Positions 1 through 64,000 of a DNA stretch of 64,000 bases are shown here, piece after piece. How positions within the stretch are numbered: the first letter of the stretch is position 1; every line of letters starts with the position of its first letter. Below the pieces are notes generated by a model. It saw nothing but the letters and a program-made list of their open reading frames with translations, ran no database searches and was not told the origin of the DNA. The stretch comes from an uncultured SAR86 cluster bacterium (GTDB lineage Bacteria; Pseudomonadota; Gammaproteobacteria; Magnimaribacterales; D2472), in contig CABWYS010000004.1 in the NCBI GenBank assembly GCA_902509555.1, positions 1,771 through 65,770 on the forward strand, given 5' to 3'. The position numbers and the translations under genes were made by a program.

Positions 1-2
1 TT

Positions 3-2748
<2,746 letters not shown>

Positions 2749-2778
2749 TCTGGATGCTCACTAAATATAAACTTTTGT

Positions 2779-4140
2779 CTACTTTATTATTAATTCCTCT
2801 AAATATTTTGAGAGTTTCGAAATTTTTATTCTTGCTTGTTGCATCGAATCCCTGTCACGGATTGTTACCGAGCTATCGTCAAGCGAATCAAAATCAACTG
2901 TAATGCATAAAGGAGTGCCTATTTCATCATGACGTCGATAGCTCTTTCCAATATTCCCTGTATTTTCTAGCAGGACTCTGCCGAGCCTTAGTTTTTGTAA
3001 ATCTTTCTTTATATTTGAGGCAATATCTACCAAACCAGCATGATTTTTTTTAAGAGGAATAACGGCGGCTTTTATTGGCGCAAGGTGTGGTTTCAGATTT
3101 AAGACCGTCCTAGCTTTACCATCATCAAGTTCTTCAGTTTTATATGCTTCATTAAGCACAGCAAGAAAACCCCTGTCCACACCAGCCGATGGCTCTATCA
3201 CATATGGAACAGTCCATTTTTTTGTTTCTATATCCTGTGTTGCAAGCCTAGCATTTGATTCATTGTTTTCTATGATATGAGATTTGATATCTAATTCCGC
3301 TTGATTTTTGCTGTGAGATCCTAAATCAAAGTCTGTTCGGTTAGCAATGCCTTCTAGTTCTTCTAGTCCATGGGGAAATTTATACATGATATCAACAGTG
3401 GCTTTTGAATAATGGGCCAGTTCATCTTCCGGGACGTGATAAAGCTCAAGATTGTCCCTGCTAACACCCTGCTCATCCCACCATTTTAACCTAGACTCTA
3501 TCCAGGACTCATGCCATTCTTCATCCGTCCCAGGGGCAACAAAAAACTCAAGTTCCATCTGCTCAAATTCTCTTACTCTAAATATAAAATTTCTAGGAGT
3601 AATTTCATTTCTAAAGGCTTTGCCTATCTGCGCTATTCCAAATGGAACCTGTTTTGATGTTGAATCTACAACGTTTTTAAAGTTTGTAAAAATATTCTGA
3701 GCTGTTTCGGGCCTTAAATAAGCAAAAGAATCTTTATCTTCAACAGGCCCTACAGAAGTTTTAAACATAAGATTAAACGGTCTAGGATCTGTAAGGTTCT
3801 TTGATCCACATGAGGGGCATTTATCTGACTTTAATTGATCTGCCCTCCATCTAGATTTACAATCTCTACAATCTACCAATGGATCTGTAAAAGTATCTTC
3901 GTGGCCTGAAAACCTCAAAACACTTGGTTTTGTTAATATGGAGGCATCCAAGCCCTCTACATCATCCCTATTAAAAACCATCTCTCTCCACCACGACTGC
4001 TTCAAGTTATTTTTGAGCTCAACGCCCAATGGCCCGTAGTCATATAAACCTTGTAAACCACCATAAATTTCATTTGACTGAAATATAAACCCCCTTCTTT
4101 TGCAGAGAGCCACTAGTTCTTCCATTGTTTTTGCTGTCAA
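2779..4140 (-). CDS. glyQS: Glycine--tRNA ligase, homodimeric alpha2 type
   Basis: [52 protein letters not shown], anticodon domain [10 protein letters not shown]. Confidence 0.96.
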
Positions 4141-4279
4141 GATAAACCTTTATATTTCATGTTTGAGAAGATTATATTATGCAGTTATTTTAATCATATC
4201 TATATAGATTTTTGTCAACTCTTTATAGATAAGCCTATAAAATACTTAATTAAATAAAGATAATTAAAAAAAACTTTAT

Positions 4280-5143
4280 ATGAAGATAATTTTTTATATG
4301 TTTACAATTTTTCCTCTGAAGTTTGCATTTCTTATGTTAGATACCCTTTTTAGGGTCATACCTTTATATGTCTTAGGGTTCTTGCCTTCATTTAGGGTTA
4401 CCAAAAAAAATTTATCTATCGCCTTTTCAGATCTAGCCGAGCATGAATTAGATTCGCTCGCCAAAGAAAGTTACAAAGAAACATTAAAAAGTTTTTATGA
4501 AACCTTATACACCTGGTCTCGCTCCAGTAAAAAAATAGTCCACGAAATAAAGAAAATTAATAATAGATTCTTGTTTAATAATCCTGACCAGGAGAGCGGG
4601 CTAATAATTTTTTCTCTTCACAATAGGAGCATTGATTTTATGTTGAGATGGATTAGCTCTCAAAGAGAGCACACTTCACTTTATAAGAAAATTAAATTAA
4701 AGCCGATTGATGATTTTGTAAAAAAATTTAGACAAGAAGGAAATTGCAAAATGGTTGAAACAGGAATAGGGGGAGTAAAAACCATTCTTGCTTCCCTAGA
4801 AAAGAACCAAATGACCTGTATGGCATCTGACCAAGTTCCAGCTGATGGGCTTGGGGTCTACTCTACATTTTTTGGCCACGAGTGTTACTCCTTTTCACTT
4901 GCTCCCAAGCTTGCAAAGAAATCTAATAAGCAAATCTTAATGTCATATCTATCCTATGAGGAGGATATTGGGCATATCATAAATTTTAAAAAGCCTAGAG
5001 GGGACATCTATTCAAATAATGGAGTCGATGTTATGAATAAAGAAATGGAGAATGCGATTCTAAAATCTCCAACAGAATACTCATGGGAATATAAAAAATT
5101 TAGAAAGCTCTCTAAAGAACCGAGGGATATTTACAAAACTTAA
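4280..5143 (+). CDS. lpxL: Lipid A biosynthesis acyltransferase (LpxL/HtrB family)
   Basis: H-x4-D motif, DQ..G...FFG, PTEYSWEYKKFR C-terminal motif; conserved gene position. Confidence 0.8.
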   Translation: MKIIFYMFTIFPLKFAFLMLDTLFRVIPLYVLGFLPSFRVTKKNLSIAFSDLAEHELDSLAKESYKETLKSFYETLYTWSRSSKKIVHEIKKINNRFLFNNPDQESGLIIFSLHNRSIDFMLRWISSQREHTSLYKKIKLKPIDDFVKKFRQEGNCKMVETGIGGVKTILASLEKNQMTCMASDQVPADGLGVYSTFFGHECYSFSLAPKLAKKSNKQILMSYLSYEEDIGHIINFKKPRGDIYSNNGVDVMNKEMENAILKSPTEYSWEYKKFRKLSKEPRDIYKT

Positions 5144-6582
5144 CGGCGCCAGAAAGCAGGCGTAAACAACACAAGAAGCGTAAAGATTTCTAACCTTCCC
5201 AGAATCATTGCAAAACACAAAATAAATTTTCCAAACTCATTTACATTAGTATAGTTGCTAGCTACATCACCCAAGCCGGGGCCCAAATTATTTAAGCAAG
5301 CGCCGACAGCAGAAAATGCAGTTTCAAAACTTAGCCCTGTTCCAAGCATTGCCATAAGAAGAAACATAAATATAAACACATAGATAGAAAAAAAGCCCCA
5401 AACCTTTTCTGCAATTTTTGCATCAATTACCTTGGTGCCTATCTTTGATGTCAGAACAGCATTTGGGTGAATCGTTTTTAATATTTCTTTATATGCCTGG
5501 TTAATCATGATCAGCACTCGCCAAGCTTTAATTCCTCCGCCAACCGACTGAGAGCACGCCCCCATGAATGCACCAACCAATAAAAGATATGGCAAAAAAC
5601 CTGGCCATAGTGAGAAATTCTCTGTGGTAAAACCTGAAGTTGTAACTATGGAAACGGTATGAAAGATAGTTGAGCTAATTAGAGAAAAAATATCTGCAAA
5701 TGACTCACTTAGAATATGAACAACTATTGACATTGTAATTATCAACATCACAACTGATAAGAAAAATTTAAACTCTGAATCATAAAAATATTTAAGGGGC
5801 TTCCCTCCAAATATTGCCGCGTAATGAACTGCAAATGAAGCGGCAGAAAGTAACATAAAAATAATACAAACGGCTTCAATCCATGCGCTATTAAAAAAAC
5901 CAATGCTTTCGTCATGAGTTGAAAATCCACCTCCGGCAACAGTACTTAAACTGTGAGCAATGGAATCAAATAAATTCATCCCAGAAATTAGATATAGCGT
6001 TGCGCAAACAATTGTGAGGCCAACATATATTTTCCATAGGGCTTTTGCACTATCCGTTATTTTAGGGGTTAGCTTTTGATTGCCATGACTTCCCGGGAGC
6101 TCCATTTTATAAAGCTGGCCTCCGCCAATTCCCAAAGCTGGCATTACTGCAACGGCTAAAACTATCAAGCCCATTCCACCTATCCACTGAAGAAGTTGTC
6201 GATATAAAAGGATTGATTTTGGCAGGTTATCTAAGCCAACAATAGTAGTAGCGCCAGTTGTTGTAATTCCTGAGACTGATTCAAAAATAGCATCACTGAT
6301 ACCAAGTCCAAAAAAGTAAAACGGAATAGATCCGACACAAGCAAGAACAACCCAAAATAAAGTGGTGATAATAAACCCATCAGAAATATTCAGGGGTAAA
6401 TTTTGTTGACGAGTAGCAGCCCAAATAGACCCACCCAAAATAGAGAAAATTATAAAAGAGTATAAAAATATCTCTATGCCAGATTCTTCATATATAAAAG
6501 CAAGGAGCATAGGCGGCACAAAAGACAGGCTAAATATTCCAAGCAGAATGCCCAACAAGTTAAAAATTGATTTGTAATTCAT
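5140..6582 (-). CDS. trkH: Trk potassium uptake membrane protein
   Basis: FESVSGITTTGAT, QWIGGMG, GGFST, NNLGPGLG, GRLEIF. Confidence 0.96.
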   Translation of the reverse strand: MNYKSIFNLLGILLGIFSLSFVPPMLLAFIYEESGIEIFLYSFIIFSILGGSIWAATRQQNLPLNISDGFIITTLFWVVLACVGSIPFYFFGLGISDAIFESVSGITTTGATTIVGLDNLPKSILLYRQLLQWIGGMGLIVLAVAVMPALGIGGGQLYKMELPGSHGNQKLTPKITDSAKALWKIYVGLTIVCATLYLISGMNLFDSIAHSLSTVAGGGFSTHDESIGFFNSAWIEAVCIIFMLLSAASFAVHYAAIFGGKPLKYFYDSEFKFFLSVVMLIITMSIVVHILSESFADIFSLISSTIFHTVSIVTTSGFTTENFSLWPGFLPYLLLVGAFMGACSQSVGGGIKAWRVLIMINQAYKEILKTIHPNAVLTSKIGTKVIDAKIAEKVWGFFSIYVFIFMFLLMAMLGTGLSFETAFSAVGACLNNLGPGLGDVASNYTNVNEFGKFILCFAMILGRLEIFTLLVLFTPAFWRR

Positions 6583-7940
6583 TAGTCTTCTAGAAAAAGA
6601 TTCTCTATTTTTTCTTTATCTGTTTTCCCGAGAATAAAAACTATGATCCTATCATTTGGTTTAAGAAGTAAATCTCTTGAATGCATAAAAACTTCTTCCT
6701 TCCTTATCACCGCTGCAATAACACAGCTGTCTGGAAGAGGTAGTTCAGAAATAGGCTTATCAAAAAAACCTTCAGTAAATTTATTGTTGTGAATTATTCC
6801 TTCAATTGCTTCAGCTCCACTCTGCATTTTAAAAATAACCTCTTGAGGAACATCACCCTTTGCAAGATGCTGTAAAACCATAGAGACGGTTAGCCTTTGA
6901 GGTGAGAGAGCTATATCAACAAAATTTTTGGGCAGTATATTTATGTAAGTGTAATTATTTACAATAATTATAGTTTTTTTGGCGCCAAGTTTTTTGGCAA
7001 GAAAGGCTGACATGATGTTAGTCTCATCATCATTTGTTAGAGCACAAAAAATATCTATATTTTCTATATTTTCACTTTTAAGGAGCTCTTCATCAGACCC
7101 AGCACCTTTTAGTACAATTGTTCTATTTAATTCTCTTGATAGGACCTCACACCTATCTTTGTCTGGATCTATAATCTTAATTTTATAGTCCTCTTCAAGC
7201 GCTTTTGCTAATGCAAAGCCTATTTTACCACCGCCTATAATCATTATTCTTGAGGAGGATGTATCTTGCAGCCTCATTTCTTGTACTACACCATCAATAT
7301 CATTCTCTGCAGCTAAGAAGTATATTTCATCATTCTCTTTTATGATTGTTTTTCCTTCTGGTATCAAGGGCTTCCCTTTTCTATATATTGCAGGAACATA
7401 TGTATCTGTGTCTGGCATATCACTTTTTATGCTTTTAAGCTCTCTATTAACTAACATCCCATCTTTTTTAGCCTTGACCGAAACAACTTTAAGGGTGCCA
7501 TTTGCAAATGACTCAATTTGTTCTGCACCTGGATGCTTAATTAAATCAACAAGATGTTCTGTAACTTCATTTTCTGGACCAATGGCAATATCAATATTTT
7601 TTTTACCAAATGCCTCTAAAGATTCAAGGTAAGATGAATCAGAAAGCCTGCAAATTGTTTTTTTAACATTGAATAGAGATTTTGCTATTTGGCAAGAAGT
7701 GATATTACATTCATCACTATTTGTTACAGCCAACAGAATAGTGTCTTGATCTGCTCCAGCCCTTTGAAGGGTATTGGGGTGTGAAGCATGGCCAATTTCA
7801 GCAGCCAAATCATAATCTTCTTGAAGACTTAAAAGCCTATCTTTATTTAAGTCGACTATGCTAACTTCATATTCTTGTCTTGAAAGTGTAGAGGCAAGAC
7901 TGCTTCCAACTCTTCCGGCGCCAAGTATTAAAATTTTCAT
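6582..7940 (-). CDS. trkA: Trk potassium uptake NAD-binding subunit
   Basis: Two RCK Rossmann folds (ILGAGRVG, IIGGGKIG); coupled to trkH. Confidence 0.96.
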   Translation of the reverse strand: MKILILGAGRVGSSLASTLSRQEYEVSIVDLNKDRLLSLQEDYDLAAEIGHASHPNTLQRAGADQDTILLAVTNSDECNITSCQIAKSLFNVKKTICRLSDSSYLESLEAFGKKNIDIAIGPENEVTEHLVDLIKHPGAEQIESFANGTLKVVSVKAKKDGMLVNRELKSIKSDMPDTDTYVPAIYRKGKPLIPEGKTIIKENDEIYFLAAENDIDGVVQEMRLQDTSSSRIMIIGGGKIGFALAKALEEDYKIKIIDPDKDRCEVLSRELNRTIVLKGAGSDEELLKSENIENIDIFCALTNDDETNIMSAFLAKKLGAKKTIIIVNNYTYINILPKNFVDIALSPQRLTVSMVLQHLAKGDVPQEVIFKMQSGAEAIEGIIHNNKFTEGFFDKPISELPLPDSCVIAAVIRKEEVFMHSRDLLLKPNDRIIVFILGKTDKEKIENLFLED

Positions 7941-7992
7941 TGTTATAAATTAAACCTCTTTTTAGAGAATTGGAAGAATTGCTGAAATTAAA

Positions 7993-8913
7993 TTATTTCT
8001 CAAAAAATTTTGCGTGTGAATTCACGGCATCTGATGCGGAGATAATACGTTTTCCTGGGAGTTGTAAGTGAGTAATAACTATCGCAGAGTCGATTGTTTT
8101 AACGGCAAGTCCTTCTGATATAAATCTAAAACTATTTTCCTTAAATGCCTCATTGTCGCCATTATATTCCTTCAATCCATGGATTTTTATCGCTATATTA
8201 TTTTTTTCAAAATACAGTCCGGGCCATCCAACAAACGCTTTAAACTTTTGAAATATTTCCTTAGCGCTTTCTTTTGTGAAATCTATCTTGCCAGATGATT
8301 TATCTATTTTTGAACAATAGCTAGCCTCATCATTATTTTGCTCTATAAGAGTTAGTTTATTATTTAAAATATTATGTAAATCATCTTCAAGGTTTTTAAT
8401 GCATAGTGAGGCAAGCTTATTTTCAAGATCTATTTTGTTATCTGATTCTAATATCTTCATTTCATGAGAGCAGTAAACCGGTCCCTCATCCATTCCCTTA
8501 GACATTCTCATAATTGATATTCCAGTTTTATTATCGTTATTTAATATCGATGCTTGTATTGGAGACGCTCCCCTATATTTTGGCAACAAAGAAAAATGGA
8601 TATTTATTGGTGCAATATTTGACGCATCAAGCAACCATTCAGGAAGTATTTTTCCATATGCTGAAACAACCAAGAAATCAAAGTCTAGGTGTGCAATCTC
8701 TTGTTTGAACAAATTATCAAGTTTGGTGGGTTTAAAAGTTGGAATTCCAAGTTTTAAAGCTTCTGTTGATACAGAAGATGCTTCTTTGCCCTTATCTCTC
8801 TTTGACCTTTTATCCGGTTGGCTTATTGAGCCTACAACATCTAATCCTGCATTTACCAAGGAATTTAATATTTTTGCCGATGATTCGGGGGAGCCAGCAA
8901 ATAAAATCTTCAT
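7993..8913 (-). CDS. fmt: Methionyl-tRNA formyltransferase
   Basis: INIHFSLLPKYRGASPIQ, MDEGP; follows def. Confidence 0.96.
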   Translation of the reverse strand: MKILFAGSPESSAKILNSLVNAGLDVVGSISQPDKRSKRDKGKEASSVSTEALKLGIPTFKPTKLDNLFKQEIAHLDFDFLVVSAYGKILPEWLLDASNIAPINIHFSLLPKYRGASPIQASILNNDNKTGISIMRMSKGMDEGPVYCSHEMKILESDNKIDLENKLASLCIKNLEDDLHNILNNKLTLIEQNNDEASYCSKIDKSSGKIDFTKESAKEIFQKFKAFVGWPGLYFEKNNIAIKIHGLKEYNGDNEAFKENSFRFISEGLAVKTIDSAIVITHLQLPGKRIISASDAVNSHAKFFEK

Positions 8914-8950
8914 ATTGTCTATAAATTCGTTTAATTTCTATAAATTTCTT

Positions 8951-9442
8951 CTATTTAGATACTTTCTTCCTAATTCTGTCTCTTTTGAGAGGAGAAAGAT
9001 AGTCAACCATTAGTTTTCCCTCCAAATGGTCTATTTCATGCTGAATACATACAGTAAGCAAGCCCGATGGCTCCTCCTCATGCTGTTTGCCATTAATGTC
9101 ATGCCAGGTTAAATAAATATTGTCCGGTCTCGTTATCTCCTCAGTGATCCCAGGCACAGAAAGACAACCCTCTGTAAATGAAAGTAGACTTTTGTCGTCT
9201 AAAATTTTGAATTCTGGGTTTATAAATATTTTTGGATCATTTCTTTCCTCTGAAAGGTCCATTACTATAATTCTTTCATGGATATTAACTTGAGTTGCAG
9301 CTAGCCCTATACCGTCTTCAGCATACATGGTTTCAAGCATGTCAGCAGTTATTATTTCGAGACTTTTATCGAATTTGGTAACAGGAACAGCAACTTTCCT
9401 TAACCTGGGATCAGGAAATGTTAAAACTTTTAGTTTAGCCAT
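8951..9442 (-). CDS. def: Peptide deformylase
   Basis: GIGLAATQ, EGCLS, QHEIDHL; ATG at 9442 preferred over GTG at 9448. Confidence 0.97.
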   Translation of the reverse strand: MAKLKVLTFPDPRLRKVAVPVTKFDKSLEIITADMLETMYAEDGIGLAATQVNIHERIIVMDLSEERNDPKIFINPEFKILDDKSLLSFTEGCLSVPGITEEITRPDNIYLTWHDINGKQHEEEPSGLLTVCIQHEIDHLEGKLMVDYLSPLKRDRIRKKVSK

Positions 9443-9505
9443 ATACACATTATATGTTCACTCTTTATAATCAACATATTTATTTATAGGAAAAGGAGTT
9501 ATTTT

Positions 9506-10000
9506 ATGTCCGATACTATTAAAGTTTCAATATTTATGGGTTCAAAATCTGATTTACCAATTGTTCAGGCTGCATCAGATACTCTAAATGAATTCAATGT
9601 GCCTCACCGCATGTTTATTCTTTCTGCGCATAGGACGCCTGAAGAGGTTGTCAAAAGAGTAAAAGAGTCTGAAAAAAATGGAGCTAAAGTATTTATCGCA
9701 GCGGCGGGTATGGCCGCTCATTTAGCAGGCGCAATTGCAGCTCAAACAACCAAACCAGTTTTAGGAATACCTCTTGGAGGAGGAGACTTGGATGGAATAG
9801 ACTCGTTGCTAGCCACAGTTCAAATGCCAAAGGGTGTGCCAGTAGCCACTTTTGCAATTGGGAAATCTGGAGCAATAAATGCTGCATTGTGTGCGGTGCA
9901 AATGTTGGGAACTTCAAACGAAAAAATTGCAGCCATGCTTACTGAGTATAAGTCTAAAATGCATGATGATGTTTTGGCTGCAAATGAGTCAATTCAGTAA
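9506..10000 (+). CDS. purE: N5-CAIR mutase / AIR carboxylase PurE
   Basis: MGSKSD, SAHRTP, AAGMAAHL, VQMPKGVPVAT; AGGAG SD upstream. Confidence 0.96.
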   Translation: MSDTIKVSIFMGSKSDLPIVQAASDTLNEFNVPHRMFILSAHRTPEEVVKRVKESEKNGAKVFIAAAGMAAHLAGAIAAQTTKPVLGIPLGGGDLDGIDSLLATVQMPKGVPVATFAIGKSGAINAALCAVQMLGTSNEKIAAMLTEYKSKMHDDVLAANESIQ

Positions 10001-10005
10001 TTAAT

Positions 10006-10563
10006 TTGAAGGAATTTTCATCTCCTGCCGAAGCATCAAATTGGCTAAAAGAAGGCAAAATTTTAATCCACCCAACAGAGGGGGTCTGGGGTCTTGGCTG
10101 CGATGCATCAAATATAAATGCATGTGAGAAAATAGCCCTTTTAAAGCAAAGACCCAAGAACAAAAACTTTATCTTACTCGCTCCATCAATCTCTTTTGCT
10201 ATAGGCTGTTCCGAGAAAATTGAGTCATCAAAAATTGAATTTTTAGAGTCCATATGGCCAGGCCATGTAACAGTTATCTTGCAACCAAACAACTCTATAA
10301 AATCCTTAATAAAAGCTTTAGATAAATCTATTGGATTGAGAGTAAGCAATCACTTACCTATTGTAAATTTACTCAATTCTTTTAACAATTTAATGGTTTC
10401 CACATCAGCAAATATAAGCAACTTTCCAACCCCTAGTTTGCTTGCCGAGGTAAAAGAAATATTCGATGATCCGGACGTTGCAGCGTATGCTCATGATAAT
10501 GGAGGCGCCTTAAAACCATCTTCAATAATAGACCTAAACACCATGGAATATATTCGTGAATAA
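10006..10563 (+). CDS. tsaC: Threonylcarbamoyl-AMP synthase (TsaC/YrdC)
   Basis: PTEGVWGLGC, LKQR, WPG, STSAN motifs. Confidence 0.93.
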   Translation: MKEFSSPAEASNWLKEGKILIHPTEGVWGLGCDASNINACEKIALLKQRPKNKNFILLAPSISFAIGCSEKIESSKIEFLESIWPGHVTVILQPNNSIKSLIKALDKSIGLRVSNHLPIVNLLNSFNNLMVSTSANISNFPTPSLLAEVKEIFDDPDVAAYAHDNGGALKPSSIIDLNTMEYIRE

Positions 10564-11482
10564 ACTGAATAAAAATAATCTTATGATGATTGAATCAAGG
10601 TTTAAATCTGTTCAAGAAAATATAGATAAAAAACTAAATTCTTTGAATAAAAAATCATTTCAACGAATTGCAGAAAACTGGAATAGAAAACAGGGCGGAG
10701 GAGGAAAATCCATATCTATAAATGGAGATGTTATAGAAAAAGCGGCTGTTAACTTTTCTTCTATTTTTGGGAGCAAATTGCCAGCCTCATCGCTTGCAAC
10801 CAAATCAAAATTAAATGGCTCTTCTAAATTTCATGCGGTTGGAGTTTCTGTTATTTCACACCCATTCAACCCACATTGCCCAACAAGCCATATGAACATA
10901 AGGATTTTTTTAGAAATAGGCAAAAACTCCACAATCAATAATTGGTGGATAGGCGGCGGCTTCGATTTAACCCCTTATGTTATCTCCAATCAAGATTCAT
11001 CACTTTGGCATAATGAAGCCAAACTAACATTAGATAAATTTAGCAAAACATATTACAAAAAATTTGCAAAAAAATGTGATGAGTACTTTTTTCTTCCACA
11101 TAGAAATGAAAATAGAGGAATAGGAGGCGTCTTTTTTGATCAACTCCAGCATAAAGATATTGAAAGCAGCCTATCTTTATTAGAAAAAATTGCTGAATCT
11201 TATATTAATAGCTATGAAAAAATTATTTTGAACCATAGAAACACTACATTTTCTAAAGATGACAAAGATTTTCAACTGTATAGGAGGGGCAGGTATGTTG
11301 AATTTAATCTTCTTTTTGATAGGGGCACCAAGTTTGGGATCGAGTCTAACGGAAGGGCAGAATCTATATTAGCCTCTCTTCCACCTCTAGTTAGCTGGCC
11401 TTGCTCTAATAGCAAAGGCATTCAAAAGAAAAACAAATCGTTGATTTCATTTTTTAATAAGAGTTGGAAAGAGAGGATATAG
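10556..11482 (+). CDS. hemF: Oxygen-dependent coproporphyrinogen III oxidase
   Basis: HPFNPHCPTSHMN, GGGFDLTP, RGIGGVFFD, RRGRYVEFNLLFDRGT. Confidence 0.96.
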   Translation: MNKLNKNNLMMIESRFKSVQENIDKKLNSLNKKSFQRIAENWNRKQGGGGKSISINGDVIEKAAVNFSSIFGSKLPASSLATKSKLNGSSKFHAVGVSVISHPFNPHCPTSHMNIRIFLEIGKNSTINNWWIGGGFDLTPYVISNQDSSLWHNEAKLTLDKFSKTYYKKFAKKCDEYFFLPHRNENRGIGGVFFDQLQHKDIESSLSLLEKIAESYINSYEKIILNHRNTTFSKDDKDFQLYRRGRYVEFNLLFDRGTKFGIESNGRAESILASLPPLVSWPCSNSKGIQKKNKSLISFFNKSWKERI

Positions 11483-12289
11483 GTGGGCAATCAGATAAAG
11501 CTTGGAGTTATAGGAGACCCGATTGACCATTCAATGTCTCCGCTAATTCATGCTCAATTTGCTGAAGCTTTAGGACTAAAAATAAACTATAAGCCTTTTC
11601 ATGTCGTTGAAAGGGATTTAGATGAATTCATTGAAAGTTTTTTTGCAGAGGGTGGTTATGGGCTTAATATAACTTTGCCACACAAGCTAAATTGTGTTCG
11701 CTCAGCTAACATTTTATCAAGCGAAGTAGAATTGCTTGGTGCCGCAAATACCCTAAGTAAGAATAGCAATAATGAAATTATTGCATCATCTACAGATGGC
11801 CTTGGATTTATAAGGGATTGCTCTGATAAAAATATAGAAATTAGTAATAAAAGAGTCTTAATTCTTGGAGCAGGCGGTGCAAGTCAAAGCATAATCCCAG
11901 CTATTGCAAGGATGAACCCAACAAAACTTATGATCGACAATAGATCCCCAGATAAAACTGAGCACTTAGTAACAAAGTTTTCTTCTCTTGGGCTTCAGCC
12001 TTTTCAGCATGATAATGAACCTATAGACTTATTAATTAATGCAACTTCAGCGGCTCTATCTGGCTCTTTTAATTGGAATATTCAGAATCAACTTAATGAA
12101 GAAACCATTTTTTATGACTTAAGCTATGGAAAAGCGTCAGTAAAATTTTTTTCTTGGGCTAGTCAGTTTTCAAAAAATAGATTCGATGGAACCGGCATGT
12201 TAATTGCTCAGGCGGCGTTTTCATTTCAACTATGGTTTGATACATTTCCCGATATATCAAACATAAAATTAAGCAACACTGATGACTAA
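11483..12289 (+). CDS. aroE: Shikimate dehydrogenase
   Basis: GDPIDHSMSP, NITLPHK, GAANT, GAGGA, INATS, GMLIAQA. Confidence 0.95.
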   Translation: MGNQIKLGVIGDPIDHSMSPLIHAQFAEALGLKINYKPFHVVERDLDEFIESFFAEGGYGLNITLPHKLNCVRSANILSSEVELLGAANTLSKNSNNEIIASSTDGLGFIRDCSDKNIEISNKRVLILGAGGASQSIIPAIARMNPTKLMIDNRSPDKTEHLVTKFSSLGLQPFQHDNEPIDLLINATSAALSGSFNWNIQNQLNEETIFYDLSYGKASVKFFSWASQFSKNRFDGTGMLIAQAAFSFQLWFDTFPDISNIKLSNTDD

Positions 12290-12494
12290 AAACTTTATTA
12301 GATTTATTGCTGGCGCAGTATGCCCAAGCTGCAAAGAATTGGATAAAATAGCGATAACCCCAGACGACCAAACCATTTATTGCCTTAGCTGTGATTTCAA
12401 GGAGCATAAACTATTAGAAAGTACCATCAGTAAGGCAAAATCTAGTGAGCCACAGGTCTTTAATATTGAAGATTTTAGGCTTAAAAAATCCTAG
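12282..12494 (+). CDS. YheV-family putative zinc-ribbon protein
   Basis: RFIAGAVCPSC...CLSC signature. Confidence 0.8.
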   Translation: MTKNFIRFIAGAVCPSCKELDKIAITPDDQTIYCLSCDFKEHKLLESTISKAKSSEPQVFNIEDFRLKKS

Positions 12495-12649
12495 AATTTC
12501 ACAACATTTAGAGCTATTATAGCCCCATAAAAAAACCAGTTTTTTAAAAGCTTTAATGCTAAAAAGCTTCTAATAAACATAATTTATAGTTATAATTAGA
12601 TATATCAATTATTTATTTTAAAAGCTTTATATGAAGCAAAGGATTACTA

Positions 12650-13801
12650 ATGTTTAAAAAAGCTACCACAAGCCTAAATAAAACACTTCTTACTGGATTC
12701 GTAACGTTGTTCTCAAGCAACATGTTTGCTGCTTGGGGCGACTTAAATATGACTGAAGGGGTAACAGCAATCAGCAAAGAAGTCTTTGATTTACACATGT
12801 TAATTTTTTGGATTTGTGTAGTCATAGGTCTTGTTGTATTTGGAATTATGTTTTATTCGATGTTTGCCTTCACCAAGAAAAAAAATCCAAGTCCTGCATC
12901 ATTCCATGAAAATACTAAAGTCGAGCTAGCCTGGACAGTGGTTCCTTTTTTAATCCTGGTATTTATGGCAATACCAGCATCAAATACTCTAACAAAAATC
13001 TACGATGATACAGAGGGAGATATTAATATTCAGGTAGTTGGTTACCAATGGAAGTGGCAGTATAAATACTTAGAAGATGACATAGATTTTTTCTCCAACC
13101 TCACAACTGATTGGGATGAAATATATAACAAAACTCCAAAAGGAGAATTTTATTTAGAGGAAGTTGATGAGGCGGTAGTAATACCAGTAGGCAAAAAAAT
13201 AAGATTTTTAATTACAGCTAATGATGTTATTCACTCCTGGTGGATGCCAGATTTTGCCATTAAGCAAGATGCAATACCAGGTTTCATAAACACCGCTTGG
13301 ACAATAGTAGATGAGCCTGGAATATATAGAGGCAAGTGTACAGAGCTATGTGGAAAAAACCATGGATTTATGCCAGTAGTAGTTAAAGTAGTTACCCAAG
13401 ATGAATATGATGCATGGGTTCAGGATAAAAAAGATGCTGCTTTCAGAATGGCTGAACTTACTGAAAAAGATTGGAGTGTAGCCGAGCTCACTGAAAGAGG
13501 AGAAGGAATATACCTAAAGAATTGTGTTGCGTGCCATCAAGTTAATGGACAAGGCATCACAGGAATATTTCCAAACTTGGCCGGCAGTGATGTTGTTTTA
13601 AATGACAAAGCTAGAAATATTGAAATTTTGATGGAGGGTGTTCAAGGAGCCGCCATGCAATCATTTGCAAACCAGCTCTCAGAAGTTGATATGGCTTCGG
13701 TGATCACCTATACAAGACAAGCTTGGGGTAATGCCGAAAACGGCGATGGAGAAATCGTTGTTCCCAAAGACATTGTCGAATATAAAAAACCTAAAGTTTA
13801 A
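12650..13801 (+). CDS. coxB: Cytochrome c oxidase subunit II with C-terminal cytochrome c domain
   Basis: CuA ligands DVIHSW and CTELCGKNHGFM; C-terminal CVACH heme motif. Confidence 0.97.
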   Translation: MFKKATTSLNKTLLTGFVTLFSSNMFAAWGDLNMTEGVTAISKEVFDLHMLIFWICVVIGLVVFGIMFYSMFAFTKKKNPSPASFHENTKVELAWTVVPFLILVFMAIPASNTLTKIYDDTEGDINIQVVGYQWKWQYKYLEDDIDFFSNLTTDWDEIYNKTPKGEFYLEEVDEAVVIPVGKKIRFLITANDVIHSWWMPDFAIKQDAIPGFINTAWTIVDEPGIYRGKCTELCGKNHGFMPVVVKVVTQDEYDAWVQDKKDAAFRMAELTEKDWSVAELTERGEGIYLKNCVACHQVNGQGITGIFPNLAGSDVVLNDKARNIEILMEGVQGAAMQSFANQLSEVDMASVITYTRQAWGNAENGDGEIVVPKDIVEYKKPKV

Positions 13802-13815
13802 AAAAAGGAAGTAAT

Positions 13816-15402
13816 ATGAGTGCAGTAATAGAATCCCACAATCATGATGATCACCATCATGGTCCTGCCAAAGGATTGACCAGATGGTTATACACCACAA
13901 ATCATAAAGATATAGGAACACTATATCTATGGTTTAGCTTTGCAATGTTCTTAATTGGTGGAGCAATGGCAATGGTTATAAGAGCTGAGCTTTTTCAACC
14001 AGGCATGCAAATTGTCGAACCAGAATTTTATAATCAAATGCTTACATTGCATGGGTTGATTATGGTCTTTGGGGCTGTAATGCCTGCATTTGTTGGTCTG
14101 GCAAACTGGCTTGTACCAATGATGGTAGGAGCTCCTGATATGGCTCTCCCAAGAATGAATAACTTAAGTTTTTGGATACTTCCATTTGCATTCTTTGTTC
14201 TATTATCATCTTTGTTTATGGAGGGTGGAGCTCCTAATTTCGGATGGACATTTTATGCCCCACTATCTACAACTTATGCCCCTCCAAGTGTTACCTTTTT
14301 TATATTTTCTGTTCACATCATGGGAGCATCATCGATCATGGGATCTATCAATGTGATCGTAACTATTATGAATATGAGAGCACCCGGCATGACTTTAATG
14401 AAAATGCCACTTTTCGTATGGTCGTGGCTAATAACAGCGTATTTATTAATAGCAGTTATGCCTGTTCTTGCAGGAGCAGTAACAATGATGCTCATGGATA
14501 TTCATTTTGGAACAAGCTTCTTTAATGCTGCTGGTGGTGGAGACCCTGTTTTATTTCAACATATTTTTTGGTTTTTTGGTCATCCAGAAGTCTATATCAT
14601 GATTCTTCCAGCTTTTGGTATCGCCTCTCATATCATTGAAACATTTTCAAGAAAGCAGTTATTTGGATATGCGTCTATGGTTTGGGCCATGGCTTCAATT
14701 GCAATTTTATCATTTGTTGTATGGGCGCATCATATGTTTACAGTTGGGCTTCCATTAGCTGCAGAACTATTTTTTATGTGGGCAACAATGTTAATTGCAG
14801 TTCCAACCGGCGTAAAAGTTTTCAATTGGGTCACCACAATGTTTAAGGGCTCAATTACTTATGAGACACCAATGCTCTTTGCTATAGCTTTTGTTGTGCT
14901 GTTTACCATAGGTGGTTTTTCTGGGCTAATGCTTGCAATTACACCTGCTGATTTCCAATATCATGATACATATTTTGTAGTGGCTCATTTCCATTATGTT
15001 CTTGTACCAGGATCAATTTTCTCAATTATGGCCGCTGTCTATTACTGGATTCCAAAATGGACAGGAAATATGTATGACGAAAGACTTGGTAAATTACATT
15101 TTTGGCTCTCCTTTATAGGAGTTAATGTAACCTTCTTCCCTCAGCATTGGATTGGTCTTGCTGGAATGCCAAGAAGAATTCCTGACTATGCGTTGCAATT
15201 CGCAGACTGGAACATGATCTCCTCAGTTGGAGCATTTTTATTTGGGGCTTCTCAAATCTTGTTTCTATTTATTGTTGTCAAAACCGTCATGGGTGGTAAG
15301 AAGGCGACCCCAGAGGTCTGGGAGGGTTCAAGGGGCTTAGAATGGACTGTAGAGTCACCAGCTCCATACCATACATTTACAACTCCACCCAAGGTAAGTT
15401 AA
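13816..15402 (+). CDS. coxA: Cytochrome c oxidase subunit I (A1 type)
   Basis: TTNHKDIG, WFFGHPEVY, WAHHM, VAHFHY, GMPRR. Confidence 0.99.
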   Translation: MSAVIESHNHDDHHHGPAKGLTRWLYTTNHKDIGTLYLWFSFAMFLIGGAMAMVIRAELFQPGMQIVEPEFYNQMLTLHGLIMVFGAVMPAFVGLANWLVPMMVGAPDMALPRMNNLSFWILPFAFFVLLSSLFMEGGAPNFGWTFYAPLSTTYAPPSVTFFIFSVHIMGASSIMGSINVIVTIMNMRAPGMTLMKMPLFVWSWLITAYLLIAVMPVLAGAVTMMLMDIHFGTSFFNAAGGGDPVLFQHIFWFFGHPEVYIMILPAFGIASHIIETFSRKQLFGYASMVWAMASIAILSFVVWAHHMFTVGLPLAAELFFMWATMLIAVPTGVKVFNWVTTMFKGSITYETPMLFAIAFVVLFTIGGFSGLMLAITPADFQYHDTYFVVAHFHYVLVPGSIFSIMAAVYYWIPKWTGNMYDERLGKLHFWLSFIGVNVTFFPQHWIGLAGMPRRIPDYALQFADWNMISSVGAFLFGASQILFLFIVVKTVMGGKKATPEVWEGSRGLEWTVESPAPYHTFTTPPKVS

Positions 15403-15992
15403 TGAACGAAGGATCAAAAAAAACGATTAAAACACTCTGTTTTGCAGTTCTGGGAATGTTTACCTTTTCGTTTGCTTTGGTCCCTCTCTACAATGTTTTT
15501 TGTGAAGTAACTGGGCTTAATGGAAAAATTGAACTAAGGGCTACCAACGATAAAAATATTGAGGTTGATGATGGGCGAGATATCTCAATTCAGTTTGTTT
15601 CTCATAATAATGAAGAGATGCCGTGGACATTTAAACCTTCTGAAGACAACATTCAAATTCAGACAGGCAAGTACCATACAGCTACCTTTTATGTAAAAAA
15701 TACAACCAACAAAAGAATGGTTGCACAGGCAATCCCAAGCGTAGCGCCATCAAACGCAGCTGCGCATTTAAAAAAATTAGAATGTTTTTGTTTTGAGCAA
15801 CAAGAACTTGCTCCAGGTGAGGAAGCACTCTTGCCGGTAAGGCTTATTTTTGATGATGAGCTCCCAAGTTCAATCAACAGTGTTGTTCTTTCATATACGA
15901 TTTTTGATGTTACAGATTATAATGATGTTGAATTTACTCAACATCACAATGATGATCACCATGCTGATCATGAAATGGAGCCTTCAATATGA
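15402..15992 (+). CDS. ctaG: Cytochrome c oxidase copper-insertion protein CtaG/Cox11
   Basis: VPLYNVFCEVTG and ECFCF motifs; ATG overlaps the coxA stop codon. Confidence 0.95.
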   Translation: MNEGSKKTIKTLCFAVLGMFTFSFALVPLYNVFCEVTGLNGKIELRATNDKNIEVDDGRDISIQFVSHNNEEMPWTFKPSEDNIQIQTGKYHTATFYVKNTTNKRMVAQAIPSVAPSNAAAHLKKLECFCFEQQELAPGEEALLPVRLIFDDELPSSINSVVLSYTIFDVTDYNDVEFTQHHNDDHHADHEMEPSI

Positions 15993-16894
15993 GTTATCAG
16001 AAATACTATGTACCAGAGCAAAGTAAATTTCCTATATATGCTGCAACAGCCCTCTTTTTATTGGTAATGGGTGCTGCGGGCACAATTAACGACCTTGGAA
16101 AACCTAGCAGTAATTCTGTATACATTCTTTATTCAGGATTTGCCGTTTTTGCAGCAACTTTATATTTTTGGTTTAGAACAGTAATTAGAGAGCATATTGC
16201 AGGTTTAGACAGTGCTCAGCTCCAAAAATCTTTTGTCTTTGGCATGGGTTGGTTTATTTTTTCTGAGGTAATGTTCTTTGCTGCATTCTTTGGAGCATTA
16301 TTTTATGTAAGAAATTTCTCTGTGCCATGGCTTGGTGGCGATGGTGAGAAAGGTCTTGCAAATATGCTGTGGGAAGGTTTTGAGGCTTCATGGCCTGTTA
16401 TGTCTACCCCAGACGCTGGATCAGCATATGTTCTTGCAGACAAAAATATGAGTTGGCCGGGTTGGGGCAATGCTCTAAAGTGGCTGCCTTTGTGGAATAC
16501 AATTGTACTTCTTAGCTCAAGTGTAACCGTTCATTTTGCTCACCTTGCGCTTAAAAATGATAATAAAAAAAGCTTTAATATCTGGCTTGGCATAACTGTT
16601 ACCCTTGCGTTAATATTTGTTGGATTACAGGCCGCTGAGTATTATGAAGCATATGCTCATTACGGTTTAACACTTAACTCTGGTATATATGGCTCAACCT
16701 TCTTTATGTTGACAGGATTCCATGGCTTCCACGTCATGATGGGTGGGTTTATGCTTGCTGTAATGCTGTCTAGATCAGTTTTTTATAATCACTTTGATCC
16801 TCATAGCCATTTTGGGTTTGAAGCTGCCTCTTGGTATTGGCACTTTGTTGATGTGGTATGGGTGATGCTATTTCTTTTTGTTTATATACTTTAA
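15989..16894 (+). CDS. coxC: Cytochrome c oxidase subunit III
   Basis: FIFSEVMFF, TGFHGFHV, WYWHFVDVVW. Confidence 0.97.
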   Translation: MSYQKYYVPEQSKFPIYAATALFLLVMGAAGTINDLGKPSSNSVYILYSGFAVFAATLYFWFRTVIREHIAGLDSAQLQKSFVFGMGWFIFSEVMFFAAFFGALFYVRNFSVPWLGGDGEKGLANMLWEGFEASWPVMSTPDAGSAYVLADKNMSWPGWGNALKWLPLWNTIVLLSSSVTVHFAHLALKNDNKKSFNIWLGITVTLALIFVGLQAAEYYEAYAHYGLTLNSGIYGSTFFMLTGFHGFHVMMGGFMLAVMLSRSVFYNHFDPHSHFGFEAASWYWHFVDVVWVMLFLFVYIL

Positions 16895-17107
16895 TTAAGA
16901 GCCCCAAGGAACAGTATTTCCTAGCTCTCCAGTATATAGGCCATAAGAGACCAAGATTAGTAGCAGTGCTGCAAGGCTAACCCTAAACCCAAGACTGTAT
17001 ACAGAGCGTTTGCCTTGTCCCTGGTCTTTGAAAAGAAAAAAGAGACTACTGAACAAGCTCAAAAAGATTAAGATAATAACAACTGCAATAAGAGGTTTAA
17101 GCCACAT
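16895..17107 (-). CDS. Twin-transmembrane-helix small protein (DUF2909/HIG1-like)
   Basis: Two TM helices with SLGFRVSL; conserved antisense position between coxC and SURF1. Confidence 0.85.
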   Translation of the reverse strand: MWLKPLIAVVIILIFLSLFSSLFFLFKDQGQGKRSVYSLGFRVSLAALLLILVSYGLYTGELGNTVPWGS

Positions 17108-17130
17108 ACTCGAACTATAACATTTTTATA

Positions 17131-17835
17131 ATGAAAGATTTATCAACAATTGAACTTATAAAACATAACAAAGCATTAACCGCTTTTTCATGCCTGTTTG
17201 TCGTTGTATTTATTTTGTTAGGGTTTTGGCAGATAGAAAGAGCTGGATCCAAACTAAACCTTATGCAGGAATTTGCTTTGGAACAAGCCAAAGCTCCCAA
17301 GCCTATTTCTAGCACTTCCTCACCTTGGAGCAGAGTATACATAGAAGGCTTTTATGATCCTGCCCAACAAGTTCTAATAGATAACCAAATTAAAAATGGG
17401 AAGGTAGGCTACAAAATATATACACCATTTTACTATGAGCAAGATCAAGCAATATTCGTTGATCGTGGCTGGATCTCTCAAGGCAAAACAAGAAATGATC
17501 TGCCTAATCTAAATTTTAATGCCACCAAATTGCGCGTAATTGGAAGTCTGATAAAGCCAGAGAAAGAAGTTTTAGCAGGCGATGAATTATTGACCAATGA
17601 ATGGCCTTTAGTTTCTCAAACCAAATCACCAAAAGTCATTCAAGAAGCCTATGAAAAACAATTTTCAGAAATGGTCCTAATTTTAGATCCTGGCTCTCAG
17701 TTTATGAATGAGCATATTGCATTAACACCATTTGTCATAACACCAACGAAACATTACGGCTACGCTCTCCAATGGTTTACCATGAGCCTCGTTTTAGCTG
17801 GAATGTTTATATATGCAATTAAGAGAGAATCATGA
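17131..17835 (+). CDS. SURF1-family cytochrome oxidase biogenesis protein
   Basis: LGFWQIER, VDRGW, HYGYALQWF. Confidence 0.93.
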   Translation: MKDLSTIELIKHNKALTAFSCLFVVVFILLGFWQIERAGSKLNLMQEFALEQAKAPKPISSTSSPWSRVYIEGFYDPAQQVLIDNQIKNGKVGYKIYTPFYYEQDQAIFVDRGWISQGKTRNDLPNLNFNATKLRVIGSLIKPEKEVLAGDELLTNEWPLVSQTKSPKVIQEAYEKQFSEMVLILDPGSQFMNEHIALTPFVITPTKHYGYALQWFTMSLVLAGMFIYAIKRES

Positions 17836-18371
17836 GAAGTAAGATATTTTTAGCAATTTTATTATTAACACCACTTTTAGTTTTGTTGATTTCAACACTA
17901 TCCTTTCAGTCAGGCTATTCACCACAAAATACTAAAAACAATGGAGTATTTTTTACTGAATATTTTGATGCGACTCAGCTTGATCTTGTTGATGATTCAG
18001 AAAATTTAAAATTTGAAGATGGTAAATGGCTATTTGCAACCTATGCCTTAAAAGATGCTGAGCTAGAAACAGCACTTTATTTGATGCGACAGCTTAATGT
18101 AGCCCTTAATAGAGATATTAATAAATTAAAAAGAGTAGTTTTCTCCCAGGATGTCGAAATGTCAGAAGATAAGCTGATTGATTATCCAAGAACCCAAGTT
18201 ATCTTTGATGCTGAAGGAAAATTATTTGAAAAGTTATTAGAGACAAGCAATGAAGAATTTTTTCTTGAGCAAAAAATTTTTATAATCGATCCATATGGAA
18301 GGGCTGTAATGTTTTTTCCGGTTTCCATGGATCCTAAGTTAATACTAAAGGACTTAAAGGTTTTAATATGA
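17832..18371 (+). CDS. Membrane-anchored protein of the cox assembly cluster (thioredoxin-like fold suspected)
   Basis: N-terminal TM helix, IIDPYG..M..P..ILKDLK C-terminus; conserved position between SURF1 and ctaA. Confidence 0.7.
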   Translation: MRSKIFLAILLLTPLLVLLISTLSFQSGYSPQNTKNNGVFFTEYFDATQLDLVDDSENLKFEDGKWLFATYALKDAELETALYLMRQLNVALNRDINKLKRVVFSQDVEMSEDKLIDYPRTQVIFDAEGKLFEKLLETSNEEFFLEQKIFIIDPYGRAVMFFPVSMDPKLILKDLKVLI

Positions 18372-19339
18372 GTTTAATTAGAGGGCTTTCATTTTTTGGA
18401 TTATGTTTTGCATTTGTTGTGATTGCATTGGGAGCATGGACAAGACTTGTTGATGCTGGTCTTGGCTGCCCAGATTGGCCAGGGTGTTATGGTTTTGTAG
18501 TATTTCCTACAACTGAAGCTGAAATCTTAATAGCTGAGCAACGATACCCTCAATTTCCTTATGAAATTGATAAAGCAATTCCTGAGGTTGTGCATAGATA
18601 CTTTGCAGCAGCTCTTGGATTTATAGCAATATTGCTAGTTGCTTTTTCATACAAGCACAAATTGCCGACACGAATAAAAGCTATAGCATCTTTTCTTTTA
18701 TTCTTTATTTGCTGCCAAGGATTATTTGGCTATCTTACTGTGAGTTTGAAGCTCTTACCAATTATAGTAACTGGCCATTTGTTTGGCGGTTTTATTACCC
18801 TCAGTTTATTTTTTTACTTATTTTTAAATACCAGTGATGGCATTAAAAATCATCAGATTGGGCATTTAAAGGTTTTGGGCGGCATTGCTTTGTTTGCCCT
18901 TTTAATTCAGATTTTCTTAGGAGCCTGGACAAGCACCAACTACGCATCTTTGGCTTGTGTTGATTTTCCAACATGCCAAGGAACATATACGCCTGAGATG
19001 AATTTTTCTGATGGATTTAATTTGTCACAAGAAGTTGGCCCGAACTATTTATATGGCTTACTAGACAATGAAGCAAGAGTTGCCATTCATTATTCTCACA
19101 GAGTCAGCGCATTAATTTTGACACTAATCTTTATGGTTTTAATTACTAAGCTTTGGTTTTCTAATGCCGCTCCGCTGGCCTCTACTTTAGGGGTAATATT
19201 GGTCACTCAGATTTCCTTGGGGATTATGAATGTTGTTTATGTGCTTCCTTTGTATATTGCTATCGCGCATAATTTAGTCGCAGCATTACTACTATTAGCC
19301 ACCCTAATGGTTAATCTTGTGATTTGGAAAGATGAATAA
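18368..19339 (+). CDS. ctaA: Heme A synthase (COX15/CtaA)
   Basis: GAWTRL..AGLGCPDWPGC, EVVHRY, second Cys pair, conserved His residues. Confidence 0.95.
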   Translation: MSLIRGLSFFGLCFAFVVIALGAWTRLVDAGLGCPDWPGCYGFVVFPTTEAEILIAEQRYPQFPYEIDKAIPEVVHRYFAAALGFIAILLVAFSYKHKLPTRIKAIASFLLFFICCQGLFGYLTVSLKLLPIIVTGHLFGGFITLSLFFYLFLNTSDGIKNHQIGHLKVLGGIALFALLIQIFLGAWTSTNYASLACVDFPTCQGTYTPEMNFSDGFNLSQEVGPNYLYGLLDNEARVAIHYSHRVSALILTLIFMVLITKLWFSNAAPLASTLGVILVTQISLGIMNVVYVLPLYIAIAHNLVAALLLLATLMVNLVIWKDE

Positions 19340-20195
19340 CACGATCAAAAACTATTATGAACTATGTAAACCCAATGTAGTTCTAATGATGCTAATCACC
19401 GCCCTAGTTGGATCGTTGCTGGCTAGCAAAACCTTGGCTCCATTATCATTAATAGCATTTGCAATGCTTGGTATTGCCTTGTGCGCATCTTCAGCAGCGG
19501 CAATCAATCAAATTATAGATAGAAAGACAGATGCTAATATGAATAGGACAGAGAATAGGCCTATTCCTCAGGGGGAAGTCAGCCCTGTCAATGCTTCAAT
19601 TTTTGCATTTATCTTAGGCTCACTTGGTGCGGCCATTTTAGTGATCTATGTAAATACACTAACCGCATTGCTTACGCTGGCATCTTTAATAGGATATGCA
19701 TTTGTCTATACAGTTTATTTAAAGAGAGCAACACCACAAAATATAGTCATCGGGGGTCTCGCGGGTGCAGCCCCTCCACTATTAGGATGGACAGCAGTTA
19801 CAAATTCTATTGATCCAAACTCTCTTTTGTTGGTATTAATTATTTTTGCTTGGACTCCACCACACTTTTGGGCTCTTGCAATCCACAGAAAAGATGATTA
19901 TGCAAAAGAAAACATTCCAATGCTTCCAGTGACTCATGGAGTCCAATTTACAAAACTGCAAATTATCCTTTATACGATTATTTTAATTCTAGTCAGTTTG
20001 CTGCCCTTCGTAGTTATGATGTCAGGAATTTTTTATTTCATATCAGCATTAATTTTAGGTGTTATTTTTTTATACTATGCAGTTCGCCTGTACTATGAAG
20101 AGGATAATGTCTCCGCTTTTCCCACTTTTGTTTACTCCATTTATTATATTTTTCTTATCTTTGCCGCTTTACTCATTGATCACTTCATAATTTAA
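19332..20195 (+). CDS. cyoE: Protoheme IX farnesyltransferase (heme O synthase)
   Basis: DANMNRT.NRP, LKRATPQNIVIGG, WTPPHFWAL. Confidence 0.97.
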   Translation: MNNTIKNYYELCKPNVVLMMLITALVGSLLASKTLAPLSLIAFAMLGIALCASSAAAINQIIDRKTDANMNRTENRPIPQGEVSPVNASIFAFILGSLGAAILVIYVNTLTALLTLASLIGYAFVYTVYLKRATPQNIVIGGLAGAAPPLLGWTAVTNSIDPNSLLLVLIIFAWTPPHFWALAIHRKDDYAKENIPMLPVTHGVQFTKLQIILYTIILILVSLLPFVVMMSGIFYFISALILGVIFLYYAVRLYYEEDNVSAFPTFVYSIYYIFLIFAALLIDHFII

Positions 20196-20197
20196 AT

Positions 20198-20848
20198 ATG
20201 AGCAAGAATATTAAAATTTCATTAGTGTTAATCATTTTGTTCATGATCGCAGTTTTGTCTTTGTTCATTAATAAATTAACCACTCCAAGATATTTATCTG
20301 CACCGGAGTTATTAGTAAATGGATATTATCAATTTCCTAACCCAAAGGAATTCTCTAATTTTCAAATCCTTACATCTAATGATGAAACGATCGATAAAGA
20401 TATTTTTAGAGGAAAATGGACTTTAATATACTTTGGTTATACTCGGTGCCCTGCAGAGTGTCCTGTTGCTATGTCTCTAATTAAAGCACTTTATTCAACA
20501 CTGGGGTCAAAAGGCTTTAATATGAACGATAAACAAGCCCTTCTTGTGACCATAGACCCTGAGAATGATACCCCTAATGATGTAGATCAATATGCCAAGG
20601 CATTTAATAACTCATTTATTGGAGCTCGTGGAGACAGGCCAATGCTTTTAAGTATGGCAACACAATTAAATGTGATGGTGGTTGAGCCCCCAATGAATAT
20701 GAGCTCCAACCATATGGATCACCTAGAAAATCATTCAAATAATATTTTGCTAATTAACCCTGACGCGCAATATGTTGGGTTCTTTAGACCTCCGTTTGAT
20801 GAGGAGAAGTTTCTTCTAACTTATCAGTCGGTTGTTACGCCTCGTTAG
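20198..20848 (+). CDS. SCO1/SenC copper chaperone
   Basis: FGYTRCPAECP (CxxxC), TIDPEND, conserved His (NHS). Confidence 0.93.
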   Translation: MSKNIKISLVLIILFMIAVLSLFINKLTTPRYLSAPELLVNGYYQFPNPKEFSNFQILTSNDETIDKDIFRGKWTLIYFGYTRCPAECPVAMSLIKALYSTLGSKGFNMNDKQALLVTIDPENDTPNDVDQYAKAFNNSFIGARGDRPMLLSMATQLNVMVVEPPMNMSSNHMDHLENHSNNILLINPDAQYVGFFRPPFDEEKFLLTYQSVVTPR

Positions 20849-21720
20849 CTTTCTAGAAATTTATTTCTTAGCTTTTGAATATCTTCATCAGAAATGTTCA
20901 AACCATCTTTTATAAAATTTTCTAAACTTCCATATTTTTCTTCAGCTGTTTTAAAAGCCGTTTCAATGTAGATACGCTCAACTCCTATGAGAGGTCGCAA
21001 AATCTCAGCATCGGCCTGATACAAGCTCATTAATTCTATTTGATCTAAAATTTCTTCAATTCTATCTTCGGTAAAAGCATTGGTCTTCATATAGTCTTCA
21101 ATTACATTCTCTCTGGATACTCCCAAAGCAATAAGTGTAATTGCTGCGGCAAAACCAGCTCTATCCTTACCAGCAGTACAATGAAATAAGGTTGGCGCGT
21201 CTTCATCTATTAGACCCCTTAGAAAATTTTCATATACACCTGTATAGCTTGTTACAAATTCTCTATTTGCATCTACTAAAAAGCTCTTAACCTCTTTATC
21301 AGTTTCACCTTTTAATACTGCCTCTATCTTTGATCTCATGGCCCCATCAACACTAATCGGCATTTCGATGTAGTTTATTCCCTCCGGAATAATATCTGGA
21401 TCTTCAGCTTTCTCTTCTTTTGACCTGAAATCAACAATTTTTTTAATACCAAGACTTTGAAGGTACTCTTGATCAGTATTAGAGATGTCACTTAGTTTAT
21501 CTGAGCGATATAGCATACCCCATTTCACGGACTTACCATCAGTAGTTTCATAACCACCAAGCTCTCTTGTATTATGGGAGCCATCCATTGGCAGCAGCCT
21601 GTGCTCTTCATTTTGAAAAGAGGGATTATTTTTATGAAGAGGTCTATCCATTAAATCTATTGTTTCTGAACATTGTGTAATCGCCAAGCAAAGAAAAATA
21701 ATTCCCGCTTGCTTATACAT
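20845..21720 (-). CDS. Exported tyrosine/inositol phosphatase (Y_phosphatase3 family), probable lipoprotein
   Basis: NTRELGGY, LYRS, DFRS, active site HCTAGKDRAG; N-terminal signal peptide with Cys. Confidence 0.88.
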   Translation of the reverse strand: MYKQAGIIFLCLAITQCSETIDLMDRPLHKNNPSFQNEEHRLLPMDGSHNTRELGGYETTDGKSVKWGMLYRSDKLSDISNTDQEYLQSLGIKKIVDFRSKEEKAEDPDIIPEGINYIEMPISVDGAMRSKIEAVLKGETDKEVKSFLVDANREFVTSYTGVYENFLRGLIDEDAPTLFHCTAGKDRAGFAAAITLIALGVSRENVIEDYMKTNAFTEDRIEEILDQIELMSLYQADAEILRPLIGVERIYIETAFKTAEEKYGSLENFIKDGLNISDEDIQKLRNKFLES

Positions 21721-22711
21721 CAATAATCACCTTTCCTTTAGCTTTTCTATCTTTTAAATGAGCAATGGCCGCTGCTGATTCTTCAAGTGAGAATCTGTCT
21801 GAAATTTCAGGGTTAATTTTGCCTGCAGAATGAAGCTCAAAAAGCTCTTGAAAATTTTTTTCATTTTCATCTGGAAACATCATTGTCCATGCACCCCAAA
21901 AAACCCCAACTATTTGACAGCCTTTAAGAAGAGCTAGATTAAGAGGCAGCTTTGGTATTTCTCCAGCTGCAAATCCAATAACAAGAAATCTTCCTTCCCA
22001 TGCAATTGATCTTAAAGCTGGCTCACTAAAAGATCCTCCAACTGGATCATAAATAACATTAGCTCCTTGACCTCCAGTGAGCTCTTTGATTTTATTGGAA
22101 AGTTCTTTTTGCTGATCTCGATCAAGATTGCCCGAGGGGTAGACAAATGCTTCATCAGCCCCATGTTCTAAACATATTTTAATTTTTTCTTCAGATGATG
22201 CTGCTGCTATAACTCTTGCGCCCATTGCTTTTCCAAGCTCTACAGCACTTAGCCCAACTCCTCCGGCAGCCCCTAGAACCAGCAACGTTTCTCCAGGCTT
22301 GAGGCCCGCTCTCTGCTTTAATGCATATAAAGAAGTTCCATAAGTCATTGGAAGAGCTGCAGCAACAGGAAAATCCATTTCCTTTGGTATCAAAACCACC
22401 CTGGCAGCTTCAACCACAATTTTTTCAGCAAAGCATCCATTTCCTGCCATAACAAATACATGATCGCCTACATTGCAGGAATCGACGCCTTCACCAATTT
22501 CAGCTATTACCCCAGAACATTCAGCTCCTGGAATAAATGGCATTGGTGGCTGGACTTGGTAAAGGCCTTGAATCATCAAGACATCTGGAAAATTAACACT
22601 AGCGGCTTTGATTTCTATTAAAACTTCGCCATTGCCAGGTTTTGGATCTTCTATGTCAGACACTATGAGTTTTTCAGGGCCGGCTAATTCTAAACACTGC
22701 AAAGCTTTCAT
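21713..22711 (-). CDS. NADPH:quinone oxidoreductase (MDR family)
   Basis: VNFPD..GLYQ..PFIPG.E, LGAAGGVG, YDPVGG, IGFAAGEIP. Confidence 0.92.
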   Translation of the reverse strand: MKALQCLELAGPEKLIVSDIEDPKPGNGEVLIEIKAASVNFPDVLMIQGLYQVQPPMPFIPGAECSGVIAEIGEGVDSCNVGDHVFVMAGNGCFAEKIVVEAARVVLIPKEMDFPVAAALPMTYGTSLYALKQRAGLKPGETLLVLGAAGGVGLSAVELGKAMGARVIAAASSEEKIKICLEHGADEAFVYPSGNLDRDQQKELSNKIKELTGGQGANVIYDPVGGSFSEPALRSIAWEGRFLVIGFAAGEIPKLPLNLALLKGCQIVGVFWGAWTMMFPDENEKNFQELFELHSAGKINPEISDRFSLEESAAAIAHLKDRKAKGKVIIDV

Positions 22712-22719
22712 TGTATTTC

Positions 22720-24252
22720 CTAAATTTTTGAATTATACAATTCTACATATTTATTAATGTCCATGCCCGCATTTTTGTTAAGATTTTTGAAATCTTTTAA
22801 TGATTTTTTAGCATTGAGAGCGAACTTTGAAAAATCATCGCTAGCATGTGATTTTTGCTTCGCAGCAATTTTCTTGCTCTGGGCTAAACCATATTCTTGA
22901 AATGATAAATTTTGAGCATTCATCTCATTCATAATCTTTTCGCTTGGTAGCAAATTTTCACTCATTTCAGCACTTAAAGCATTTGAATATCCTGGACAAT
23001 ATTCATCCATAGCAGTTGCAACCTGTTCTAGCTCATCATAAAAGATCTTTTTTAATTCTTTTAAGGGAGTTGAGACTCCATTTTGTTCTAAATTGACATT
23101 TTCTGATCTTCCATTTTCAACCATGGTTTTTTGATTGGCTCTTATCTCTTCAATCTCCTTATCAGAAACTTGAGGGCTTTCAGAAATTAGGGAATGCATT
23201 ATAAAAATGTCTAAAAGTTTAATTTTATTCTCATCAATACCTTCAGGTATAAAAGGGTTAATATCGATTCCTCTCAATTCTAAATATTCTATTCCTTCAT
23301 TTTTTAGAAGGGTTGCTGGGCGAGAACCACCTGGGCCAGATCTTTTTGGCCTAACTGTGTCATATAACTCGTTTTCAATTTGTAAAATCCCAGTCGATAT
23401 TTGTTGCGGAACACCCAGTTCATCAAGCAATCCTATTTCTACAAAATTCTTTACTGGAGTGTTAATTCCTTTGATTATTGCATCTATAAATTCATCTAAA
23501 TTGTTATAGTTTATTTTTAGGGCATTCTGCATGCTACTTTGATAGCCAACATCACTCATTCTTAAAGATGTGGCGCATGGTAAAAATAGATCATTGCTTC
23601 CATGCTTTATTAGAGAATGCTCTCTATTTAGCAAGTAAGACTCATGAGCAATAGGTGAGGCGCCAAGGCGCTCTAATAAAAACCAAAAATTTCTTTTAAT
23701 GTTTCTAATTGCTCCAAGGTACTTTTGATTTACAAAGCTTTGATCAGGGATGTTAGTTAATGTATCCCAAGAATCTGTTGATAAAGAAAAGTTAAAGTGA
23801 ATCCCGGATACACATTGCATGATAGATCCATACCTCAATCTCAAACCTTTTCTGTATATATGTTTTAACATTCCGCTATTGGTGTCACCATATTCAGCAA
23901 TTTTTATTTCTTTCTCGTTCTGAAATGCACACGGCATGGAGAAATTCCATAATATTTCTTCTTCCATTTCACTGTAAAGAAATTTATGCAAAAGACTAAG
24001 ATGTTCAAAAAGCTCTTCTGCAGATTCAAAAGTAGGAGTCACAAGTTCCACTAGCGCTTCTGCAAAGTCAGTTGTAATGTCTTCGCTTGTAAGAGGGGAG
24101 CCTAGGTTCTTGGGGTGATTGCTTTGAGAGATCTTTCCTTCTTGAGTAACGCGTAAAGATTCTCTTTCAATGCCACGTAAAATTTTGAGATTCTTAAAAA
24201 AGCCTCTATCTTGATGATGTTTTAAAGAGCGTTTAAACGCATCTGCAGTCAT
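22720..24252 (-). CDS. gshA: Glutamate--cysteine ligase
   Basis: RGIERESLR, ITTDFAE, SGIHFNFS, ATSLRMSD.GY, LQIENE.Y..RPK. Confidence 0.96.
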   Translation of the reverse strand: MTADAFKRSLKHHQDRGFFKNLKILRGIERESLRVTQEGKISQSNHPKNLGSPLTSEDITTDFAEALVELVTPTFESAEELFEHLSLLHKFLYSEMEEEILWNFSMPCAFQNEKEIKIAEYGDTNSGMLKHIYRKGLRLRYGSIMQCVSGIHFNFSLSTDSWDTLTNIPDQSFVNQKYLGAIRNIKRNFWFLLERLGASPIAHESYLLNREHSLIKHGSNDLFLPCATSLRMSDVGYQSSMQNALKINYNNLDEFIDAIIKGINTPVKNFVEIGLLDELGVPQQISTGILQIENELYDTVRPKRSGPGGSRPATLLKNEGIEYLELRGIDINPFIPEGIDENKIKLLDIFIMHSLISESPQVSDKEIEEIRANQKTMVENGRSENVNLEQNGVSTPLKELKKIFYDELEQVATAMDEYCPGYSNALSAEMSENLLPSEKIMNEMNAQNLSFQEYGLAQSKKIAAKQKSHASDDFSKFALNAKKSLKDFKNLNKNAGMDINKYVELYNSKI

Positions 24253-24261
24253 AAGTTTGGG

Positions 24262-25803
24262 CTAAATTGATGGGCCCGCTGCAACTATTGCTTCACTTAC
24301 TGAAAATTTCTTAAAGTTTTCTTGGAATTGCCCTATTAGATTCTTAAGATATTCATCGTATTGGCTTTTGTCTGTCCATGTTTCTTTTGGATTTAATACT
24401 TTTGAATCAACGCCATCTACTGCTACAGGAACTTCCAAATTAAGACCATCTATATGAGTGGTTTCTACATCACTTAATTCACCATTTTGAATAGCATTTA
24501 CTATTCTTCTTGTTATTGGAATATCAAACCTTGAACCAATTCCATGCGGTCCACCGGTCCAACCAGTATTGACCAGAAACACCTTAGAATTAAAAGCCTC
24601 AATTCTTTTCATAAGGAGATCAGCATAGACTCCGGCCGGCCTTGGAAAAAATGGTGCCCCAAAACAGGTTGAAAACGTAGTACCAATTGATTCAGTTGAT
24701 CCAACCTCCGTTGATCCAACTTTTGCGGTATAGCCACTCAGAAAATGATAGGCTGCAGCTTCTTTTGAAAGAATAGAAACAGGAGGAATTACGCCCGTTA
24801 AATCACAGGTTAAAAATATTACCGTTTCTGGTTCACCTGCAGAGTTTGATTGAATTGCATCGTCAATGTGTGATCGGGGATAACAACAGCGCCCATTTTC
24901 AGATAATGAGGTATTAGTGTAATCAGGAGTGCCGCTTTCATCTAAGTAAACATTCTCAATTATGCTGCCATGTTTAATGGCCTTCCAAATAACAGGCTCA
25001 TTTTTTTCGGAGAGATCAATAGTTTTTGCATAGCAACCACCTTCAAAATTAAATACAGTGCCCACTCCCCAGCCATGCTCATCATCTCCAATGAGCGAGC
25101 AAGTTGGATCAGCAGAGAGCGTGGTTTTTCCAGTTCCTGAAAGCCCAAAAAATAGCGATACGTTCCCGTCTTTATTTACGTTAGATGAGCAGTGCATTGG
25201 TAATACATCTTTTTCTGGCATTAGAAAGTTTTGAACAGAAAACATAGATTTTTTCATCTCGCCAGCATATTTCATTCCAGCAAGGAGAACTTTTCTAGCT
25301 GCAAAGTTAATAATGACACATCCCTCTGAATTTGTTCCATCTTCCTCTGGAGAGCATTCATAGTTTAAGGCGCTCATTATTTGCCATTCTTTCTTTGCTT
25401 GAGGGTTGAACTCGTCAGGACTGATAAAAATTAATTGTGAGAACATGCTATGAGAAGCGCTCTCAGCGGTAACATTTACGGGGATGTAATGATCTTCATG
25501 CGCACCCACATGAACTTTCGACAGGTAGCGATTTTTTTCTGCAAGATAGGCATCTACTTTATCCCAGAGAAGTGAGAATTTGTCAGCATCAAAAGGTCTA
25601 TTAATTTCACCCCAATCTATCAGATGAGAGGTGCTATCTTCTTTAACAATAAACCTGTCATTTGGACTTCGTCCAGTTCGAGCTCCGGTCTCCAAAGAAA
25701 GCGCTCCATTGCTCGCAATAGTGCCTTCACCATTTTCAATTGCAGCGTTGATCAGATCCTCGGTATTTAGTTCAAATGTTTCAGCCAATGCATTACTTTC
25801 CAT
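24262..25803 (-). CDS. pckA: Phosphoenolpyruvate carboxykinase (ATP)
   Basis: [43 protein letters not shown]. Confidence 0.98.
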
Positions 25804-25955
25804 AAAAATTTATTACTCTTAAGATTCTACAATATTCTACATCTCTGAGAGAAGTATAATTTAAGAATTTGATGTAGTGGATTTGAAAATATTTAGCAAT
25901 TTTTGTCAACAAAACTACAAATACATACTTTAAAGCCTTAAATCGTATTTTTGTA

Positions 25956-25970
25956 TGTAGCAATACTACA
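25956..25970. promoter_or_regulatory. Palindromic operator upstream of pckA, HexR-like
   Basis: TGTAG-CAATA-CTACA matches TGTAR-N5-YTACA; further TGTAG/CTACA half-sites lie in the same intergenic region. Confidence 0.55.
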
Positions 25971-25973
25971 GAT

Positions 25974-26477
25974 TTAGACTTTTTTAGACTTTTGGAACAA
26001 AAAGTAAAAGTTATAGCACAACAAGAAGATAAAGAATATTAATGCCCATTCTGCAAAATTAAAAATAAATCTCCATTCATATTCAGCGCAATTACCATCT
26101 CCAAGAAGGATAGTCTGTATCACCTCAAAAATTGGAAGAGTATCCATTAAAAAGTCCATTGGGGGAGCGCAAGTTGGAACCTGATCACTGGGAAGATTTT
26201 GTAAGTATATTTGTCTACCAGCAATCACTCCGCCACCCATTGAAAATAAACCAGCTAAAAGCAGAAGAGCTTTTCTGATTGCTAAATATAATCCTGGAAT
26301 TATTAATAGAGCTCCACATAACGCAATTAATCCAAAAGACCAACGCTGAAGGATGCATAGAGGGCATGGATCGTAATAGCCAAAAACTTCAAAAATATAA
26401 GCCCCCGCTATTAACCCTATACCCAGTCCGCAGTTAACTAATGGAGGCGCTAGTAGAATTTTTTTTAGGATATTCAT
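25974..26477 (-). CDS. dsbB: Disulfide bond formation protein DsbB
   Basis: PCPLCILQR plus second Cys pair (VPTC...GNC). Confidence 0.94.
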   Translation of the reverse strand: MNILKKILLAPPLVNCGLGIGLIAGAYIFEVFGYYDPCPLCILQRWSFGLIALCGALLIIPGLYLAIRKALLLLAGLFSMGGGVIAGRQIYLQNLPSDQVPTCAPPMDFLMDTLPIFEVIQTILLGDGNCAEYEWRFIFNFAEWALIFFIFLLCYNFYFLFQKSKKV

Positions 26478-26559
26478 ATTTTTTAAAGCAGCATTAAATG
26501 CATAGTGATCTTATATTATCCATGGCTTATATAAAAACCTAATGACATAATAAATTTTT

Positions 26560-29259
26560 ATGAATACTCCTGCAAAAAAAATTTTTTTGATAGACGGCTC
26601 CTCTTACTTGTATAGAGCTTTTCATGCTATGCCACCTCTAACAACCTCAAGAGGCCTTCCAACAGGCGCAGTTAAAGGGGTTACAAATATGTTACGCAAC
26701 TTACGCAAGGAAAACCCTGATTCATATTACCTTTCAATCTTTGATGCAAAGGGCAAAAATTTTCGTCATGATATTTATAAAGACTATAAAGCAAATCGCC
26801 CCCCAATGCCTGAGGATTTAAGAGAGCAGCTTGCTCCATTAAAGGAAATATGCAATGCAATGGGAATGCCGGTTATTGAAATCCCAAAAGTAGAAGCCGA
26901 TGATGTTATCGCCACTTTGGCTGTGATGGGTTCGCAGCAAGGAATGCCTATAGTTATATCTTCTTTGGACAAAGACCTCATGCAACTGGTTGAGGACCCG
27001 CTAGTAAAGATGATGAATACCATGAATAATCAAATTTATGATGTTGCGGGAGTTGAAGAAAAGTTTGGCGTTCATCCAAATCAGATAATTGATTATCTAG
27101 CGATTGTTGGAGATACATCTGACAATATTCCAGGCGTGCCAAAAGTAGGACCCAAAACTGCTGTTAAGTGGCTTGGTGAATTCAAGACTCTTCAGGGAAT
27201 TATTGATAATGCAGATTCACTTACTGGGGTTGTAGGGCAGAATTTCAGAGACTCTATTCCAGATTTAGATAGAAATATTGAGCTTGTTACCTTAAAAAAA
27301 GACGTTGATTTAAAAGTTTCTCTTGAAGATCTACTTATGGCTGAAGAGAATCAAGCGGAGTTAAACAAATTATTCGCATCCCTTGAATTTAAAACATGGA
27401 TAAAGTCCTCTCGAAGCTCAGGCAGCGAAGTTTCTGAAGCTCCAAAATCAAAAAAAGAGTATCAAGCTGTTTTAACAGAAAATGATTTAAAAGCATGGGC
27501 TAAAAAAATTGATAAGTGCAGTGTCTTTGCCATTGATACCGAAACTTCTTCTTTGGATACAATGACGGCAGATCTTATAGGGATATCATTGGCATGCAAT
27601 GAAGGAGAGAGTTGTTATATACCTATTAAACATTCATATGAAGAGATGCCAAAACAGATGCCGCTTACTCAAATTCAAAAAATCTTGGGCACCACCATTA
27701 CAAAAAATCAAAAAAAATTAGTTGGCCAAAATCTTAAATTTGATTTACCTATGCTCAATAGACATGGTATAGAGGTGGAAGAGTTCCTAGGAGATACCAT
27801 GTTGATGTCATATGTTTTAAATAGTACTGGTACGAGACATGGACTAGATAGGATGGCTTTATATTACTTAAATTATGAGCCTATGAAGTATGAAGAAGTT
27901 GTAGGCTCTGCCTCAAAGCAAATTAACTTTGCTCAGGTTGATATTCCAGCTGCAACATTCTATGCAGCAGAAGATGCTGATGTAACCCTAAGGCTTTTTA
28001 ATCTCCTCAATGGAATGCTTAAAGACCAACCCAAGCTTATCAACCTTCTTCAATCTATCGAATATCCCATGCTTCAGTCCCTAATTAGGGTCGAAACTAA
28101 TGGAGCAAAGATTGATGCACGAATGCTATCAGAATATTCAAATGAGCTAGCAATTAAGATTGAAGATCTATCTAAATCTGCATTTAAAGTGGCGGGAGAA
28201 GAATTTAACATGGACTCTCCAAAACAACTTGTTGAGATTCTTTACAATAAATTAGATTTGCCCGTTCTTAAGAAGACTCCAAAAGGCCAGCCCTCAACTA
28301 ATGAAGACACTCTTCAAAGACTAGCTGAAGAATATGACCTTCCAAAAATTATTATCGAATATAGAGGCTTAGCAAAATTAAAATCCACATATACAGATAG
28401 CTTGATTAATATTCAGCATCCTGTCTCAAAAAGGATTCATACCTCATATCAACAAGCTGTAACCTCAACTGGAAGACTCTCCTCTACTGAACCCAATCTG
28501 CAGAATATTCCAATCAAAACTCCCGAAGGAAGAAAAATAAGAGAGGCTTTTATAGCTGAAAAGGGCAATGTATTGATTTCAGCTGATTACTCGCAGATTG
28601 AATTAAGAATTATGGCCCATCTATCTGGAGATAAAAATTTAACTCATGCATTCAATAATAATATAGATGTTCATTCAGCCACTGCTTCAGAAATTTTTAA
28701 TATCTCACTCGAAGATGTGTCGCCAGATCATCGCAGAAGTGCTAAAGCAATTAATTTTGGACTAATCTATGGCATGTCTGCCTTTGGACTCACTAGACAG
28801 CTAGGTATTCCACGACATGAAGCGCAAGCATATCTTGATACATACTTTGAGAGATATACGGGCGTAAGAAAATATATGGACTCTACAAAAGAATTAGCTA
28901 AAAAAAATCTTTTTGTTGAGACCATCCTTGGAAGAAAACTGCATGTATCTGCTATAAATGATTCTAACGGACTAAGGCGTCAAGCGGCAGAAAGAGCTGC
29001 CATAAACGCTCCATTGCAGGGTTCTGCAGCAGACATTATTAAAAAGGCAATGATTGATGTTGATCATTGGATTGGAAATAACAACTCAGATATAAAAATG
29101 ATTATGCAGGTTCATGATGAGTTAATTTTTGAAGTAAAAAAAGGTTTTGCTGAGGAGGCTCTTAAAAATATTACAAGCCTTATGGAAAGCTCAGTTAAAT
29201 TAGACATTCCTTTAATAGTGGATGCAAATACAGGAGCAAATTGGAACGAAGCTCACTAA
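26560..29259 (+). CDS. polA: DNA polymerase I
   Basis: 5'-3' exonuclease (IDGSSYLYRAFHA), 3'-5' exonuclease (IDTET), polymerase motifs ADYSQIELR, KAINFGLIYG, QVHDEL. Confidence 0.99.
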   Translation: MNTPAKKIFLIDGSSYLYRAFHAMPPLTTSRGLPTGAVKGVTNMLRNLRKENPDSYYLSIFDAKGKNFRHDIYKDYKANRPPMPEDLREQLAPLKEICNAMGMPVIEIPKVEADDVIATLAVMGSQQGMPIVISSLDKDLMQLVEDPLVKMMNTMNNQIYDVAGVEEKFGVHPNQIIDYLAIVGDTSDNIPGVPKVGPKTAVKWLGEFKTLQGIIDNADSLTGVVGQNFRDSIPDLDRNIELVTLKKDVDLKVSLEDLLMAEENQAELNKLFASLEFKTWIKSSRSSGSEVSEAPKSKKEYQAVLTENDLKAWAKKIDKCSVFAIDTETSSLDTMTADLIGISLACNEGESCYIPIKHSYEEMPKQMPLTQIQKILGTTITKNQKKLVGQNLKFDLPMLNRHGIEVEEFLGDTMLMSYVLNSTGTRHGLDRMALYYLNYEPMKYEEVVGSASKQINFAQVDIPAATFYAAEDADVTLRLFNLLNGMLKDQPKLINLLQSIEYPMLQSLIRVETNGAKIDARMLSEYSNELAIKIEDLSKSAFKVAGEEFNMDSPKQLVEILYNKLDLPVLKKTPKGQPSTNEDTLQRLAEEYDLPKIIIEYRGLAKLKSTYTDSLINIQHPVSKRIHTSYQQAVTSTGRLSSTEPNLQNIPIKTPEGRKIREAFIAEKGNVLISADYSQIELRIMAHLSGDKNLTHAFNNNIDVHSATASEIFNISLEDVSPDHRRSAKAINFGLIYGMSAFGLTRQLGIPRHEAQAYLDTYFERYTGVRKYMDSTKELAKKNLFVETILGRKLHVSAINDSNGLRRQAAERAAINAPLQGSAADIIKKAMIDVDHWIGNNNSDIKMIMQVHDELIFEVKKGFAEEALKNITSLMESSVKLDIPLIVDANTGANWNEAH

Positions 29260-29263
29260 TGAT

Positions 29264-29788
29264 TTAGTTGGTTATAGTTCCAGACCATATTAATGGCTTT
29301 TTAACCATTCGTTCTGCTGGAGTAAGTATCTTGATTCCGAATTCTTCACGTAAGTCACAAACCCTTTGATCCATTAAAGAATCAGGCGACACAAAAGGCC
29401 ACTTTTTATTCATTTGCTTAGCACGCTTTCTTATTTTAAATTTAATGGGCACTAGTTTAATAGCAACCATTAAGAGTCGAAAGTAACCAGGATCGCGCCA
29501 AAAATCTTTATATAGTTGCTTTAGTTCTGGAAGTTTGTTGTACGCAAGTAATTCTTTAAGTTTCCATTTTGTTCCCAGGAATACCCATGAATCTAACATA
29601 GATTCTTGTTCCAAAGAGGTATCAAGACCAAAAATTACATGAGTTGCATCATGATCTCTGATAATTGTTGAACCAGGCTCATCAATAAGCTGTTTTTTGC
29701 CATTTGATTGTAAGTAGGCTCGATACTCCTCTAACCCCTCAGCAAGTGTGATCTTGCAGTCTTGAGACTGAAAAGATAAATTAGTCAT
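29264..29788 (-). CDS. Coq4-like metal-binding protein (hypothetical)
   Basis: HDATH-x11-E motif and a ...DLREEFGI C-terminal motif resembling the Coq4 family; start overlaps the engB stop. Confidence 0.6.
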   Translation of the reverse strand: MTNLSFQSQDCKITLAEGLEEYRAYLQSNGKKQLIDEPGSTIIRDHDATHVIFGLDTSLEQESMLDSWVFLGTKWKLKELLAYNKLPELKQLYKDFWRDPGYFRLLMVAIKLVPIKFKIRKRAKQMNKKWPFVSPDSLMDQRVCDLREEFGIKILTPAERMVKKPLIWSGTITN

Positions 29789-30365
29789 CCCTGAATCCTA
29801 CCAGAATCTTTCTTAATTTATCAATCCCAGTTTCTTTTGACGATGAAATTGCCAAAACCTCTATAGCATTAGTTGCTTTGCTCACTTGCTTAATTGTCTT
29901 CATTAAAATATTTTTAGATACCTTATCCGATTTAGTTAGCACAGGAACATAAGCAACATCAAAACTTTCACACAATTCAATCATTTCAAGATCAATTGGT
30001 TTAAGTGGATGCCTTATATCCATAAATATTAGTACTGCCTTGAGGGCTTTTCTATTTTTAAAATATTCTCCAAGTAATGGTCCCCAATCTTTTTTTCTTG
30101 AGTGACCTGATTTAGCAAAACCGTAGCCAGGTAAGTCAAGAAGCTTAAATCCATCTTCCATTTCAAAGAAATTAATCTCAGTTGTTCTTCCAGGAGTTTT
30201 GCTTATTCTTGCTAATTTTTTATTACCTGTTAAAGCATTCAATGCACTTGATTTACCCGCATTTGATCGACCGGACAATAAAACCTCTATTCCAGTATCT
30301 TCTGGAAGATTTTTATGCTTTGTTACGCCAAATAAAAAAGCAGTATTTTTGAAAGGATTTTTCAT
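29781..30365 (-). CDS. engB: Ribosome biogenesis GTPase EngB/YihA
   Basis: GRSNAGKSS, SKTPGRT, DLPGYG, TKSDK; ATG at 30365. Confidence 0.96.
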   Translation of the reverse strand: MKNPFKNTAFLFGVTKHKNLPEDTGIEVLLSGRSNAGKSSALNALTGNKKLARISKTPGRTTEINFFEMEDGFKLLDLPGYGFAKSGHSRKKDWGPLLGEYFKNRKALKAVLIFMDIRHPLKPIDLEMIELCESFDVAYVPVLTKSDKVSKNILMKTIKQVSKATNAIEVLAISSSKETGIDKLRKILVGFRDD

Positions 30366-30429
30366 AAGATCATTTATCTCGCGCCACGCACGACATATAA
30401 TATGCCTTCTTAACCACAACGTACAATTT

Positions 30430-31083
30430 ATGTTAAAAACTTATTTAATCATTGGCTTAAGCATGACTTCTTTGGCAATCTCTGCAGCCGAAGTTAAGAT
30501 GCCTGATTTGTTGGCCACTGGAGATGCTCAGGCGGGGGCAGGATTAGTTGCAACATGTTCAGCATGTCATGGAGCTGAAGGCCAAAGCATTAATTCTGAC
30601 TGGCCAAGTCTAGCTGGGCAAAATCAAAGATATATAAGTGATCAACTCAAATATTTTCAACAAGGCGATAGAGAGAATGCTTTGATGATGGCTGTTATCC
30701 CATATCTTAAAACCCTTTCAGACTCTGAGCTTCTTAATATAGCTGCATTTTATAGCTCCCAGTCCCCGGCGGTCGGTCAAGCCAAAGATGATGCTGAGCT
30801 ATTGGCCTTAGGGGAAAGTCTTTATAGGGCTGGAGATTTAGAAAGAGGCATACCAGCATGTACAGCATGCCATTCGGTAAATGGCGCGGGGAATGCTCAA
30901 GCAGGTTTCCCAAGAGTTTCAGGACAGCAAAAAGGTTATTTAATTACCACCCTTAAGGAGTATAGAAATCTCTCAAGGAATGCAGGTGATTACTCTTTGG
31001 TTATGCAATCAGCATCCCAGAATTTAAAAGATTCAGACATAGAAGCCCTAGCTAACTATATGCACGGACTATATCAACAATGA
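30430..31083 (+). CDS. Diheme cytochrome c4
   Basis: Signal peptide and two CxxCH motifs (CSACH, CTACH); engB-c4-dsbA order; ATG at 30430 preferred. Confidence 0.93.
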   Translation: MLKTYLIIGLSMTSLAISAAEVKMPDLLATGDAQAGAGLVATCSACHGAEGQSINSDWPSLAGQNQRYISDQLKYFQQGDRENALMMAVIPYLKTLSDSELLNIAAFYSSQSPAVGQAKDDAELLALGESLYRAGDLERGIPACTACHSVNGAGNAQAGFPRVSGQQKGYLITTLKEYRNLSRNAGDYSLVMQSASQNLKDSDIEALANYMHGLYQQ

Positions 31084-31697
31084 AAAAAAATATAATTCTA
31101 TCTACTTTTTTACTAGTTATTTTTTCTGTTTCTGTTGCCTCAGAATATAGGCTTGGAAGAGATTATGGCTCCTTATCAAGGCCACTACCTGTAAAAGAGG
31201 ATGGCGTAGTCGATGTGGTCGAAGTATTTTGGTATGGCTGTGGACATTGTTTCAACTTAGCACCCATTACCGCGAAATGGGCCCAGCAACAAGATGCATC
31301 TGTGAATTATCAAAAAATGCCAGTTACCTGGGGCCCTGTTCATCAGCTGCATGCAAAGCTATTTTATACCATTGAAGCATTGGGCATAGGTGATACTGCT
31401 CACTCAGCAGTTTTTACTGCCATGCATAAAGAAGGTAATTTTTTAGGCAGCGAGAGAGCAATTTTAGAGTTTCTTGAAAAACTTGGAACTGATAGAAGCG
31501 AAACCATTAAATACATGAACTCTTTTTCTGTTAGGCAGAAAGTTAAGCGAGCAATAGAACTATCAAAACAGTTTAAAGTTACTGCAACCCCAATGATTTT
31601 TGTAGATGGAAAGTATAGAATAGAGGCCAAAGGAGGCCACTCAAAAATGCTTAAGGTGGTTGATCATGTGATCAAAATTCAAAAACCAGTTTCTTAG
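31080..31697 (+). CDS. dsbA: Thiol:disulfide oxidoreductase DsbA
   Basis: Signal peptide, FWYGCGHC, cis-Pro loop ATP..V.GKY. Confidence 0.92.
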   Translation: MKKNIILSTFLLVIFSVSVASEYRLGRDYGSLSRPLPVKEDGVVDVVEVFWYGCGHCFNLAPITAKWAQQQDASVNYQKMPVTWGPVHQLHAKLFYTIEALGIGDTAHSAVFTAMHKEGNFLGSERAILEFLEKLGTDRSETIKYMNSFSVRQKVKRAIELSKQFKVTATPMIFVDGKYRIEAKGGHSKMLKVVDHVIKIQKPVS

Positions 31698-31715
31698 AGC
31701 AAAATTTAAAAAATT

Positions 31716-32126
31716 ATGAAAAAATTTATCCCAGTTTTTGTTGTGACTCTAGCAGTAGTCTTATTCTTTAATGGTAAGAAATATGATGAATTAGTTAGTT
31801 CACGACTAAGCTCCTCAATTGCAGTTTGCTTAGAAGGTCAAACTTGTGGTCAGGCCACAGCAATGAATGTTGTTGCAAGTGGAGCTTCCAGATCTGCTGA
31901 GTCAATCTATTCAAGCGGGTGTGCGGCTTGTCATGATGCTGGTATTGCAGGTGCGCCAATGATGGGCGATAAAGCTGCATGGGAAACACGGCAAGCCAAA
32001 GGCTACGAAATGCTTGTAGATAATGCTTACAATGGAATTAATGGTATGCCAGCTAAGGGCCTTTGTGCAGATTGTACCAAAGAGGAAATAGGTATAGCTG
32101 TTCAGTACATGCTAGATACTATTTAG
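31716..32126 (+). CDS. Cytochrome c5
   Basis: CAACH, GAP..GD..AW, MPAKGLC.DC. Confidence 0.92.
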   Translation: MKKFIPVFVVTLAVVLFFNGKKYDELVSSRLSSSIAVCLEGQTCGQATAMNVVASGASRSAESIYSSGCAACHDAGIAGAPMMGDKAAWETRQAKGYEMLVDNAYNGINGMPAKGLCADCTKEEIGIAVQYMLDTI

Positions 32127-32370
32127 TTTTAGATTCGTCTAATAATTCTTCCAGTTTAGAAACCCTTTGTTCTAGTCTTTTGGCCAAGTCTTTGAGGGCC
32201 TCATATTCTTCATTTGATACATAGCCTTGAGATTTTACAAGATCATCAAACCTATCTTTCAATTCATTTTGAATAATCTTTATATTTGGTTCATTCGCAT
32301 CCTCAGAGAACCCATCAATTTTGTCACGAAGAATGCTAACAAAAGCATCAAAAGAATCTTTAGCTGCCAT
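32119..32370 (-). CDS. ubiK: Ubiquinone biosynthesis accessory factor UbiK (BMFP family)
   Basis: Short protein with V.(N)EEYE.L...RLEQRV.KLE coiled coil. Confidence 0.65.
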   Translation of the reverse strand: MAAKDSFDAFVSILRDKIDGFSEDANEPNIKIIQNELKDRFDDLVKSQGYVSNEEYEALKDLAKRLEQRVSKLEELLDESKTK

Positions 32371-33067
32371 AAGTACTTTCTACTAGATTTATAAATTGAG
32401 ACCATCTATTAAATTGAATAGGAGGTTTTTTATCAACCTCCCAATTTAGATTATTTAGATTAAACCACATTGTATTTATGCCCAAGTCCCTTGCTCCCAA
32501 AACATCATTCACTGGATGATCTCCAACATGAAGAGTGTCTCTAAAATCTACCTTAGAGAGCTCACGGGCTTTAACAAAATGGCCTTTATCTGGCTTATTG
32601 CTTTTTACATCCATTGAAGAGATTGAGAAATCAAACAGGTGGCCGATGCCCAATTTATTAACATCAGCATTACCGTTTGTAAGAACACCTAGCATATATT
32701 CTGAAGACAATTTTTCTAAAACGGAAAGCACATCATCATAGAAAGTTACTTTATGTCTTTCCTCCAAGAAAAAGTTATAAGCATCTTCAATAAATTCATT
32801 CAAATCTTTTGTGTCTTTAAAAAATTTTTTAGTATGATGAGCAATTGTTTTTTTCCTTAGCATTCCCAGATCATATTCTAATGATGGGTCTTCTTTTACC
32901 AGCCCACCTCTAATTTGCATAAAATCTTCAAATGTTCCCCATTCTATTTTTTCTCCAATTCTGTCTTCTGACCATTTTCTAGAATTCATTTCTGCATTGA
33001 TAATGGTGCTTTTGATGTCCCAAAATGTGTCATCTAAATCAAAAGTAATGAGTTGAATTCTAGACAT
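32360..33067 (-). CDS. HAD-superfamily hydrolase (YigB-like)
   Basis: FDLDDTFW, LTNGNAD, KP, HVGD...DV; directly downstream of xerC. Confidence 0.9.
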   Translation of the reverse strand: MSRIQLITFDLDDTFWDIKSTIINAEMNSRKWSEDRIGEKIEWGTFEDFMQIRGGLVKEDPSLEYDLGMLRKKTIAHHTKKFFKDTKDLNEFIEDAYNFFLEERHKVTFYDDVLSVLEKLSSEYMLGVLTNGNADVNKLGIGHLFDFSISSMDVKSNKPDKGHFVKARELSKVDFRDTLHVGDHPVNDVLGARDLGINTMWFNLNNLNWEVDKKPPIQFNRWSQFINLVESTYGS

Positions 33068-33968
33068 TTTTTTTGTGGGCGCGCGGGTGAGAATTTTCAT
33101 ATACCTTTATTAGATGTTGATAATCAAGCCTAGTATATATTTGAGTGGTCGATAAAGAACTATGTCCTAGTAATTCTTGGATACTTCTTAGATCTCCGCT
33201 TGATTCAAGCAAATGAGTTGCAAAACTATGCCTCAACATGTGAGGGTTTACAGGTGGTAACCCTTGCACAAGAGCAATATTTTTAATTCTTTCTTGTACA
33301 CTTCTTGTGGTGATTCGGCTGCCTCTCAAGTTAACAAATAAAGCATCATCTCTTGTTAAAAGTTTCTCTCTCTCAATAATCCAATCGTTAATAGCGCTTT
33401 TTGCATAACGTCCAACCGGCACCAGTCTAGTCTTCGAGCCCTTGCCCAGGACTCGTAAAAATTTTTTATCCTCTTCGAAATCACTTAAATTTGAGTTCAC
33501 GGCCTCAGAAACTCGCAAGCCACTTGAATAAATAAGCTCAATAATTGCTAGATCTCTTTTTTCTTGAGAATTCTTAGGTTTGAAATTAAGCAACTGAGAT
33601 ACTTCTTCAGGCGATAAAATATTTGGTAAGTGGCTTGGAGATTTCGGCGAGTTAATTAATTCTAATGGCGAGTCTGATACCAGACTATTTTTTTTTAAAT
33701 AATTAAAGAACCCCTTGGCGGAAGATATATGTCTTTGAATGGAACGCGCGCTAACATTATTTTGAAAAAGGTCTGCAATCCAAGATGAACACATTTCCTC
33801 TGTGAGATTTTCAAAATCATTAATGTTAGAAGTTTCTAAAAATTTTGAAAACTTTTTTAAGTCTCTTTGATATGAATTAGTGGTGTTCTTGCTTAAGCCT
33901 TTAATATTTTCTAAAAAATCTAAATAATTAGAAATTAACGGTAAAAGAAAATATTTTTCTTCATTCAT
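33060..33968 (-). CDS. xerC: Tyrosine recombinase XerC
   Basis: SGLRVSE, HMLRHSFATH, LLGH, TTQIY; dapF-yigA-xerC-yigB order. Confidence 0.93.
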   Translation of the reverse strand: MNEEKYFLLPLISNYLDFLENIKGLSKNTTNSYQRDLKKFSKFLETSNINDFENLTEEMCSSWIADLFQNNVSARSIQRHISSAKGFFNYLKKNSLVSDSPLELINSPKSPSHLPNILSPEEVSQLLNFKPKNSQEKRDLAIIELIYSSGLRVSEAVNSNLSDFEEDKKFLRVLGKGSKTRLVPVGRYAKSAINDWIIEREKLLTRDDALFVNLRGSRITTRSVQERIKNIALVQGLPPVNPHMLRHSFATHLLESSGDLRSIQELLGHSSLSTTQIYTRLDYQHLIKVYENSHPRAHKKNV

Positions 33969-34594
33969 GCCTCTTTTGATGCAAGCACTCTAACAATAAT
34001 ATCGCGAATATACTCTATAAATGTTGTATCTCCATCACCTAGGTATTTTGTAGGCTCATTAGACCCTATCTTCAGAAGACCAAAACCATTGTTTAATTTC
34101 ATTACGCTTATTACCGCAGATTTAACCGACTTACTAGAAAAGAAAGCAGCCATTTTTTCTTTGGATAAAGGCCCCATATGGATCGCGTCCTTATTCATAT
34201 TAAAACCAGTTTCATTTTCAAGCTCTTGTAATTCAGAGTCTGAGAGAATTTCTAAGATGCATGAATCAACCTCAAAGTTCTCTTCAAAGAACAGCTCAAC
34301 TGTTTTCTTTATCTCATCAAAATCTTTAGAGGTAATTAGCGATAGAGTTAAATTTTTAGACTTAAAGAAAAGCTCTTCATTTTCTTTTCCGGTTGAAACA
34401 AACCCTGAAAGCATCTCCATAAGCCTTGATTGCTCATCTCTTAGTTTTCGTACTTGCATTTCTAGCAGTGAAGTTGCCCCATCTGCATCATGCTTAAAGC
34501 TTAACTCGCTCACAAGAGATTCTCTAGAAAGAAAGAAATCAGTATTTTCTAATAAGTAAAGTTCAACCTCTTTAGCATCTATTTTTTTAGCCAT
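33965..34594 (-). CDS. DUF484 (YigA-like) protein
   Basis: YL.EN.DFF, SLLEMQV.KLR, T.FIEYI; between dapF and xerC. Confidence 0.88.
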   Translation of the reverse strand: MAKKIDAKEVELYLLENTDFFLSRESLVSELSFKHDADGATSLLEMQVRKLRDEQSRLMEMLSGFVSTGKENEELFFKSKNLTLSLITSKDFDEIKKTVELFFEENFEVDSCILEILSDSELQELENETGFNMNKDAIHMGPLSKEKMAAFFSSKSVKSAVISVMKLNNGFGLLKIGSNEPTKYLGDGDTTFIEYIRDIIVRVLASKEA

Positions 34595-35364
34595 GTTCCC
34601 TCGCAGATAAATTCAGCTGGCCCAGTCATCTCAAGCTTATCATTTATTTTTCTAAGACTCAGCTCGCCCCCAGCAGAAATAATTTTTATAGGCAATCTGT
34701 CATTGATATTAAAGCTAGCAGTTGCTGCAGCAGCCGAGCCACATGATAAGGTTTCTCCAGCTCCCGCTTCATTTGTTCTAAGCTCAAGATTTTTTTTATG
34801 CTTGGAAAATAAAGAAATATTCACGCCTGTAAAAAATTTTCTTTTCCTCAGCTTTGAAGAAAGCCCATCAAGGTCAAAAGAAAAAATTTTTTTTGTTTCA
34901 ATGATTAAATGCTGATTGCCAGCATTAATAAATTTATATTTTTTTAAACCACATTTACCTAAAAACTGTGCTTCTATTTTCGGAACTTTGTTTTGCAAAG
35001 GACAATCTAAGAGAATTTTTACTTTTTTAGTGCCCATTGGCTTAATTAATATAGGTTTTGATTTAGTGCCCAATAAGAGAGGTTTTTTTGGGGCAAGTCT
35101 AGCTTCCCAAAGAAACGCACCAACAGATCTTACTCCATTCATACACATGTCAGCCTCAGAACCATCTGAATTAAAAAATTTTACATAAAAATCATGCTTA
35201 GAATTTTTTGGAGGATTGATAGTAATCAGCTGATCAAATCCCAGGCCTTTTTTTCTATCTCCCATCTTGATTATTTGAGACTTTGATAACGCATGCATTT
35301 TGGTAAGATTCTCTATGACAATAAAGTCATTGCCATTCCCATGCATTTTTTTAAACTTGACCAT
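34579..35364 (-). CDS. dapF: Diaminopimelate epimerase (divergent)
   Basis: FKKMHG.GNDF, GFDQL, NSDGSEADMC, GETLSCGS, MTGPA; conserved gene position. Confidence 0.88.
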   Translation of the reverse strand: MVKFKKMHGNGNDFIVIENLTKMHALSKSQIIKMGDRKKGLGFDQLITINPPKNSKHDFYVKFFNSDGSEADMCMNGVRSVGAFLWEARLAPKKPLLLGTKSKPILIKPMGTKKVKILLDCPLQNKVPKIEAQFLGKCGLKKYKFINAGNQHLIIETKKIFSFDLDGLSSKLRKRKFFTGVNISLFSKHKKNLELRTNEAGAGETLSCGSAAAATASFNINDRLPIKIISAGGELSLRKINDKLEMTGPAEFICEGTWLKK

Positions 35365-36595
35365 CTAATCCCTCTTCAAGAGCAGTGAGAGATGAATAGT
35401 CCTCTCTTTTTCTAATCAAATAAAATTTATCTTTGTCGACAATAATTTCAGCAGCCCTAGGCCTCGAATTGTAGTTTGAGCTCATAACAAAACCATATGC
35501 ACCAACTGTCTTTACAGCCAAGAGATCTCCTTTGAGACTCTCGCTATCAATATTTGTTGCTAAAAAGTCTCCTGTTTCACAGATAGGACCCACAAGATTA
35601 ACAGCGGATTGCATGGCGCCATTATTTTTTGTTACAGGCCAAACATCATGATGAGCTTGATAGAGAGCAGGTCGCAATAAATCATTCATGGCAGCATCGG
35701 CAATAAGAAAATCATTTTTTTTGTATTCAACTTTGGTGAGCATGACTCCAGCATTAGCTGAAATAGACCGTCCTGGTTCAAGAATTAATCTTTCAGACCT
35801 TCCAGAAAATATTTTTTCATAACATTGAATTAATTCAATTGGTTGAACGGTTTCCTCTCCCACATAGCTAACACCTAGACCGCCACCCATGTCTATAAAA
35901 TCTAAATTAATATTTAATTTATCTAGTTCAACTAAAAGTTCCAAAGCTTGTTTAGCAGCTTGTTCAAAGGCATTGAGTTCCATAATTTGTGATCCAATGT
36001 GGCAAGTTAAACCTACAAGGTTAAGATTGCTGTTTTCACTGCAATTTTTTATTAGATCTTTTGCAGTTTCAATGCTCACACCAAATTTGTCAGATTTTCT
36101 GCCTGTTTTCGTAAATTCATGGACTCCTGCATCAACATTAGGATTAAACCTTATTGCCACAGGGGCTATTCTTTTCATTTCTGCAGCAACCATGCCAAGT
36201 TGATCAAGCTCTTGCTCAGACTCGATATTAAAAGAGAGAATATCATTTTCAATACCTGCCACCATTTCAGCCTTTGATTTCCCAACGCCTGAAAAAATAA
36301 TTTTCTTTGGATCTGCGCCAGCTAAAAGCGCCCTATGAAGTTCGCCACCAGAAACAATATCAAATCCGCAACCAGAATTCTTTAAGGTTTTTAAAATTGA
36401 AATATTTGATAATGCTTTTACTGAAAAACATACAAGTCCATCCATGGATTTAAAGGAATTTATGTATGCTTTAGCATGTCTTTCAAGAGTAGCTTTACTA
36501 TAAACAAAGGTTGGAGTCCCATATTTTTCTGCTACATCCTTTAACGAAACTTCTTCAGCAAACAGCTCGTTTTCTTTGTAATGAAAATGATCCAT
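35351..36595 (-). CDS. lysA: Diaminopimelate decarboxylase
   Basis: FSVKA (PLP lysine), HIGSQI, GGGLG, EPGRS, GPICETGD, MSSNYNSR. Confidence 0.97.
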   Translation of the reverse strand: MDHFHYKENELFAEEVSLKDVAEKYGTPTFVYSKATLERHAKAYINSFKSMDGLVCFSVKALSNISILKTLKNSGCGFDIVSGGELHRALLAGADPKKIIFSGVGKSKAEMVAGIENDILSFNIESEQELDQLGMVAAEMKRIAPVAIRFNPNVDAGVHEFTKTGRKSDKFGVSIETAKDLIKNCSENSNLNLVGLTCHIGSQIMELNAFEQAAKQALELLVELDKLNINLDFIDMGGGLGVSYVGEETVQPIELIQCYEKIFSGRSERLILEPGRSISANAGVMLTKVEYKKNDFLIADAAMNDLLRPALYQAHHDVWPVTKNNGAMQSAVNLVGPICETGDFLATNIDSESLKGDLLAVKTVGAYGFVMSSNYNSRPRAAEIIVDKDKFYLIRKREDYSSLTALEEGLDGQV

Positions 36596-36602
36596 AAAGG
36601 AA

Positions 36603-36704
36603 TTAAATATTAAAAAGAGTTTCAGATGGTATGGGCGCTTTCATCCCACAACCTATAACAAGAAAAGAAACTAGTACTAAAAGGAAGAATAGGCGGACTT
36701 TCAT
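36603..36704 (-). CDS. lptM: Small lipoprotein LptM/YifL/LppL-like (33 aa; not in ORF track)
   Basis: MKVRLFFLLVLVSFLVIG-CGMKAPIPSETLFNI*; lipobox followed by CG.K.P; position upstream of lysA-dapF. Confidence 0.75.
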   Translation of the reverse strand: MKVRLFFLLVLVSFLVIGCGMKAPIPSETLFNI

Positions 36705-36745
36705 CTACCTATTATGAGTAATTTATTAAAAAAAAACTAATAAGA

Positions 36746-38140
36746 CTAGTATTTGTACTCTTCTTCTTTAAACGGCCCATCAACAGGCACATTAATGTAT
36801 TCGGCTTGCTCACCTGTTAATTTTGTTATTGTGCCTCCAAAACCTTGAACCATAAGTTCAGCAACCTCTTCATCTAATTTCTTAGGAAGAACTTTAACGG
36901 TTAGCATTTCTTTCTTTTTGTCTGCATCATTAATATTTGCAAAGCCTTGCTCATACAAATACATCTGAGCCAAAACCTGATTCGCAAATGACCCGTCCAT
37001 AATTCTGCTCGGATGTCCGGTTGCATTACCAAGATTAACCAGCCTGCCCTCAGATAAAAGAATTATGTAGTTTTTACTTTGCAGATCAGGATTGTCTGAT
37101 GGGCCAGTATCTCTGAATATTCTATGAACCTGAGGTTTAATTTCTTCCCAATACCATTCATCTCGCATAAATTGAGTATCAATTTCATTATCAAAGTGAC
37201 CAATGTTACAAATCACCGCAGTATTTTTTACTGATCGCAGCATTGCCTCATCACAAACATTTACATTTCCAGTAGTTGTAACTATTAGATCAGTGTCTTC
37301 TAGAACCCTGAGATTAATATCTTTAGTATCTCGCGTTACAACACCACCATTATAAGTTGAAACAACCTCAAACCCGTCCATGCAGGCTTGCATTGCACAT
37401 ATAGGATCAGATTCAACCACTCTTACAATCATCCCTTCTTGCGCTAAACTCAAAGCAGAGCCTTTTCCAACATCACCATATCCAATAACCAAGGCCTTTT
37501 TTGAAGAAAGGAACATATCTGTTGCCCTTTTTATCCCATCATTGAGGCTGTGTCTGCATCCATATTTATTATCGTTTTTCGATTTAGTTACTGAGTCATT
37601 TACATTAATTGCTGGTACTTTAAGGCTATTACTCTCAAGCATTGCTTTTAGTCTATGAACTCCAGTAGTTGTTTCCTCTGATACGCCATGAATAGTATCG
37701 AGCATATCTGGAAATTTAGTATGAACCATATGCGTAAGATCACCGCCATCATCCAAAATCATATTTGCATCCCATGGCTGCTCATCTTTAAGTATTGTTT
37801 GTTCTATGCACCAATCAAACTCTTCATCTGTTTGTCCTTTCCATGCAAAAACAGGGATTCCAGCAGCAGCGATTGCTGCGGCTGCGTGATCTTGTGTTGA
37901 GAAAATATTGCACCCAGACCAGCGAACTTCTGCGCCTAGATCAACCAGGGTTTCAATTAAAACAGCCGTTTGTATAGTCATGTGAATACAGCCCATTACT
38001 TTTGCGCCTTTGAGAGGCTGAGCATCTTTGTATTTAGTTCTCAGAGCCATTAAAGCTGGCATTTCGTTCTCAGCTAAAGATATCTCTCTTCTGCCAAAAT
38101 TAGCAAGGCTCATATCAGCTACTTTATAATCATTTTCCAT
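36746..38140 (-). CDS. ahcY: Adenosylhomocysteinase
   Basis: [40 protein letters not shown]. Confidence 0.98.
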
Positions 38141-38218
38141 TATTGCTCCAGTAATTTTAAGTGTGCATTCTACCTAAAAAATAGGTACAGATGTGTGTTT
38201 ATATGGTGAAATCAAATA

Positions 38219-39373
38219 CTAACTTGAAATTTTATCTGCTTTATCTGTTTTTTCCCAAGTTAGATCAATATCAGATCTTCCAAAGTGCCCATAAGCAGCG
38301 GTTGGAAGATAAATAGGCCGCTTTAAATCAAGCATATTTATAAGGCTTTTTGGTCGCAAGTCAAACTCTTCCTCAACTATCTTTACAATGGACTCTTTAG
38401 ATATTTTTTCACTATTAAAAGTTTCAACGTGAATGGATGTTGGTTTTGCGACTCCAATAGCATATGAGACCTGAATCTCACAATAATCTGCAAGCCCTGC
38501 AGCAACAATATTTTTTGCCACATATCTGGATGCATATGCAGCAGACCTATCTACTTTTGATGGATCTTTTCCAGAAAAAGCACCCCCACCATGACGAGCC
38601 ATACCTCCATATGTGTCGACAATTATTTTTCTTCCCGTAAGACCACAATCGCCAACTGGACCACCTATAACAAACTTACCTGTTGGATTAATATAAATAT
38701 TTGTTGAATCAAGAATCCATTCCTCTGGGACAATAGGCTTAATAATTTTGTCCATTACCTCGGCTTTAATTTCTTCTTGAGTTACATCTTCATCATGCTG
38801 TGTTGAGAGAACAACAGCAGAGAGGCCCTCAATGGTTTTGCCATCATCAGAATAAATAACACTTACCTGACTCTTCGCATCAGGCCTCAACCACTTAATC
38901 TCCCCACTTTTCATAATATCAGCTTGTTTTTTAACCAATCTGTGAGAAAGATCTATTGGAAGCGGCATCAATGATTCTGTTTCCTTGCATGCATATCCGA
39001 ACATCAATCCTTGATCCCCAGCTCCTTGCTCAAGGTTTTCACCCTCACCCTCAGTGACGCCTTGGGATATATCAGGAGATTGCTCAAAAACAAGATTAGT
39101 AAACTCACAGGTATCACCATTAAATCCATACTCATCAGAGTTATAGCCAATATCATTAATTGTTTTTCTTACAATAGGCTCAAGATCTGGACTTCCTAAA
39201 GAAGTAATTTCTCCAGCTATGAAGACCATGTTATTTTTAATCATGGTTTCACATGCAACTCTGCTGTTAGGATCTTCAGTTAAATATGCATCTAATATTG
39301 CATCAGATATTTGATCGCAAACTTTATCGGGGTGACCACCAGAGACTGATTCAGATGTAAAGATATAGCTCAT
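38219..39373 (-). CDS. metK: S-adenosylmethionine synthetase
   Basis: [33 protein letters not shown]. Confidence 0.99.
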
Positions 39374-39423
39374 AATTTTTTTTAATAATTTAGCTTGATA
39401 ATTTAATTTTTTACCTAATTTAG

Positions 39424-39473
39424 GTGTCCTATTTAGCAGTTTAAGTATGCAAGCAGGAACAAATCACTTATTT
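39424..39473 (-). ncRNA. SAM-II (SAM-alpha) riboswitch aptamer
   Basis: Minus strand UAAGU-GAUUUG-UUCCU-GCUUGC-AU-ACUUA-AACU-GCUAAAU-AGGAC: P1 UAAGU/ACUUA, pseudoknot UCCU/AGGA, conserved GAUUU, UUGC and GCUAAA elements; upstream of metK. Confidence 0.85.
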
Positions 39474-39480
39474 GAATGAA

Positions 39481-39509
39481 ATATTAGTTCTTTTCCTAAA
39501 TAAACTCAA
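39481..39509 (-). promoter_or_regulatory. sigma70-type promoter for the riboswitch-metK transcript
   Basis: TTGAGT-17 bp-TAATAT; predicted start about 39473, at the 5' edge of the aptamer. Confidence 0.6.
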
Positions 39510-39573
39510 ATTTATCTATAAATAATTCTCACCTCATATTATGATGAACATGCCCTAAACTATTTGCAAAAAC

Positions 39574-41565
39574 ATGCACAAAGAACTTGCTAACGCTATT
39601 AGGTTTTTATCCATAGATGCTGTTCAAGCAGCTACATGTGGCCACCCTGGCATGCCGATGGGAATGGCTGATATCGCAGTGGCTTTATGGAAATACAACT
39701 TAAAACATAATCCACAGAATCCCCATTGGTTTAATCGAGATAGATTTGTTTTATCTAATGGCCATGGCTCAATGTTGCTCTACAGTTTGCTTCATTTAAC
39801 AGGATACAACTTAAGTATCGATGACTTAAAAAATTTTAGACAAATAGGCTCTAAAACTCCAGGTCATCCAGAGCTAGATTTAGACATAGGCGTAGAAACT
39901 ACAACCGGTCCTTTGGGTCAAGGAATAGGTAATGCGGTTGGCATGGCCTTAGCAGAAAAGATGCTTGCAAGTAAGTTCAATCAGGTTAATGGATTACAGC
40001 CAATCGATCATTATACCTACACATTTCTTGGTGATGGCTGCTTGATGGAGGGAATCTCTCATGAGGTTTGCTCTTTTGCGGGCACGCATGGTTTGGGCAA
40101 ACTTATTTGTTTTTATGACCAAAACGGAATCTCAATTGATGGGGAAATTGAAAACTGGTTCACAGATAATACTGGTCAAAGATTTGAAAGTTATAACTGG
40201 CAGGTGCTTGAAGTAGACGGTCACAATGTTGAGCAAATTTTAGAGGCTATAAAAAATGCTCAAGAAGAATCAAGTCGTCCAACCTTAATTTGTTGTAAGA
40301 CAGAAATTGGATTTGGATCACCAAATAAAGCAGGAACATCAGGTGTTCATGGATCTGCTTTAGGCGAAGAAGAAATTATTAAAACTAGAGATCAATTGGG
40401 TTGGCAGCATGAAGCTTTTGATATTCCTGCGGATATTAAATCTGAATGGGATGCCAAAGAGACCGGATTTAAGCATAATTCTGAATGGGATGAGCTGATG
40501 AATGAATATTCTAAAATGCATCCAGAGCTTTCCAATGAATTAGAACGATTAATTAACAACGAACTTCCCAGTGACTTTGAAAAACTTTATCAAGAATTTC
40601 TAGAAGGGTTAGTTTTAGGCTCTCAAAAAGATTTAGCAACCAGAAAAGCCTCTGAGATTTGCTTGAATTTCTTTTGCAAGCAATTGCCAGAGCTTATTGG
40701 TGGATCGGCTGATCTTACTGGATCAAATAATACTTATTCTTCAGCCAGCTCTGAAATGCTTCCCGATAATCCACAAGGAAACCATATATTTTATGGTGTT
40801 AGAGAATTTGGAATGACTGCCATGATGAATGGAATGTTGCTGCATGGTGGCCTAAAACCATATGGCGGTACATTTTTAGTATTTATGGATTACGCTAGGA
40901 ATGCAGTTCGTTTGGCTGCTCTCATGGAAATCCCAAATATTTTTGTCTATACCCATGATTCCATAGGCCTGGGAGAAGACGGCCCGACTCATCAACCTAT
41001 TGAGCATCTTGTCACCCTGAGGGCCACACCAAATTTAAATAACTGGAGACCAGCAGATATCATAGAGACTGCTGTAAGCTGGAAAGAGGCTATTACTTCC
41101 TCAGACACTCCTCACAGCTTAATTTTATCAAGGCAAAATCTTCCATTTGTTCAGAGAACAAAAGAGCAAATAAGCTTAATACAAAAAGGAGGCTATCTGC
41201 TCTCTCATGAAGAGGATGCAGATATTACACTGGTTGCATCAGGAAGCGAGGTGCAGTTAATTCTTTCGGCTGCTAAATCAATTCAAAATGATGGATTTAA
41301 AGTAAATATCGTATCTATTCCATGTCTTGATAAGTTCTACCTGCAAGATCAGACTTATAGAGATAGCGTTGTAGCTCCAGAGATACCAAAGTTAGTTGTT
41401 GAAGCCCTTCACCCAGATTCTTGGCATGGCTTAGTTAATCTCAATGATAAAATTATTGGAATGAAGACTTTTGGCGAGAGTGCTCCAGCAGGTGAGCTGA
41501 TGGTTAAATTTGGTTTTACAGAAGAAAACATAGTTGCCGAAGCCAAGAAACTGCTTGCAAAATGA
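39574..41565 (+). CDS. tkt: Transketolase
   Basis: GHPGMPMG, RDRFVLSNGH, GDGCLMEG, THDSIGLGEDGPTHQP. Confidence 0.98.
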   Translation: MHKELANAIRFLSIDAVQAATCGHPGMPMGMADIAVALWKYNLKHNPQNPHWFNRDRFVLSNGHGSMLLYSLLHLTGYNLSIDDLKNFRQIGSKTPGHPELDLDIGVETTTGPLGQGIGNAVGMALAEKMLASKFNQVNGLQPIDHYTYTFLGDGCLMEGISHEVCSFAGTHGLGKLICFYDQNGISIDGEIENWFTDNTGQRFESYNWQVLEVDGHNVEQILEAIKNAQEESSRPTLICCKTEIGFGSPNKAGTSGVHGSALGEEEIIKTRDQLGWQHEAFDIPADIKSEWDAKETGFKHNSEWDELMNEYSKMHPELSNELERLINNELPSDFEKLYQEFLEGLVLGSQKDLATRKASEICLNFFCKQLPELIGGSADLTGSNNTYSSASSEMLPDNPQGNHIFYGVREFGMTAMMNGMLLHGGLKPYGGTFLVFMDYARNAVRLAALMEIPNIFVYTHDSIGLGEDGPTHQPIEHLVTLRATPNLNNWRPADIIETAVSWKEAITSSDTPHSLILSRQNLPFVQRTKEQISLIQKGGYLLSHEEDADITLVASGSEVQLILSAAKSIQNDGFKVNIVSIPCLDKFYLQDQTYRDSVVAPEIPKLVVEALHPDSWHGLVNLNDKIIGMKTFGESAPAGELMVKFGFTEENIVAEAKKLLAK

Positions 41566-42698
41566 GGAAATTGGGCGATACAGATGTCTTAAATAAGACA
41601 GTTGCTCTTAGAGTTGATTTAAATGTTCCTGTAAAAGATGGTAATGTTTTGGATGATGCTAGGATACTTGCGATCATTCCAACCCTTCAATATCTTCAAA
41701 AACAAAATTCTAAAACAGTCTTGATTTCACATTTTGGAAGACCTGAGGCAGGAGTATTTGATTCAAAATTTTCATTATTGCCTGTAGCTAAAAGTCTTAG
41801 AGAAATTTTGAATCAAGAGATTCCATTGTTTACCTCAATAGATGAAGTAAATTTCAATGCAGATATCTCTCTTATTGAAAATATTAGATTTTTATCTGGA
41901 GAAATAACTAATGATTTAGATCTCTCAAAAAAATTGAGCGATCTAGCCGATGTATATGTTTTTGATGCATTTGGAACATCTCATCGCCCTCATGCATCAA
42001 CCTATGGAGCAATTCAAGCCGCCCATTCATCATGTGCTGGATTTTTATTGGAGGATGAAACTCATGCATTGAAGAAAGCGACAGACTCACAAGAGACGCC
42101 CACTCTTTCTATTGTTGGTGGTTCAAAGGTATCCTCAAAATTAGAAGTAATTAAAAGCCTTGTAAAAATCTCGGACGAAGTTCTGACCGGCGGGGGCATT
42201 ACCAACACCTTTTTAAAAGCGAAAGGAAACAATATAGGAATTTCACTTTGTGAAGACTCAATGCTAAGTCATGCTAAGGAACTTCTAGAGACAGAGAAAA
42301 TATTGCTGCCAAATGAAGTTGTGGTTAGCAAAAACATTGACTCAAACGAAACAAGGGTTTGTAAAATTGACTCTGTCCAAGATGATGAAATGATACTTGA
42401 TCAAATCCTTAGTTCAGCTGCAGCTGAAAAGATTTCTATTGCTAAAAAAATTATTTGGAATGGTCCTGTGGGAGTATTTGAGTATAAGCCTTTCTCAAAA
42501 GGAACCCAAGATCTCGCTGACGCAATTGCTTCATCACAAGCTTATAGTTTGGCTGGTGGAGGTGAGACTCTTTTAGCCATTAAGATGTTTATAGACAAAA
42601 GTAACATCTCATATTGCTCTACTGGCGGAGGCGCCTTCCTTGAATTTATGGAAGGAAAAGAGCTACCATCATTGACTGCCTTAGGATTTAAATTTTAA
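41562..42698 (+). CDS. pgk: Phosphoglycerate kinase
   Basis: RVDLNVP, SHFGRP, DAFGT.HR, GGSKVS.K, WNGPVGVFE, STGGGA. Confidence 0.97.
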   Translation: MRKLGDTDVLNKTVALRVDLNVPVKDGNVLDDARILAIIPTLQYLQKQNSKTVLISHFGRPEAGVFDSKFSLLPVAKSLREILNQEIPLFTSIDEVNFNADISLIENIRFLSGEITNDLDLSKKLSDLADVYVFDAFGTSHRPHASTYGAIQAAHSSCAGFLLEDETHALKKATDSQETPTLSIVGGSKVSSKLEVIKSLVKISDEVLTGGGITNTFLKAKGNNIGISLCEDSMLSHAKELLETEKILLPNEVVVSKNIDSNETRVCKIDSVQDDEMILDQILSSAAAEKISIAKKIIWNGPVGVFEYKPFSKGTQDLADAIASSQAYSLAGGGETLLAIKMFIDKSNISYCSTGGGAFLEFMEGKELPSLTALGFKF

Positions 42699-42711
42699 AA
42701 AGGAGAAAATT

Positions 42712-43725
42712 ATGTCGTTGAATACATTAGAAGAAATAGCTGAATACATAGTCTCAGACGGTAAGGGAATTCTGGCAGCAGACGAAAGCAATCCTACCTG
42801 TGGAAAGCGTTTTGATTCTATTGGGGTTGAGTCTACAGAAACTAATAGGCGAGATTACAGGGAAATGCTTTTTAGAGCTACCGGCATGAAAGACAATATT
42901 GGAGGGGTAATCTTATTTGATGAGACGATTAGACAAAACGCTGAAGATGGAACTCCTCTCGTAGATTTAATTAAGAATCAGGGAGCATTGACTGGCATTA
43001 AGGTTGATAAAGGCTTGGCTCCATTAGAGTCTTCTCCAGAGGAAACAGTTACTCAAGGCTTGGATGGACTGGACGAACGTTGCAAAGAATACGTTTCTCT
43101 TGGTGCAAAATTTACCAAGTGGAGAGCAGTGATAAAGATATCTGACACAATCCCTTCTGATGAATGCATTGAGGCTAATATGCGAGCATTGGCAAAGTAC
43201 GCAAAAATTGTTCAAGACAATAATATGGTACCTATGGTTGAGCCTGAGGTTTTGATGGATGGAGTCCATTCAATTGAGCGATGCTATGCAGTAACCAGCC
43301 AATCTCTAAAATCACTCTTTGATTGTTTAAAGGATGAGGGAGTTAATATTGCTGGGACAATTTTAAAACCCAATATGGTAACTTCTGGATCCATGTCTGA
43401 AAGCCAAGCTTCAGTTCAAGAGGTAGCAGAAATGACAGTTAAGTGCCTCAATGAAAATGTTCCATCAGAACTTCCAGGAGTAACATTTCTTTCAGGCGGC
43501 CAATCTGATGTTGACGCTACTGCACATCTAGATGCTATGAATAAGATCGGTGATTTTTCTTGGAAGTTGAGTTTTTCTTATGGAAGGGCATTGCAGCAAC
43601 CATCCCTAAAGGCTTGGCTTGGCAAGGAAGAAAATGTTTCTCTTGCTCAGGACGCGCTTTCCCATAGAGCGTTAATGAACAAGCTTGCAGCAAATGGTGC
43701 TTGGAATCCAGGGCTAGAAAACTAG
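42712..43725 (+). CDS. fba: Fructose-bisphosphate aldolase class I (Schiff-base, eukaryote-like)
   Basis: GKGILAADES, GIKVDKG, KWR.V, VEPEV, LKPNMV, FLSGGQS, FSYGRALQ. Confidence 0.96.
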   Translation: MSLNTLEEIAEYIVSDGKGILAADESNPTCGKRFDSIGVESTETNRRDYREMLFRATGMKDNIGGVILFDETIRQNAEDGTPLVDLIKNQGALTGIKVDKGLAPLESSPEETVTQGLDGLDERCKEYVSLGAKFTKWRAVIKISDTIPSDECIEANMRALAKYAKIVQDNNMVPMVEPEVLMDGVHSIERCYAVTSQSLKSLFDCLKDEGVNIAGTILKPNMVTSGSMSESQASVQEVAEMTVKCLNENVPSELPGVTFLSGGQSDVDATAHLDAMNKIGDFSWKLSFSYGRALQQPSLKAWLGKEENVSLAQDALSHRALMNKLAANGAWNPGLEN

Positions 43726-43736
43726 GTTTAATTTCA

Positions 43737-44174
43737 TTGCAAGCTTTAGCTCAGCGAGTCTCATCTGCAAAGATATGCATTAATGCTAAGACTTATTCTT
43801 TAATCAACGAAGGAATTTTGGCATACGTATGTTTTGAAAAAGATGATAATGAGGAGGTAATAGAAAAATTTATATCTAAAATTATCAATTTTTCTTTTTT
43901 TACAGGAGATAGAAGCATAATGTCTGAAAGTTTAAAGGAGATAAAAGGAGAATTAATGATTGTTAGTCAATTTACTTTATCTGCTGTAACGCATAAAGGC
44001 AACAAACCCAGCTTTCACAAAGCAGCAAGCACTGAAAAAGCTAATTATCTTTATGACTTGTTAATAGAAAGGCTTAATGATTGCCCTATACATTGTCAAT
44101 CAGGAGTGTTTGGATCTGATATGGATATTCATTCTGTCAATGCTGGGCCTGTAACTTTTTCCTTTAAGATATGA
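43737..44174 (+). CDS. dtd: D-aminoacyl-tRNA deacylase
   Basis: QRV..A, SQFTL, KGNKPSF, N.GPVT; TTG start at 43737 inferred. Confidence 0.92.
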   Translation: MQALAQRVSSAKICINAKTYSLINEGILAYVCFEKDDNEEVIEKFISKIINFSFFTGDRSIMSESLKEIKGELMIVSQFTLSAVTHKGNKPSFHKAASTEKANYLYDLLIERLNDCPIHCQSGVFGSDMDIHSVNAGPVTFSFKI

Positions 44175-44178
44175 GTTT

Positions 44179-45351
44179 ATGAGCAATCAATCAGATAGTT
44201 TTGTAACTGAAGTAGATACATGGATTGAAGAAAATTGTCCTAAATCAATGAGAACACCAATGCCTGTTAATGAGCAGGTTTGGGCCTCTTCTGAGATTCA
44301 ATTTCCCACTACTGATTCTAAGATCTGGTTTGATGCAATGGTATCCAAGGGATGGTGCACACCAGAATGGCCGGTGGAATATGGAGGTGGAGGTTTATCT
44401 TTTGATGAAGCAAAAATTTTACGAAGTCGTTTAAAATTTTTTGGATGCAGACCAGCTCAAATTAATTTTGGGATCTCGATGTTGGGGCCTGTTATTTTAG
44501 AATTTGGAACTGATGACCAAAAAAAAGAATTTTTACCAAAAATTTCACGAGGTGAAATTTGGTGGTGTCAGGGATTTTCTGAACCAGGAGCTGGATCAGA
44601 TCTGGCAAATATTTCGACCTCAGCTGAGCTTAAAGGCGATGAATACTTAATTAATGGATCCAAGATTTGGACATCTGAAGCTAATAAGGCTGATTGGATG
44701 TATTGTTTGGTTAGAACTGCTAAAACAGAAAAGAAACAAGCAGGCATATCATTTATTTTATTGAATTTAAAGCAGTCAAATATTGATATTAAACCAATTA
44801 AACTTTTAAGTGGCCAATCTCCTTTTTGTCAGGTTTTTTTTGATGATGTTGTAGCCAGGGAGTCTCATAGAATTGCAAAAGAAAACAATGGTTGGAAGGT
44901 TGCAAAAAGACTTCTTGAATTTGAGAGAACCATGATGGCAGACCTTGGCAGTGAGGGAGCTGTCGACATTGAGCCCATTAAAACTTATAAAAATAGTGAA
45001 GCTTTAAATGCTCCTGGTCAAACTAAGCTGCATAAGAAAATAATAAAACATGAAATGCGCAACCATTTAATTGATTTAACCATGGGAAGAACGGCCATTG
45101 AATCAAAGAACGGCTTTTCTCCTGCAGCCCTCTCATTGAAATATATCAGCACAGAGGAAACTCAGACCAGGTGGGAACTTAATGTTGCAAGTCTTGGTGC
45201 TGGAGGCCTAGAGATTGTTGAAAAAAGCCAAGGACCAAAACAAGAAATTGCTAAATCTTTTTTCTACTCTAAGGCTTATACTATTGCTGGAGGAAGTTCA
45301 GAGGTTCAGTTGAACATTATTTCAAAACATATTTTAGGACTCCCATCATGA
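44179..45351 (+). CDS. Acyl-CoA dehydrogenase family protein
   Basis: WCQGFSEPGAGSDLA, INGSKIWTS, TIAGGSSEVQ. Confidence 0.94.
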   Translation: MSNQSDSFVTEVDTWIEENCPKSMRTPMPVNEQVWASSEIQFPTTDSKIWFDAMVSKGWCTPEWPVEYGGGGLSFDEAKILRSRLKFFGCRPAQINFGISMLGPVILEFGTDDQKKEFLPKISRGEIWWCQGFSEPGAGSDLANISTSAELKGDEYLINGSKIWTSEANKADWMYCLVRTAKTEKKQAGISFILLNLKQSNIDIKPIKLLSGQSPFCQVFFDDVVARESHRIAKENNGWKVAKRLLEFERTMMADLGSEGAVDIEPIKTYKNSEALNAPGQTKLHKKIIKHEMRNHLIDLTMGRTAIESKNGFSPAALSLKYISTEETQTRWELNVASLGAGGLEIVEKSQGPKQEIAKSFFYSKAYTIAGGSSEVQLNIISKHILGLPS

Positions 45352-45950
45352 CAATAAAAAAAATATCAGTATTTTGCGGCGCCCATCTAGGTAAATCGCC
45401 TGATTATAAAATTGCTGCTCAGCAAATTGGAAAAATGATGGCTGAGAAAGATCTAGAAGTAATTTTTGGAGGCGGTAATGTTGGCTTGATGAAAATTGTT
45501 GCTGATACCGCTGTTGATAATGGTGGAAGAGCAACAGGCATTACATTGAAATCACTGCATGAATTTGAACTTACTAATCCCAATATCGATGAAACTATCA
45601 TCACACATTCTCTTTTTGAGCGAAAAGAGAAATTTTTAGACATCAGCGACGCTTTCATTGTTTTGCCTGGAGGTGTCGGCTCTATGGATGAGCTTCTAGA
45701 GGTGATGGTCAGCAATCAACTGGGGGGGATCAATAAGCCCGTAGGCCTATTAAATATTAATGGTTACTATGATGGCTTTCTAAGCTGGTTACAGCACTCA
45801 GTTGATGAAGAATTTGTGTCTATCGAAAACCAAAATCAAATCCTAGTTCATGATGACCCAAAAGAATTATTGGAAATGATTTTATCTGCTCAAATGCCCT
45901 CTTCAGATACTTGGATAGAAAGACTTAATGTAGATTTTCCAAAAGACTAG
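45348..45950 (+). CDS. LOG-family nucleotide 5'-monophosphate nucleosidase (TIGR00730-like)
   Basis: VFCG, GG..GLM, RK, PGGVGSMDE. Confidence 0.92.
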   Translation: MTIKKISVFCGAHLGKSPDYKIAAQQIGKMMAEKDLEVIFGGGNVGLMKIVADTAVDNGGRATGITLKSLHEFELTNPNIDETIITHSLFERKEKFLDISDAFIVLPGGVGSMDELLEVMVSNQLGGINKPVGLLNINGYYDGFLSWLQHSVDEEFVSIENQNQILVHDDPKELLEMILSAQMPSSDTWIERLNVDFPKD

Positions 45951-46663
45951 CTTTTTGGGTCTCGAGATATTAATAGCCCCACCTCAAAAAGCAGCCACAT
46001 AGGTATAGCCAAAAATAGTTGAGAGAAAATATCTGGCGGCGTTAAAAACATTCCAATTACAAAAAAACTAATAATCAAATATGGTCTTATGCTCTTGATG
46101 TGATCTTTTGATATTAATCCAGTAGTGATAATTAAAAATGTTGCTATGGGAATTTCAAAAGCAAAACCAAAAGCAAAAAAAAGTTTTAATACGAAATCTA
46201 AATATTTATTTATGTCTGTCATTACCTGAATTGAGTCAGGAGCAGCTGAAATAAAAAAGCTCAAGATGATAGGGTTGACGACAAAGTAAGCAAAAATAAC
46301 ACCAGCATAAAAAAGTATTACTGAGGAGAGAATTAATGGTCCGACAAAAGCTTTCTCTCTTTTGTATAGTCCTGGAGAAACAAAGCCCCAAAGCTCAATA
46401 AAAAAATAAGGCACCGATATCAATAAGGCTGTATAAATTGTTACTCTTAATGGCGCAAGAAATGGAGAAGCCACTTCGGTTGCAATCATGCTACTTCCAG
46501 GAGGCATCAGTTCCATTAATGGAGAAGAGACAAAGGCATAAATGTAGTTAGTGAATGGCAAACAACATATCAGGATAAATCCCGCAAACAAAAACATTCT
46601 AATTATTCTTGCGCGCAATTCTTTTAAATGCCCAATGAACGTCATGTCATTTGGATCTGCCAT
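45947..46663 (-). CDS. tatC: Twin-arginine translocase TatC
   Basis: HLKELR.R, FVSPGLY..E, FE.P, TPPD. Confidence 0.96.
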   Translation of the reverse strand: MADPNDMTFIGHLKELRARIIRMFLFAGFILICCLPFTNYIYAFVSSPLMELMPPGSSMIATEVASPFLAPLRVTIYTALLISVPYFFIELWGFVSPGLYKREKAFVGPLILSSVILFYAGVIFAYFVVNPIILSFFISAAPDSIQVMTDINKYLDFVLKLFFAFGFAFEIPIATFLIITTGLISKDHIKSIRPYLIISFFVIGMFLTPPDIFSQLFLAIPMWLLFEVGLLISRDPKS

Positions 46664-46892
46664 CTTTTTCCTTATCGAGCTCTTCCATCCTCAGCTCATT
46701 AAAAATGTCTTGCTTTAGGTCCTCAGCACCAATATCTCTCTCTATGGAGGATCTAAATTCAAAAAACTTGTTTTGCAACCAGGTAAAGTTTTTCATTATG
46801 GACTTTATGAATCCTGGCAGTTTATCTGGGCCGATCACAATTATCCCGACAAGCAGGATAATTAGAATCTCAAGAAATCCAATTTGTAACAA
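46647..46892 (-). CDS. tatB: Twin-arginine translocase TatB (short)
   Basis: IGFLE......IVIGPDKLP; between tatA and tatC. Confidence 0.9.
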   Translation of the reverse strand: MLQIGFLEILIILLVGIIVIGPDKLPGFIKSIMKNFTWLQNKFFEFRSSIERDIGAEDLKQDIFNELRMEELDKEKDGRSK

Positions 46893-46895
46893 TTT

Positions 46896-47081
46896 TTATT
46901 GATCGTCTGATTTAGACTCAGAATCTTTGGTTAAGTCTTCATCCTTAATAGCTTTTTTAAACCCTTTAAGGCCCTCTCCTAGATCTGAACCCATAGTTCT
47001 TATTTTTTTTCCACCAAATAAAACAAGTATCACAACCAATATGATTAATATTTGCCAAAAACTTATCCCACCTATTCCCAT
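46896..47081 (-). CDS. tatA: Twin-arginine translocase TatA
   Basis: LFGGKK...GSDLG...KGFKKA. Confidence 0.95.
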   Translation of the reverse strand: MGIGGISFWQILIILVVILVLFGGKKIRTMGSDLGEGLKGFKKAIKDEDLTKDSESKSDDQ

Positions 47082-47097
47082 AATTAACTCCTGATTC

Positions 47098-48666
47098 TCA
47101 TGTCAATAATGTTCCAGTAAGAATCATAATAATACCTATAAGTGTAAGTATAGTTAGATTTTGCCATTTTCGCTGATTTTGAAGGCTGCCTTCAAGGTTT
47201 TTAATAAGTTCAGTATTTTTTTTCCCATCATTTGCTAGAAATTTCATGTTATCGAGTAAGTCAAAAATTTCTCCTGGCAAAGAAGACGCTTTATCTAATA
47301 TTTCGTAATGATTATTTTCTAAAAACTCTTTTAGTTTTAAAGGGCTGAATTGCCTATCAATCCATTTATCAAGGTATGGCTCAGCAAGACCCCAGAAATC
47401 AAGATTAGCATATATCTCCCTACCCATACCTTCTATGTGTATGAGTGTTTTTTGTAAAAGTATAAGTGAGGGTTGAACCGACAAACCAAATTGCCTTGTT
47501 GAGTCAAATAAATAAAGCAACAAATTTCCAAATTCAATTTCTGATAAAGGTTTTTCAAAAATTGGTTCGCAGGTAGCTCTCAAGGTTTGTTCTAATTCCG
47601 CTTTGTTAGTTTGGCTTGACACCCACCCAGCTCCTATAAACAGCTCAGATAATTTGTAGTAGTCTTGTTTTAATGTAGCTTGCAGCATTCTTGCTAAATT
47701 GTACTGATCCTCCCTGCTAAGGGACCCGACTATGGCGCAGTCAATTGCTATATAGCTTGGCTGGGCTATATTTTCTTTGCTAACAAAAATATTTCCAGGG
47801 TGCATATCGGCATGAAAGAAATTATCTCTGAATACTTGATCTAAAAATATTTTTACTCCATTTTCAGCAAGAGTTTTTCGATCAATGCCAAGCTCATCCA
47901 TTAAATCAATATCTGTGCATGCTATTCCATCAATTTCCTCTAAGGTTAAAACATTTACTGCAGTTTGATCCCAGAACACTTTTGGAATAAATAATAGATC
48001 TGAATCAGCAAAGTTTTTCTTAGTAACGGTAGTATTTGCAGCTTCAATTTTTAAATCTAACTCTTTAAAAATTGTTTTTTCATAATCATGAATAACATCT
48101 TTAAGCTTGAGTCTGTGACTTTCTTTATAAAACAAGTTAATTAAAAAGCCCCCAGCTTTCATCACCCTTATATTCCTGTTGACTTGCTTCTGGATGCCCG
48201 GTCTTAAGACTTTAATTACAACTCTCTCAGATGAGCTTTTCAGTTTCGCCCTGTGCACCTGAGCCAGTGATGCAGCTGCCAATGGCGTATCTTCAAATTC
48301 CTCAAAAACATCATCAATTTTGATTTTTAGACTCTTTTCAATTATTTCCTTGGCTACCTTGGTTGAAAATGGATTGCATTGATCAGTTAAGCCTTTTAAG
48401 TGAGAGGTTATTTCAACTGATACAGCATCTGTTCTAGTTGAGAGTAATTGACCAAATTTTATGAACATCGGGCCCAAGCTCTCTAAAAAATTTCTAATTC
48501 TTAGACCGTGTGGAATTTTTTTATTAAGTAAATAAAAAGGATTCAATAGCCCAATTGAATTTATTAAAAAGGAGTTGCTGTTATCACTTGGTATATTAAT
48601 AACACCATACCTAAATGCCTGAAAGAAAATTTTTACACAATCAAGAATTGAAAGAAGAATGTTCAT
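47098..48666 (-). CDS. ubiB: Ubiquinone biosynthesis atypical kinase UbiB
   Basis: LGP.FIKFGQ.LSTR.D, AAASLAQVH, FFHADMHPGN. Confidence 0.96.
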   Translation of the reverse strand: MNILLSILDCVKIFFQAFRYGVINIPSDNSNSFLINSIGLLNPFYLLNKKIPHGLRIRNFLESLGPMFIKFGQLLSTRTDAVSVEITSHLKGLTDQCNPFSTKVAKEIIEKSLKIKIDDVFEEFEDTPLAAASLAQVHRAKLKSSSERVVIKVLRPGIQKQVNRNIRVMKAGGFLINLFYKESHRLKLKDVIHDYEKTIFKELDLKIEAANTTVTKKNFADSDLLFIPKVFWDQTAVNVLTLEEIDGIACTDIDLMDELGIDRKTLAENGVKIFLDQVFRDNFFHADMHPGNIFVSKENIAQPSYIAIDCAIVGSLSREDQYNLARMLQATLKQDYYKLSELFIGAGWVSSQTNKAELEQTLRATCEPIFEKPLSEIEFGNLLLYLFDSTRQFGLSVQPSLILLQKTLIHIEGMGREIYANLDFWGLAEPYLDKWIDRQFSPLKLKEFLENNHYEILDKASSLPGEIFDLLDNMKFLANDGKKNTELIKNLEGSLQNQRKWQNLTILTLIGIIMILTGTLLT

Positions 48667-49163
48667 TGATTTATTAAAACATGTTCAAGTCTATCAAGCC
48701 TTATTGAAATATCTCTAAAAGATTCAAGGATTTTATTTGCCTCATCTTCCTGTGCCATTGAATTCTTTTCTAATGATTGAGTAAGAATTATTTTTCTTAA
48801 AATTAATGCAGGGATATCTCCAAAATATTTATAGACTAGAAGCTCTACATCAATATCAATATTTGCTATAGCACCTAGTAAAATTAATGCATTCTCAACA
48901 TCCCCAGAAATCGATTTTGTTGGAATTTGTTTATTATTCAAACCATTCAACACAGTATAAATACTCAATTTTAATGAAAAGCTTGGGTTTGGATGTTCAA
49001 AGAAATTAAAAGTTTGCTTGTCATGATTTAAAGCAATAGAGAATTTAGATACTGAAGAAACTTCTATATTAAATTCCAAGGGGTATAGGTTCTCAATTTG
49101 ACTAAAAGCTCCGGGAGATAAAGATTTCAGTTCCTTTAAAAATTTATTTAATGCTACTTGCAT
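48663..49163 (-). CDS. ubiJ: Ubiquinone accessory factor UbiJ-like (divergent)
   Basis: Between ubiE and ubiB; ISGDVE, FGD, C-terminal RLDRLE. Confidence 0.7.
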   Translation of the reverse strand: MQVALNKFLKELKSLSPGAFSQIENLYPLEFNIEVSSVSKFSIALNHDKQTFNFFEHPNPSFSLKLSIYTVLNGLNNKQIPTKSISGDVENALILLGAIANIDIDVELLVYKYFGDIPALILRKIILTQSLEKNSMAQEDEANKILESFRDISIRLDRLEHVLINQ

Positions 49164-49165
49164 AA

Positions 49166-49900
49166 TTATTTTGCTTTATGAATAGACACAACACCATTCA
49201 CAAGATTGTAAAATTTACAATCATCAAATCCAGCATCAAGAACTATATCTTTTAATGTTTCTTGATCAGGATGCACTCTTATTGATTCAGCCAGGTATTG
49301 ATAGCTTTCAGAATCATTGGCCAGAAAACTACCCAATTTAGGTATGATATTAAATGAATACCAATCATAAATTTTAGAAAAAAAAGAATTTGTAGGTTTA
49401 GAAAATTCTAAAATTAATAGGACACCATTAGCTTTCAAGACTCTTCTCATTTCTTTCAGCCCCCTTTCCTTGTCAGTAAAATTCCTCAGCCCAAATCCAA
49501 CAGTAACCAAATCAAAAGTTTGATCCTGATAAGGAAGGCTCTCGCCAGATGCTAAGGCAAAACTGCAATTATGAAAGAAGTTTTCATTAATTGCTCGATC
49601 TTTTCCAAGAGCAAGCATTGATGCATTAATATCTGTTACATGCATTGATACAGATTTAAATTTTTTGTTAATTAATCTTGGAATATCAGCCGTGCCACTT
49701 GCAATATCGAGAGCTGTAGAGCCTTCGCTTAACTCTGAGAGCTCAATTAACATTTTCTTCCATAGTCTATGCATGCCAAATGACATGGCATCATTCATCA
49801 AATCATATTTCTCAGCAACAGAATGAAAGACATCTCCAACATGCTCAGCTTTTTCATTAACATCGACTTCTTTAAAGCCAAAATGTGTTTTTTCGTTCAT
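49166..49900 (-). CDS. ubiE: Ubiquinone/menaquinone C-methyltransferase
   Basis: THFGF, YDLMND.MS.G.HRLWK, LDIASGT, FGLRN, YLAESI. Confidence 0.97.
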   Translation of the reverse strand: MNEKTHFGFKEVDVNEKAEHVGDVFHSVAEKYDLMNDAMSFGMHRLWKKMLIELSELSEGSTALDIASGTADIPRLINKKFKSVSMHVTDINASMLALGKDRAINENFFHNCSFALASGESLPYQDQTFDLVTVGFGLRNFTDKERGLKEMRRVLKANGVLLILEFSKPTNSFFSKIYDWYSFNIIPKLGSFLANDSESYQYLAESIRVHPDQETLKDIVLDAGFDDCKFYNLVNGVVSIHKAK

Positions 49901-50787
49901 TTGCTTTTCTCTTGATTGCTTAAAAAGATAAAATTATTGTATCTACTTTCCTCAATATCACCATTTTTTAGAGCAGCCATAACTGCACACCCTTCATCAA
50001 TTTGATGAGAGCAATTTGGAAAAGCGCAGTTTAAAGAATAATCCATGATTTCAGGAAACCCTAATATGATTTCATTTGGTTTCAAATGATCAATGCCAAT
50101 GTCTCTGACCCCTGGAGAATCAATGATCTGCATTTCTTTTGCATAATAAAGAGTAGAAACTGAGGTGGTATGGACACCTTGATTGTTAGACAGTGCTTTC
50201 GATAATATTTTTTTACAAGTAAGTGCGGAGGTTAAGGTAGATTTTCCTGAACCAGAGTTCCCAACAAATATTGTAGTTCTTTTGTAAAGATATTTTTTTA
50301 ACTCATCTATGTTCGTAAATAATTTTGCAGATATTTGAAAGTTTTTTATTCCAATATTCTCATAAACTTTCTGTATTTCATTAAATGCATCATCTTGCAA
50401 TAAGTCTATTTTATTAAAAATAATAAAAGGCTCTATCGAAGCATTCTTTGAAATGATTATCCATTTATCAATAAACTCAAGATTTGTTTTGGGGTTTTGA
50501 GTGACTAAAATACCAATGTGCGAAATATTCGCAGCTATTGGTTTCTTAACTTTTTCCTTTGACTTATATAGAGCGGTGACTCTATTTAGGCGCTTTGTAA
50601 CTAATCCTTGCTTGGTATCATCATCGGCAATTATCTTAAACTCAACAAGATCGCCTACCACAAGATTAATTCTTCCCTGTATTGTGCATTTAAATTCTTT
50701 GCTTGCAGATGCAACACAACAGGAGTTTGAGTAGAACTCAATTATTTGACCGGTTTGAACTTTTAACATCTTGGGCTCAAAATACAC
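49897..50787 (-). CDS. rsgA: Ribosome small subunit-dependent GTPase RsgA (start may be ATG 50769)
   Basis: NKIDL, GNSGSGKS, HTT, IDSPG, C.F.NC.H..D.GC zinc finger; divergent from orn. Confidence 0.95.
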   Translation of the reverse strand: MYFEPKMLKVQTGQIIEFYSNSCCVASASKEFKCTIQGRINLVVGDLVEFKIIADDDTKQGLVTKRLNRVTALYKSKEKVKKPIAANISHIGILVTQNPKTNLEFIDKWIIISKNASIEPFIIFNKIDLLQDDAFNEIQKVYENIGIKNFQISAKLFTNIDELKKYLYKRTTIFVGNSGSGKSTLTSALTCKKILSKALSNNQGVHTTSVSTLYYAKEMQIIDSPGVRDIGIDHLKPNEIILGFPEIMDYSLNCAFPNCSHQIDEGCAVMAALKNGDIEESRYNNFIFLSNQEKSK

Positions 50788-50811
50788 TATAGTTAAAATT
50801 TAACAACATTT

Positions 50812-51357
50812 ATGTCTACTCAAAAATCAAATCAAAACCTGATCTGGATTGATCTTGAAATGACTGGATTAGATCCAGACAAAGAGAGAATTATAGAGAT
50901 TGCTACTATTATCACAGATAGTAATCTTACCATTGTTGCAGAGGGCCCAAATTTAGTTATCAATCAACCTAAAGAACTTATTGAAAAAATGGATGAGTGG
51001 AATACCAGGCAGCATGGAAACTCTGGTCTTACTAAATCAGTCCACGAGAGTAGTATTTCAGAGCAGGCTGCGGAGATAGAAACTCTAGAATTTATTTCAA
51101 AATATGTAGGAAACAAGATATCTCCAATGTGTGGGAATACGGTCTCTCATGATAGAAGGTTCCTAGCAAAATATATGCCTGATTTAGAATCATATTTTCA
51201 CTACCGGCATGTTGATGTTTCTTCAGTCAAGGAGCTAATTTCGAGATGGATGAATGATGCTCAAACATATGAAAAAAAAGGCTCACACAGAGCTCAGGAT
51301 GATATTAAAGAATCTATTAATGAGCTGAAACTATATAAGCAAATGCTATTTGATTGA
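50812..51357 (+). CDS. orn: Oligoribonuclease
   Basis: LIWIDLEMTGL, DRRFL, HYR..DVS, HRA.DDI.ES. Confidence 0.97.
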   Translation: MSTQKSNQNLIWIDLEMTGLDPDKERIIEIATIITDSNLTIVAEGPNLVINQPKELIEKMDEWNTRQHGNSGLTKSVHESSISEQAAEIETLEFISKYVGNKISPMCGNTVSHDRRFLAKYMPDLESYFHYRHVDVSSVKELISRWMNDAQTYEKKGSHRAQDDIKESINELKLYKQMLFD

Positions 51358-51358
51358 G

Positions 51359-52975
51359 TTAGGCTTTTGTTTCTTCTAATCTAAGATCTTTTCGATGAAG
51401 AACAAAAGACTTAGATGAGCCAATATCAGAATTAATTTCTTCTAATCCCTTGATGTAATTAAAAGAAGCTATGATTTTGTCCTCTGCACAATTTAAATAT
51501 AAATATCCTCGATTGGAGGGATCCATCCATTGAAGTTCTTTGTTAATTTTTACAATACTATTAACAAATTTCTTTTCATCTAAATTTAACATATCTGTAA
51601 TGCCAGGTGAGGTTACAGAGGGAGCCCCCAATTCAATACCTACTTTTCTGCCTGACTGATCCTCAAGCTCAGAAACCCAGCTATTATGAGTATCTCCAGC
51701 AAGGCTAATGAATCTTTTTTTAGCATTTATCATCAATTGATAAAGCCTATTTCTCTCTGCGGGATATCCATCCCATGCATCTAGGTTTGAAGGAATGCCT
51801 AAGCCTAAAAATTTTAAATAAGGTTTTAGGAAACTTGGGATTTCTTCTGATCTGAGCATTTTACTTATATCAGGAAACTTCAATTTTACCATTAAGACCT
51901 GTTGACCAAAAATAGTCCAGACAGCATTCGTACTTAAAATACTATTTTCAATCCATGAAAGCTGCTCACTGCCTAGGAGTTCTCTATTATCAGAATTTAG
52001 ATCGTTATAAAATTTTGCCTGGTTAAATCCTGATTTGGTTAAATATTCCTTTGGTTGAATTTGCTTGTCCCTTCCATATTGTCGGGTGTCCAGCATTATT
52101 AAATGTATTAGTTTGCCAATCTTAAATTCTCTAAATATTCTTCTTTTATTTTTCTGCTCTCTTACTGGCATCCATTCATAGTAAGCTTTGATAGCAGAAG
52201 ATCTTCGAGCATAGAAATCTCCCTCTGCTCCATCCTCAGAATGATTTTCAGCTCCTCGCTTCCATGCATCATTTGAAAACTCATGATCATCCCAGACAGC
52301 AATTAGTGGTGCATGTTTGTGCAAAGCTTTGGAGCCCTGATCTTGTTTATACTGAGCATGTCTTTGTCTGTAATCAGACAGAGTGATCATTTCATGCTTG
52401 GGTTCAGGAACTCTTCCTAGAATTTCTGCCTTATCTGTCGCATAGCCCCCCATTGGATATTCATATAAATAATCTCCTAAGTGCAGCCACAGGTCTAAGT
52501 TATTTTCTTCAGCCGCAGCTTGATAAGCATTGAAATATCCTGCAGGAAAGTTGCTGCAACTAAAAATTCCAATTTTTGCAGTTATTGTATTTTCTGAAAA
52601 TGTTTTTGACTGACCAGTATCTGAGATTGCGTTCCCAGCCCTAAATCTATAAAAAAACCCCCTGTCACTATCACAATACTGCTTTGCTAAAAAATCATAT
52701 TTGATTGTGTAGTCTGATAGGGAAGAAGTTTGTAATTTCTTTGAAAAAATAATTGGGGAAAAATTTTTATTTTCTGAGACTTCAAGAATGGCTTCGAGTG
52801 GCCCTGCTTGTTGGGGAGTTACCCTAGTCCACAAAATCACCCTATCATTTAGAGGATCTCCACTGGCAACGCCATGATGAAAAAAATAAGTATTTTTTGA
52901 GCAGCCAGAACTTATTGATGCCGTAAGACCTACTGCACCAATCGAAGAAATTTTTAGAGCCTGCCTTCTTTTCAT
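51359..52975 (-). CDS. phoD: Alkaline phosphatase D family, Tat-exported probable lipoprotein
   Basis: RR signal, HGVASGDP, HLGDYLYE, WDDHE, LDTR, DAWDGY..ER, GDTH. Confidence 0.93.
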   Translation of the reverse strand: MKRRQALKISSIGAVGLTASISSGCSKNTYFFHHGVASGDPLNDRVILWTRVTPQQAGPLEAILEVSENKNFSPIIFSKKLQTSSLSDYTIKYDFLAKQYCDSDRGFFYRFRAGNAISDTGQSKTFSENTITAKIGIFSCSNFPAGYFNAYQAAAEENNLDLWLHLGDYLYEYPMGGYATDKAEILGRVPEPKHEMITLSDYRQRHAQYKQDQGSKALHKHAPLIAVWDDHEFSNDAWKRGAENHSEDGAEGDFYARRSSAIKAYYEWMPVREQKNKRRIFREFKIGKLIHLIMLDTRQYGRDKQIQPKEYLTKSGFNQAKFYNDLNSDNRELLGSEQLSWIENSILSTNAVWTIFGQQVLMVKLKFPDISKMLRSEEIPSFLKPYLKFLGLGIPSNLDAWDGYPAERNRLYQLMINAKKRFISLAGDTHNSWVSELEDQSGRKVGIELGAPSVTSPGITDMLNLDEKKFVNSIVKINKELQWMDPSNRGYLYLNCAEDKIIASFNYIKGLEEINSDIGSSKSFVLHRKDLRLEETKA

Positions 52976-53037
52976 AACAAAATATTAACAGTCATTTGCT
53001 TAAATGCTAAGCAAAAAAATAGTCTATTCTTGTAGAG

Positions 53038-53364
53038 CTAATCTTGCTTGTTTACAGGCTGAATATTAATAGGCAAGGGAGATACCTGACTTTTATTTTG
53101 CTTGATCTTTGCTTCGCCAGACTCAATTACCTCGTCTATCCTAATCACTGAATTGATTGGGATATAAGATCTTTCAACAGACTTGAACTCTTTTTCTAGT
53201 TTTTCTGATGTTGGGTCAACTACTAGCTGTTTATTTTGATTAAATATATACTCTTCGACCTCGATGAAACCGTACATGTCACTTTGATAAATTTGTTTTG
53301 CAAAAATCTCGTAGATTTCTCCGAGTTGCATAAAAATTATTTTATATGTGGTTTTTTTCTTCAT
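53038..53364 (-). CDS. DUF1820 family protein
   Basis: YK.IF...G..YE..A, GFIE.E, VVDP..EKL..EF..V.RSYIP...V.RIDEV; divergent from miaB. Confidence 0.85.
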   Translation of the reverse strand: MKKKTTYKIIFMQLGEIYEIFAKQIYQSDMYGFIEVEEYIFNQNKQLVVDPTSEKLEKEFKSVERSYIPINSVIRIDEVIESGEAKIKQNKSQVSPLPINIQPVNKQD

Positions 53365-53374
53365 AATTAGATAT

Positions 53375-54709
53375 ATGGGTACAAAACTTTATATTAAAAC
53401 CTATGGTTGTCAAATGAATGAATATGACAGCCAAAAAACGTTAGAGATGCTTAAAAAAGATCCTGCTGTTGAGGAGACGGATAATCTTAACGATGCAGAT
53501 ATTATTTTGCTTAATACCTGCTCCATAAGAGAGAAAGCTGAAGAAAAAGTTTATTCAGAATTAGGAAGACTTAATAAATTAAAAAAAATTAATCCTAATT
53601 TGAAAATTGGAGTTGGTGGCTGCGTTGCTAGTCAAGAAGGAAAAAATATTTATAAACGTGCGCCTTATGTAGATTTAATTTTTGGACCCCAAACAATACA
53701 CAAAGTTCCCTCTTTACTTAAAGAAGAAAATAAAATTCAGGCTGTAGATGTATCCTTTCCTATTGAAGAAAAATTTGATTCATTGCCAAAGCCTGATGCT
53801 ACAGGCGCATCTAGCTTTGTATCGATTATGGAAGGCTGCTCAAAATATTGTTCTTTTTGTGTTGTTCCATATACCAGAGGAGATGAGGTCAGCAGGAAGC
53901 CTGAGCAAATATTTGATGAGGTTGCCAGATTAGTTGAGCAAGGAGTTTCAGAAATAGTCTTTGTTGGGCAGAATGTAAATGCATACAAATATTCATTGAG
54001 CGGAAGATTGCTTGGCTTATCAGATTTAATTGAGGTATGCGGGAGCATTGATGGAGTTGAAAGGATTAGATATACAACATCTCATCCGTTAGAGATGACT
54101 GATGATTTGATAGATGCATATGGACATGTTCCTCAATTAGTTAGCCATTTACATCTTCCTGTTCAGTCAGGCTCGAATGATATTCTTATAAAAATGAAAC
54201 GCAACTATTCAAGAGAAGAGTACATCGAAATAATAAATAAGTTACTTAAGGTTAGGCCAAATATAAAAATTTCTTCTGATTTTATCGTAGGGTTTCCCAA
54301 CGAGACCGATTTTGATTTTCAGCAGACTATGGATCTTATTGAAGAGATTAAGTTTGATGCATCTTTCAGCTTTATATATTCAGCAAGACCTGGTACTCCT
54401 GCCTCACAACTTGAAGATATGGTCCCGTTAGAGGTAAAAAAAGAACGTTTGTATCTTCTTCAGAAACGCATTGATAAACTCCAGCTCGACTATAGCAACG
54501 ATCTTGTTAACACAATTCAAAGGTGTTTGGTTACAGGAGTATCAAAAAAAGATGTCAACCAATTGCAAGCGAGAACTGAGTGCAACAGAGTCGTAAATTT
54601 TGACTTCCAAAATATCAATATTCTAGGTAAATTAGTAGATATTGATATTACCAAGGCATACCAGCGTTCATTGACAGGCAAGATTTTAAATTCTAGAGGA
54701 GTTTCTTAA
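53375..54709 (+). CDS. miaB: tRNA i6A37 methylthiotransferase MiaB
   Basis: TYGCQMNEYD, NTCSIREKAE, radical-SAM CSKYCSFC, TRAM domain; ATG at 53375. Confidence 0.97.
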   Translation: MGTKLYIKTYGCQMNEYDSQKTLEMLKKDPAVEETDNLNDADIILLNTCSIREKAEEKVYSELGRLNKLKKINPNLKIGVGGCVASQEGKNIYKRAPYVDLIFGPQTIHKVPSLLKEENKIQAVDVSFPIEEKFDSLPKPDATGASSFVSIMEGCSKYCSFCVVPYTRGDEVSRKPEQIFDEVARLVEQGVSEIVFVGQNVNAYKYSLSGRLLGLSDLIEVCGSIDGVERIRYTTSHPLEMTDDLIDAYGHVPQLVSHLHLPVQSGSNDILIKMKRNYSREEYIEIINKLLKVRPNIKISSDFIVGFPNETDFDFQQTMDLIEEIKFDASFSFIYSARPGTPASQLEDMVPLEVKKERLYLLQKRIDKLQLDYSNDLVNTIQRCLVTGVSKKDVNQLQARTECNRVVNFDFQNINILGKLVDIDITKAYQRSLTGKILNSRGVS

Positions 54710-54715
54710 AGCTTA

Positions 54716-55684
54716 ATGGCAGAAATCAACCAAACTCTCACGCAACTCAAGCTTGAACCAGCAAACACCAAAAACCTTAAATCTTTTGTTGGAGAATTAA
54801 ACGGCAATCTTAAAATTCTTGAAAAGGGGTTTGGAGTAAAAATTTTCCAAAATGGAAACAAGGTAAGCATTTCTGGTAATGAAGACAGCATCAAGAAAGC
54901 CTCTAATGCAATTCAAGATTTATATGCAACAACTACTCAAGGAATAGAGCTTTCTAAGGAAACCATTCAAATGGCAATAAATAACAATGATGACATCAAT
55001 CCAACCCCTATTTCATTGAGCGGTAATGAATACATAATTAAGACGCCAAAAAGAACAATCAAGCCCAGAGGAAGAAATCAAAATGATTATTTGGGTAATA
55101 TGAAAAATTTTGAGGTTAATTTTGGGGTTGGTCCCGCAGGCACTGGAAAAACATATTTAGCTGTAGCAAAGGCAGTAGAGATGCTTGTTCAAGAGGAAGT
55201 AAAAAAAATTATCCTTATACGACCTGCAGTTGAGGCTGGCGAAAAGCTTGGTTTTCTCCCCGGTGATTTATCTCAAAAGGTCGATCCTTATCTTCGGCCT
55301 TTGTATGACGCTCTATACGAAATGTTAGGTTTTGAGCAGGTGGTACGATTGCTAGAAAAAGAAATTCTTGAAGTCGCCCCGCTCGCATATTTAAGGGGAA
55401 GAACCCTGAACAATGCCTTTATTATTATGGATGAAAGCCAAAACACGACTGTCGATCAAATGAAAATGTTTTTAACAAGGATGGGTTTTGGATCATATGC
55501 TGTTATTAATGGAGACATGACTCAAATTGATTTGCCTAAAAATATTGAGTCTGGGCTCTCTCATGCCTTAAAAGTCTTAGATGGGGTAGGAGATATTGGC
55601 TTTACAATTTTTAATTCTAAAGATGTCGTTAGGCACCCTTTAGTCAGAAAGATTGTTGATGCATATGACAATTTTGATCAATAA
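54716..55684 (+). CDS. ybeZ: PhoH-like ATPase (YbeZ)
   Basis: GPAGTGKT, RPAVEAGE.LGFLPG, RGRTL, DESQN, VVRHPLV. Confidence 0.95.
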   Translation: MAEINQTLTQLKLEPANTKNLKSFVGELNGNLKILEKGFGVKIFQNGNKVSISGNEDSIKKASNAIQDLYATTTQGIELSKETIQMAINNNDDINPTPISLSGNEYIIKTPKRTIKPRGRNQNDYLGNMKNFEVNFGVGPAGTGKTYLAVAKAVEMLVQEEVKKIILIRPAVEAGEKLGFLPGDLSQKVDPYLRPLYDALYEMLGFEQVVRLLEKEILEVAPLAYLRGRTLNNAFIIMDESQNTTVDQMKMFLTRMGFGSYAVINGDMTQIDLPKNIESGLSHALKVLDGVGDIGFTIFNSKDVVRHPLVRKIVDAYDNFDQ

Positions 55685-56141
55685 AAAATTGAGCCTTAAT
55701 ATTTTAAATCATAACTACAAAGAGATATCATCAGAGTTAGAGTCTAGGCTAGAGTTATTAGCTGAGCATATTTTATGTGATCAAAACCAACATAAATTAA
55801 AAATAAATCTTAAGCTTGTTTCAAGCAATGAAATGATTAAGTTAAATAGAGATTTTAGAGCAAAAGATTTAGATACGAATGTTTTATCTTTTCCTGCAGA
55901 GAAAGATATTCAAAGAATTTCAGGAGAACTTGGAGATATCGCAATAAGTATGCCCTACATACAAAATGAGTCACAGAACTTGAATCGAGGCCTAGACGAT
56001 CATATGATGCATCTATTAGCTCATGGAATACTACATTTATTAGGTTTTGATCATCAAAAAAATCAGGATGCCAATATAATGGAGGCTCAAGAGATTAAAT
56101 ACCTAGAGTTTTTTAAAATAGCTAACCCCTACTTAATATGA
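55665..56141 (+). CDS. ybeY: rRNA maturation endoribonuclease YbeY
   Basis: TNVLSFP, LGDI, HGILHLLGFDH. Confidence 0.95.
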   Translation: MTILINKKLSLNILNHNYKEISSELESRLELLAEHILCDQNQHKLKINLKLVSSNEMIKLNRDFRAKDLDTNVLSFPAEKDIQRISGELGDIAISMPYIQNESQNLNRGLDDHMMHLLAHGILHLLGFDHQKNQDANIMEAQEIKYLEFFKIANPYLI

Positions 56142-56980
56142 CGAATCAAGATACTGAAAAAGACCAACCTCCGTCGAGTTTCTTAAATAAAATAAAAAGA
56201 TTTTTTACGATAAAGCCATCAAGCTTAGATGATGTGTCTGTGCTTCTAGAAGACGCGCTTAGTGCAAGGCTCATAGACAAAGAGGCCCAATTTATTGCAG
56301 AGCGAGCAATTAGATTAGGAGATACAACTGTAAAAGAAATTATGGTGCCCAGGGTTGAGATGGTCATACTTGCGCCTGATGAAGATCCAATGGGAATGAT
56401 CGCCAGAATAATTGATTCTGGCCACTCTAGATATCCTGTTCTTGGACCGGCTAAAAACGAAGTTCAGGGGATATTGCTCGCCAAAGACCTGCTTCCTATT
56501 ATTAACAAAGACTTAGAGGACTTTAATCTTCGTAATTTCATTAGAGAGATTAAGGTTGTACCAGAATCAAAGAAAGCTGACTCATTGCTTGAGGAATTTA
56601 AAAAAGATAGATCTCACATGGCTATTGTTATTGATGAATACGGAACAATATCAGGATTGGTAACCATTGAAGATATCTTAGAAGAGCTTGTGGGCGAAAT
56701 AGAAGATGAGCATGACTCAGATGAAGAGGATCTAATCCAAGTTAGTGAGTATGAATATATAGCTGATGCAACATTGGAACTATCAGAATTTGAAGCTAAA
56801 TTTAATAAGAATTTTAATGGAATGGATGCAGAAACTTTAGCAGGGTTATTTATTAATAAATTAGGATTCCTTCCTAAAGTTGGCGATAAAATTGAACTAG
56901 ACGATATGATTTTAGCAGTCACAGCTGCCGACAAAAGAAAGATAAAAAAAATTGGCATCACTATTAAAACAAATACATAA
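56138..56980 (+). CDS. corC: CBS-domain protein CorC/YbeX
   Basis: IMVPR, HSRYPV, VIDEYG..GLVTIED.LEE.VGEI.DE. Confidence 0.94.
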   Translation: MTNQDTEKDQPPSSFLNKIKRFFTIKPSSLDDVSVLLEDALSARLIDKEAQFIAERAIRLGDTTVKEIMVPRVEMVILAPDEDPMGMIARIIDSGHSRYPVLGPAKNEVQGILLAKDLLPIINKDLEDFNLRNFIREIKVVPESKKADSLLEEFKKDRSHMAIVIDEYGTISGLVTIEDILEELVGEIEDEHDSDEEDLIQVSEYEYIADATLELSEFEAKFNKNFNGMDAETLAGLFINKLGFLPKVGDKIELDDMILAVTAADKRKIKKIGITIKTNT

Positions 56981-58430
56981 AACCTCTTTAATTCAATACA
57001 TATTTTTAGGATTTATTGGCGCACTTTCTACCCTCGCCTTTAGCCCATTTGATATTAAGTTAGTTATTCCATTAACCCTGACAGTTCTCATTTACTCTGT
57101 AGTCAATTCAACGAATTTTGTTGATGCCCTGAAGCTTACTTTATCTTGGGGAATGGGTTATTGGATAAGTGGGACCGGTTGGTTGATAGTGAGTATTTAC
57201 TATTATGGAAATACAAACATTATAATATCTATCTCTATAATAATATTAATGGGAGCGCTATTATCAGCAGTATTCATTGCCCCTTTTGCTGCGATAAAAT
57301 TTATAAAATTTAAACCTAATATCTTTTTCTACAGTCTTGTGCTTTCAAGTTGTTTAATATTACTGGAGCTAGCTAGATTTTTATTATTAGGTGGCTTCCC
57401 ATGGCTATTACCCGGATTAGTATTTTTAGATACTTTTGGCGAGGTTTTAATACCTAATTTTGGAGTATATGGAGCCTCATATATTATTTATTTTATTTCA
57501 TCATTCCTGGCCTTAAGTATAGTAAACAATAAGAAGAATTATTTATTTACAGGATTAATCTTATTAGCCATTTTTTTGCCATATCAAAACAACAACAGTG
57601 AATCATTTGAAGAGAGTTTAAGTCTTTCAATTATCCAGCCATCGTTAAATCCTTTCGATAAATATAAGCCCGGATCAGACGCAAGCATCGAAGATGTTTT
57701 GGTGAATTTAACAAATAAGAATAAAACGGAAGATCTAATAATTTGGCCAGAATCACCATTACCCTATTTAAGCTCAAATCTAAAAATGGAAAAGCTGATT
57801 GCAAGGATTGAAGAGGGGCCAGAAGTTTTATCTGGGTCATGGAAATATAACAATAACAGCCTATATAACTCAATGAGTATTCTGGGGACCGATCAAACCT
57901 ACTTAAAGAGACATCTTGTACCTTTTGGTGAGTATGTGCCTTTTGAAAATATTTTAAGGGGATTGATCGATTTTTTTAATATGCCTATGTCATATTTAAG
58001 TGAAGGAAGCTCAAATCAAGATCTTCTGGAATTTAAAGATTTTAGAATCTTGGGAATGATATGTTTTGATATTGCTTTTCCCATAAGCTATTTACAAGAA
58101 ATAAGAGAGTCTGATTTTATAGTGAATATCAGCAATGATACATGGTTTGGAGGCTCGTATGGGCCATATCAACACCTGCAGATAGTTAGAGCGCGTGCTT
58201 TAGAGTCTAACAAATGGATTGCAAGAGGAACCTCAGATGGAATATCGACAATAGTTGATAATAAAGGAACAATTGTTGATATTTTAAATAAAGGTAAGCG
58301 AGGCTTTTTAAATGGGAAAATATATAAAACTTCTGAATCTAGCTTTTTCTACTCTTATGGGTTCCTGCTAGCGCCAATCTTATCGATTATTGTTCTAATT
58401 AGCGTTCTTGTATTAAGATTTAGATCATGA
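56952..58430 (+). CDS. lnt: Apolipoprotein N-acyltransferase
   Basis: GFPW, IWPES, K.HLVPFGEYVP, ICFD, SND.WFG, QH...RA.E. Confidence 0.95.
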   Translation: MASLLKQIHKTSLIQYIFLGFIGALSTLAFSPFDIKLVIPLTLTVLIYSVVNSTNFVDALKLTLSWGMGYWISGTGWLIVSIYYYGNTNIIISISIIILMGALLSAVFIAPFAAIKFIKFKPNIFFYSLVLSSCLILLELARFLLLGGFPWLLPGLVFLDTFGEVLIPNFGVYGASYIIYFISSFLALSIVNNKKNYLFTGLILLAIFLPYQNNNSESFEESLSLSIIQPSLNPFDKYKPGSDASIEDVLVNLTNKNKTEDLIIWPESPLPYLSSNLKMEKLIARIEEGPEVLSGSWKYNNNSLYNSMSILGTDQTYLKRHLVPFGEYVPFENILRGLIDFFNMPMSYLSEGSSNQDLLEFKDFRILGMICFDIAFPISYLQEIRESDFIVNISNDTWFGGSYGPYQHLQIVRARALESNKWIARGTSDGISTIVDNKGTIVDILNKGKRGFLNGKIYKTSESSFFYSYGFLLAPILSIIVLISVLVLRFRS

Positions 58431-58960
58431 AACTTCTAGTATTAATATTGACCCAGTTTATATCTATATCATTATTTGCAGATTATTCAATAAATGTAAG
58501 TATTTCAGAGCAAAGACTCTATTTGCTAAGCGATGAAAGCATTATTAGGAGTTACCCTATATCTAGCTCAGCTTATGGGGAAGGCCAGATAGAGAACTCC
58601 TTAAAAACTCCCCTTGGTAAACATGAGGTAAAAACAAAAATTGGAATAAATGTTTCTAAATATCAATTTTTTGTTAGCCGAGAACACATACCTCAGGAAG
58701 TTAATATTATCCATGAACCCATTGATTCTCCTGATGACTTTATTACAACCCGAATTATGTGGCTTACAGGTTTAACAGAAGGTTTTAACAAGGGCGGAAA
58801 CGTTGATTCTTTTGATAGATACATTTATATACATGGTACCCATGAGGAGGGATTAATAGGTAAAAAAGCATCACATGGATGCATCAGGATGCTGAATCAT
58901 GATGTTTTAGAGCTTTTTAGAATAGTTCCAGCAAAAACAACTGTTAATATCTATTTATAG
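58427..58960 (+). CDS. L,D-transpeptidase (YkuD) family exported protein
   Basis: Signal peptide, TPLG, IYIHGT, SHGCIRM. Confidence 0.9.
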   Translation: MKLLVLILTQFISISLFADYSINVSISEQRLYLLSDESIIRSYPISSSAYGEGQIENSLKTPLGKHEVKTKIGINVSKYQFFVSREHIPQEVNIIHEPIDSPDDFITTRIMWLTGLTEGFNKGGNVDSFDRYIYIHGTHEEGLIGKKASHGCIRMLNHDVLELFRIVPAKTTVNIYL

Positions 58961-58972
58961 GGTCAATATAAA

Positions 58973-61132
58973 CTATACACCGCCCATGTTAGCGTTTTTA
59001 AAGCTTAATAAATCTGATCTATCCTCTGCAGCAGGGGCTTCACCAAATGCGCCTGATTCTTCGGCTAGTTTTTTCAATAATGGAGCAGGTTTCCAGAAAT
59101 GCTCATCTAACTCAGAGAAGCCACTCATTTTATTAATAACTTCTGATAAACCCAGTTGATTTGCATAGAACATTGGCCCGCCTCTCCAGATTGGAAATCC
59201 ATAACCATTTATATAGACTATATCCATATCACCGGATCTTTGAGCTACACCCTCTTCTAAAATCCTCGCACCTTCATTTACAAGAGCCAAAATACATCTA
59301 TCTATAATTTCTTGATCAGATATCTCTCTTCTTACAATATTATTTTGATCAGATATCTCTTTGTAAATAGACTCATTTTCTGGCGCAGGATTTGGAGCTC
59401 TTGAGCCTTCTGAATAATTATAAAAACCTTTAGAAGTTTTTTGACCAAACCTATCTTGTTCACACAAAGCATCTGAAATTTTATTGGCTAGCGGAGTTTC
59501 CATATTAGCTAGTTTGCGAGCTCTCCATCCAAGATCTAACCCAACCAAATCCATCATTCTAAATGGACCCATGCTCATGCCAAAAGATTCTAAAGCGCTG
59601 TCTACTTGATTTGGCAGAGCGCCTTCAAGCAATAGCATATTTGCTTGGTAAGTGTATCCAGCTAACATCCTATTTCCTATAAACCCTGGAGCATTTAGTG
59701 AAACAACGGCAGCTTTACCCATCCTCTTCCCCAGAGACATTACAGTTGCCATGGTTTCGTCTGAGGAAGCCTTTCCTCTAACGACTTCAAGCAACCGCAT
59801 CACATTTGCGGGACTAAAAAAGTGAGTGCCCACTACTTTTCCAGGCCTATTAGTAGAAGCAGCTATTGCATCAATATCTAACCCTGAAGTATTGGATGCC
59901 AGGATGGCATGATCTTTTGTAATCGCATCTAAGCTTTTAAAAATTTCTTGTTTTAAATCAAGATTTTCATAAACAGCTTCAACCACAATATCGACATCAG
60001 ATAAATCATCATATGTAAGTGTTGGAGTTATTAGACCCATAACAATATCTTTTTGTTCTTGAGACATCCTTCCTCTATCTACCATCATTTGATAATTTTT
60101 TTCTATGACTCCCATCCCTCTTTCTAGATTCTTTTCATCTTGATCAAGAACTAAAACGGGTATACCAGCATTTGCAAAGTTCATTGCAATTCCTCCTCCC
60201 ATTGTTCCCGAGCCAACAATCCCAGCAGAATTTATTGGAAGAAGAGGCGTATCTTTTGGAATATCAGAGATTTTGGAAGCAGCACGTTCGCCAAAGAAAA
60301 TATGAATCATGGCTTCACGCTGAGGATTCATTAAACATTCTAGGAAATATTCAGACTCTTTTTCCATACCAACATCAAAATCATCTTCATTAATGGCAGC
60401 TTCTACACAAGCTATAATTTGACCAGGAGCAAATTGACCTCTTCTGCTTTTTGCTGCCAATGCTTTGGCTTCGGCAAGAATATTATCATCACCCCTAGCT
60501 TCAAGAACCTTTTCATTTTTATCTCTTACCTTGGGATGCACCTCTGATCCAATCTTATCTTGAAGAAATGCTATCGCATCATCCATAAGAGAATTTTCTG
60601 AAATTGCATCTATTACTCCTTGCTGTAAAGCCTTTTTAGCTGATATAGGCGTACCAACGAGCATCATTTTTAGAGCTTGTGATGGTCCAATTAGTCTTGG
60701 CAGTCTTTGTGTTCCCCCTGCGCCAGGTAATAAGCCTAAATTGACCTCAGGAAGACCTACTATGGCTTTGTTTGTGCCCATTCTATAATTACATACTAGT
60801 GCTGTTTCCAGTCCGCCGCCTAAAGCAGTACCATTAATAGCAGCTAAAACAGGTTTTTTGCTAAATTCAATGTCTTTTAATGTTGTGTGAAGGTCAGGCC
60901 CATCAGACTTTTGGCCAAATTCAGAGATATCCGCTCCAGCAATAAACGACCTTCCAGCTCCAGTGAGGATAATTCCTTCAATTGAATCATCTTCGTTTGC
61001 TTTTGCAATATATTCTGCTAAACCGGCTCTGACGCCGCTACTAAGGGGATTAACCGGGGGATTATCTACCTCTAAAATAGCAATATTTCCATTCACGCTG
61101 TAATTAACCTTACCCTTTAACTCATTTGTCAT
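58973..61132 (-). CDS. Bifunctional enoyl-CoA hydratase / 3-hydroxyacyl-CoA dehydrogenase
   Basis: AGADI, GGGLE, PEV.LG.LPG.GGTQR, G.GTMG.GI, EAVYE, SNTS, HFFSPA, GFIGNR. Confidence 0.95.
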   Translation of the reverse strand: MTNELKGKVNYSVNGNIAILEVDNPPVNPLSSGVRAGLAEYIAKANEDDSIEGIILTGAGRSFIAGADISEFGQKSDGPDLHTTLKDIEFSKKPVLAAINGTALGGGLETALVCNYRMGTNKAIVGLPEVNLGLLPGAGGTQRLPRLIGPSQALKMMLVGTPISAKKALQQGVIDAISENSLMDDAIAFLQDKIGSEVHPKVRDKNEKVLEARGDDNILAEAKALAAKSRRGQFAPGQIIACVEAAINEDDFDVGMEKESEYFLECLMNPQREAMIHIFFGERAASKISDIPKDTPLLPINSAGIVGSGTMGGGIAMNFANAGIPVLVLDQDEKNLERGMGVIEKNYQMMVDRGRMSQEQKDIVMGLITPTLTYDDLSDVDIVVEAVYENLDLKQEIFKSLDAITKDHAILASNTSGLDIDAIAASTNRPGKVVGTHFFSPANVMRLLEVVRGKASSDETMATVMSLGKRMGKAAVVSLNAPGFIGNRMLAGYTYQANMLLLEGALPNQVDSALESFGMSMGPFRMMDLVGLDLGWRARKLANMETPLANKISDALCEQDRFGQKTSKGFYNYSEGSRAPNPAPENESIYKEISDQNNIVRREISDQEIIDRCILALVNEGARILEEGVAQRSGDMDIVYINGYGFPIWRGGPMFYANQLGLSEVINKMSGFSELDEHFWKPAPLLKKLAEESGAFGEAPAAEDRSDLLSFKNANMGGV

Positions 61133-61277
61133 AATTATCTCTGGATTAAAAAACTAATCTGAAATTATATATATATTTAGAGCTTTGGGCTCAAAATATG
61201 TTGATTCTTAGTCGACTTCTTGCAAAAATAATAAAAATTTATATATTAAAATAATTTATATTTATTTATCATTTATA

Positions 61278-61305
61278 TTGATATTTAATTATAAGTATAT
61301 ATAAT
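61278..61305 (+). promoter_or_regulatory. sigma70-type promoter for the structured RNA / microprotein
   Basis: TTGATA-16 bp-TATAAT with an extremely AT-rich upstream region; predicted start about 61312, just before hairpin 1. Confidence 0.55.
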
Positions 61306-61311
61306 ATATTT

Positions 61312-61397
61312 TTTACCAGCATTTCTCTCCCCCTATGATTTGTTGGTACTTCTCTGGAATTATGGAGGGCTTCGGCCCTCCATCTCTTAATTAGAGG
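61312..61397 (+). ncRNA. Candidate structured RNA (sRNA or 5' leader), family not recognised
   Basis: Hairpin UACCAGCA/UGUUGGUA with CUCUCCCCCU loop; perfect 9-bp stem AUGGAGGGC-UUCG-GCCCUCCAU; small CUCU/AGAG stem over an SD. Confidence 0.6.
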
Positions 61398-61406
61398 TTT
61401 ATTACT

Positions 61407-61496
61407 ATGAAAGCACAATTAGTTGAAAAAGTTGAATTAGTTACATTGGTCTCTATATTCATCTCCTCTGTTTACGCTATATCTCCATTAGTGTAG
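61407..61496 (+). CDS. 29-aa hydrophobic microprotein (not in ORF track)
   Basis: MKAQLVEKVELVTLVSIFISSVYAISPLV*; GAGG SD 9 nt upstream; fills the gap to the gpx gene. Confidence 0.6.
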   Translation: MKAQLVEKVELVTLVSIFISSVYAISPLV

Positions 61497-61506
61497 TATT
61501 TAAAAC

Positions 61507-62031
61507 ATGAAAAATCTTTTTATCCTTACATTTTTAATAAGTTCGTTCGGTGTATTTGCGTGCTCTGAATTGCTTAATAGCAACCTAAGAGTTTTAGACT
61601 CAGATGACGAGAAAAACTTGTGTGAATACTCAGGAAACGTAGTATTAGTAGTAAATGTTGCAAGTAGATGTGGTTATACCCCTCAATATGCAGCTCTTCA
61701 AAGGGTTTACTCTAAATACAAGGATGATGGTTTTGTAGTCATAGGGATCCCATCCAGAGATTTCAAGCAAGAATTTTCTGAGGAAGCAAAAGTTGCAGAA
61801 TTTTGCAGTACCGAATATGGAGTTGACTTTCCAATGTTTGCTACTGCTAAGGTGAAAGGTAAAAATGCTCACCCTTTCTACAAAAAACTTATAGCAGCTT
61901 CTGGCAAAGAGCCTAGATGGAATTTTGCAAAATATTTAATTGGAAGAGATGGCGAGGTAATCGATCATTACAAGTCTAGAGTAACACCAGAATCTGAGAA
62001 ACTAATTTCAGCTATCACAGCAGTACTTTAG
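61507..62031 (+). CDS. Glutathione peroxidase family protein (Cys type) with signal peptide
   Basis: VNVASRCGYTPQY, FC...YGV.FPM, WNF.KYL. Confidence 0.94.
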   Translation: MKNLFILTFLISSFGVFACSELLNSNLRVLDSDDEKNLCEYSGNVVLVVNVASRCGYTPQYAALQRVYSKYKDDGFVVIGIPSRDFKQEFSEEAKVAEFCSTEYGVDFPMFATAKVKGKNAHPFYKKLIAASGKEPRWNFAKYLIGRDGEVIDHYKSRVTPESEKLISAITAVL

Positions 62032-62669
62032 CCCTTCCCTACAATTACTTTTTGCGGTTTGCAATTTGCAAATAATCCATTATCTAAAACCCCTGGAATT
62101 AAATTAATTCTTTTCTCTAAATCTAATGGGTTTTCAATTGTTAAATCTTTAACATCCAAAATCTGGTTACCTTGATCAGTTAGGAAACCTTTTCTTAGTT
62201 CGGGTAACCCTCCAATTTTTACAATTTCACGAGCGACATAGCTTCTGCTTTTAATCATTACCTCGACCGGAAGAGGGAAATTACCCAGCGCTTTAACTAG
62301 CTTTGATTCATCAACAATACAAACAAATTCATTTGATGCTGATGCAACAATCTTTTCTCTAGTGTGGGCCCCACCTCCGCCTTTTATTAGATTATAAGAA
62401 GTGTCTACTTCATCAGCCCCATCTACATATACCAGAATTTCATTAACATCATTTAATTCAAATACCTCAATTCCAGATTCTTCTAATAATTGTGTAGATG
62501 CTTCCGAGCTAGATACCGCGCCTTTAAATATATGCTTAATTTTTACCAGCTCTTTAATAAAATAATTAACTGTTGATCCTGTGCCAACTCCGATAATTGA
62601 GTTCATGTCAATTTTAGGCTTTATATATTCTATGGCCTCAATTGAAGCATTTAATTTTGAATTGCTCAT
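62028..62669 (-). CDS. rpiA: Ribose-5-phosphate isomerase A
   Basis: GVGTGST, DGADE, IKGGG.A.TREKI, FPLPVEV. Confidence 0.97.
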   Translation of the reverse strand: MSNSKLNASIEAIEYIKPKIDMNSIIGVGTGSTVNYFIKELVKIKHIFKGAVSSSEASTQLLEESGIEVFELNDVNEILVYVDGADEVDTSYNLIKGGGGAHTREKIVASASNEFVCIVDESKLVKALGNFPLPVEVMIKSRSYVAREIVKIGGLPELRKGFLTDQGNQILDVKDLTIENPLDLEKRINLIPGVLDNGLFANCKPQKVIVGKG

Positions 62670-62693
62670 TATGGGTATAATACTTAAATTATT

Positions 62694-64000
62694 ATGCGAC
62701 TTAAAATAAAAAAATCCGACTCATATAAATTTTCTAAAAAATATCTAGATTTAATTCTTAAATCTAGAGTATATGACGTTGCAAACAAAACACCCGTAAC
62801 ATTTGCTACTAACTTATCAAGTAAATTAAAAAATGATGTTTTTTTAAAGCGTGAAGACATGCAGCCAATTTTTTCTTTCAAGATCAGAGGCGCATACAAT
62901 AAGATTGTCAATTTAAATCAAGAGCAACAAAAAAGGGGAGTCATAACAGCGTCTGCTGGGAATCATGCACAGGGAGTTGCAAATGCATGTAAAAAATTAA
63001 AGGTCCCATGTTTCATTGTAATGCCAGTCACCGCGCCTGAGATAAAAGTAAAGTCTGTTAAAAGATTTGGTTCTAAAGTTTTGCTGCATGGAGATAATTT
63101 TGATCAAGCCTCCAAAAAAGCAAGACAAATAGCAAAAGAACAAAAACTTGAATTTATTGAAGCATTTGATGATCCATTAACTATAGCTGGGCAGGGCACT
63201 GTTGGAAAAGAAATCTTCGATGAGCACAATGACCTAGATGTTATTTTTGTTCCAGTTGGTGGAGGTGGGCTTTTAGCAGGCATAAGTGCATGGGCAGCTC
63301 AAACTCAAACAAAGACAAAGATTTATGGAGTTGAGGTTGAGGACTCGGCATGTTTGGTTGAGGCAATCAAGGCGGACAAAAGAGTTAGGTTGCGAGAGGT
63401 TGGATTATTTGCAGATGGAGTGGCAGTCGAGCGCATTGGCAAACACAACTTTGATGTTATTAAAGAGTGTGTTGATGGAGTGATTACTGTAAGCATTGAT
63501 GAGCTATGTGCTGCAGTAAAAGATATTTTTGAGGACACAAGAGTTCTTTCTGAGCCGGCTGGAGCTCTTGCCTTAGCAGGGCTTAAAAAATATGCTACAA
63601 AAATTTCAAATAAACGTCTGTTAGCTATTAGCAGTGGAGCAAATGTTAATTTTGAAAGACTGAGCTATATAGTTGAGAGATCAGAGGTTGGAGAAAATAG
63701 GGAAAAACTTCTTAGCATTAAGATTCCAGAAAAGCCTGGAAGTTTTTTAAAGCTTTGCAAAGTCTTTGGCAGATCTCAGATTACAGAGTTTAACTATAGA
63801 TTTGCCAACAAGACAGATGCTCATGTTCTTGTAGGAATAAAAACTGAAAACGAAGGCGCATTCAAACAAATTAAAACAAAGCTTTCAAAGAGTAAGTTTA
63901 AATTTAGCGATCTAACAAAGAATCAAATTTCTAATGACCACCTTCGTCATATGGTAGGAGGACATAAGAGCATTATTTCAGAAAGAGATTCTGAGAGATT
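62694..64000 (+). CDS. ilvA: Threonine ammonia-lyase, biosynthetic (partial; runs off window)
   Basis: Manual translation gives ...SRVYDVANKTP...LKREDMQPIFSFKIRGAYNK...ASAGNHAQG...VPVGGGGL...SGANVNF, then regulatory ACT region IPEKPGSF. Confidence 0.96.
   Translation, partial: MRLKIKKSDSYKFSKKYLDLILKSRVYDVANKTPVTFATNLSSKLKNDVFLKREDMQPIFSFKIRGAYNKIVNLNQEQQKRGVITASAGNHAQGVANACKKLKVPCFIVMPVTAPEIKVKSVKRFGSKVLLHGDNFDQASKKARQIAKEQKLEFIEAFDDPLTIAGQGTVGKEIFDEHNDLDVIFVPVGGGGLLAGISAWAAQTQTKTKIYGVEVEDSACLVEAIKADKRVRLREVGLFADGVAVERIGKHNFDVIKECVDGVITVSIDELCAAVKDIFEDTRVLSEPAGALALAGLKKYATKISNKRLLAISSGANVNFERLSYIVERSEVGENREKLLSIKIPEKPGSFLKLCKVFGRSQITEFNYRFANKTDAHVLVGIKTENEGAFKQIKTKLSKSKFKFSDLTKNQISNDHLRHMVGGHKSIISERDSER

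Follow-up and report, generated by a model that had tools for sequence, protein, structure and literature searches.

A conserved small RNA with a C-rich loop and a membrane microprotein gene upstream of a glutathione peroxidase gene in SAR86 bacteria

Introduction

Repeated C-rich hairpins characterise the cuckoo/CcsR and 6C RNAs. In the double-hairpin RNAs of Burkholderia, as described in parts of PMC5688073, transcripts of 57-92 nt carry a CU-rich loop complementary to the ribosome-binding site (RBS) as well as a second hairpin, and dispersed paralogues share an upstream motif. According to excerpts of PMC3771888, sX13 represses mRNAs with a 4G motif via C-rich loops and without Hfq, and the polA-engB slot that holds it also holds Spot 42 and alpha-r7; part of PMC8575079 places ErsA at the same slot, and anti-hemB is described in PMC1950547 (excerpt). 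The Hfq-independent ChvR of Caulobacter crescentus represses a TonB-dependent receptor by direct pairing (PMC6237742, in part).

Here we analyse an intergenic element of a small-genome gammaproteobacterium, an uncultured SAR86 cluster bacterium, within a window of 64,000 nucleotides (the whole stretch of DNA that was analysed), and find it to be a real, uncatalogued small RNA (sRNA) with a microprotein gene. By analogy, its closest work-alikes would be the Burkholderia double-hairpin RNAs, sX13 and ChvR, but by the tests for membership applied here it belongs to none of them. With the Burkholderia RNAs (RF02278, 'Betaproteobacteria toxic sRNA'; ncS03, ncS05, ncS27 and ncS62), as far as the excerpted source portrays them, it shares two hairpins, a CU-rich unpaired loop complementary to the RBS and a terminator. 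The loop differs (UCUCCCCCU here, CUCCUCC in RF02278), as does the bacterial class, and a conserved microprotein gene follows the RNA here; furthermore, RF02278 has 3-5 dispersed homologues per genome, whereas most genomes here have one strong copy and 10 have two. The sRNAs of the polA-engB slot (sX13, anti-hemB/ncS04 RF02837, ErsA, Spot 42, alpha-r7) resemble it in their C-rich apical loop but have two or three seed hairpins, compared with one here. In contrast to them, the RNA lies before a glutathione peroxidase-family gene (gpx), its promoter is of the sigma70 type and carries LysR-like dyads instead of being of the GAACTT-N16-GTCTAA type, and the window's own polA-engB gap is occupied by a protein gene. 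Hfq-independent action on a TonB-dependent receptor, as proposed below, would be the likeness to ChvR, which in the excerpted description has one target, is under two-component control and is alphaproteobacterial, and which differs also in that the RNA here matches nothing in Rfam. The cuckoo/CcsR and 6C RNAs have in common with it a C-rich single-stranded loop as predicted seed and are set apart by its single C-rich hairpin and, again, by the lack of an Rfam match.

Across the window nothing came near an Rfam gathering score (best match 23 against 56 bits, on the opposite strand), in line with the first-pass annotation, which had recognised no family; seven homologous loci gave only neighbouring tRNA-region matches, and no tRNA or tmRNA was found in the window. 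RF02278 (gathering threshold 50 bits) had no match at the element in five genomes, nor did covariance models of RF02837, sX13 and Pseudomon-1 match it. Among the papers listed on SAR86 RNAs and regulation, judged by title and opening of the abstract, we found no description of this RNA; a counterpart among the unnamed ocean psRNA groups (Shi et al. 2009) is possible. The annotation's proposal of an undescribed system thus holds for the RNA, which is uncatalogued in Rfam, and not for its kind, C-rich-loop, Hfq-independent sRNAs being known.

Results

A conserved RNA precedes a microprotein gene and gpx

The gap that holds the element had been taken for the largest in the window and is the third-largest by a crude ORF call (at least 80 aa); its flanking genes are those that the first-pass annotation had named. 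The features are as follows.

58973..61132, reverse strand: divergent FadJ/FadB-like gene of fatty-acid oxidation; family f4 lacks it at this position
61266..61305, forward strand: conserved promoter block, -35 TTGATA at 61278-61283 and -10 TATAAT at 61300-61305 (column conservation in 49 loci)
61312..61390, forward strand: small RNA of about 75-80 nt, its predicted ends placed by the promoter and the terminator-like hairpin
61314..61348, forward strand: hairpin 1 (P1), 8-bp covarying stem (two-sided changes at 7 of the 8 pairs across 34 sequences)
61322..61340, forward strand: C-rich loop, consensus CUCCUCUCCCCCUAU, predicted seed (median unpaired probability 0.87, 49 homologues)
61352..61359, forward strand: conserved linker CUCUGRAA, only in gpx-linked copies of family f1
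61362..61390, forward strand: hairpin 2 with a weak U tail, resembling an intrinsic terminator and predicted to be leaky (the 10 nt downstream of the stem have a median of 5 T across 49 gpx-linked copies)
61407..61496, forward strand: 29-aa single-helix membrane microprotein, motif E-x3-L-x3-F-x2-S-x2-A-x2-P (dN/dS 0.20; helix model)
61471..61499, forward strand: predicted gpx promoter of leaderless type, TTTACG-17-TAGTAT, inside the end of the microprotein gene
61507..62031, forward strand: exported glutathione peroxidase-family gene (gpx)

The source genome, which is 70% complete, belongs to family f1; f2, f3 and f4 denote other families in the same order. Among 138 family genomes with a gpx match we inspected 50 gpx loci (the 30 best and 20 covering all 10 genera), and the promoter and RNA were present in 49 of them, the fiftieth being cut by a contig end, while the ORF was present in all 50. 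For the RNA part (61312-61392) the folding energy is -28.8 kcal/mol (z = -5.0), and none of 500 shuffles was as stable. Across 45 distinct alignment rows 97.6% of the cells pair and 10 of the 14 pairs change on both sides, which none of 500 shuffles equalled; slid alignment controls were just 37-56% paired. Covariation is present in both stems, and the loop is the best-conserved part of the RNA, yet unpaired. Hairpin 1, with CUCUCCCCCU in its loop at 61325-61334, and hairpin 2 (61362-61383, 9 bp with cUUCGg) are present as the first-pass annotation had described them; the UUCG tetraloop is not conserved. Its third hairpin, said to cover the Shine-Dalgarno sequence (SD) of the microprotein gene, was found in the source sequence alone and is unconserved in the alignment. 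The switch between two folds that it had suggested also fares poorly, as the loop:hairpin-2 and loop:SD folds lie 15.8 and 13.5 kcal/mol above the ground state, while the loop:hairpin-2 pairing probability is at most 0.0001 in 49/49 homologues (secondary structure; pseudoknots lie outside the model).

The RNA also occurs apart from the microprotein gene

A covariance model detected strong copies in 38/40 f1 genomes and a second copy in 10 genomes, which fall into the genera g7 (1/1) and g9 (9/10); none was found in the 70% complete source genome. All ten second copies have P1, the loop and a better terminator U tail (5-8 T, median 7) but neither the CUCUGRAA linker nor the microprotein ORF, and opposite each of them lies a convergent gene for exonuclease I. 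Because these copies carry no ORF, the RNA is a unit independent of the ORF. A trans-acting sRNA with an anti-SD-like loop, one of the readings offered by the annotation, is therefore supported by covariation, the unpaired loop and the ORF-free paralogues, whereas its reading as a cis switch finds no support, given the RNA's occurrence without the ORF and the unconserved hairpin 3 and alternative folds.

A P1-only model matched 38/40 genomes in f1, 12/30 in f4, 12/40 in f3 (12/13 in the f3 genus g15) and 0/40 in f2. The f4 RNA is about 55-60 nt long, has the same upstream dyad and no linker, and was found in 19/19 loci opened, which had been picked by RNA or peptide matches; the microprotein gene comes immediately behind it or is set off by a spacer or by a second small ORF. 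In part of f4 (L119:1078-1182, L146, L147, L150, L154, L159, L161) a hydrophobic ORF of 34-35 aa, with no Pfam match, lies between the two. In 5/5 f2/f3 genomes ykuD and gpx are immediate neighbours, and both the RNA and the ORF are missing between them. A class-wide P1 search matched 4/150 other genomes (E 5e-4 to 0.009); three of these matches look like chance or unrelated hairpins and were set aside, and the fourth is an engB-slot RNA. Pattern scans scored 4 of 80 loci among the matches listed for genome contigs as the RNA, and gave 18 matches in viral contigs, none with promoter and terminator on inspection.

A microprotein under coding selection and a predicted gpx promoter

The 29-codon ORF, which the annotation had read as a membrane microprotein, proved to be a real one: its dN/dS of 0.20 (24 genus sequences) indicates coding selection, compared with 0.09 for gpx (23 sequences) and 1.5 and 4.7 for the other frames of the ORF, and the variable columns by codon position are 19/9/27 of 28. 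A 33-aa homologue is modelled as one helix (pLDDT 91). A peptide profile matched 39/40 f1 genomes (single copy, syntenic), 22/30 in f4, 2/40 weakly in f3 and 0/40 in f2, and 77 clusters among 1.84 billion proteins. The microprotein matched no Pfam family and gave only weak PHROG matches for stand-alone forms; there was no tblastn match in GenBank phages, a P0071 query found nothing in viral contigs, and the best Atlas score was 0.82, a lead at most. The microprotein looks like a free-standing, signal-peptide-like helix, and our guess is that it modulates an inner-membrane complex.

At 19 loci on viral contigs (L520-L538, P0052-P0077; 11 opened) stand-alone microprotein forms of 28-34 aa have SSB, UvsX-like and virion genes as neighbours, and the RNA had no match at 16 viral microprotein loci. 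On other large marine phage-type contigs the same sequence forms the N-terminus of longer, exported-looking proteins (phrog_35372), which we take to be CsgF-like.

A TAnnnT box lies 4-9 nt before the gpx start in 44/50 loci and an SD in 0/50; the background for such a box is 153/909 source-genome starts (about 17%, in a slightly narrower window). With this box of its own and no SD, gpx is likely transcribed from a separate leaderless promoter, independently of the RNA. The stop and last codons of the microprotein gene double as this predicted promoter (61471-61499). Genome G287 was left out of the counts for this box and of those for loop/site covariation and outside receptors below.

Among metatranscriptome contigs from four of six small-share runs, a single 336-nt contig, from one run, spans 61340-61675, and contigs of this sort give neither ends nor strand; cover is absent at 61275-61330, which carries no weight as a negative. 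In run X1 one contig connects 61488 back with 61406 via a spacer-like 20-mer, as would a circularised fragment that begins shortly after hairpin 2 and stops where the ORF stops; it is a single record and may be an artefact.

LysR-type dyads overlap the RNA promoter

The sigma70-type promoter TTGATA-16-TATAAT (61278-61305) proposed by the annotation is present and was kept with the RNA in the 49 loci; it matches the consensus at 11/12 positions and is the best of seven sites, compared with a mean of 5.0 promoter-like sites, all weaker, in shuffled sequence. Conserved dyads of LysR type (T-N11-A) overlap it (TTATMA-N5-RTTGATA-N6-TATAA) and form a putative LysR operator. The promoter block is found in 7/10 second copies as well, and the first dyad in 17/19 f4 loci; in the source genome the RNA promoter is the sole site of the operator matrix.

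Only one LysR protein is shared by the four f1/f4 genomes tested; it is BsrA/LeuO-like, encoded divergently from an acyl-CoA dehydrogenase gene and present in 39/40 f1, 24/30 f4, 36/40 f2 and 0/40 f3 genomes. Nine of the ten second RNA copies lie within about 4 kb of its gene, and the tenth is on a 2.8-kb contig. In Pseudomonas aeruginosa BsrA binds and represses the sRNA PA1112.1, and its strongest ChIP peak among the listed direct targets precedes an sRNA (excerpts of PMC8407307). Between the LysR gene and the divergent acyl-CoA dehydrogenase gene lies a conserved box, TTATAA-N5-RTGAATA (L461-L490), that resembles, without matching it exactly, the TTATMA-N5-RTTGATA of the RNA; on the matrix of the RNA promoters it scores lower than they do. 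The BsrA/LeuO-like protein likely controls transcription of the RNA, judging from these sites and gene positions; the differing box and the presence of the regulator in f2 argue against this control. An OxyS-like, OxyR-driven RNA was considered and rejected, as the sole LysR found in G077 (96% complete) and G144 (95%), both of which carry the RNA, is BsrA/LeuO-like.

GGGG sites at the starts of TonB-dependent receptor genes

No hfq was found in 77 genomes of the order (57 at least 90% complete; controls positive), which fits loop-presented C-rich seeds such as those of sX13. The anti-SD of the source genome is normal. Among its 909 start regions the best loop duplex is with a TonB-dependent receptor gene (G000:C26:7103), at UAGGGGGAGA over the SD, with 10 contiguous pairs and -20 kcal/mol. 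The GGGG of this site is kept in 12/14 orthologues and in 15/16 further (paralogue) receptor matches. At starts in the source genome GGGG occurs in 5/10 receptors (C26, C36, C27, C11, C2) and in 24/961 other ORFs; when only SD-bearing starts are counted the figures are 5/10 and 17/240 (p=6e-4), although such p-values are overstated as genomes are related by descent. The other GGGG genes include what we take, from their sequences, to be isocitrate lyase-like, acyl-CoA ligase-like and dehydrogenase genes. Across 13 genomes of the order GGGG is found in 38/88 receptors and 2/90 neighbour genes (f1 15/30, f2 14/30, f3 6/17, f4 3/11; f1 neighbours 1/31), in a sample of 90 loci that were the best 30 each of 54, 76 and 52 matches, with heuristically called starts and two loci dropped for want of a start call. 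Among the TonB receptors across the order, those of L255-L344 included, a subset keeps a plain AGGAGG. Receptors of other Gammaproteobacteria have GGGG in 2/24 cases (26 loci, two without a start), a sample biased to best-scoring, BtuB-like receptors.

Duplex energies at starts were not enriched over coding controls (36 versus 60 of 909 at -12 kcal/mol or lower). The exact 10-nt site before an ATG occurs in 7/40 f1 genomes versus 17/40 in f2, which is without this RNA; two of the seven have it only via the RNA's own antisense strand, and several sites precede ORFs of few codons. AGGGGG is also simply a good SD through G-U wobble. Loop/site covariation was inconsistent (A before the G-run in 11/15 versus 5/14, p=0.07), and f4 does not fit. 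For the GGGG receptors of f2, either the engB RNAs of that family do the same job or GGGG is an SD variant; since the engB loci of f2 bear other hairpins with a CCCC loop, that family is no clean negative control for GGGG.

Hairpins at the polA-engB slot of sister families

In g15 a look-alike of the P1 hairpin lies between polA and engB in the eight loci opened, with a terminator without a G-run. An f1-only nhmmer profile matched three of four g15 loci with E values of 3e-4, 0.004 and 0.02 per 1.2 Mb and gave 1.4 for the fourth (background best 3.4, own genome), in one lineage and over a short alignment. Other f2/f3 genera have different CCCC-loop hairpins at the slot (at engB in 3/3 f2 loci opened), and an engB-slot RNA of a distant gammaproteobacterium scores 38.5 bits against anti-hemB, under the 49.5 cut-off. 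Uncatalogued C-rich-loop RNAs lie 3' of engB (L104, L164, L166, L167, L169-L171, L178) in f2, f3 and one distant gammaproteobacterium, and the majority have promoters of the sigmaE type.

GAACTT-N16-GTC boxes, of the GAACTT-N16-GTCTAA type that we take to be sigmaE-type, are present at 13/15 engB-slot loci of f2, f3 and one outside genome, including g15, g17, g18 and f2 engB loci. None was found at three f1/f4 engB loci or at the three gpx-type or second copies tested (L005, L089, L119). No such RNA was seen at the slot in the three f1 genomes and one f4 genome opened. In place of an sRNA, the gap in the window (29270-29790, reverse strand) contains an ORF, about 165-170 aa long and presumably Coq4-like, in which an RDHD motif occurs; the same is seen in L172 and L173. 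Loss of rpoE as the cause of the promoter change was rejected, an rpoE homologue being present in 74/77 genomes. The RpoE-like sigma factor scores markedly lower and is more diverged in f1/f4 than in f2/f3, a division of the families that coincides with the loss of the engB-slot RNA. Separately, a conserved gap of at least 350 nt lies downstream of era (L105, L113, L114, L120 (genus g12), L126) and, in g15, after suhB; it ends in a strong terminator and has conserved sequence upstream, possibly another non-coding RNA.

Relocation of the engB-slot RNA with promoter rewiring is plausible from these comparisons: the RNA before gpx may have descended from, or replaced, the sigmaE-type RNA still present at polA-engB in sister families. 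Convergent origin of the g15 hairpin and the gpx-linked RNA is a possible alternative.

Discussion

With a probability of roughly 0.55, we propose that this conserved, two-hairpin RNA of about 80 nt acts in trans, without Hfq, on G-rich RBSs of uptake mRNAs, and that read-through expresses the microprotein. Pairing is predicted between its exposed C-rich loop and the G-rich (AGGGGG-type) RBSs of TonB-dependent receptor mRNAs and of other uptake and catabolic mRNAs; we infer that this pairing occurs in vivo and would block translation. Read-through of hairpin 2, as a weak terminator, likely expresses the conserved membrane microprotein.

The receptor sites might owe nothing to pairing with this RNA, a reading we consider rather unlikely: it accommodates the GGGG receptor starts of f2, where this RNA is missing, the lack of genome-wide duplex enrichment at starts and an exact site that is not family-specific, but leaves unaccounted for the specificity of GGGG for receptors among SD-bearing starts, the conserved receptor at the top of the duplex ranking and the rarity of GGGG in the outside receptors, biased as that sample is to best-scoring, BtuB-like ones. 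The RNA could instead be a cis-acting leader, an attenuator or riboswitch in which a ligand, a protein or a pseudoknot between the loop and the nascent GGAGGG would set termination at hairpin 2 against read-through into the microprotein gene (and gpx). The weaker U tails of gpx-linked compared with stand-alone copies, the confinement of the CUCUGRAA linker to gpx-linked f1 copies and the one metatranscriptome contig that bridges 61340-61675 speak for such a leader, as does RNAalifold's pairing of the linker with hairpin 2, obtained on a first alignment in which the hairpin-2 loops were misaligned. Yet P1 and its loop recur in 10 copies with nothing downstream to regulate and at polA-engB, there with a terminator without a G-run; f4 copies lack the linker and still keep the ORF; the alternative folds are 13.5-15.8 kcal/mol worse; and GGAGRR/YYCUCC stems are common terminators in these genomes. 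Moreover, a -10 box belongs to gpx itself, and in 5/5 f2/f3 genomes gpx comes straight after ykuD and the RNA is missing. We regard a leader as unlikely.

That the peptide is a membrane toxin silenced by the structured RNA, a type I toxin-antitoxin system as the first-pass annotation had also considered, is suggested by a single hydrophobic helix of toxin-like size and by peptide relatives at 19 viral loci. We hold this to be very improbable, given that RNA and ORF are on the same strand rather than antisense, that no conserved hairpin masks the SD, that the ORF is near-universal in f1 with one syntenic copy per genome (39/40), that the RNA also occurs without the ORF, that the phage relatives lack such an RNA (0/16 loci), and that the peptide belongs to no Pfam family.

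A far-reaching extension of the trans-acting reading, which we put forward as doubtful speculation, would make the RNA a master switch that acts after transcription in a dominant ocean lineage with streamlined genomes. An ancient envelope-stress RNA of polA-engB would have moved, been cut to one seed hairpin and been rewired from sigmaE to a fatty-acid-linked LysR protein; it would set the translation of about half of the TonB-receptor repertoire through a GGGG 'address code' without Hfq, and the co-expressed microprotein, captured by large marine phages, would act on the same envelope import/export machinery.

The locus adds an uncatalogued RNA family and an uncatalogued microprotein family of hosts and phages, and may be an instance of a polA-engB sRNA that was relocated and whose promoter was rewired. 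Regulation is generally held to be sparse in streamlined surface-ocean bacteria, and no hfq was found in this order; if the proposed action is true, an sRNA with a GGGG target code would offer a handle on how these bacteria ration the uptake of organic carbon across the outer membrane.
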